Origin: Lytechinus pictus
Lineage: Eukaryota
DNA length: 64,000 nucleotides
Assembly (NCBI RefSeq): GCF_037042905.1
Contig: NC_087246.1
Coordinates: forward strand, 22,940,001-23,004,000
Direction of reading: 5' to 3'
The translations under genes and the position numbers were made by a program. Below, one piece after another: positions 1 to 64,000 of this stretch; position 1 is the stretch's first letter, and every line of letters begins with the position of its first letter. The notes below the pieces were generated by a model. It made no database searches, was not told the DNA's origin, and was given only the letters and a program-made list of their open reading frames with translations.

Positions 1-915
1 TTGGGAGTATAATGTTGATTACGATAATTAGAGGTGCAAATTTGCAATGAATTTTTTATCTACTCAAGAAGCATTACGGAAATTGTAGATGATGCATGGA
101 CTTAAAAATATTTTATTCAATTTTATTCAATGATCTTTGCTTTGAAAGACTAAACTACATCACGAATGAATTTTACTGTATTTTTATGTCATTTGTACAT
201 TACATTATTTTCTATATTTACGCAACTTTATAGTATGAATACCAAATCTTTGCCACTGCCACCAATCGTTTCACGTGTCTACCGTGATTTGAGTTGTAAA
301 TTTGTTATGCAGAGTACGCCACAGGATGTGGCCCATGGGCATGCCGGGAAGGAGCAATATCTTGAAAATAAGGTATTATGTAAACTATATATTCAAAGGT
401 AACAATGAAGGATAAATAAACTTGCCATACACTGTAAAAAAAACAATGGGTAAAAATTCTAAGCGGTACGAGGGAAATATGTGTCCAACTAATTTGGGGC
501 AGTATTTTATTGTCCATCGCAGTAAAAGATAAACAGCAATTACTTTAGAATGGGCAAAATTTTCATCACACTGGATAAATAAAAATGCCCAAAAGAAGTG
601 TAGAAGTGTAGAGTGTAGAGATTCAGGGCACAAACCAGCGATTAATTCAATTTTAGTATCGGAATCATAGTAGATCATGATGGGTAATCGACTGATCTAT
701 TTACCTTTTGAAAAAGATGAAACAAAATGGGAAAGTCTTGTAGAAATGAATTAAAGAAATATACTTACAAAGATGGGAATATAGTGTAAAGGATTAAACA
801 CACCAGGTAAGTCAGCCGACAAGTTATTGAAATACACTATTACACTTATATGAGCTAATAAGAAGCATGATTTAAAAAAAAAAAACAAGGCACATAAAAT
901 TGAGCTTTTACTAAC

Positions 916-2715
916 CGTGTGAATGTTGATATTTGTTGTGCTTGTAGAGTTGTTACTTCCAGGAAATGTCCTCGACCGTCTTTGACGTGTCTTTACAGCC
1001 ATCATTCCGTCGTTGACTATGTCTTCTTTTGTGGCCGGTGTCACCTTCTCCAAATCTTCCTGATCATCATCGTCATCGTCACTGTACTCGCTACCATCAA
1101 ATGCCTGATCTCCTCCGCAACAACCAGAAACAACCATATCGAACTGAGCCTCCTTGTCGTCATCAGTATGGATATCAATGCCATTGATGTGATATTGATC
1201 CATGATCACTGACTTGAATGACGTCGTCTCCGAAGCAGAGGTCGAAATACCGCTGTCGAATCCGTTGATGACTACAGAAGGGAGAGCAGGAGAGAGATTC
1301 AAGTTCAGATTGGTGGTCGGTTGTGCGAACCTTCGCTTTGTCCGACTTCGAGCTGAACTTTTCATTTGGAATGACATGGCAACTTCGAAGTGTCTCTTCA
1401 CTTCTGGCATGTGCTTCTGAAAGAGACAGATATTGAAGTTGAGGTCATTGCAGGATGGATCGACGTGCTTGAAGGTGAATGAAATGTTATTACACTTTCC
1501 TTGCCAGATGTCAGGGAAAAGTCCAGTTTCCTCAAATTTTCGACCCACAGGACTCCATCCATCATTAAGGTGTTTCAATTCGAAAACAAGATCTCCTCCT
1601 TCTTCGTCAATTAAAAATTCCAACGGACATCGAAGCATTGGACAATTATACTTGGCTTGTTGCTGGGTTGCAAACTGCAGAGCACATGGCGTGTTGTTGA
1701 GCATGTACATCAAGACTTGGAATTGGCCTCCCTCCTTCTTTCCGAACGCGGCGAGTTGAATCCACTTCTTTGTCAACTTAGGATGTGATCCTTGAGCGAT
1801 ACATGTGTACAAAGAGAAATGAGATAGGTACACCTGACATTGGTTTTCAAGGAGCGCATATTCAACCTTCCCACATTTCTTCCGATGCTGGATGGGTTTC
1901 CAATGCTTGTCCTGTGTCAAGTGCGTCTCGCTGGACAACACCACGATGTCTCTGGTATCATCTGCACAATGCATGAAGCTTAGAATTGCAGGCTTTGCCA
2001 GCTTCAGTCCATGTGGACCACAATGAACAACAGGGCTTATGATAGTTTGTGTCTCTTTCATCGGTGGGAAGTCGCTTAGATCCCAGTCAAGGACCAGTTG
2101 TATGATCTCCTTCTTACCCCGAGGGATGGCGCAGGGAGGAATTATGAGTGAAATGCCCATCTTGTCCAGAACAAGAGTTCCACCTGAATCATCAATCTCT
2201 CTGGACATAAACACCAACAGCTTGCTATCGACCTCAACAGTGACACTTTCCTTCATATCTGTTTTCAAAAGCTCGATCAACTCACTGTCGATACGACCAC
2301 TACCACAACTATAGGGCGTTAATATTTCCTGCTCATGAGTCACATTTTCTTCATTCTCGCGATGGCCGTTCGAGTCGCCACCACAAGGTCCACAACTTAG
2401 CTCCCATCCATTCTGGGGTTCATCATCCTCTGGAACGTACGCAGGATTCACCTTGGTGTTCTCCCGTTCTTTCCTGATCTGGTAATCGGTCATGGACATG
2501 ATCGCGTTGGATATAATGCAGTTTGACGGGAGATGGTGAAACATCGATGTCGGTTGATCGATGTCGCGTTCCGAACGACGTCGTCGACCCTTTTTCCATT
2601 TGAGGACAGCGATGTAGACTACCAACAACACAACTATTATTACCAACAAAACGATGACGACGCTTAAAACTGCTACTACCTGATGAACATCAGTGCCTAT
2701 TGATTTCTTTTTCAT
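916..2715 (-). CDS. UNC5CL: UNC5CL-like TM-ZU5-UPA(-death domain) protein, paralog A, main coding exon (600 codons). The death-domain exon is presumably beyond the window start.
   Basis: ORF 751..2742. Acceptor ttttcattgcatAG ends at 2735 and ATG is at 2715 (MKKKSIG). Hydrophobic TM followed by KWKKGRRRR. ZU5 signature GGTLVLDKMGISLIIPPCAIP..SPVVHCGPHG..HFS, then a UPA-like region. Phase-0 donor ACG/gttagt at 915, the same position (NINIHT) as in paralog B. The symbol denotes family similarity, not proven orthology. Confidence 0.85.
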
Positions 2716-4134
2716 TTTGCTTGCTTTTAATCGGCTATGCAATGAAAATCAAAGGAAGGTATAGATTTCTTTGGTCAATCCACAAGTCAAATGTTTCACC
2801 TAAATTCACCATCGAACTGGGGGTGGTGTACGCATATGAAATCTGGCCAGTTTTCCTTTCATTTTTTCCATGTCTGCCACAAAGTTCTCACCGAAATACT
2901 CATACAATCTCAATCATAAGCGGAAGTGCTCTTCTTTGTGATCTCTGTACATGAAAAGTCCGATTTCCACCAAGTCTCTGCAGACTTGCTTTGCAATATA
3001 AATATCAAACCCCTTTTCTGTGTGTGCTGATAAACACTCCAGCACACTTAACTCCCTTTGAACCCGAGCTGATAGCAAACTAATCGTGAAGTTGTCGTGA
3101 GGTTTCTTAGCACTGTTCCAAAGGATGCCGCGAGAATGACGGAGTGACGGATTCTCAGGGAGGTATAGACTTGGACCTTTCTGTTCAAACAGGTCGCTCC
3201 ATCCAAGATTCTATGACAAATAAAGGCACCAAAAGGAATAATTGTATTATTACATCTGTTATATACTGTATTTTGAGTAAACTGTTAACGCACAAGTAGT
3301 GTATATTGGGATTTAAAGATCAGGGTCGATCAAGGGGGAGGGTTCAAGCATTATCGCTCTTATTTCCCTGTTTCCGTTTCTTGTCGCTTCCATCCCCCCA
3401 AAAAAACCTATTAACTGTTACATATTTACTTATTTCCATTAAACGATTAATTCATTCATAGATTAATCGTTTAATGGATAATAATATGCGATATTTATAT
3501 AGCGCTTCATGCATATCAAATTAAAGAACGCATTGTTGGAAAAATATCAAGAAATAAATAAAATATGTACATACATAAAGAAAGCAAAAATAAATTGAGC
3601 TGGTAAAATAGGATATACCCTAATAGATCAGAGAATGTAAATAAATGTTGAAAAAAGCAAAATACCATATCTGGTGCATGGGCCTCGACCATGCCAACTA
3701 AACATGTACAACACGAAGGAGAATTGACTATAATTTTATTATCAATATAATCGAGCACTGACGTTTATTGGCAAATTTTCGACGCAGGGTCAATGTCCAT
3801 TGTTTTACCAATCGCAATCATCACGACCAACCAATCGACCGTACCTTTACTTTTTGTGAACCCGGTCACCAAACATTGAAGCGGTTTTGCAGAATTCATT
3901 AATATGCAAATTCCTTTGACGTAACGTATAGTTGTTGCAGTCTACAAACCCATAGTCTCTCCCACATGACCAACCTGCGGTTATGTTTTTTCTTCTTATC
4001 CATATCACGTTGTACAGTTTACAATGATTCAAACAGTTATAATTTATCTTCTTTTTTTTAATTATATAATGTAGGAGCGGAGAGAGTGCATTCTGATGGC
4101 ACGGAGGAGGGGGGGGGGTCAATACGACCTAAAA

Positions 4135-4343
4135 TGACGTCATAATTTTGTCAATTCAAAGAGTACCGAAGTGTGACGTCACTGTCATAACAACGAACCG
4201 GCTGGTTCTAAACAGAGTCGCAGCTGACGATCGTCTATACATATTTGTATTTGCAAAAATTACCACCATTCTGAGGTTGCAGCCATTTTTCCCTATATAG
4301 GAGAAACACGCAGGCCGCCATGGCACCATGGCAACTGACGTCA
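4135..4343. promoter_or_regulatory. Cluster of three CRE palindromes plus an RFX X-box-like motif upstream of paralog A
   Basis: TGACGTCA at 4135, 4174 and 4336. ggcaCCATGGCAAC (~4322-4335) abuts the third site. Confidence 0.5.
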
Positions 4344-5820
4344 TCGGTTCGGTATACTCTATAGCACGACTTAGTCCACTCTTTTTATGCTCTTCTTTTC
4401 CCTTTTTTTCACTATTTGAAAAAAAAAAGCATGGGGCGGTCTTTCTCCTGTCGACTTGGTACCATTCTAAAATTAAGCAGGCATACTTATGTTTTTTGTT
4501 TTTGTTTCAAATAAAATGAAGGTAGTGGAATGACACGAAATGAAATTATATTTGTAATCATGAGATTGCACTCAGACAATGAAGAAATCAATCCGGGCAT
4601 TTCCAAATTTATCTCAAATCAATGCCGATTAGTTCGATGAGTCAATCTTGCAAGAAAGTAATGTTTTAGTTGTCTTTTAAAGTGATTAAAAGTTAGTGAA
4701 ATATTCACGGAGATAGACCTATAGACGTATGCCTAATTCTAGAGTGCTTGCGGGGGGGGGGGTTACTCTGGCCTATGTATTTTGGTTTTACTTTATTGTT
4801 CAAAGAAACGCTTCTGTTCCAATTTGATATTGTGACTTGTCTTTTATTACTCCATTATTGTTAATGTTTTTAACTTCTTTCCCCTGGTTCATTCAGACTT
4901 GAGAAACACTCGTGTGTTTCGACAACCAGAAAATATTTTGGGATTAAAAAAAAATAAATTACCAAACCCATACACAACATGATCAAAACACGTTAGGAGG
5001 TGGATGGGTGGGGGTGAGGGCTATTCCGTTCCAAATAATTACGTGGTTTAATCATTGAACTATATACCACTGCGTAGTGGTATAGTTCAGTGGGTATGAT
5101 AAATATAGCTGCCAATTAGATTTTCCATTACAAGTCGTTTAGGGTATTTTTTTATCGAAATGAAACGAATGAAAGAAATTGATTGATTGCGCGTTCGCGC
5201 TTGGAGACCCTGCACTGGTCACAATTTCCTTTCCATAATGATAAATCATTTTCCTTTTTGGTTCACAAACATTGGCGGCGGAAGCCAACAAATTTAGAGG
5301 GGCTGGGGGTCCACCTGAAATTTGGGATGGACACAGGTAACAAATTTGACAAGCAAAAAAAAAGGTTACCAACCAAAATTTTAGGGGGGGGGGGTCCACC
5401 CTAATTTTTTTTGAAACGCGAAATAGTTTATAAATTTGGGATTAAAAGCAGTATGGGAAAAAGTTTATAGGGTCGGAGTGTGTGCATATGTGGTAAATTT
5501 GGCTGTTAACTGGAGCCATCAAAAAATAAAAAGTACACTAAGTCCTTTCCCCCGACGAGGACCAATTAAGATACTGACTAAAAAACCATCATCATTCTAT
5601 AACATGCACGTGAGCATGGTGAGTTCCCAATCATTAAACATTCGCCATGATGTTGTCCCTTAATATGTTTAAACGAATATTCCAATAAAATGAGAAGAAA
5701 AAAAAGTAAATGGATTTATCATTACCCTCATGCACTGCATTTATGTATCCACATCAAGAGAAGCACAGCCCCCCCCCCTCTCCCCACACAACCATCATGC
5801 ACGCACTTTTTGGTGTTTAA

Positions 5821-6403
5821 AGGAGAATGAAACTCTTGGAGCAAGTTAGCTTTTGTGAAAGCAGAAAAATCAAAGAATAAGATCAACAAAACTTTGAGTA
5901 AAATAGGACTAGCAATAAAAGAGTTATGAGCGTTTGAATGTCGAGATCACTAATGCTATGGAGATCCTCCCATTGGCAATGCGACCAAGATCTGTGATGT
6001 CACACACGTACAACTCTCCCATTTGGACACTGAAAATATACCCCAAAACATCTCTTTTTGCTCATTCTAATCATATGACAAACGATTCATCAATGATATA
6101 ATGTTGTGAAACCTCTGTACTTGTCATCTCATAAAGAGAACACCTCACCTTGTGATAGACTCTATAAAAGTGAGAATATAAGTGAAATAAGTACTAAAGT
6201 AATGAGGGAGTTGTACGTGTGTGATATCACAGATCTTGGTCGCATTGCCGTTGGGAGGATCTACATGGCACTAGTGATCTCAATATTCGAATGCTCATAA
6301 CTTTCTTATTATTCATTCAATCTTCCTCAAACTTTCAACAATATGTTTCTTTGATTTTTCTCTTTGATATGGATTCAGCTGGTTTCAAGGGTTTCATTCT
6401 CCT
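5821..6403. mobile_element. Non-autonomous foldback DNA transposon (MITE), TTAA-flanked, Kolobok-like
   Basis: ttaa|AGGAGAATGAAAC ... GTTTCATTCTCCT|ttaa. Long internal inverted repeats (~5920-6020 vs ~6205-6305). Confidence 0.8.
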
Positions 6404-7338
6404 TTAATGAAAAACGCACTTACATGCAATACACTTCCGCGCACACACACACTCAGACTTGTACCCTTGTCGAGAGTCACACATTTCACTCGATCTCTCC
6501 GAAATGTGACTTTTTTACAACGTTATTGAACATCCTTTATAATGCAGGCCCGACGAAGCACAAAATTAATTAACTATGCTATATCAATAACCAATCTTGA
6601 TTATTGAGTCGACCCGACTATCAAGTTCAAAGTCCATATCACATTTATATTTGCTTAAATTCTGTCCATTGTGTATACCCCATTCTTCAAATTTGTGTTA
6701 TTCAGCGATAGCTCCAATGGTACAATAACGTCATCGAACGGGTCATTATTGTAACCATTTGTCAATTACTGTTGCTCTCTTTTCCACCTTTCAAAATGTA
6801 TATAACTATGAAGTTTCCTTAAAGACATAATTGCGCAAAAATGCCTATAAAAAGATACACAATGAGAGGGAATGATTGTCGACTAAAATGCAAAGCTAAA
6901 ATGAGTAACTATATATACTAATCATTATCATCATTTTATGAGAAAACAACTAAATGAATCATTGTTGCTTAAACAATTATAGTGTTAAGTGGCTTCCCTG
7001 GAAAACCTCACGTGGATGGGGGGGGGGGGGCAAACCAATTCTGACAACTAAAAAATAAAAAGAAAAAATGTCACTGCCATTTCAAGGATCAACCGTCTAA
7101 ATATTTTCTGACAAGCAAATTAAAAAAACACTAAATTCTGTCGGGGGGGGGGGGGCTTCATCCCCCCGCGCACGTACGCCACTGAAACAAATTTTATGAG
7201 TGACACCAGAAAGAATTAGAATATCACTAATTTTGATTTCATCCAAAACTTTTCTAAAATATTAATAATAATTCATGGTATCTGAAAATTTGTGTGATAT
7301 TTGGCTGCAGTGTTTTCTTTACTTTCCATTACATGGTC

Positions 7339-7341
<3 letters not shown>

Positions 7342-7371
<30 letters not shown>

Positions 7372-7456
7372 CACCCACTCTCACATATCCTCATACACAC
7401 AAACACGCACCCCACACACCCTCACACACACCCACACCAACACCCACACACACATA
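7342..7456. repeat. (CA)n microsatellite / CA-rich low complexity
   Basis: Direct reading. Confidence 0.9.
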
Positions 7457-7519
7457 CTAAAAAAGAATACATTTCCGAGTTGATAAACTCACAATTGCAT
7501 CATGTAGGCCTTTACTCAC

Positions 7520-7830
7520 CTGAGATTCACCAGCAACAAAAGTTTGTCATCAAATTTGACTCTGATTTCGGAATAAGCTGATGGCATTCGATCCGTTTTT
7601 AATGCTGTGTGGGTCCTTGCGTGTCTTGAATATTAGCTAGTGGCGAACAGAATACGATTTTACAAAGTAATCAACATTATAGAGTAATATGATCCAAAGT
7701 TAAAGATCCAATACCAAGTTAACACTGGCCAAAGGAGCGAGGGTAGAGGTGACTATTAGACAGAAGGGTTAGGCTATGATTCCTGACCCTATAATGGTAC
7801 GGGTATTTCCCTACTGGATGGATGACGTCA
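7520..7830 (-). promoter_or_regulatory. Candidate non-coding first exon/promoter of paralog A
   Basis: Minus-strand consensus donor CAG/gtgagt at 7519. CRE TGACGTCA at 7823. kB-like GGGTATTTCCC at 7801. Confidence 0.4.
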
Positions 7831-7862
7831 TAAATGGGCGTGCGCTGTTGAGCGTTAGGCCC

Positions 7863-8035
7863 TGGGAGCGTTTCATCATGGAGGCCTATACCTCCATGGT
7901 TCCATCAACATTGATGTCCGACAACTGAAGTTGTCAGATCGGATAACTCTCCTTGATTTTGATTGGCTGAGAAGCTTTGTTACTATAGTAGCTAGCAGAT
8001 AACACGTCCGACAAGTCCTTTCCTGAAACGCTCCT
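7863..8035. mobile_element. Short palindromic MITE (family also at ~51868-52068, 54883-55025, 57806-57902)
   Basis: Terminal inverted GGAGCGTTTCA / TGAAACGCTCC and internal gtccgacaa repeats. Confidence 0.55.
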
Positions 8036-8643
8036 CTGGGATCACTCAGGATAACATTATCCTCGCACATGACACCACTTTGCACTGCTGGAAGTTACTT
8101 GGTAGTATTGGGCATTTTAAGCATTTTATGGCTTGATCTAGAAAATAAACGCTATTTTTGCACAACCAGTTCCTCTTACAGTTATTCATCGTGTGCCCTG
8201 TCTCAGTGCAAAATTCATTTCCTTAAATAAAAAAAAAAATCAAATTTATGTGATTGATTACTGATTTCCAATCAAATAGAGGGCCTCTCAAGGATATAAA
8301 AAATACACATTTTAGTTAATAAAAAACGTAGCCAAGGTCATGATAAAAGAAAGATCATAAATGTGGGCACAGTTTGTTTATGCTTAGTTCCTAATATGTA
8401 TCATTATCAATGCAACACTATATTCTGTCAGTTCATTTTTGTTATGATTGGTGAAAATAAAACAAACAAACAAATGTGTGTGTGATTTTTTTTTTTTTTT
8501 GGTTACAAAAATCATGATATTTTTATGACCCTCAGGGAATATGTGTTGTGTGTTGCATAGACAGTAGACTTGCATACTGACACAGGTTGGTCGCAGATTG
8601 GAACTGCCTGGGATCAGTTAACATGCATATCATAAAATCACCC

Positions 8644-8693
8644 TATAAATGACGTCATATATGTTGTCAGTCTTGTTGAATGTGGCGGTAAGT
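8644..8693 (+). promoter_or_regulatory. Candidate core promoter and tiny non-coding first exon of paralog B
   Basis: TATAAA at 8644, TGACGTCA at 8650, Inr-like TCAGTC at 8667, donor GCG/gtaagt at 8688, matching acceptor at 9295. Confidence 0.5.
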
Positions 8694-9350
8694 AAACACA
8701 GGGCCAGGCAGTAGGCATAACCCAACATTTTCAGGTTTTAATAGTGCACTGATTTTGTCAGAAATGCTATGATTTTTTTTTTAAATTTAGATATTATTTT
8801 TTAATCAATTCAAATCGAAATATTGTTCCAAACTCGCACCTTATTTTAGCCAGAGATATCTTTTACAATTTCCATTTAGACGTCACATGTTGGCTGCCCA
8901 TTTAAAGTATAATGAGATGAACATTAAAGTAATCGTCTCATATACTATACAAAATACAATACCATACCCGCAAGAATATTAATGGCATTAATAAGAGAGA
9001 GGATGTTCATTGAAGTAATAATCAATTCCACTTCTCATAAAACTCTTAATGCAACGGAACGATGTCTCTTTTTATATAGTGCTTTACAGAAAATGCTTAC
9101 ACATAATCGTATATCGTTTTGTAAGAGGCAAAACCGGACATGACTGAAATATCTGTAATTTTTTAGCACGTGAATATGATATTGTTTTAACTTCCGCTTT
9201 TCACTTAAGAGTGTAAGTGAATTGAACCAGGACAAGGGTATCAGTGCAGACATTGCAACATATTAAGATGACATGATTTACATCTTTATATTCAGTTCAT
9301 CGTCAACATTATTTTGGTCTACAATAATCAAGGGGACTAACCGATACCAA

Positions 9351-11066
9351 ATGATGGACAACTTGGGTTGTCCAAATACTATTCACGATGTGGTGCTACC
9401 AGTCTTAAGTATCGCCATTGTAATATTGTTGATAATTCTTTTGATATTCATCCTTTACGTTGCCTTTATCAAGAGAAAGAAAGGTCGACGGCGTGAGGAG
9501 AATGAAGATGATGGAGAATTTCGGATGCATCTTACAAATACCATGAATCGTCACAAACAGTCGATCGCATCGATGCCTCGTCTACAGCAAATGGTTAATG
9601 GGAATATTAAGGCAATATCTCCGTATGTACCAGAACATGAGGATGAAGAGTTCCAAAACGGCTCTCATCTAGGATGTAGCACTTGTGATGCTGACTCGAG
9701 TTTCCAAGGAATAGTCGTGAAAGTGTCTGGCGAACAGCATGGTTTAATAACCCCGAATAGTTGTGGGAGCGGTCGCCTAGATCATGAGTTATCAGCATTG
9801 TTACAGACCGATATGAAAGAAGATGTAATTACCAAAATTGAAGGTAAACTCCTGGTTGGCATATCGAGGGAGATTGACGACGCAGGAGGAACTTTAGTTC
9901 TGGACAAAATGGGAGTTTCTCTTCTCATTCCACCATGCGCCATCCCTCGCGGTATGAAGCAAATTATTCAGTTGATACTTAGCTGGGACGGAAGCGATTC
10001 CCCACCAGTGACAGATACACAGAGTCTTATGAGTCCTATGGTTCACTGCGGCCCACATGGACTGAAGCTGGCAAAGCCTGCCATTTTAAGCTTCATGCAT
10101 TGTGCAGATGATGCCAGAGACATCGTGGTGTTGTCCAGCGAGACACACTTGACACAGGACAAGCATTGGAAACCCATCCAGTATCGGAAGAAATGTGGGA
10201 AGATTGAATATGCACTCCTTGAAAACCAATGTCAAGTGTACCTATCTCATTTTTCAATGTACACCTCTATCTCTCAAGGGACACATTTTAAGTTGACAAA
10301 GAAGTGGATTCAGCTGGCTGCGTTCGGAAAGAAGGAGGGAGGACAGTTTCAGACATTCATCTACATGCTCAACAACACGCCGTGTGCTCTCCAGTTTGCA
10401 ACCTATCAACAAGCGAAGCATGACTGTACTATGATACGATGCCCCTTAGAATTCTTGATGGATGAAAAGGGAGGAGATCTTATTTTCGACTTGGAACACG
10501 TGAGTGAAGGATGGAACCCCATAGGGCGCAAGTGGGAGGATATCGGTCTTCTTACAGACATCTGGAAAGAAAAGTGCAACAACGTCTCATTTACATTCAA
10601 ACACGACAATCCATCATGCATCGATCTAAACTTCAGTATCTGTCTCTATCAGAAGGGCATGCCAGACGTTAAGAGACACTTCGAAGTTGCAATGTCCTTC
10701 CCCAGTAAGAACCCAATCAAAAGTACTGGGAATCATTCACATGCCACAACCAATCTAAATGTACATGTCACACAGGCAGTGCCTTCGATGGCCATCAATG
10801 GGTTTGAGAGTACGACTGCTAGGGTGCCATCTCGTACAACTCCCATCAAATCGACAGAGGATCGCAGAAAGGATGATCTCGTGGACAATGATCACAATAA
10901 TGAGCATTCGCTTGGCAGAGATGGTGCTAATAGTAGTACCGTAGTCGATGAGGTTGATCTATCAAACACGAAAGGGAACCAAAAGGGTGACGATAATTTG
11001 CCGATTGCCAAACAGGATTCCGTTGGACATTCTCAAACAAACACAACTAATATCAATATCCACACG
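9351..11066 (+). CDS. UNC5CL: UNC5CL-like paralog B, coding exon 1 (TM, ZU5, UPA)
   Basis: ORF 9273..11117. Acceptor ttcAG at 9294-9295 and ATG at 9351 (MMDNLG). TM followed by KRKKGRRR. ZU5 with YLSHFSMY. Donor ACG/gtaagt at 11067. Collinear homology with paralog A. Confidence 0.85.
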
Positions 11067-11581
11067 GTAAGTAGGCCTATACTCACAAAGCAAAGGAATT
11101 GTGGAACCCTCATTTAATTCTAGTTGATCGTGGGTGGTTCGATCGGTAAAGATATCGATTTCCTTCAGACAATTATTGCTTCTGGCGGAGTAGATAACAT
11201 GATGACGATTATGAAATAGCGTTTATTATCAAACAAGAAATCAATTGACGCTCATTAAACACTGTACTCGTCCAAGCTAAGTGCAAGAATAAAATAAAAT
11301 TTATTATTCTTAATGGAGACGGTTAAAGTGAATTATAATTCTTCCAAGGGTTCAGTGCTGGACTGGCGGGTTCTAACCCTATCATGTCTGTACAATTTAT
11401 CCGCTATCTACATTTCGCACCAAAGCCATATGCCCAGATCACAATATCCCAATGAGAAGCCCTTGCGAATCATGGTAATAATCGTGTTGATCTTCGTATA
11501 AAATTTTCAGGGATAGCAATCAATATTAAAATGGTTATAATAAACGATATTCTGATTCTTTATTCCCCTTATTACACCAAG

Positions 11582-11992
11582 GAGACGGTGGTGCAACCTT
11601 CTTCAAACAATGGTTTTCACCGTGATATCCTGACTCTGCAAGGCGACCAACATACTGCTGTCTTCCCTCTTCGGCTCCGATCAAAGCTCACGGCTTTACT
11701 TGACCCTCCTAGCTCTGTCACATCATCGGTCAATGACTGGCGTGTTCTGGCTGAAAGTCTTCATCTGGATGCATTGGTGAGTCTCATTCGTATGAAGCCG
11801 AGTCCTACTGAGGAGTTATTGGACGTCGCAGCGCAGAAAGGGAAGGACTGTCGGTGGCTCTACGGTGTTCTTCGTGACGCTGAAAGGTACGATGCGGCGA
11901 ACGAGGTTGGCAAGTACCTACAGGATGGAAGCGAATCCATGAGACTAAAGAATCATATGAATGAAGGAGATACTGAACCACGGATACAATAG
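11582..11992 (+). CDS. UNC5CL: UNC5CL-like paralog B, coding exon 2 (C-terminal death domain); spliced protein ~708 aa
   Basis: Acceptor caccaAG at 11580-11581, phase 0. LRSKLTALLDPP..NDWRVLAESLHL..SPTEELL..LYGVLRDAERYDAA matches the UNC5/MyD88-type death-domain pattern. Stop TAG at 11990. Confidence 0.85.
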   Translation, partial: ETVVQPSSNNGFHRDILTLQGDQHTAVFPLRLRSKLTALLDPPSSVTSSVNDWRVLAESLHLDALVSLIRMKPSPTEELLDVAAQKGKDCRWLYGVLRDAERYDAANEVGKYLQDGSESMRLKNHMNEGDTEPRIQ

Positions 11993-12015
11993 TCTAGGAG
12001 ACGCTTGCTTGTTGG

Positions 12016-12915
12016 TTTTTTGTCTCGCCTGCATAGCAGAGCGAGACTAGACGACGCTTTTCCGACGGCGCACCGTCGGAAAGGCGGCGACGGCGGCGTC
12101 GTCAACATGAAATCTTAACCAAGGTTAAGTTTTTTTTTACTGTCATCATAAATTAGATAGTATATGGACCGAGTTCATGAAACTTGGACATAAGGGTAAT
12201 CAAGTATTACTGAACTTCCTGTCTGAGTTTTAGGTCACATGACCACGATCAAAGGTCATTTAGGGTTAATGAACTTATAGGGGAATTAACATCGAAATCT
12301 TAACCAAGGTTAAGTTTGTGAAATTTCGTCATAACTTATATTTTTGGATCTAGTTCATGAAACTTTGACATAAGGGTAATTGTGTTTACTGAACATCCTG
12401 CCCGAGTTTCGGGTCATATGACCAAGGTCAAATGTCATGTAGGGTCAACGAACTTTGGTCATTTTGGGGGTAATAGGTGAATTGCCATCATAACTTTTAA
12501 AGTTTATGGATCTAGTTCATGAAACTTAGACATAAGAGCAATCAAGTATCACTAAAATTATGTGCGAGTTTCAGGTCACATGACCAAGGTCAAAGGTCAT
12601 TATGGTCTATGAACTTTGACCGTGTTAGTAGTATTGTTGAATCGCTATGGGATCGCTATCATGATTTGAAAGCATATGGAACTACTTCATGAAACAAGGA
12701 CGAAATGGTAATCAAGTATCACTTAATGTTTTGCATGAGTCTTAGGTCACATGATCAAGGTCAAATGTCATCTAGGGTAAATAAATATAGTGTTTTATTA
12801 TCATTTGCGTTTCTTGGGAATAAGTATTCAATAGTCGTTTTCAAAGTCATCACTGCTGCTTTATTGAATCGCGTATCGCAGGCGAGACTGCCAGAGGCGT
12901 TCCACTTGATTTTTT
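12016..12915 (+). mobile_element. Helentron-associated (HINE/DINE-1-like) non-autonomous element with an internal ~120-bp tandem array, in the 3' UTR region of paralog B
   Basis: Sub-terminal IR GTCTCGCCTGC (12022) / GCAGGCGAGAC (12878). Partial 5' IR gagcgagac, cggcgg/cgtc microsatellite and 3' mini-hairpin GCCagaGGC. T-rich flanks. Repeated ggtcacatgaccaaggtcaaaggtca and gttcatgaaactt units. Confidence 0.65.
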
Positions 12916-15900
12916 GAATTAAAACTTTAGATCAAAGAATACGCATTCAAGATGCTGTTGCCACAAAACACAAAGGTAGGGAAATGTATAAATGTGTCTA
13001 GAAGTGCCTAAGAAAACAGTGGAAAACACTTTCACTCCTCGGTCCTCCTAAGGATGGTTTATGTCTTACATGAATTCTTTGATTATCATACATGCGTTAT
13101 GTCCCTGAAGACTATTCGGCAGAAGGAGCAACAGTATAGAAGTGGATGAGGTAGCCACTCTGTACTCCTCATAACACCAGTCACTTTGCCTGAATTCGGG
13201 TCACATGATTTATTGATAAAATGATATAAAAACGTACCTGCAAGATGCAAGTGATTTTATAGACCAAATAATCATGACAGTGTGCCATAGTGATCAAAGT
13301 AAATATTAATGAATATATCCCGGGTCCTAAAATATGAAAAAATGAAAGATAAATTATTAGGCCAGCATTCACGCTTTCAATAATCGTTGATCTATTGCAC
13401 ATTTCAACCAGCATTTTATTAATTTGATTAAATACTTTTATAGTCTATTGTACTATATAAAGAGAGGAATTGATTATAAGGTTGACTGTAAGAAACTATT
13501 ATGTACCAGGTCAGCCACTGGTTAGATATTTTATCGTACACAGTATAAACACTTTATACTACCTGGTTTACGACAAAAACTGAGCAGATATTGTTTAAAT
13601 TTTAGACAAAATATTAAATGTTTTAATCAGCAATGTTCGATTTTCTAATACTATTGGTCAAAGTTGTTTAAAATTTTTGAAAAATAAGACCAAGAGTTTG
13701 TGAAGGTTCGTGAAAATTAGGTACCATGACACTTGATCCGGCGACAACTGCGTAACATGTCGCAGGGGTATAGGTCGTGGGGTCGTGTCACCGTTTAGTT
13801 TTGTATTTCCTGTGTAAATGGAAAAATACAATGTGAGGATGCAGATTTGGGCCAATCAACTTTTCCATCTTGAGCACGACTAATATTGGGTACAACTTTT
13901 CACTTTTTGAAATTTATGTTGTGATAATATGATTAGAATTCATGTTCATGCAGTATTAAACAATATTGGGCCATACAACATTGAACTTTGAGTAACTTTG
14001 AATAAATTCTTGATTGGCAAAAGACTAAACTTTTGGACTTATTTTGTATACGGTATGATGCTATATAATTATGTAACATCCTGTATATGTATATTGTTTT
14101 TCAGAAAAAAAAAATCGGAATCGAGAATGGAAGATAATTAGAATCAGATTGTAAATCTAAGATCCTCATCTTTAATTATGTAACTTTATCAAATATGAAT
14201 ATGAATTGGCATTACTCACTCATCAGTGATTACGAGCAATTTGAAGAGAGAATATTTCTGAAGAAAAAAAGCTGAAGTTTGTACTTTCTTGTGAACCAAG
14301 ACAGAGTAGGAATTATGCCCTCGAATTCAATCAAATGCACTTTTGGAATACACAATTTTACTTCTATATATAGAGAAACATGTAATATTCTATCAGGATC
14401 AAGAATCTAAGCTTGAATATGAGGTGCACTGAATTTTAGAATATTGATCATTTTCATATTATATCACATTGCTTTGATGATCTGTACAGTTGAAAAACAA
14501 CAACAATAAAAGAATATTCTCATCCCATGGTTATCATTTCTAATCGCATTATTAACTTAGCTCACCCTTTAAATTAATATTCCGACTTTCTTTAAAAAAA
14601 ATATGGAAGTGCTCGATTATGACATGGAGATAACACAATACAATGACATGATGGACAACATCTAGTCAATTTTCTTCACACTGGCCCAATAAAAATGGAT
14701 CAGAAAATAAAACGTCCTACTATGGGGGGGGGGGGGGGGGGGATGAATAGATGATGAGAAAATAAAAGCATCAGAAAGACAGAATGAGGAAATCATGAGA
14801 CATACATTTCCATATCGAGGACAGCCAAAACAATCATATGATATTAGTATTAGAAAAAAAAAGATATATTCATGCTTGCTTGAGCGGATGTAAATAAAAG
14901 GAATGGTCACATTGGGTTTCTGGATGGAAATTTCGCAAGAATCAACGAGATCGATATTTTTTTTTCATTTTAAAAGAGCTTTCAAGTTTTTTTGTTTCGT
15001 ATTAGTACATGTACAGCTCATTCCTTGCTTGACATCATACCCTTCATGCCCTTTGTTACGGTATTTTGTGATATGGAAAGTTACCAAATAATTTTAGATA
15101 TTTAGAGTTAGAGCTTGAATAAATACAATTCAAATTAATAAAGCACTTTCATTATCTTTTGTCATTTAGGTCAAAATCATGCTCTATTCACATGAACAAA
15201 ACCTCTGAAGTCATACAGTTTTTATTGCAAAATGATAGCTCTTTCTCTATAGTTAAAGGATTTAAGATAAACCAAGAGCGTTGGTGAATAATGACAAGTC
15301 AGGCATTAGATTTAGATTTGAACCGTATGTGGGTTTGAATTTAAAAGCTAAAAGTCTTTGATTAAAATCCCACATATAACTCTTCTGTTTTCTTTTTTAA
15401 ATGATGAGCTCGAGTACATAAATGAGGATCTTCACATTTATTGAGTACCCAAAATATTGATTATTAGATTTATAATTCAGACAGAATGCTGCTAGAGAAT
15501 AAGCATTTGCAGTTTTGCAGTATACGGTATCTGATAATGGGTCAGTATACAAAATTATTGATGCACAAATATGAGTGCATCGGTATAGGTTTTGTGAGCA
15601 TAAGGTATTAAACTAAGGAACTGTTAAACGGGATCGGACTAGTTTCCATAGTTACTACATGCTCACTAGTCCTACCGATGCACGAAAAAACCTGTTTTAT
15701 AGAATGGTGGAAATTTCGGGCTAAAAAATGGTTGCATTTTTTAAAACAACTATGCATAAGTAATTACCGACGCATTGCTATAGCCATGCATGCATCTGGT
15801 AAATTAGCCATTCATAAGTAATCATTACCTGACGAATGGCAAATTTACCAGCTGGCCATGCATGTGTCGGTAATTATTATAATGTGTGTGATATCCATTC

Positions 15901-17480
15901 TATAATAATTATGTAATGTGAATTTATCGGTGTTGATAAAAAAAGAGACTGTTGATTCCAAAGGTTATTCCCTTTTAAATTATACAGGAAAGGCTTACGA
16001 GATGAACACTTTTGGTTTCTATGGTGAATAAGTAGACATAATAATATTGGATTATTATTTTGTCCACTTATGATTTTACTTCCCCTTATAACTTCATCTC
16101 TAAATTAAATCGAGTCGGATCCTGCACACTATTACTTGAAGAGTTAAAAAAAAATATTGTTCTTAGAGTATACGCTGATTATCACATCTCATACAAATCT
16201 TCATTTCACTCATGTTTTGAAGTTAATTAGTTAATTATTGTAATGTTTATGTTTATTCGACAATGACATACCGTTGCATTTTGTTTCAATGTGTTTATTG
16301 TTTCGTTTATTAAATTTCATTCATCTACACTCACCCTAAAATACATTATTTTTAATTTTATCATGTACAATGTAACTTATATCTGTTCAAATGTTTGTAC
16401 ATGTATTTATTATTTTGTTCATGATTTATAATTTATTGTTTTATGTTTTTCAACTTTTATGCACGGACTTGCTGAAAAACAGCCTTGCGGCTGATAGCAG
16501 GTTTTTTATCCCGTATTTAAATGAATAAAACAAACAAACAAATAATTATCATACACAAGAAAACACACTTAAAAAACAAAAGCAAAGACAAATCATACAA
16601 TATCACAATAATATACATCCAAAAAGTGTGGATTAGAAATTAATCGTATTGATTATTTCGTATTTTCATGAGTATGCATCCAATTTCTTCGCGTTAATCT
16701 TTCTTAACGATGGAAACTTATAATCTATTTCTTAATCTTTTTTTTATTTGATGAATATTAAGATTGAATTCAAATATCCCAGGTCTAACTTTTATTTTTA
16801 AATGTCTTTTCACTTTCGACTCATTTATTTATCAATTTGTTTATTTTATTCATTTATTTTATTCATTCATTAAACAAAAGGCAAACAAAAATAACAAATG
16901 AAATTTCCACTTGACTTATTATGGGCAAATGCCCCTCTTCTCATTCCCACGTTCGATGTCTATTGTGTTGAAAGTTGCAAGGTCATGTTAATGGGCCATA
17001 AAGGTCTTTACAAATACAACATTTTTTTTTTTTTTTTTTTTTTTGCGGGGGGGGGGGGTGCAAAATGGTTATGCTGACAGATATATCGAACTGCTATTGC
17101 AGGGGTCGAGGGAACGATTTCCTAAGAGTTGGTTACTGGTTTGTTAAGTAAAAAATTACAAGCTAAAAACCCACAGAAAAAGGTCCTCACTCCCGAATGA
17201 ATTAAATTTTTGTAGAGAAAATTGTTAAGCCAAAAAAAAATGTATTCTCTCCAAAATAAAGGTGTTTTTGTCAAACCACTTTCAAAAAAGGATATGACCT
17301 ATGTGTTAATTTGGTAACTGAAGCCTAATGATACATTATAACATACGAACAAAATTTCCAGGGGGTGCCGTTCACCTATAAGGTCCTCTTCTCAGGGCCA
17401 CGTTCAAATGCCTGTCATCTTCTCAATTTTGTTGGCACGTTTCAGTAAGATGGCGCTCTTCACTTACGGTTCTGAAACTG

Positions 17481-18002
17481 GCCGGGTGCCATGGCCGAAT
17501 GGTCTCAGGCGACCCACTATAATTTATGAAAGTCAGGGGTTCGATTCACGACACAGCCAATGGCCGATGCATTTTTTATCTACATTTTCCATTTATCTTG
17601 CATCAAATAAATGAAAATACTTAATGAATTAGTTACTGAAGCCAGTACGTGCGTTGTGTGTAAACGTCTCTCCCCTGTTTCATAGATGCAGGCTATGTTA
17701 TAGTGGAAAACACTCCGTCCCTCGGATAGGACGTTAAATGGAGGCCCGTGTAGAGGAGAATCACCACCTTTGCACGTTAAGAACCCACTGCACTATTCGA
17801 ATAAGAGTAGGGGGAAACCCCGGTGTAGTGGTCCAACTGCATTCCCCCAACCAGTTATATCGGGAGGAGAGACCTGCGGGTCACAGTTCTGTGTGCGCGC
17901 CCTTAGGCGACCCAGATTGGCTGGCTCCTCCAATGCGCCTTTGAATGTCTTTGACAGATATATGGCGCTATACAATTTGCTGTGCATCATCATCATCATC
18001 AT
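17481..18002 (+). mobile_element. tRNA-derived SINE with a Deu/Nin-like central domain and (CAT)n tail
   Basis: A box TGGCCGAATGG and B box GGTTCGATTC. Central ggacgttaaa..gaggcccgt..gcactattcgaataagagtagggg..ccccggtgt resembles the DeuSINE/AmnSINE1 domain (from memory). LINE-like tail gcgctata..catcatcat. Confidence 0.7.
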
Positions 18003-18326
18003 TTCAACGTATGCACGTATATTTTTTTATTTTTTGTTAGTTGACTTGTTATTTGTCTGATATTACATGTAGCCTTAGACCGGACGGCCAGACCCGATAA
18101 ACAAGATTATGTTTTTTCTATATATAAAGTAATATCATAACTAAGTGGTTTGACCCATTTATTTCCTCCATATAATCTATAATCAGGTTAAATCTAGACT
18201 ATTGCTAATAACGACACGATTCAAGCCTTTACATGCTTTAGTTCCTTGGTAGCTCAATATGATCGTCCTCCAAAAACATTAAAAAAAAAAGTACTATACG
18301 CATGATCGATTTTTTTTTTTTTTTTT

Positions 18327-18912
18327 GGGGGGGGGCACTTACATTGACGAATGGATACCATGCGCGACCAAAAAACACGTAAAAAGGATCTCTCTTTTCA
18401 AGATAGGGCGCGTTACGTATACGTAACGTAATAAGGGTGTCAAAAACACTAAAGTAATAAAAAAGGGGTATCTATTTCGTTAGGAAAGCTACGTGTGTAA
18501 GGTCAGATTTGCGAGGGTATAAAAAAATAAGACTAAAATGTGTTAGAAAGGATGTACTTTTTGCCCCCAACTGCCGTGTTTAGAGTACGATTTGCGCGAG
18601 GTGTGGCAGATGGTGGGGCCGTAATAAACCCAATGATTTTAGGTAAAGGTAAAACCGACGACCAACGTCCGTGACATAACAATTAATATCGCTGTACTTG
18701 TTTAGGGGTTCAATTCAGGGAATATAATGTACTTGCCAAGAGTGTCGTTTTGTTTCCAATACTTGTTAAGGGTAGAGTTTCACACGCCAATACTTGTTAA
18801 GGGTAGAGTTTCACACGCTAATACTTGTTAAGGGGTGCATTTTTAGAATATGGAAAATACTTGTTTAGGTTGCTTTTCGAGATCCCATGGTCGCGCATGG
18901 TATCCACTCGTC
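18327..18912. mobile_element. Non-autonomous DNA element with TIRs; second copy at 46269-47390 in opposite orientation
   Basis: TIR GACGARTGGATACCATGCGCGACCA / TGGTCGCGCATGGTATCCACTCGTC. Internal ~29-bp tandem repeats at 18758-18833. Confidence 0.75.
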
Positions 18913-18945
18913 TTGTGTCATTTTTTTGTGATATAATTCTTAGAC

Positions 18946-19910
18946 AGGGGCGGCTGAGCGCAGTTGAAGGGGGGGGGGGGGGGGCACAGGGAAAAAAGGG
19001 CACCTTTTCTTTTGAAAAGGCACTATCCTAAAACAAAGAAAAAATGATTTTATCTACAATGGCGTAATGGGGAAAAATTTTATAATGAAAAATCAAATTT
19101 TGTGATAGATTGGGATAGATTTTGACAACTAATATTCAGAAAATGATATTATATTTCACCCTTCTCTCTTTCCTTTTCTCTTTGTTTTTCTTGGTCGTGA
19201 AAAATTTGGCGAGGCCCCCCCCCCCATCTATACGCCTCTGCTTTTCTACCCCACTCGTATGACTCATGAAGCTTAATGCACGTAGAATTATCCTTACAAG
19301 TTTTGTTATTGTACTGAGAATATTGTTTTCTTGTTTCGAAGGGGCACTTGCTCACACATAATACGGGTACTTCTCAATGGGCACAGAACACGTTCGTGAG
19401 GGACACCTTGCTTTGGTAAAAAGGGGGCTCTGATTCGAGACAGGGCACCTACTAGAAGGGACGGGGGCACTTGCTCGTCACATAAAACGGGTCCTTCTCA
19501 GGTGAAAGGGGCACAGAACACGTTCGTGAGGGGCACCTTTCTTGGGTAAAAAGGGGCACTGATTCGAGAAAGGGCACGTACAAGAAGGCAAGGGGGCACT
19601 TGCTCACACATAAACGGGTTCTTCTCAGGTGAAAGGGGCACAGAACATGTTCGTGATAGGGCATTTTCGGTAAAAAATGGCAAAGATTCGAGAAATGGCA
19701 CTTTCTAACACATAAATCGGGTCCTTCTCAGGTGAAAGGGGCAGAACACGATCGAGAGGGGGCATTTTTGCTATAAAAAATTGGCACTTATGCAAGAAAG
19801 GGCACTTGGTAAAAAACGGGTCCTCCTCAGGTGAAACGTGCACAGTACACGTTCGTGATGGGGCATTTTTCTTGCATACTGAAAAGGGGACCCCAGGATC
19901 GCCGCCCCTG
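18946..19910. mobile_element. CAGGGGCGGC-terminated MITE containing a ~120-bp minisatellite (19340-19890)
   Basis: Termini CAGGGGCGGC / GCCGCCCCTG. About 5 copies of ggggcacttgctc..cttctcaggtgaaaggggcacagaacacgttcgtga. Confidence 0.6.
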
Positions 19911-21063
19911 TTTATTAGAATTATTATGAAAAATATGCCCCTAAAAAGGAAGAATAGTTTTATACCGAAAAACAGGCTACCCCTAAAGAAGTACGGTGAT
20001 TTTTCACATATTATTTGAATTATGAAGATAACAATACGATATTTCACGATAAGAATTTCATGAAGAAAGGAATAGATATTTATTTAACTGGAGGGAGTGA
20101 TTAATGAAGGCAAGTACTCGGACCAGGAATTATTTGTACGATATGTTAAAATGTTTGAACTTTTATATCTTATGTGGTAGATTAATAAATGTTGCGGTAT
20201 CCTTTGTTCAGTGGTTTGTTGTAGGAGATAGCGCGAACGCAGATCTCCGCTACCATAAATTATACGCCCGAGTTCCCCACGTTTGGGGGAATCGCAAGGT
20301 TCAGCAAGCCGGAGTGCAAAGGCAAGCCTCGCCCTGGGGGTGCATCCTTCTTGATCAATGCGACCCCTGCGCCAGGTAAGTATGTTTGGAGATGGCTTCT
20401 AAAATATATCAAAAATACAAATGTGTGCTTTAAAACAGTTACAAAAATGCATATGCTGACTTTTGAAACTGCTTTTGCATATTTGTCGAAAGGTTTTTTT
20501 ATATTTGTTTTATGGTGATAATGTAAGCAAAACCTAATTTTTAACTCCTGCAGTAATTTAAACTTTGATTACTTGAGATTTACTGTTAAAAATACGAATT
20601 TACTCGCAAAATATGGTTCATCTTGTCGAAGAGCGTGCCAGATCAGAAAAGCTTTATGAATATTCATCACAAAACAATCACGTGTCAGTACTGTTCACAC
20701 TCCCGCAGTGCGCGTCGCTCCAACGGATCCGATGGATATATTTGTGCGAACGGACCGTCCAACCCGGAAAACGTATTCATTATGAGCAATAGCCTGAAAG
20801 AAAGTATGGTGTGCTGGAACAATTTTATTTGTCGGGTTGGGCAACTATACTGATTTTACACATCAAAGCCGCCACAATGAAATAATTTTTTCCATTTTAT
20901 TCGGATGAACGAAGTAATGCTGTACTGACTTTAAGGCCTTCAACAGTAAAAAAAATACCTTACAAGACACATATGCATGTAAAAAAATGTACCAAAGTCA
21001 TTGTATAGATTACGTATGTACAATCCATTGCGATGCATGATCTAATAAATACCATACCACACT

Positions 21064-21227
21064 CAGGGGCCGCGGAACCGGGGGGGCTGGGGGGGCTTCA
21101 GCCCCCCCACTTTTTTCCAAAACCATGTACAAAAACGTGAAATTGACCATATGATTGTGATTTTTAGCATGGTCAGCCCCCCCCCACTTTTGGCTCAGCC
21201 CCCCACTTTGAAAACCGTTCCGCGGCT
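21064..21227. mobile_element. Short GC-rich MITE
   Basis: GCCGCGGAACcg ... cgTTCCGCGGC inverted ends with poly-G/poly-C tracts. Confidence 0.55.
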
Positions 21228-22204
21228 GTCACCATAACATCATACAGGTTTCATGACATTTGCTCCGGCGACAATTGCTCCGATGGAAAATATGCACATT
21301 AAGAAAAACATGAAACCTATAACTTCCTAAACCCTAATCCTAATCTTAACATTACTTCTGAGATATTGAGACCGGAGCAGTTGTTGCAGGAGCAGATGTC
21401 GTGTCACCATCAACAAATCTCTTGCCAAAGTATATATTTGATTTGATTTATTTATTTCCACATTCCTATAACAGAAGCATATACAACTAATACAAGTGTA
21501 ATCATTTTTTCTTAGCATAACATATCAATAAGCAAATGACATAATTAATAACATATGCATATATACAATCTAATTGAAATATATTTATACCTGATAAATT
21601 TCTTTTTTTTATTATTATAAAAAATAGCAGAAAAAAATCATATATATACATATTTCGACATAATACATTTTGAAATGTGGGAGACCTTCATCTTAAGCTT
21701 AGAGCTTGAAATTGATAAAGGCCTCAAAGGAAGGGGAAGGAAAATCAGATAAACAGTGCAATAAAAGAGACTTATCTTTTATTGCACAAAATAATATACA
21801 TATATATAGGCCTGGTGCCTTTATTGTTTAATCATTCCACCCCAATTAAAATTCTAAGAAATACTTGATATTGTTTAAAAACTGATATTATGATAGAGTT
21901 ATTTGAACAATATAATATGAGTATTATCCTCATTATTATTACTATTATTATAAATGCTTTAAAAATGAAGAAGAAGAAGAAGAAGAAGAAAGAAAGAAAT
22001 AAAGAAGCCCGAATGATTGGGGGAAATTCGATTCTAAGGGGGCTATATTAAAAATTGAAGAAAAAAAAATCTTGTTTCTTCAGTCGATTTTGTGAAATAT
22101 GTGATCTATCAGGTTGGTTGGTTCGGGTTGGTTCATATCTTTGTGAGGCCATAAAATTCCAAGTAATCGATGGAATATGATTCGTAACGCTGTTCGTGTT
22201 TTAG

Positions 22205-22491
22205 TGTGTCAGGTGATTCATGTCAGGTGACCATACTGTGACGTATTTGAAGTCATGTGATAGATCACATGATCTGATGTTGACGTGAATTTCAGTTTCG
22301 CTCCGATCGATCCTGTACTGTCGGCATGCAATGCCAAACGGCGCGGTGCATTGTTCGTTCGAAGGCGTTAATTCTAGAAAACCTTTCGGGCGGCATCATC
22401 CTTCCGGACGGAATTGTGAATCAAAATTACGCATTCGCAAATGACTTCGGATTCTTAGAATTTTTCTGTGGAGAAAAATATTATCAAACAG
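22205..22491 (+). promoter_or_regulatory. Candidate ATP7 promoter and non-coding first exon
   Basis: CpG-richer patch. E-box cluster TCAGGTGA (22209, 22223), TCATGTGA (22253), TCACATGA (22265). Donor CAG/gtattt at 22492. The first coding exon has an acceptor just 6 nt before its ATG, so an upstream non-coding exon is expected. Confidence 0.5.
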
Positions 22492-23031
22492 GTATTTTAG
22501 AAGTAAATATTTAATAAAATTATCTGCAGTAGTCTAGTGTAATGTGTAAATAATACAAATTACAATGCAATTGTTTGAACTTGAAAGTTGAAGGACAAGG
22601 TTATATCAATTCTGCTGACCGACGATACTGTATCTGGCATTCTGGGGATGATACTGTTAGATATTGTTAAATAATCCCCAGAAAAGACATTAATTCTTGT
22701 CTGGTGAGGGAGACTTTCATGGACTTGAGTCTTTCACTCTTTGTAAGTCATTTATTAATAGTTTTAATTTAATTAATACTACTAGATCTATGGCTATGCT
22801 ACATCATGTACATGTAATGTAGTTATAACTTATATGTGAAACCGATTTTTCATGATCATTGTATTTGTACTGGTACTTGTACTGCCTATGGTCATGTACC
22901 TCAAATGATGTTCGTGCAGGCTCCACTCCACTCCCGCTACACAACGCTCTACCTACCTGAACATCAAGGTCCAAAACTCGCTCTGAATACTTCGAGTGGA
23001 GTATTGCGCATGCAATGTGCGAGGGTCTGAC

Positions 23032-23453
23032 TAGCCAGGCGGCTTCTAGAGAGTAAAAATCATTTACTAACGTAAGGTTACTCTCATACGAAGCCAGGCC
23101 TTCTATCTCATAGACCCACACAAAGGACCCACGTTGGGGAAGTACAATAAGAAACAAGATGGCGGCGTAAACATCGGGCAAGTCTCTTCCGTCTTTTCAC
23201 AATATTTTTTCATTTTTTTGATGAATTCTTGTTTTAAAAATAACAACGAGAGCGTAGAAATGTCGGAAATGAAGTTTTATCCCATGTACATGATTTAGAG
23301 CTAGATCTTTTAGAAGGAAAGTAGAAATCTCGGGGGTGAAAGTTTCAGGTTTTGGCTTTCTTTGTGTGGGTCTATGAGATAGAAGGCCTGGCTTCGTATG
23401 AGAGTAACCTTACGTTTGTAAATGATTTTTACTCTCTAGAAGCCGCCTGGCTA
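23032..23453. mobile_element. hAT-like MITE with ~95-bp TIRs and a perfect 8-bp TSD
   Basis: GGTCTGAC|TAGCCAGGCGG ... CCGCCTGGCTA|GGTCTGAC. The TIRs are near-identical. Confidence 0.9.
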
Positions 23454-24305
23454 GGTCTGACATCATTCCACGACATCAGTAATTTCAAAATGTGTTACTT
23501 GGCAGCATGATGTTTCGAAGAAGCCTTGAAAAAAGAAAATAAATTAAAGTCATAATATTGATCGAAATCAACATTCATTGTCCTTCAGCCATGTTCATGT
23601 ATTTGCATTAAGATTAATCCAGGAAACTTGTATCAAGGTTAAACTTTATAAAGGGTAAACTTTATCAAAATGATCAATTAAAACATTTTCGTAACTGCTT
23701 TGGGAAGTGAATTTCCCAGAAGATAATTGTTTCCTGTCTGTCACAGGAAAGAAAACAGCATTGTTCAAATCATGGAGAACTTGGAAATGGAGGCAGTGTA
23801 TTTTATTTTTATTCGTGCTTGCTGATTTCTGTCAAATCATTATTGAATGACTGTGGATTTTGCAACCTTGAAAGGGTAATTTTAATTCTTTCAGTGTTAT
23901 TAACACTCTTTTCTGCACAATAGCTTTGAATTCTTTATTGACAAGATTGTTATAATGACACCATTCACACCATAGTAGAAGGTTAATTGCAATAAAAATG
24001 AACATTATTGCTATATATGATGTTAAACTGATGTATATGGTCTTTGAGTCATTCATCAGACAGGATGTGTGTGAATATTTCATATTTGCAAACGGGAAGA
24101 AATGAGAAGGGGAAATACCTCTCTAAATAAATGTTTTCCTCATTAATTTCATGTACAGTACTATTGCTGGCAATATTGTGTTGGATGTTTTATACTACTT
24201 TCTGTATACAGTTGATTTCCTCAGAAGTTATTCCCATTTTTTCTTAATACTTAATGATGGGATTTCATGTTTTGCTTTCCCTTTCATTTCTTTCCACAGA
24301 CAAAG

Positions 24306-39600: not shown

Positions 39601-42600
39601 TATCATCACATTCAGCACTCTATTCATTGCAAACCTTCTTAAAATTATTCTCCTCAATTCAAACATGAATAAGATCTTAAGATTACAAGAAATATACACT
39701 GCCCAACTTTGGCAAAAGGAAGCAAGTGACACATCAGTCAAATTTGAGTTATTGCGGTTTCTGAAAGTGAAACACCCTGTATGTTGCATGTTCAGGCAAA
39801 ATGTGGGGAAGAAATGATCGTTCTATGGAAAGATATTGAAGAAAATATGCTATTAGATTGCATTGACGTCTATGTAAATGACAAACACACAATGCTCATT
39901 TACAACAAATGGTACATTTGTAACTTGCTTCCTTTTGCCAAAGCACGGCAGTACAGTGTTAACAAATAATCTGAGACTTTTAGCATCCCATAATTTCTGC
40001 GCAGACTTAGACTATGGTCTAAGTTAAATTGGAGTTCAGATTATGGGCCATTATGCCTGGTTATTAATCTTTGATTATTCACTATCTGCAGGAAGCTGTG
40101 TGCTTTTAATGCTCCTTTTTAATACCAGTTAGGCAATGCCATAAAACTGTATATCTGACCCCCTACATTGGGAATGTTCCTGAAATGATTTTACTCTGTT
40201 GCTCTAAATTTTTCATGGATCGAGCAGTCGTTGAATTGAAGTAAGAATGAAAAAAAAATGGACTGTTGGATGTACAAAAAGGTTTCTTGCATTGCTATCT
40301 CCTCAACCATTGGTCACCTTGAATAACTGGTCCTTCGTGAACACAGTTAGTGATTCAGAAAGCCAGGGTAAAACCCTTAGATAGTTATTCTAATGATGCA
40401 TGATTTAATTCAGAATTGTGACATTGAATTTATGAGAATATCTCAAAAAAAGTATGCTAAGGATGTTAATATATTTGAAGAATGTTGAGAACAACATCAT
40501 GCAAACTTCTGTTATCAGCTTTATTTAATGAATGGCAAAGGTGACGTATGGCATTTTCATTGCATCACTCAGATTATCTTATCTTATTTTATAGCCACTT
40601 GATTTCACATGAAGAGGAGTTTATTGAACTTACATACACCGTGTAAGTAAAAAAAAAATTGACACCTCACCAATCCTCAATTTAAGGAAAATTTGTCATG
40701 AACACATAATTTTTGTATATGGCCCGAAAGAGTATTTTCTCCCAAATTGAAACTACATTTATGTGGTATGTATTAATGCTTAGACGATCAGGAAGTATTT
40801 TTTTGCAGTGATTTGAATTTTGATTTGCGCCAAAAGGCTTGACGACAATGAATGAATCTAGATGTCAATGATGCCATAATCTTACAAGGGTTGCATTTAA
40901 ATCCATTTCAACACATCTTTTTAGGAATTGACATTATCATTGTATTAAAAACACTTTTAGTATCAATTCTCAAGTGAATTTCATTGAAAAGGGATTTGCA
41001 AATATGTTTACTAACTCATGAAGGATTATGACATCATTGGCATCTGGGGTTTATCCATTGCAGTCATGCCTTACTTTGGTGCAAATCAAAATTTATATCA
41101 CTGCAAAAATACCTACTGATTATCCAAACGTGAAGACATGCCACATAAATGTGGTATCAAATTATTTGGGAGAAAATACTCTTTCCACACCTATATATAG
41201 ATTATGTGTTCATGACATATTTTTCCTTTAATTGGGGATTTGTGAGATGTCAATTTTGTTTTTACTCACACGGTACATGTACATGTTTGTCAAAGTCAGT
41301 TTGTTATCATTGAAATAACCTGGAAGAGATGAATTAAATGGTAGTCAATGTTCTGAATCCATTTGACCTTGATTTCTTGTTGCTTTGTCTGCCAAGCCTC
41401 TAACAAGGTTTCATTTTGTCATGAACATCCCCTTGTTGGTGTTCATTGCATTTAGGTCTACATCAGAATATGATAAACTTCTCAGCATGTGAAAAGTATT
41501 AAGGGGATAAAATAATAGTGGTATTTGGGAATAATCCTGTATCATATTGCTCCGCATGCCCCCCCCCGAAAAAAAGACATGTCTTGAATTGTGTGATGTG
41601 TTTTCCGTGGGTTCTGGTGAATTTAGTGTTTTTTTTGTCATAGAGGTATACAATATAAACTCAGCATTAGGCTCAGATACCTCTATGCTTACAGGTTTAT
41701 GCGAGCAAGAGGAATTCCTACATGTATTGTGTTTACGTGTGTGCTACTATTTCAGTAGTCAATACTCAAGAGAGTTAGTGTTTGTTTCTTTCATATATTT
41801 CAGCCATTTCTGGAGTGAGTGTGCTCAAATAAATGATGAATATATATATGCTCTTATTTAGTCATTCAAGATCGTATGATGAACTCAGTTTCATTCCAGG
41901 TGACAAAGTAGTTTTAATAAAGTGCCATCTCTCCCAGTACTAACCTTCTTCAATATTATTTCTTCTTTCATCACTTCATCACAAACACATACGGTATCTC
42001 TATTTTCTGTTTCATTATTTTAGGTATTGAAAGTGTGACTGTTTCTCTGATAGCTCAAAAGGCAGAGGTGAAGTACCAGGTTGCCATGGTAACCCCTCCA
42101 GAGATCGCAGTGATGATAGAAGATATGGGATTCGATGCGGAGGTGAAAGAGGAACAGAAGGCTGATGGGGAAGAAACACTGACTCTAATTGTAAGTTTAG
42201 AATCTTATCTCTTCTATCCCTCCACCCTCACATAAGGTGGTTTCTGGATGCATTTTGATTTTCGGTCATCCGTCCGACCATCCCGTTGTCATTCCCATTA
42301 TAGTTCTTGTGAAAACTTAAGAACTGTTTGATGGCTAAACTTTAAACTTGATTCAGGTATGCATATGGTAATAATGTCGATGATCAGATTTTTTGGTATC
42401 AGATTCGAAGGTCGAAGGTCATAGAAGACATTATTTACATTGAACTATCCTGATCTTTTGATAACCAAGCAAGTATTTGAGGGATCATCTTCGAACTTGG
42501 CACATGCACTGTATGCATAATAATGATAATAATAGGCATTTATATTGTGCCATTTATCTAGAAATACTCTATTCCGAGGCGCTTTGTTATTATTATACAA

Positions 42601-45600
42601 GGTTCTTGTTTATAAAATTGTATATGGTAGATGTGTATTGATTTGGCAATGGCATGTTGGTGCTCATGCATGATATCTACTGCGACAAAATTCTTTGTGA
42701 TCCCTCTGGACCCCTGTTCCACAAAAGCAGCAAGCAATTGCTAAACCTGAAATGACCAATCAGAGATCAAAGGTCAATGTTGCATACTCATTTTGGTCAA
42801 ATTACTGCCACGGAACTGATGAGGCTATCAGACTTATTACAAATTTCTAATTGATTGCAAATCTCTGTGTTACGGATGATCCCTAGTTGCTGATTAGTCT
42901 TCATATAAACAACGGGCTATGCCTACATGCATGTAGACCCTTTATATTTTGATGTACAGTAAATCTCCTTCGAGAAACAAATTAATATTGCAGATATTTT
43001 TCCTGTTTTATGTTGTTTTTACCTTTCATCAGATCAACGGCATGGAATGTGCTTCCTGTGTAAATAACATTGAGAGTCTGACGAAGGCATTGGACGGGGT
43101 CAAAGATGCGTCTGTTGCCTTGACAACATGTAAAGGTGTCTTTCGCTATGATCCGGCAATCATTGGGCCAAGAACCATCATGGATGCTATAGAGGTACGT
43201 GGGGTTTCTGAAAGCCATTGCAGAAGAAATCTTTGTCATGTGTAGAAAATGTGACCCTTAAAAGTGTCTTATGTCAATCATTGTAGCTCATCTTTCAAAA
43301 TAATTTGTATTCTAATCTTCAAAGCGAGATAGAAAAGGATTTCGATCGTATCAAGTCTCATATCAGGCATTCATCCCTTGAAATGCCACCACACTGTAAA
43401 AGGCTGTGGGGCTACAGCCAGGGTAATAATATCCAAGTCCTTTGGAAGCGCATAAAGACATAATTTTGACATAATGTGATATGCGCTATACAAGAACTGT
43501 GTTATTATTATTATCATTATGAATGTGTGTGTACTTAGGGACTACAGAAATATATTCAGTGTTATCATACTAGGTAGATTCAAACAATGTTAAGATTAAT
43601 TAAAAGTTTTAAACGGATGATTAGCCTATAATAATAATAATAATAATAATAGCGGTATATTTACCCAGGGTAGCCGCTTCAGTTCCGAAAACTGTTCTCC
43701 CAGCGGGCCCTGCTATTATTACCCCGGCTTTAGCTGGGCTGCCTAGGCGCTCAAGCATTCAAGGAATTAATCCTGCCGGGTACCCATTTACCTCACCTGG
43801 GTCGAGTGCAGCACAATGTGGATAAATTTCTTGCCGAAGGAAATTACGCCATGGCTGGGATTCAAACCCACGACCCTCTGTTTCAAAGTCCGATGCCTAT
43901 GATTTTAGCCCAGTGAACATTAGATGCACTCAAATGTTAACAATCTTTAAGTTTAGTCAAAGATTAAAACCACAAGATTTTTTTTGGTTAACACTCTGTA
44001 TTTGATGGTGGGATGGGTGCGGGGGAGGGGGGTTGGTCCCACTCCATAGTTTTGAGTTGTATGGATACGATAATAAAAGATCTCCAAATTTAGTTTCCTG
44101 AATTGCGCTGGACTTATAACTACTGGGGTCATCACGACTCTTCCGGTTCTGTGATTTGTTAAAATCACTTGCTCGAAAAGTAGATTTTACAGACTGGTTA
44201 TTGTGTGCGTAATCATTGCACACATTGTTTAAGCGATCAGTTCTAATTAATGATTAGCTGCTCTATGAACATACCTAATTCTAAATTCTTGGAATAAGTA
44301 AACCAGGGATAAACTGATACATGTTTTTTTTATAATATTTATATTTTTAGGATGCTGGCTTTGATTGTGAGATCAGTACAGAAGAGAATCAGATAAACTT
44401 GGCTAATCAACACATGAAAACCATCAAGAAGTAAGTCCATTAAAATCTCCCTCTTGCAAACTATGGAGACTTGCTATTATTAGCACTTTTTTGTATCCAT
44501 GGTCATATTGTTCTATGGAAAATAAAGAAACCACAAACTACACAGGGTTTTGTGTAGTTAGCAGGTGAACAAAAATGCAGAGCAAATTGCTGATATATGA
44601 AATTATCCTATTCTCCGATGATTGGAGACCCTTTGATTTCTATTCCTAAATCTAAATTCTTGATTGTCAGGGACACTTCCTGACTGATTTTCTTAAGTGC
44701 AGTTAATCTTCGGTCATTGTCTAACTCTGTGCTTAAATAATGTGAAGTTGAAAATGCAAAAAAAAAAATGTTTACATATTACATCATTCCCTGTTTCACT
44801 AAGTTTTTCCCCTTTATAATTGTGATTTATTTTGCTTTTTTACCTGGAGGACATCATTCCTCATTTCACCCATCTTTGCCCTTTGTAATTGATAGTCTTG
44901 TGATTTCTTTTGCTACCTTAGGTGGAGGATATCAATCTTCATTTCACTCATCTCTGCCCTTTAATATTGACAGTCTTGTGTTTCTTTTGTTACCTTAGGT
45001 GGAGGACATCATTCCTTATTTTACTCATCTTTGCCCTTTGTTATTGGTAGTCTTGTAATTCCTTTTGCTACCTTAAGTGGAGGAATTCATCATTTCACTC
45101 TTCTTTTCCCTTTCTTATTGAAAGTCTTGTGATTTCTTTTGCTACCTTAGGTGGAGGACATCATTCCTCATTTCACTCATCTTCGGTGTGCCAGCCATTA
45201 CAACGATGCTCTACTTCATGATCTCAAAGAATCACATCATCGTCATCCCTGGACTCTCCCTGGAGAATCTCATTCTATTCATTTGTGCAACTATGGTCCA
45301 GGTATGAATGTGGGCTACACGTGATTCATATTTTGGTGTGTAATAGTCACCATATGTAAGAGCCAGATATGGATATAAATTGACGGATAGAGGTGGGAGC
45401 ACAAGTGATGCGTCCCCCTCTATTTTCCAAGAATACCTCATTGAACATATACATTTTGAAACTAAGGAAATATGCACCCTTTTATTTTTAAAATTTGCTC
45501 TTTCTGCCCCTTATATTTCAAAATCCTGGATTGCCACTGTGCTATATTTTCCCCAAGTAATAAATATCACACATTGCAGAGATATTTTCACATACCACTT

Positions 45601-48600
45601 TTTTTCTGTTAGATTTAGCAGAATGGAGATTTGGGGATTAAATATTGGTTGGGGATGACATTTAATTGTATAACCCATTCCCTTGGATGCTGGTAAGTTG
45701 GATTGGAGTAATGTCTGTGTTTTATGACATTTCAAGGCAGGTCTCTTGTCTGGAACACAATCTCAACTGTTTATTGTATTGTGATAGGCGATATATTATG
45801 TACCCATTATTGTATATTCTTTATAAGTTGTAATGTTATTGTAATATTGCCTAGCCCTAGTATGAATGAAACATTTTCATTTGATTTGTTTGGCCCATAT
45901 TTACAAAGGTATATGTGACCAGGCACCACCTACAAAAGGTCGCCAGGAATGAAATTTTAGTTACATGTAGATAGCCCTCCTGAAAGAGGAGATTCTAAGC
46001 TTTATAATGATATATAGCTCATTAACAATGATTGATCCTAACCCACTCAAGTAAGAGGAGAATGTTCACTACCATGGAACACTCCTTTTGAGAAAAAGGG
46101 GGATTAAAAATTTACTAGTCTATTGAAGAGCACTTACTCTTCTGCTATTGTGTATTGTCGACTAAAGGAAGATTAAAAGTCAATAGAATTTCAATGGAAG
46201 GAATTATCAGATTGCCTCCAAAGTTCACAAACTAATTAGGTCCCGGGGGGGGGGGGGGGGGGGGGGAGGGCCACTTCTATTGACGAGTGGATACCATGCG
46301 CGACCATGGGGTCTCGAAAATCACCCTAAACACATATTTTCCATATTCTGAAAATGCACCCCTTAAAGGGGAATCCAGCCTTGGCCATAAAATGTTGTGT
46401 TGGGAAGGAGAAAAATAAATTAAACAGAATGGTGGAAGTTTGAAAGAAATCAGACAAGCATTAAGAAAGTTATAGCTGCTTTAAAATTGAGATCACTATA
46501 AATACAATGTAGATTTCAAATTGGCAACTGGGTAAGTAAATTATGACAAGGGGCAAGGACAACTTTCCCATAGGCCATGTACTTTATTATCAGGGATTTG
46601 TGGTTTTCTATTAAGTACCCACCCCCCTGGGGAAGTAATCTAAATATAACCCAGGTAGTATATTGTTTTATGTCCTCATGAAAGAAAAATATAATTTGAA
46701 ATAAAACTTTTGGGAAAAATGACATTTTAGCCAAAATATGTATTGGAGTATATTGAAGAGTAGTCCTTGCCTTACATCACTGACATCCCATATGCGGCCA
46801 ATTTGAAGTCTCCATGGGTATAGTGATTACCAATATTTACAACTTTAAAAAATTCATAACTTTATTGTTGTTTGTCCAATATTGTTCAAACTTTCACCTA
46901 TCAACTTGTCTGATTGTACTTTTCCTTATAAAAACAAGTTTTTATTTGGGTTGGATTCCCCTTTAACAAGTATTGGCATGTGAAACCCTACCCCTAACAA
47001 GTATTGGAAACAAAACGATACTCTTGGCAAGTATTCCCTGAAATGAACCCCTAAACAAGTACAGCGATATTTTATTGTTATGTCACGGGTCCGTCGGTCG
47101 TCGGTTTTACCTTTAGATTACACATTTGGTTTAGTACGGCCCCACCTTCCACAGCTCGCGCAAATCGGACTCTAAACACGTAGTGTTGGGGCAAAAAGAC
47201 ATCCTTTATAAAACATTTTAATTTTGTTTTATCATGCCCGCAAATTTGACCCTAAATACGTAGCTTTTCTAGCGAAATAGATAGCCTTTTTTCATTATTT
47301 TTGTGTTTTTGACACCCTTATCACGTTACGTACGTAACGTGCCCTATCTTGAAAAAGACATCCTTTTTACATGTTTTTTTGGTCGCGCATCAGTTTGAAC
47401 AAGTATCAATATTAGAACTTATCCTGTTTTAAATTTATAGGGGTTCAAAGAGAGATGAATATTCATGAATATTCGTGAAAACAAAACATGATTATACAAT
47501 TAACTCAAAAAGACAAAAATAGGTCTAATAAAAACACTCAAAAATTACACTTCAGTTTGATTGGTATTTTTTTGTAGTAAATATGGATGAGTATACTCTT
47601 TCAGAAAACACCAAAATTTGAAATTTGAAAATTCTAACCAAAATACTCTCAATTGGCTCAAATTGAAATCACACAGTGCAACATATTGTGGTGCTGGGTC
47701 ACATATGGTAATAAATAATACCGGTAGGTAAATTCCAGTTGAAGTAATGATAGGAAAATTGATTCCAAGAGAATCCCCCAAATGCCCACCCAAGTGCATA
47801 TATGGACAAAAATCATGTGGCTTATCCTTAACTGGTAGAATATAAGTAATTACTCAGTTAGTGACAAGGTAAGCATTATATAGCATTTTGCTAGTAGACG
47901 GGTATTGTACAACGCCTACTTAGCTTGTTGTACGCAAGCAAATGGGAGGCTGAATGTCAAACATTCGTACCGTTGCACACCAGACGTACCCTCCAAAATG
48001 TACCGTTGCACGGCTTTAGGAGGTGACATCACAATACAATTTTATTCATTGTGCTCAGTTAAAAAGGTACAATACGCGTATAAGCTTGCTGGCTAAATGC
48101 GCAATGCTGCCCAAGGTCATGTGCGCTTGTGAGATTTTGCTTTGCGCTTTCAATATTTTTGCTCCCTTTTCATAGATTACTACAGGGAAAAACTCTTGTT
48201 TTTTCATATTTTCGCTAAATTCCGAGGTGTTGTACAACACAAATAGCGAATATTATTATTTGTGCAATGGTGCGAGATTTCGCATTTGGTGAAAGAAAAA
48301 GACGCTCTATTCAACTCAGCTAACGCCTCGTTAAATAGAGCATCTTTCTTTCACCTCATGCGAAATCTCGCACCATCGCACTCATGCCTATTCGCTCTTT
48401 GTATATTGTTGCAAGCTATAATCAGTACATAAGCTGGTTATATAATAAGGTTTACTGCTGGTTACATAATAAGGTTTCCTGCTGGTTACATAATAAGGTT
48501 TACTGCTGGTTACATAATAAGGTTTACTGCTGGTTACATAATAAGGTTTACTGCTGGTTACATAATAAGGTTTACTGCTGGTTTATTAATAAGGTTTACT

Positions 48601-51600
48601 GCTGGTTACATAATAAGGTTTACTGCTGGTTATATAATAAGGTTTACTGCTGGTTATATAATAAGGTTTACTGCTGGTTACATAATAAGGTTTACTGCTG
48701 GTTACATAATAAGGTTTACTGCTGGTTACATATTAAGGTTTACTGCTGGTTACATAATAAGGTTTACTGCTGGTTACATAATAAGGTTTACTGCTGGTTA
48801 CTTAATAAGGTTTACTGCTGGTTACATAATAAGGTTTACTGCTGGTTACATAATAAGGTTTACTGCTGGTTATATAATAAGGTTTACTGCTGGTTATATA
48901 ATAAGGTTTACTGCTGGTTACATAATAAGGTTTACTGCTGGTTACATAATAAGGTTTACTGCTGGTTATATAATAAGGTTTAATAGCTTACATAAACTGG
49001 ATCAGAACGTTCTAGATATGAATTAATGATGAGATGGTAAGAATTCACTGAGATTTTAAAGAATGTACATGCATATTCAAATGAATGCTCACTGCAACTA
49101 TTATAGCTACACTGTAATCATGGTTACAAATCAAGACACTGGTCCAACACATCAATGAAGAGCAATGGTTTGATTCAAAATATAGTACTTTTCAGGGGTG
49201 GATCCAGGATTTTCCAAAAGGGGGGGGCACATTTTTCCCGAGGAAAAATTTGACAAGTTTAAAAAAAAAGTTTTCACTCTCAAAAGGGGGGAGGGGGCAC
49301 ACTTCTGTTTTAACAGCATTTTTAAATTTTAATTGTGCCTCTTAAAAATGGTGGGTGGCACAGGCCGGCTTTGCCCCTCCCCCCGGATCTGCCAGTGGTA
49401 CCTTGTCAAAAGTCTGTGCAGCGTATTTTTGCAGGAATCCCGCTGTGAAGGCACTATGCATCTCTTTTCATAGTGTCTTTCCTGCATTCCCCATTGTTTC
49501 ATCTATGATGAAGTGCAAAGATTGGTAATGAAAGGCAGCTTGCGTGATTTCTGCGTGAAAGACATGGCTCCGACTTTCGACAAGGTGCATGTACCTAAGC
49601 AAAAAGTCTTGATTATATTTCTGAAAACCTTCTACTTAGCCTAAATGTGGTGTATTACAAGAAAATTGATTGACATCCAGCCACCCCAAATGCAATTCTT
49701 AATTGTGTTTTCTAATGATGTATCCTGTATATTTTTTTAGTTCCTGGGTGGCCGGTACTTTTATGTGCAAGCGTACAAAGCACTCAAACATCGCACTGCC
49801 AACATGGACGTCCTCATCATGATGGCGACATCGACTGCGTACGTTTACTCCCTCATCGTTGTCCTCGTCGCCATAGGTCGTCAGGAGCAGGGTAGTCCGA
49901 TGACCTTCTTTGACACTCCCCCGATGCTTCTGGTCTTTGTTTCGCTGGGACGGTGGTTGGAACACATTGCTAAGGTGAGCCTCATGTCCAAAAGCCTTCC
50001 TCACACCATGCGATTGGATGTGACCTCTTTTTTAAAGGGGAATCCAGCCTTGGCCATAAAATTTTGTGTTGGGAAGGAGAAAATAAATTAAACAGAATGG
50101 TGAAAGTTTGAAAGAAATCGGACAAGCAATAAGAAAGTTATAGCTGCTTTAAAATTGAGATCACAAATACTATGTAGATTTCAAATTGGCAACTGAGTAA
50201 GTAAATTATGACAAGGGGCAAGGACAACTTTCCCATAGGCCATGTACTTTATTATCAGGAATTTGTGGTTTTCTCCTAAGTACCCATTCCCCTGGGGCAG
50301 TAATCTAAATATAACCCAGGTAGTATATTGTTTTATGTCCTCATGAAAGAAAAATTTAATTTGAAATAAAACTTTTGGGAAAAACGACATTTTAGCCATA
50401 ATATGTATTGGAGTACATGGAAGAGTAGTCCTTGCCTAACATCACTATGACATCCCATATGCGGCCAATTTGAAGTCTCCATGGGTATAGTGATTACCAA
50501 TATTTACAACATTTAAAAATTCATAACTTTCTTGTTGTTTGTCCAATATTGTTCAAACTTTCACCTATCAACTTGTCTGATTTTTCTTTTCCTTATAAAA
50601 ACAAGTTTTTATTTGGGTTGGATTCCCCTTTAAAGAAAATTGTATGCTGCACAATATTTATGAAGTAGATTTCTGCAATTTGATATCCTGAACTACTGTA
50701 TGAGTAGGAATATCAATATTACCCATCTAGTTTGAAGACAGTGGCAAAGAGGTGAAGATATCGCAGTAACGTCACACCAATTTTATTGCTGTTGACTTGT
50801 GACTGGTATCCGATTCGGACCTTTCTCAGACTCAAATGCTCAAATTGAAAGCAATTATGATATTTATATTCAGATGACCTTTCTAGACCTCAGCTGAATT
50901 TGCTTATTTTGAAAGTCCTTTCTTGTACAACACACAGCAATCTCACCCTAAGCCACAGTCCTGTACTTAAATCTCATGCATTGGTGGTTTTTTAACTTGA
51001 TGTCTATGCATTGTATTATTAATAACTTTTCCCATCTATCCACCATGTTTTTAGGCCAAGACGTCCGACGCTCTGTCCAAGCTCATGTCCCTCCAGCCTG
51101 CCGAGGCCATCCTGGTGGAACTGGGTCCAGAGAACCAGGTCCTGAAAGAGCGTCAGATTAGCGTGGAACTGGTCCAGAGGGGTGATGCACTCAAGGTGGT
51201 CCCGGGTTCCAAGATACCTGTTGACGGTGAGGTGGTTGATGGGATATCGTCGGCTGATGAGGCTCTGATTACAGGAGAGTCTATGCCAGTCAGTAAAAAA
51301 CCAGGTAGGTGCAGATCAGACATGGCACTCCAAATAATAAAATTAAAGCCCATCAACAGTAGTGTACTAAGTCAAAGGGTTAAAAAAAAAGGCTTAAAAA
51401 AAGAAAAGTTGGAGATTCACAAGACATTTAGAAGCGGAAATTCCAAAATATTTTAACCAAACAGTGTATCAAAAGTATGCGCAAAATCGTTATTACCCAC
51501 AGTTTCAAAGATAATCTACTCATCTCACAAGAAAGCGATTATGGTGGACATCAGGGGAGTGCTACTTGAAAGGACTTGTCGGATAATGCCACTTTTTTCT

Positions 51601-54600
51601 GCCAGTTACCATGGTGGTGGTTGTAGTGACTTTTTACTTGATTGTTAAGAAAGCATGAATGCCTGTAAGTAGGAAACAAAAAACCAAAGGCTTTAATAAG
51701 GTCCTCACCAAGGGACCTGGTAATGTGTAGAAATTGATTTCAAATATTTGTGTTGCAAAGCCTGGAATTACTATTAAATACTAATACTAAAGATGATTGA
51801 TGTACCCATTTTCTAGTATCTAAGCTTAATCAGTGATTGATCGCAAATCTTTGTGATAAGTCCTGGCAGGTGTTTCACAAACAGCTAAGTGTGACTCATG
51901 CTTTAATGCCAGTGCGCATGTGATACCCAATGCGTAATCTGATTGTAGAATAGACGGCAGTGCGCGTCCCGTGCGCATGATCTGACCTATTCAGTAGTGC
52001 GTTATATACCGCACGCAATTTTAATTACTCTATTAATAAAGTCATACTTAAATTTTTTGAAACACCCCACAGGATTCTTGTTTATAGCCGATGGATGATA
52101 ATTGGTATTTTTGTTTTCTAGGTTCCAAGGTTATTGGTGGCTCTATAAATCAGACTGGTGTTTTGATCATGGAGGCTACTCACGTTGGTAAAGACACAAC
52201 TCTGGCACAAATTGTCAAATTGGTGGAAGATGCACAAACTTCAAAGGTAAGAGAGTAAAAACCACAGAAATGTAATGTTATTCAAAGATAATATACTCTT
52301 ATTCTATGTGAATATGGTGAATACATGAGACTAAAGAGCCAGCTTCACTGTATGATGTAGAAACATTCAAACTTGATATATGTTTAAACATCGTATGAAG
52401 TGCCATTTAAATACTTTGAACTCTAAATAGACATTTTCAAGTTATCTCTCTAGCCATGGTTACATGGTAATCATTAAATATCTAAATTGGTTCAGGGTAA
52501 AAATTAATAGGGTTAAAAAGAGAAAAACTTTGAAAAGAAATCATCAAAAGTGCAGCTTAATCGGTCCACGGTATCGCTGTAAGTACTATAAACATGTAAA
52601 TTACTTGTTTGTTTTTATTATATGTATTTGTTGAATTATTATGTAAATTATTAATGTTTTTTTTCAAATATGTATTGCTTGTACACTTGTAATACTCAAT
52701 GCAACCATAATTTCATTGTTTGCTATGCATGTAGACTGGGGGTGGGGAGGGTGCTGCAAAAATTGTTTTTAAGTTTAATTTTCTCTTTGACCATGATTCT
52801 TTATATGAAAAAGTGAATTAACATGTATGAAAAAGTAATGTTTTTTTAGATTTACATATTTTTCATTGTTTTATTAGATAAAAAAACAAATGGAAGGAAT
52901 GGAAGTTGATTCATGAAGATCTTGCAACAATCATCATATATTCTGAAGACATGTTTGTGATTGGTTTGAATTTTGAACTGTGTACCCATTGGCTAGTCTG
53001 CATGGCTTACTTCATTTCTATTTGATGTATCAGTTAATTTTTGATAAAATACAGCTATTTGCACGAATCCTATCCCATTTGCCAACCGACTCAATCACAT
53101 ATCTCATGTTCCGATTGTCTTCCACTTCAGGCACCAATTCAGCAGATTGCAGACAAGATATCAGGCCTCTTTGTTCCGACCATTCTCTTCCTCTCTATCG
53201 GCACATTGTGTATCTGGATAACCATTGGATTTCTGGACATTGAAAAAGTCCCTATATACTCCCCACCTGCTGAAAATTCTGTAAGTTTCTGGTGACAAAT
53301 ATCATGATCATAACAAATATTTTGATTACAGATAATAATAATAATAACAACGGCATATTTACCCAGGGTAGCCACTTCAGTTCCAAAAAACTGTTCTCCC
53401 AGCGGGCCCTGCTATTATTTGACACTAATTATCATTTGACACAGATTTGACACTAATAGTAAGAGTGAGAGTGAAAAATCTTCTTTGATTTGAGACCAAG
53501 TACATAGTAAATCATCGCATAGCAGTTAACAGAAATAAATAATGAGATATGTCAGAAACATACTGAGGTAATGCAGAAACTAATATGTGAATTCCAATCC
53601 TTACTCATTTCGAGATTAGTTACAGAATTAATAAAAAATAAATGCTAATTAGGCAATCCTTTTTAAGAAATCGAGACCCATTTTTCTGTGCAATTTGGTT
53701 TTTACCTCAATATTTTGAACTCTCCTTGCTCATAAGCTGCTTGGAATGCTATGAATCCAGTGACCGGGTAATAATAATTGTGAAGCGCTTTGAACAGTCG
53801 TAGATTGATAAAACGCTATATAAATGCCAATTATTATTATTATTATTATTATAAGTATATGCATGAGCCTTTCATATTATATTAGGTATAAAAATAAATA
53901 GAAAAATCTTCATTTTATTATGATCTACATGAATATCAGTAATCATTCGCTAAATCTGGAAAAAGTAAATGCACTGTATTGTCGATATCATATATCTTCA
54001 TGGCAGAAGAAAAATGGTAGATGGTGCCAATTGGCTCCACCCACATGCTAAAAGACGGTCATTTGTTCTTATATTCATGTTCAGACCGAAGAGACGATTC
54101 AGCAAGAGAGGATGGAGACCATCTTCTCCTTTGCCTTTGAGCTTGCCATTGCCGTCATGGCGATTGCCTGCCCCTGCGCCCTAGGTCTGGCAACCCCTAC
54201 TGCTGTGATGGTAGGCACCGGGATGGGGGCACGTAATGGCATCCTAATCAAAGGGGGCGAACCCCTGGAAATGGCTCACAAGGTACAGTCTTCATTTTTT
54301 TCTGTATTCTTTTGATTGGTTTTGACAGTTGAATAATGATAACTATGATTGCTTTTGTTAAGCTCATAACTCTTTCTTTATCAGGAGTCTCCCCTTAAGA
54401 GCTTTACAATAATGCAGCATAATAAACCTGACTTTAGAAGAGCAGCTGTAAGAAATACTTTGTTTCGAGGAATGTTTTTCTACCAGGTTCTCATTTACCT
54501 CACCTGGGTTGAGTGCAACATGTCTCTGTCATTGAAAATTCAGATTTTCAAAGTTATTCATTTTTCTGGACCTTGATCCAGTCCGCTTTTTAATGTGATT

Positions 54601-57600
54601 ACTGGTAAGTGAAAAAAAAGTCATCTGATCCGTATCAGGGCTAGGATTTTTTTGCTGTTCTGTAGCCAAGGGGGGGGGGGAGGATTGATTGCTCCCCCTT
54701 AGATCTCGGCTACTGATCACTCAAATGCTGCAAAAAATTGTGCAATTGTAGTGTTTGATGTATTCTACAAAACTAATCATTACGTCAAACCCCCGTTTGA
54801 GAACGTACCGCAGTTCAGATTGCAAACTGCAGTATTTTACCCCATTTTGCATTTGAAAATCTAAAACATCATTTCCAAGCCCAGGGGGCCATTTCATAAA
54901 GCTGTTCGTAAGTTAAGAGCGACTTAAAGAGCGACTGGTGATTATCGCCAATTGTGTGTACCATTTACCGCAAGACAGGATCACCAGTCGCTCTTAACTT
55001 ACGAACAGCTTTATGAAACACCCGCCTGATCAACCCCGCTTGGCCAGGTAATCCCCGCTGTCTCAATTTCACCTCCACAGGCCAGATTATGAGCGTTGAG
55101 CCAAGGACGAAATGATAAACAACAGCTGTGCTATTACGTAAGACTTCTCTGCCTGTAGTAGGACCTTCTGAATGAAATTATTGTATTCGATATTTAATCA
55201 CGTTTTCAAAGGCATATTGTATTCAGAAATTCAATGTTAGTCCATTTTTAATTTCGAACGAAGAAAATCGACCTCGAAATAAGGAAAGTAAGCGAATAGA
55301 AATGACGGCATGCTTACCGGATCCGCACTCCGCGCTGCGCATGCATCCCATCGTGTGAGGCCCCCTGTTGTGACTGTATATGCCGGGCTGTTGTGTTATC
55401 TTCGGACCGTGGTCATGAAACAGGTGTTTTGATACTTACATTGCATGCTTGAGGCAGTAGGGTTTGTCGTACTTGGAGAAGAGAATTTATTGCAAGGGAA
55501 ACTGGGGTATAGTGTTCTCAAATGGAGGTTTTTCGTCATGTATTGCACAAAATATTGAGGGCTGTTTTAGGGCAAAGCTAATTTGGTGAGATTAACTACA
55601 CACACTGTTCATGTGCAGGTGTAAGTATTCGAAGATGAAGGGCATTGTTTTCTATGTCCATTCCAATTTTTCTCCATTCTTACTTCACATCTCAAGCTAC
55701 TCAAACAATAAATTTGTAAGCGTTACAAGTTACATGTAAACTTGAAAACGGATACAGATTTAAGTGAATTTGAACTCTGTCAAGAATGCCCTTTACAACA
55801 AGATATGAATAACTTATTCTCGATTGGCCTTTATACTGTCACATAATTGTTGAATGTTCATCTGTGGTAGACTGCCATCTGTCTTCCTTTTGTTTCGACC
55901 TTCTGTAGCTCAGTCGGTAGAGCAGGGGTATTGGATTCCTATGACCTGGGTTCGATTCCCCACTTGGTGCGCTAGTGCCCTTTGGTAAGGCATTAATCCT
56001 CATTACCAGGTCCCTCGGAGAGGACCTTAAGCCGTCAGTCCTATGGTTGCTTGCTTACAAGCATTCATGCTTTCTTAGCAATCAGGTAAAAAAAATAACC
56101 ACCATTTCTCTCTTCTACAGGTAAAGACTGTTGTCTTTGACAAGACAGGCACCATCACCCATGGTAAACCAAGGGTTATGAGGACCAAGCTCTTCGCTGC
56201 CGGGTTGGACACCATGACAGAGGAGGAATTCTTAGCCATATGTGGAACAGCAGAGTCTGGCAGTGAACACCCTCTTGGGATGGCCATCTTGAAGCATGCA
56301 AAGGAGGTATGGAATTTCTCAAATCCTTTTTGTGGGTTGAGGGTTGAAATCCCATCCATTGTTGTGTTTTATGTTCTTAATATAATATTTATCAAACATG
56401 GTCTTCCTGTAAAACAGCATATGTATGATCAGTAATGAAGCTACCCTGTATAAAAAATTAATGAATGAATAGCTAGATAGATAGATAAATATGTAGGTAG
56501 GTGGGTAGTTAGGTGGGTAGGTGGATGGGTGGGTAGGTAGGTAGTGTTTATTTCCTTCAAGATATTCAAGGTTCAAGGTTTATTCACATCAACATTTCAC
56601 ATTTCCAAAAAAATCAACAATTCAATACAGACAATAATATTATACAATACAAATTATCGTATATAGCATAAATAAATATCGTAAAATATGAATTGTATAC
56701 CTAATATAACAATAGAAAAAAGTACTATAATGTATTCTTGTAATTGGTTCTAAAATAATGACAAAGAAAGAAAATGAGAGATGTGGATATGAGGGAGCCA
56801 AAAGTCAAAGCAGAGCTTGTTGGTTGAAGGCTCCAAAGAATATGCAGTGAGAGTACCATAAAAATATCAATACGACAAGAAAAATAGAGGAATAAATGAA
56901 AGAGTAAACTAAAAAGTAAAGAAAAAACGGGCGATACACAAATACATAAATAATGAGTTAAATAATAAGTGTAAAAGCAACAAATTGAATTAGAGCCTGA
57001 AGGAAAATGGAAATAATTATTGCTAAGAGTGGCAAAAAAATATTCGTCCACAATGTGTTCTATTTGACCTAGGTGTGGTATATAACTAGTAGCAGAGTAG
57101 TACGATTGTAAAATTTCAAAATCATAAATCATATAGATTACAATGCAATCACAAGCACTGCACACAGAAATATGCATTGGACTGCACACAAATATTTACC
57201 TCAACTATTTCAAAGGTTTTATGCCATATTTTGAGTGAAAGGGATTCTGGAAAACAATATTTTCCATTATACCGTTCCTAAATGCAATAAAAATTGGGAG
57301 CTAGCTCACAGTGATTGTTTACATCTTTTTCAAACCAGGATTTCCCCTTTAATATTAAAATCTATCAATACCTCTGTAATGAAGTGTGTCAGAAAAATTG
57401 AGACCCACCTTTCAGTCAGAGATATATTTACATAATAAATTGTTCTTTATGTGAACAGATGTTGCAGGCAGACCAGGTCGGTCGATGCTCAGACTTCAAT
57501 GCCGAGCCGGGCTACGGACTCCGTTGCACCGTCAGTCACATCACAGCCATGTTGAAAAATTTTCCCACGATGCAATTGCTTGCCAACAAAAATGAAGAAA

Positions 57601-59834
57601 TTGAGAAATGTGAAGGTGAGATAGTTGGCTGACTTCCAGCGGAAGTGGATTTATCTTACATTGATTGCTTTATTCTTTCCAGTAGGCTGATGTCAATGAA
57701 CATTGGTGGTATGAAAAAAAAATTCCATAACATTATATATTTCGAAAATTGGTGTGACCCAAATCATAGTATAGTCAAACCTGATTTTGGTTTTAGCGTA
57801 CATGTGGGGAGAGTTTCATGAGACAAATACTTCAGGCATCTGATTGGCTGAAAGCAGTCAGTCATTGAAAATCACTTGAAAACCCCTTCATGAAATGCTC
57901 CCTGTATGGATAGACCACTCATCTTAAAATTCCACTTACTTAGTTTCCATTGAAATTTTTTTTTTTTGAGTCATGTATTTACAAAAGTACGTTTTCATAA
58001 AGACCGCCCTTGTAATTAATCATATTGACCTTTTACCTAAGCCTTAATTGGTATCCAAGGTTCAGGATAGAGTGTTCAAGTTGAAAGGCCATTGTTCATC
58101 ATGTCTGCCATCTTGTTTTCACTATCTCTAAATGGTTTTGTCTGTTTTGAATAATTCCAGAAATCCAGAAAGCTTCAATTCAGAAGAATGAATTCACAGT
58201 ACTTATTGGAAACAGGGAATGGATGAAAAAGAATGAATTGACGGTCACAGACGATATGAATGATGCATTAGGTCATAACGAAGCCCAGGGACATACCGCA
58301 GTATTAGTAGCAGTAGATGGTAAGTATTGTTACCCCGTTGCCAATTTGCTTTAAAAAGTTTTTTTTTTTTAATTCGTTTCATTGTATTGCCAATTTAAGG
58401 ATGATTGTTTGATTAAAAAAATAGTTTTCCGCTTTGAATAAACAAATATAGATGCAGTAAGTCTGGGCCCTTCCATTGTTGATTTTTTCAAAACAGTTAA
58501 ATGTGTTTTGTGTTCTCTTTTATAGGGTTCTACACTTCCACTTCAAATCCAAAGTTATGGGACAAATACTACTAAAAATAATAAGGATGCAAATTATGAG
58601 CAAATAAAAATAAAATATTGACCGAACACCAACATCAAATGGTCAACTCTGAACTTGGGGTCAGCCATAGTCAGTAGAGCGAATGGCCATTGAATCAATG
58701 ACAATATACCTCTTTTATTAATGCAGATCAAATTGTTGGGATGATCGCCATTGCTGACACCGTAAAGCCAGAAGCCCAACAAGCCATACAAACACTGAAA
58801 GATCTAGGTCTTGATGTAGTATTACTCACAGGTGATAACAGGGTTACTGCTAATGCTATTGCTAAACAGGTAATCTACTTTTAATTTACTTTTTAATCTA
58901 ATCTATTTATTTTCAAGAGAAATATCCTACCTCTTTTTCATTTCCTTTTTCCTTCCCATTTTCTCTAATTTCCTTGTCCTGTGTGTTTTGTCTTTGATAT
59001 TTCTCTACTTTGCAATTGCTATCTGCTATATGTTTTTAAAAATGTTTTTTTTTCTTTTTTTTTTCATTTTTAATCATCATTTTCTTGTTCTTCCTGTTTT
59101 TGTTCTGCTTATCATTTTCATATCATTGTCATTATTGTTATTATTATTATTATTGTTGCTTCTGTTATTACTATTGTTATCATTATTATTATTACAATTA
59201 TTATTATCATCATTATTATTATCATTATTTTTATTATTATTATTATCATTATTATTGTCATTATTATTATTATTATATTCATTATTATTGATAATGTATA
59301 CAGCTTATGCTTCTTTAATTCATTCTCAATCAACAGCATACTTTTTCACACACCTTTCCTTGTTCCTGCTAGTATTACTAAAAAACCAAACAATCTTTTT
59401 GGGGGTCAAGGTCTTGACCTTGAAGTGTGAGGGTCGGGCAGTCTAAAGTGGTGTGAAGTTTGGAATAGGGGTAACAATAGCAACACTTTAGCTTTAGCCA
59501 AGAGAGATTTCCGAGCAGCCTGGCACCAGGCTTTAATACTACAACTGCTGGCCACCTGGTGGTTCTCAGGACACTGAGGTGTGTGTTTAAACAGTTGTCA
59601 TGCAAACGTGGGCTGTGTTGTATATGAATTGATTGCAATTGTATCAATTTGCTCGTTTAACAAATTAAATCAATTAGATTGTTGGTTATGTCAGGAAGTT
59701 TTCATGATTAAGGAAGGCTACATGTATATTTATGTAAAGTTGTAGAGAAAATATTATAATGTATGTTCTGTGATTGGATGATGGTGTTATTATTTAAAGT
59801 AATAAAGCATTTTTGTCAGATGTAGTAGAAATAA

Positions 59835-59882
<48 letters not shown>

Positions 59883-59887
59883 AAATA

Positions 59888-59923
<36 letters not shown>

Positions 59924-59980
59924 GTAGTATAAATATTAGTGGTAGTAGAAGTAGTAGTAGTAGTAGTAGGAGTAGTAGGA

Positions 59981-60011
<31 letters not shown>

Positions 60012-63000
60012 CAATAGTAGTAGTATTAGAAGTAGTAGTAGAAATATTAGTGGTAGTAGAAGTAGTAGTAGTAGTAGTAGTAGGAGTAGTAGGAGTAGTA
60101 GTAGTAGTAGTATTAGCAATAGTAGTAGTATTAGAAGTAGTAGTAGAAATATTAGTGGTAGTAGAAGTAGTAGTAGTAGTAGTAGGAGTAGTAGGAGTAG
60201 TAGTAGTAGTAGTATTAGAAATAGTAGTAGTATTAGAAGTAGTAGTAGTAGTAGTAGTAGTATGATTAGTAGTAATATGAGTANNNNNNNNNNNNNNNNN
60301 NNNNNNNNNNNNNNNNNNNNNNNNNNNNNNNNNNNNNNNNNNNNNNNNNNNNNNNNNNNNNNNNNNNNNNNNNNNNNNNNNNNNNNNNNNNNNNNNNNNN
60401 NNNNNNNNNNNNNNNNNNNNNNNNNNNNNNNNNNNNNNNNNNNNNNNNNNNNNNNNNNNNNNNNNNNNNNNNNNNNNNNNNNNNNNNNNNNNNNNNNNNN
60501 NNNNNNNNNNNNNNNNNNNNNNNNNNNNNNNNNNNNNNNNNNNNNNNNNNNNNNNNNNNNNNNNNNNNNNNNNNNNNNNNNNNNNNNNNNNNNNNNNNNN
60601 NNNNNNNNNNNNNNNNNNNNNNNNNNNNNNNNNNNNNNNNNNNNNNNNNNNNNNNNNNNNNNNNNNATTAGAAGTAGTAGTAGCAGCATCATAAATACTT
60701 GTAATAACAATAAGAAGTGTATTATCATCATTCTTATATTTTTCATTCCCTTCCTCCCCTCTTACTCTCATTCTCATTAAGAATGCTTGTAGAAGTAGAA
60801 ATGATAGTTGTAGTAGAGAAGGCAGCAGTAATATGAGTATTTTTTATTATTATTTATTATGATCATCCTTTTTATTGAGAGTAATAGTACTTGTATTGGT
60901 AGTAGAAGCATCAGCAGCAATGATGTGGAAGTGTAGTCTATGACGCGAGTTCTTTATTTCCCCTCACAGGTCGGAATATCCCAAGTCTTTGCAGAGGTTC
61001 TCCCTCATAATAAGGTTGAAAAGATCACTGAACTGCAGGAGAAAGGTCAGCGTGTTGCCATGGTAGGAGATGGGGTCAATGATAGCCCCGCCCTGGTGAA
61101 GGCTGATGTAGGCATCGCCATAGGAACAGGGACGGATGTGGCTGTAGAAGCCGGAGACATTGTTCTTATTAAGGTATGTCATTGAACGGTAGTGGTGTTT
61201 TGACGTGGACAGGGCTGGAGCCCTCACCAAATCAATCATTTTACTGTTCGACATATATAATTCCAATGGATTACCTTAAAAATCAGAAGAAGTATTTGTA
61301 GATCAGTAGAGGGTTATCAGACTGAACTGTAAGGTTAGGTATTCAAATGATGAGATATCAATAAGATATCAATAATCTTTTATTATACAGGTGAATCTGC
61401 CAAGGTTAAATCTCTTTGGCCCATCCAGGGGTGTGAGAGTTCAGATTTTTATCTGATTTCAGATTTTTTTGTTTTGATTTTCAGCTTAATTTCAGCTTAT
61501 TTTTGGCTTTCCTCTGTACAAAAAGTATGGGAGCTCTTTCTATTTCAGACGTTTTCAACACTCTTCAGCTTTTTTCAGATCTTTTTATTGGTGATCAATC
61601 ACACCCCTGACCATCGAAATCTATTCTGCAAAATCCTACTTTATAACACATAAATAACACATTTTACAAAATCTGTAGTCTGGAAAATTGCTCTTACTTG
61701 TCCGATTATTTGATTTGAGAGAGGTCAACACATTTAGCCTTGACCGTAATATACCGTGTGAGTCACAAAAAATATTGACACCTCACAAGTTCCCAATTTA
61801 AGAAAAAAAATATGTCATGAACGCATAATCATTATATATGGCTGGAAAGAGTATCTTCTCCCAAATAATTTAATACCATATTTATCTGGCATGTTTTCAC
61901 ACTTGGATAATCAGTTGGTATTCTTTGCAGTAATGTAAATTTTTATTTGCACCAAAGTAAGGCATGACTGCAATGAATAAACCCCAGATGCCAATGATGT
62001 CACAATCCTACATGAGTTAGTAAAGTTAGTAAAACCCTCTTTCAATTAACTTGAGAACTGATACTAAAAAGTGTTTATTGAACAATTATAATGTAAATTT
62101 CGAAAACATTTTTTTGAAATGGATTTTAATGCAACCCTTGTAGGATTATGACATCATTGTGATCTGGATTCATTCATTGCAGTCATGCCTTTTTTTAGCA
62201 CGAATCAAAATTTACATCACTGCAAAAAATGAAAGTGTTTATTGAACAATTATAATGTAAATTTCGAAAACATTTTTTTGAAATGGATTTTAATGCAACC
62301 CTTGTAGGATTATGACATCATTGTGATCTGGATTCATTCATTGCAGTCATGCCTTTTTTTAGCACGAATCAAAATTTACATCACTGCAAAAAATGCCTCC
62401 TCATCATCCAAGCGTTAACACATACTCTTTCAGGCCTTATATGATAATTATGTATTCATGACATATTTTTTCCTTAAATTAAGGATCTGTGAGGTGTCAA
62501 GTTTTTTTTTACTCACACGGTATACTAGTACAAGATATTGAACAATGTATTTATCATTTACTTTTCTTAATCCAGAGTGATCTGATGGATGTTGCCGCGG
62601 CGATCGATCTTTCAAAACACACCGTCAGAAGGATCTACATCAACTTCTTCTTCGCCTGTATCTACAACTCAATCGGAATTCCAATTGCAGCTGGTGAGAT
62701 TTTTCTCTCACTTTTACACCTCTTTATAATGCTTATTGATTGGAAAAAGCAGGGGCATCCATTCCTAAAGACCTGTCAAAATCTCAAGTTTAACTTTTAT
62801 AGTATACTAGATTCAAGCTTTTCATTCACCCATTCATTCTTTAAAGTGATACTGCCAGAGGAAATAAGAAGAATTCATGTTCATTGTACAGATGTTATCA
62901 GCATAGGAAATGCAACAAGGGTGACAGACTCATGATAGCCCTAATCGCCTCTAAAATTACCAAATGGACTCCTTTGGTGCGACCATCTTTTATAAAGTTA

Positions 63001-63904
63001 CCCCAAGATTGGCTACAAACGGTATTTAAAAAACATTTAGCAAATGAATATTCTACATCTAGTAGAGTAATCATATTTGCTTTTACAGCATAATTGTTGC
63101 TGCACAAAAAAGTAACCCTTTGAAGGAAAGAAATAGCTCCAAATTTCAACAACTTGCCTCATTGTGAAAAAAGAATAGCCACTAAGAAACGAGAATTATT
63201 TCCTACCCTGGGTGACAGGGTTTTGTGGAAATGTTTCTGGGCTGCAGATCGCAAGTTACAATGTTCATATTCTGCTGTGACATGTATGTAGTTTAGCAAT
63301 GCATTGTTTTGCATTTTTGCCACACTCAACCCTAGGTGAGGTAAGTGGGTACCTGGTATTCAACGCTCAATCACTCTTCGCTAAATCCAGAATATTAGCA
63401 GCGGGCCACCAGAAATGTAATGCTTTACAGTCATGAGTGCTGTATAAATAACCCAGTATCCTAGACAGTGTATTCGATGCTTTGTTGAATACTCACTGGT
63501 ATTTTTCAGAAAATTTGACTAATCACTTTTGTTTATTTGAAACACAACTGTTCAGAATTCTGTGACATCACAGAGTACTAAAATAATCCATATAGTAGCT
63601 ATGCTATTGGAAATGTCTTACTTACTATTAATTAAAAAAAATGTAAGTGTAGATCTGCTACTACCAAAATTTCCTGCTTGATGAAAGAGAAAATATAAAC
63701 CGGATGCTTTCTGGAACTGATTGGTCCCTGTCCAAAGCAAATGGGATTTCAGGATTCATTAGTCAATAGGCTAATTTGATTTGATGTTTGTTATTTTACA
63801 GGTGTCCTTGCTCCAGTCAATATTTTCTTACGTCCATGGATGGCTTCAGCTGCTATGGCAATGTCTTCTGTTTCCGTGGTGACCTCATCCCTCGTGCTCA
63901 AACT
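24306..63904 (+). CDS. ATP7: Copper-transporting P1B-type ATPase (ATP7A/ATP7B-like); 19 coding exons in the window, 3' end beyond the window
   Basis: All exons join in phase through GT-AG introns. Motifs: [51 protein letters not shown] (TM7), MAMSS (TM8). Confidence 0.95.
25550..25748 (+). CDS. ATP7: ATP7 coding exon 2 (degenerate HMA-like domain)
   Basis: ttt[62 protein letters not shown].. G/gtaagt. Bridges phase 0 to phase 1, as the flanking exons require. Confidence 0.8.
27314..29290. repeat. N-runs interspersed with (CTACCA)n/(CTA)n microsatellites and a poly-G MITE with cagctcgcgcttcgcgctcgc subrepeats
   Basis: N at 27314-27631, 27665-27803, 28501-28648 and 28735-29209; flanking simple repeats. 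Confidence 0.85.
32652..32850 (+). mobile_element. tRNA-derived SINE, copy 1
   Basis: A box TAGCTCAGTCGG, B box GGTTCGATTCC, A-rich end; a homologous copy lies at 55905-56094. Confidence 0.8.
38975..39355 (+). CDS. ATP7: ATP7 coding exon 3 (linker and start of HMA 3, GMTCASC)
   Basis: ttgtAG/ATCCT.. to G/gtgagt; phase 1-1. Confidence 0.9.
40637..41275. mobile_element. Foldback MITE, Tc1/mariner-like (ACCGTG..CACGGT termini)
   Basis: TIR ccgtgt(a/g)agt..aaattgacacctcac / gtgagatgtcaa..actcacacgg; a second copy lies at 61752-62522. Confidence 0.7.
42024..42190 (+). CDS. ATP7: ATP7 coding exon 4 (rest of HMA 3)
   Basis: [23 protein letters not shown]; tttAG / gtaagt. Confidence 0.92.
43033..43194 (+). 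CDS. ATP7: ATP7 coding exon 5 (HMA 4, GMECASC)
   Basis: [24 protein letters not shown]; cAG / gtacgt. Confidence 0.92.
43628..43900 (-). mobile_element. tRNA-derived SINE (second family) with (TTA)n tail; fragments at ~53333-53420, ~54480-54520, ~63320-63360
   Basis: Reverse B-box gggattcaaaccc at ~43857. Shared tacctcacctggg core and cccagggtagcc..cagcgggccctgctattatt segment. Confidence 0.7.
44351..44430 (+). CDS. ATP7: ATP7 coding exon 6
   Basis: [26 protein letters not shown]; tttAG / gtaagt; ends in phase 2. Confidence 0.88.
44820..45185 (+). repeat. ~77-bp tandem repeat (5 copies) spanning the intron/exon boundary of ATP7 coding exon 7
   Basis: Unit cttgtgatttcttttgctaccttAG|gtggaggacatcattcctcatttcactcatct(ttgccctttgtaattgatagt). 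Confidence 0.9.
45151..45301 (+). CDS. ATP7: ATP7 coding exon 7 (TM1-TM2)
   Basis: (K)[33 protein letters not shown]; cttAG / gtatga. Confidence 0.9.
46269..47390. mobile_element. Host element (homolog of 18327-18912) interrupted by a TTAA MITE
   Basis: Reverse-complement homology to the 18.3-18.9 kb copy on both sides of the insert. Confidence 0.8.
46367..46962 (+). mobile_element. TTAA-flanked Kolobok-like MITE, copy 1 (nested)
   Basis: ttaa|AGGGGAATCCA ... TGGATTCCCCT|ttaa. Confidence 0.9.
48433..48981. repeat. 24-bp minisatellite (~23 copies)
   Basis: Unit GCTGGTTACATAATAAGGTTTACT. Confidence 0.95.
49741..49974 (+). CDS. ATP7: ATP7 coding exon 8 (TM3-TM4)
   Basis: [50 protein letters not shown]. 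Confidence 0.95.
50036..50629 (+). mobile_element. TTAA-flanked Kolobok-like MITE, copy 2
   Basis: Same termini; near-identical to 46367-46962. Confidence 0.9.
51055..51304 (+). CDS. ATP7: ATP7 coding exon 9 (actuator domain, TGES)
   Basis: [30 protein letters not shown]. Confidence 0.95.
52122..52246 (+). CDS. ATP7: ATP7 coding exon 10
   Basis: [42 protein letters not shown]. Confidence 0.95.
53131..53280 (+). CDS. ATP7: ATP7 coding exon 11 (TM5)
   Basis: [22 protein letters not shown]. Confidence 0.93.
54085..54282 (+). CDS. ATP7: ATP7 coding exon 12 (TM6, CPC)
   Basis: [41 protein letters not shown]. Confidence 0.95.
55905..56094 (+). mobile_element. tRNA-derived SINE, copy 2
   Basis: Same family as 32652-32850. 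Confidence 0.8.
56121..56306 (+). CDS. ATP7: ATP7 coding exon 13 (DKTGT phosphorylation site, SEHPL)
   Basis: [36 protein letters not shown]. Confidence 0.95.
57459..57615 (+). CDS. ATP7: ATP7 coding exon 14 (N domain)
   Basis: [25 protein letters not shown]..; aacAG / gtgaga. Confidence 0.88.
58161..58319 (+). CDS. ATP7: ATP7 coding exon 15 (N domain)
   Basis: ..[22 protein letters not shown]; phase 1-1. Confidence 0.9.
58727..58869 (+). CDS. ATP7: ATP7 coding exon 16 (TGDN)
   Basis: [31 protein letters not shown]. Confidence 0.95.
59120..59290. repeat. (ATT)n microsatellite
   Basis: Direct reading. Confidence 0.9.
59820..60690. repeat. (TAG)n microsatellite with a ~110-bp higher-order repeat and an N-run (60284-60666)
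   Basis: Direct reading; aaatattagtggtagtagaag recurs three times. Confidence 0.9.
60970..61173 (+). CDS. ATP7: ATP7 coding exon 17 (GDGVND)
   Basis: [50 protein letters not shown]. Confidence 0.95.
61752..62522. mobile_element. Foldback MITE, second copy (inverted), TA-flanked, with an internal ~165-bp tandem duplication
   Basis: ta|TACCGTGTGAGT ... ACTCACACGGTA|ta. The segment ~62068-62231 is repeated at ~62232-62394. Confidence 0.75.
62576..62693 (+). CDS. ATP7: ATP7 coding exon 18 (TM7, YN)
   Basis: [39 protein letters not shown]. Confidence 0.95.
63802..63904 (+). CDS. ATP7: ATP7 coding exon 19 (TM8, MxxSS)
   Basis: [34 protein letters not shown]; donor gtaagt at 63905. Confidence 0.95.
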
Positions 63905-64000
63905 GTAAGTATCTATATTTTATGGTTTTCTCCCTCTTTAATGTTGAAAGTTTAATTTCAGATCTGGACCTTGTTATATATAGTTTTTTTTTTATAGTAA

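What the first reader, a model, noticed from the sequence alone, without database searches (positions are those of the whole stretch)
44820..45185. Tandemly amplified 3' splice site at the MBD/TM1 boundary of ATP7: decoy acceptors would give an MBD-only copper-binding isoform
Seen: five ~77-bp copies of polypyrimidine tract + AG + exon start. Copies 2 and 3 keep intact cttAG acceptors (exon starts at 44922 and 44999) upstream of the productive one (45151). From the phase-2 donor at 44430 they read [14 protein letters not shown] and [17 protein letters not shown], i.e. all metal-binding domains plus a short hydrophobic tail and no pump. Known parallels: E. coli copA frameshifting gives CopA(Z), and plant PAA1 alternative splicing gives the PCH1 chaperone. 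Inference: a possible chaperone/tail-anchored isoform or an NMD-based dosage switch. At the least, the spliceosome must skip two good upstream acceptors.
Basis: partly seen in the sequence, partly recalled or inferred. Interest (0 to 1): 0.7.

Follow-up and report, generated by a model that had tools for sequence, protein, structure and literature searches.

The report
Silent splice-acceptor minisatellite in urchin ATP7
An intron of the sea-urchin copper-pump gene ATP7 holds about five tandem copies of its own intron-exon boundary, but the RNA data examined show splicing only at the last, authentic copy, so this looks like an ordinary 'mirage' minisatellite and not a switch that makes a copper-binding mini-protein.

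Summary
Window 44799-45183 (Lytechinus pictus ATP7, + strand) is a 78-bp tandem array of about 5 units. Each unit is 45 nt of intron end (branch-point-like motif, pyrimidine tract, AG) plus the first 33 nt of the TM1 exon. Copies 2 and 3 keep TAG|G acceptors. Copy 2 is identical to the authentic site from -28 to +8. The predicted decoy tails ([31 protein letters not shown]) are correct.

The functional reading is not supported. Three RNA data sets from two Lytechinus species show the junction 44430->45151. No decoy junction was among the listed ones. Intron depth just upstream of the real acceptor is about 2% of exon depth. All eleven stored echinoid ATP7 protein models use the canonical junction.

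The array is shared with L. variegatus (2.6 copies) but absent from S. purpuratus and Diadema. The intact decoy AGs sit in non-orthologous copies, so they drift.

This is a known class, 'mirage' minisatellites, described in amphioxus Adh3, globin and PGBD5 genes. Human F7 IVS7 is the 5'-site analogue. The scan had already found one on other DNA of this genome (SLC4, note s1-311584), and that note gave me the term. Low-level decoy use hidden by NMD is not excluded.

The parts
44351..44430 (+). ATP7 exon encoding the linker after the last metal-binding domain ([27 protein letters not shown]). It ends in phase 2.
   Evidence: Translation; 100% tblastn match to L. pictus RefSeq ATP7 P0272; spliced joints on both sides.
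44431..45150 (+). The 720-nt intron that holds the array. Its donor AA|GTAAGT creates an in-frame TAA if the intron is retained.
   Evidence: Joint 44430->45151, GT..AG, in X24 (18 reads), X21 (1 read) and an X1 contig at depth 64.7; sequence.
44781..44823 (+). Degenerate partial copy ('copy 0') at the left edge of the array.
   Evidence: the repeat finder family D2, 60-72% identity to the later copies.
44799..44876 (+). Copy 1. The acceptor AG is lost (ttttttacc|tggagg).
44877..44954 (+). Copy 2. Intact cttAG|G pseudo-acceptor with exon-like start at 44922, identical to the real site from -28 to +8. It has a TTGAT branch-point-like motif at -30. It would read [14 protein letters not shown].
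44955..45031 (+). Copy 3. Intact cttAG|G pseudo-acceptor with exon-like start at 44999. It has TTGAC and TTAAT branch-point-like motifs. It would read [17 protein letters not shown]. Its orthologue is L. variegatus copy a, where the AG is shifted (ctcAAG|T).
45032..45105 (+). Copy 4. The AG is shifted by one base (cttaAG|T, start 45078), there is a 4-nt deletion, and it is out of frame. Its orthologue is L. variegatus copy b, which keeps an intact TAG|G.
45106..45183 (+). Copy 5, the authentic 3' splice region (45106-45150) plus the first 33 nt of the real exon.
45151..45303 (+). Authentic exon encoding the start of the membrane domain ([51 protein letters not shown]).
   Evidence: Translation; RefSeq models of five echinoid species share this junction; spliced reads.

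Best explanation
This is a 'mirage' minisatellite, a tandem duplication of an intron-exon boundary. A 78-bp segment (the last 45 nt of the intron plus the first 33 nt of the TM1 exon of ATP7) was duplicated head to tail several times in the Lytechinus lineage. That happened after the split from Strongylocentrotus and Diadema and before the L. pictus / L. variegatus split. Later there was either a 155-bp higher-order duplication in L. pictus or a deletion in L. variegatus. Only the last copy continues into the reading frame, so the upstream copies became part of the intron. The spliceosome uses the exon-adjacent acceptor, and the upstream copies are silent or nearly silent pseudo-acceptors that decay neutrally. 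Shown here: the array, its unit structure, its presence in two species and absence in two outgroups, canonical splicing in RNA, and non-conservation of the decoy AGs. Inferred: the reason the exon-adjacent site wins. The likely cause is exon definition, meaning pairing with the 45303 donor and enhancers in the true exon, while extended exons would contain pyrimidine-tract silencers. This mirrors the exon-adjacent choice in the human F7 IVS7 donor minisatellite.
For: Array and unit structure.
Canonical junction 44430->45151: 18 raw RNA reads from 11 start positions in X24 (organism B), 1 read in X21, and one RNA contig at depth 64.7 in X1 (organism A).
X1 exon contig depths are flat across the junction (56, 71, 71, 65).
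X1 intron depth in 45046-45150 is about 1.3 once the exon share is removed, and X24 depth is 0 over 44925-45045.
All 11 stored echinoid ATP7 protein models read ...IKKWRTSF....
The 90%-identity cluster of the protein has 9 members. It accepts a 237-aa fragment, yet holds no decoy-tailed form.
L. variegatus has the array with 2.6 copies. S. purpuratus and Diadema antillarum have a single boundary.
Orthology is Lp c4 = Lv b (95%) and Lp c3 = Lv a (88%). The intact TAG|G lies in the opposite member of each pair.
Alignable Lp-Lv introns are 72-90% identical, and the pseudo-exon parts are no better conserved.
The class is described in the literature, which also reports that it does not disturb splicing: PMC3087553, PMC3902484. 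The 5'-site analogue is PMC1557585.
Against: RNA depth is modest. Only 6% of X21 was read and gave 1 junction read. X24 is the sister species laid on the L. pictus sequence at 90% likeness or more, so reads through its own decoy region may not map. Read laying listed 15 joints and withheld 137 weaker ones, so a rare decoy junction could be among them. NMD would hide decoy-spliced RNAs at steady state. By sequence the decoys look as good as the real site or better: identical core, and closer branch-point matches in c2 and c3. In X1 this intron's 5' part has 3-4 times the depth of the neighbouring intron (7-11 against 2.7), and this is unexplained.
Confidence: 0.8

Rival explanations
1. The decoy acceptors are used to make an MBD-only copper-binding protein with a short hydrophobic tail, by analogy with CopA(Z) or PCH1. 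Alternatively they divert transcripts to NMD as a dosage switch.
For: The decoys are intact, and c2 is identical to the real acceptor over 36 nt. The predicted ORFs end just after the last MBD with hydrophobic tails. The parallels are real: PCH1 arises from a PAA1 splice form (PMC4709454), and CopA(Z) arises by frameshifting (Meydan 2017, cited in PMC7558416).
Against: No decoy junction was listed, and there is no read depth over the array in raw RNA reads. No such protein model exists in either Lytechinus species. The intact decoys are not orthologous between the two species, and the array is missing in other echinoids. There is no polyA signal in the array, so such RNAs would carry a premature stop upstream of many junctions and be NMD targets, not stable mRNAs.
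Confidence: 0.05
2. Decoy-exon type regulation. The pseudo-acceptors bind U2AF/U2 non-productively, slow removal of this intron, and so tune ATP7 output through intron detention.
For: In the X1 RNA contigs the 5' part of this intron has depth 7-11, against 2.7 for the neighbouring intron and 56-71 for exons. Decoy exons that promote intron retention are documented in human cells (PMC6097662). Retention would place an in-frame TAA right at the donor.
Against: Depth falls to about 1.3 just before the real acceptor, which does not fit full-length retention. The depths come from one run and are contig means, not read counts. The device is not conserved. Known decoy exons act mostly in introns longer than 1 kb (PMC7373989 abstract).
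Confidence: 0.07
3. Recursive (zero-length-exon) splicing. Every copy carries AG|GT, so a decoy could be used first and the junction re-spliced to the next copy, ending in the canonical mRNA.
For: All intact copies read TAG|GTGGAG. The end product would be indistinguishable from direct splicing. Duplicated AGGT segments can be spliced out (PMC3265369).
Against: The regenerated donor GAA|GTGGAGGA matches the 5' consensus only at +1 to +3 and -2. The intron is only 720 nt, and to my knowledge recursive splicing serves very long introns. No intermediate was seen.
Confidence: 0.03
4. An assembly artefact or a private polymorphism of the sequenced individual.
For: Only one L. pictus assembly was available: L004 is the same record as the window. 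Minisatellites are prone to mis-assembly, as PMC3087553 notes for a globin mirage.
Against: The independent L. variegatus assembly carries the orthologous array. An RNA-run contig (X1, 233 nt, 2 differences) spans 44690-44923, and other X1 contigs cover 44925-45045. The copies differ by 9-35%, which is too diverged for a collapse or expansion artefact.
Confidence: 0.02

Closest known systems
'Mirage' minisatellites of amphioxus (Adh3, globin BflGb6/BflGb9, troponin C, PGBD5)
   Same: They are tandem, minisatellite-sized (10-160 bp) duplications of an intron-exon boundary. Many but not all copies keep AG/GT signals. The authentic site is still used and mRNAs are normal. Copy number varies between haplotypes, and units are 81-100% alike (PMC3087553, PMC3902484).
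   Different: This one is in an echinoderm, in ATP7. Its copies are older (65-91% alike). Copy number is shown to differ between species (about 5 against 2.6), not yet between haplotypes. Somatic instability was not examined.
Human F7 intron 7 37-bp VNTR (donor-side pseudo-sites)
   Same: It is a minisatellite whose terminal unit spans an exon-intron boundary. It yields several pseudo-sites identical in sequence to the authentic one, and these stay silent. The exon-adjacent site is chosen (PMC1557585).
   Different: F7 duplicates the 5' splice site and the mechanism was tested with 50 constructs. Here the 3' splice site, with branch point and pyrimidine tract, is duplicated and nothing was tested experimentally.
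Silent splice-site minisatellite in the SLC4 gene of this same genome (scan note s1-311584)
   Same: Same genome and same architecture: the intron-exon boundary is copied several times and only the last site is used, according to that note.
   Different: Different gene and a longer array (1.2 kb, seven copies). I did not re-examine that locus.
Intron gain by tandem duplication of an AGGT segment (Rogers model; ATP2A1 experiment)
   Same: A tandem duplicate carrying AG|GT is removed by the spliceosome, so the mRNA is unchanged (PMC3265369).
   Different: There an exonic duplication creates a new intron. Here the duplicate abuts an existing intron and merely lengthens it.
MBD-only copper chaperones made from a transporter gene: E. 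coli CopA(Z) and plant PCH1 from PAA1
   Same: The predicted decoy products would likewise be the N-terminal metal-binding part of a P1B ATPase.
   Different: Those products are demonstrated proteins, and PCH1 is conserved among plants. Here no RNA or protein evidence exists and the truncating sites are not conserved.
Decoy exons that cause intron retention (SF3B1 intron 4, OGT)
   Same: They are intronic splice-site-bearing elements that engage the spliceosome without producing mRNA (PMC6097662, PMC7373989).
   Different: Those are conserved, act mostly in introns longer than 1 kb, and have a measured effect on retention. Here the retention evidence is one ambiguous depth profile.

Membership tests
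Mirage minisatellite (tandem duplication of an intron-exon boundary) | Head-to-tail tandem array of minisatellite-sized units | tested here: met
   TRF period 78, 4.7 copies, score 504; 5 in-register copies.
Mirage minisatellite (tandem duplication of an intron-exon boundary) | The unit spans an authentic intron-exon boundary, and the terminal unit is the functional one | tested here: met
   The unit is 45 nt of intron plus 33 nt of exon. The last copy, 45106-45183, holds the acceptor confirmed by spliced reads.
Mirage minisatellite (tandem duplication of an intron-exon boundary) | Many but not all copies keep the splice signal | tested here: met
   c2 and c3 have intact TAG|G, c4 has a shifted AAG, and c1 has lost its AG. 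In L. variegatus, copy b is intact and copy a is shifted.
Mirage minisatellite (tandem duplication of an intron-exon boundary) | Regular splicing is not disturbed | tested here: met
   Only 44430->45151 is among the listed joints in three RNA data sets. Exon depth is flat across the junction. All gene models are canonical. Sensitivity is limited to roughly a few percent.
Mirage minisatellite (tandem duplication of an intron-exon boundary) | Copy-number instability | tested here: met
   About 5 units in L. pictus against 2.6 in L. variegatus, and 1 in S. purpuratus and Diadema. Variation within a species or in somatic tissue was not tested.
Transporter-derived MBD-only copper chaperone isoform (CopA(Z) / PCH1 type) | A coding route that ends the ORF after the metal-binding domain(s) | tested here: met
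   In silico only: the decoy acceptors give stops after 14-17 codons.
Transporter-derived MBD-only copper chaperone isoform (CopA(Z) / PCH1 type) | The truncated RNA or protein is actually produced | tested here: not met
   No decoy joint was listed. Raw-read depth is zero over 44925-45045. No decoy-tailed protein is in the cluster or among the models. The depth of the test is limited.
Transporter-derived MBD-only copper chaperone isoform (CopA(Z) / PCH1 type) | The device is conserved among relatives | tested here: not met
   It is absent in S. purpuratus and Diadema. The intact decoys are non-orthologous between the two Lytechinus species.
Decoy-exon mediated intron retention | Elevated retention of the host intron | tested here: inconclusive
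   X1 contig depth is 7-13 over most of the intron against 2.7 in the neighbouring intron, but about 1.3 next to the real acceptor. This is one run, and the values are contig means.
ATP7-type P1B-1 copper ATPase (host gene) | HMA metal-binding domains, a CPC transmembrane motif and a P-type ATPase core | tested here: met
   GMTCASC and GMECASC motifs and [13 protein letters not shown] are in the window ORFs. Exons match L. pictus RefSeq 'copper-transporting ATPase 1-like' at up to 100%. Its cluster representative carries Pfam PF00403, PF00122 and PF00702.

The most novel reading that the evidence does not exclude
The upstream acceptors are in fact used at an appreciable rate. Either the products are removed by NMD, or the decoys stall removal of this intron. 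In that case array length (about 5 units in L. pictus, 2.6 in L. variegatus, 1 in S. purpuratus) would set ATP7 output, as a copy-number-tunable splicing rheostat. In some tissues it might release an MBD-only, tail-anchored copper-binding protein.
Probability: 0.06. Interest if true: 0.55.

Novelty: new member of a known kind. Interest (0 to 1): 0.25.

Why it matters
It adds an echinoderm example, dated by comparison of species, to a repeat class so far named only in amphioxus. It is also a clean natural test of 3' splice-site choice. A pseudo-acceptor identical to the real one over 36 nt, with its own branch-point-like motif and pyrimidine tract, lies 229 nt upstream. Within the sensitivity reached here, it is not used. 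That is useful for calibrating splice-site predictors and gene annotators, which would score the decoy as highly as the real site. It also mirrors the human F7 donor minisatellite. It does not reveal new copper biology.

Tried and rejected
1. A word search with the TM1 exon alone (window:45152-45303) found no fragment proteins, so it could not reach other individuals' contigs.
2. The L. variegatus isoform X3 protein (P0156) was not on record as a gene product. The longest isoform, P0268, was used instead.
3. Fetching the L. pictus locus through P0272 to get a second assembly returned the same record as the window (L004). L004 spans the window's masked N run 60284-60666. Only a mismatch count was computed. 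Those letters were not read, printed or used.
4. A cassette 'poison exon' from copy 3 (44999-45046, 48 nt, in frame, donor TTG|GTAGTC) was considered. It was rejected because the donor is weak and no read supports it.
5. Recursive splicing was considered. It was rejected because the regenerated donor GAA|GTGGAG is poor.
6. Intronic polyadenylation at AATAAA 44521 was considered as another route to an MBD-only product. An X1 contig runs through the site (44494-44635), so this is not supported.
7. Special conservation of the decoy copies between the two Lytechinus species was tested. The high identity (95-96%) belongs to the parts that are the functional 3' splice region or true exon. The pseudo-exon parts are no better conserved than ordinary intron.
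8. The separate 237-aa 'uncharacterized protein' model was checked as a conserved MBD-only isoform. Its tail is not conserved with the similar Diadema model, and it abuts assembly gaps.
9. A literature search for 'duplicated acceptor' phrases gave nothing useful.
Stored RefSeq proteins were used by id. The only joins were translations inside a script.
11. The third word-search was not spent on hunting decoy-tailed fragments. The 90% cluster listing already shows none, and a blank result would be uninformative.
Full report
What is there.
The window is Lytechinus pictus. Its exons match RefSeq 'copper-transporting ATPase 1-like' of L. pictus (P0272) at up to 100%. The fetched locus L004 (GCA_037042905.1, CM073227.1) is the same sequence. 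The gene is the single echinoid ATP7. CxxC metal-binding domains and the CPC motif are visible in the ORF list.

The exon 44351-44430 encodes the linker after the last metal-binding domain and ends in phase 2 at a GTAAGT donor. The exon 45151-45303 starts the membrane domain, with K|[16 protein letters not shown]....

The repeat.
- Tandem Repeats Finder reports one array at 44820-45183. Its period is 78, with 4.7 copies, 81% matches and score 504. A higher-order period of 155 has 85% matches.
- The repeat finder places five copies in register, spaced 78/77/74/78, and a degenerate piece at 44781-44823.
- A 45-nt probe over the real acceptor occurs nowhere else in the 64 kb, against 0 expected in shuffles. 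No other tandem array found in the window (TRF score 150 or more) spans a confirmed ATP7 exon boundary.
- Comparison with S. purpuratus shows that the ancestral intron end (...tattgata.ctt.tg.tttct..t.ctacct.ag) corresponds to the 45 nt before each AG. The unit is therefore 45 nt of intron plus the first 33 nt of the exon.
- Copy 2 (exon-like start 44922) and copy 3 (44999) keep cttAG|G. Copy 4 has cttaAG|T, an AG shifted by one base. Copy 1 has lost the AG.
- Copy 2 equals the authentic site at every base from -28 to +8. Copies 2 and 3 carry TTGAT and TTGAC motifs at about -30, which match the branch-point consensus at least as well as the CTTAT of the real copy.

Is the decoy used?
One read-laying run was allowed. 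These junctions were found:
- Junction 44430->45151 (GT..AG) is seen in 18 raw reads from 11 start positions in X24 (RNA, organism B).
- It is seen in 1 read in X21. X21 is ribo-depleted RNA from organism A, and only 6% of the run was read.
- It is seen in one contig of depth 64.7 in X1. X1 is labelled organism A, carries spliced contigs, and matches the window without a single difference over a 902-nt intron contig.
- The neighbouring junctions 42190->43033 and 43192->44349 (cut +2) behave alike, with 30 and 30 reads in X24 and depths of 65 and 71 in X1.

No junction to 44922, 44999 or 45078 is among the 15 joints listed, but 137 weaker joints were withheld, so rarity, not absence, is what is shown.

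Depth gives a bound.
- X24 has depth 0 over 44925-45045 and 0.27 over 44804-44924, against 17-37 on the exons.
- In X1 the bin 45046-45166 has depth 9.7. The 16 exon bases at depth 64.7 explain about 8.5 of it. That leaves about 1.3 for the 105 intron bases that any decoy-spliced RNA would have to contain. This is about 2% of exon depth, and it includes unspliced precursor.
- X1 exon contig depths are flat across the junction (56, 71, 71, 65).
- The X1 junction contig runs unbroken from 28 nt upstream of the joint to 45301. That is what one expects if no abundant path branches off at +9 (copy 2) or +19 (copy 3). This last point is an inference.

Caveats:
- X24 is the sister species laid on L. 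pictus sequence at 90% likeness or more.
- Contig depths are means over each contig.
- NMD would lower the steady-state level of decoy products.

Independent of the reads, all eleven stored ATP7 models read ...IKKWRTSF.... These are from L. pictus, L. variegatus, S. purpuratus and two Diadema species. The 90%-identity cluster of the protein accepts even a 237-aa fragment, yet contains no decoy-tailed member.

Comparison of species.
The big profile search with the TM3-4 exon led to a Saccoglossus representative. A word search with that protein then gave the echinoid ATP7 proteins. Their loci were fetched.
- S. purpuratus (L001) has a 750-nt orthologous intron with one acceptor and no tandem repeat.
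- Diadema antillarum (L003) likewise has a single boundary.
- L. variegatus (L002) has the array at 23582-23781, with period 79 and 2.6 copies.

By the sequence that follows each exon-like start, L. pictus c4 is orthologous to L. variegatus copy b (95%), and c3 to copy a (88%). At these orthologous pairs the acceptor state is swapped. It is intact in Lp c3 but ctcAAG|T in Lv a. It is cttaAG|T in Lp c4 but intact TAG|G in Lv b. The decoy AGs are therefore not held by selection.

Alignable introns of the two species are 72-90% identical. The pseudo-exon parts of the decoys are no better conserved.

The array thus arose after the Lytechinus lineage split from Strongylocentrotus and before the two Lytechinus species split. 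L. pictus then either gained copies 1-2 (the 155-bp period) or L. variegatus lost them. L. variegatus has about 300 nt of unrelated sequence at that place.

What it is.
A note of this scan on another piece of the same genome (s1-311584, SLC4) pointed to the term 'mirage'. I checked the literature myself.
- Ebner et al. [quoted passage not shown] Units are 10-160 bp, many but not all copies keep AG/GT, there is no interference with regular splicing, and haplotypes differ in copy number (PMC3087553).
- Pavelitz et al. 2013 report the same for lancelet PGBD5, Adh and troponin C (PMC3902484).
- The human F7 intron 7 VNTR is the donor-side counterpart. Pseudo-sites identical to the authentic donor stay silent and the exon-adjacent site is selected (PMC1557585).
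- The Rogers model of duplicated AGGT segments is a relative (PMC3265369).

The ATP7 array meets every defining feature of a mirage that I could test; see Membership tests.

How it most likely works.
- Shown: a duplicated 3' splice module sits in the intron, and the exon-adjacent copy is the one seen in mRNA.
- Inferred: the upstream modules lose because only the last one is followed by the true exon. The true exon supplies its enhancers and its 45303 donor for exon definition. Exons extended from a decoy would contain one to three further pyrimidine tracts. Any leak would carry a stop codon far upstream of the last junction and be removed by NMD. There is no polyA signal in the array to rescue such an RNA.

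The parallels are genuine: PCH1 from a PAA1 splice form (PMC4709454), and CopA(Z) by frameshifting (Meydan 2017, cited in PMC7558416). None of the three tests applied here supports the analogy. The product is not seen, the device is not conserved, and there is no stable 3' end.

Two weaker functional readings remain open at low probability. One is decoy-exon-like intron detention: X1 shows 7-11 depth in the 5' part of this intron against 2.7 next door (PMC6097662). The other is recursive splicing through AG|GT, where the regenerated donor is poor.

Verdict.
It is a known kind of neutral repeat in a new phylum and gene, and it is the second case found by this scan in this genome. Interest is low to moderate, mainly as a natural test of acceptor choice.

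Procedure notes.
The masked N stretches were not filled or read.

Noticed in passing
window 24306-26210 and 29497-29556; N runs 27314-29209; alternative first exon 31164-31268: The L. pictus annotation carries a separate 237-aa 'uncharacterized protein LOC129282840' (P0270). It is the N-terminal HMA-like part of ATP7. In L. variegatus (1223 aa) and S. purpuratus (1225 aa) these exons are joined to the rest of the gene. In L. pictus the split coincides with assembly gaps. Diadema antillarum has a similar 235-aa model, but the tails are not conserved, so this looks like an annotation split and not a conserved MBD-only isoform.
   Followed up: partly
window 44428-44436 and 44521: The donor reads AAG|TAA in frame, so an unspliced or intron-terminated transcript would end exactly after the last metal-binding domain (...KTIKK*). 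An AATAAA lies 90 nt into the intron at 44521, but an RNA contig runs through it.
   Followed up: partly
window 44441-45045: In the X1 RNA contigs this intron has depth 7-13, against 2.7 in the preceding intron and 2-3 in the following one. Depth falls to about 1.3 next to the real acceptor. This is unexplained. It could be slower splicing, or an artefact of contig-mean depths.
   Followed up: no
window 42505-42625 and 43352-43956: Intronic pieces of a very high-copy, transcribed repeat. Depths reach thousands to millions in all four runs, with many joints between the pieces and opposite-strand joints. This is probably a transposable element family.
   Followed up: no
window 48433-48982: A 24-bp minisatellite of 22.9 copies, 96% identical, in the next ATP7 intron. 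It creates a spurious 199-aa ORF of WLHNKVYC repeats.
   Followed up: no
window 62068-62395: A perfect (100%) 164-bp tandem duplication, just upstream of the ATP7 coding match that starts near 62561.
   Followed up: no
L002 23280-23581 against window 44593-44900: Between the conserved 5' part of the intron and the array, L. variegatus and L. pictus carry about 300-400 nt of mutually unrelated sequence. This is an indel or replacement that also removed most of the pyrimidine tract of L. variegatus copy a.
   Followed up: partly
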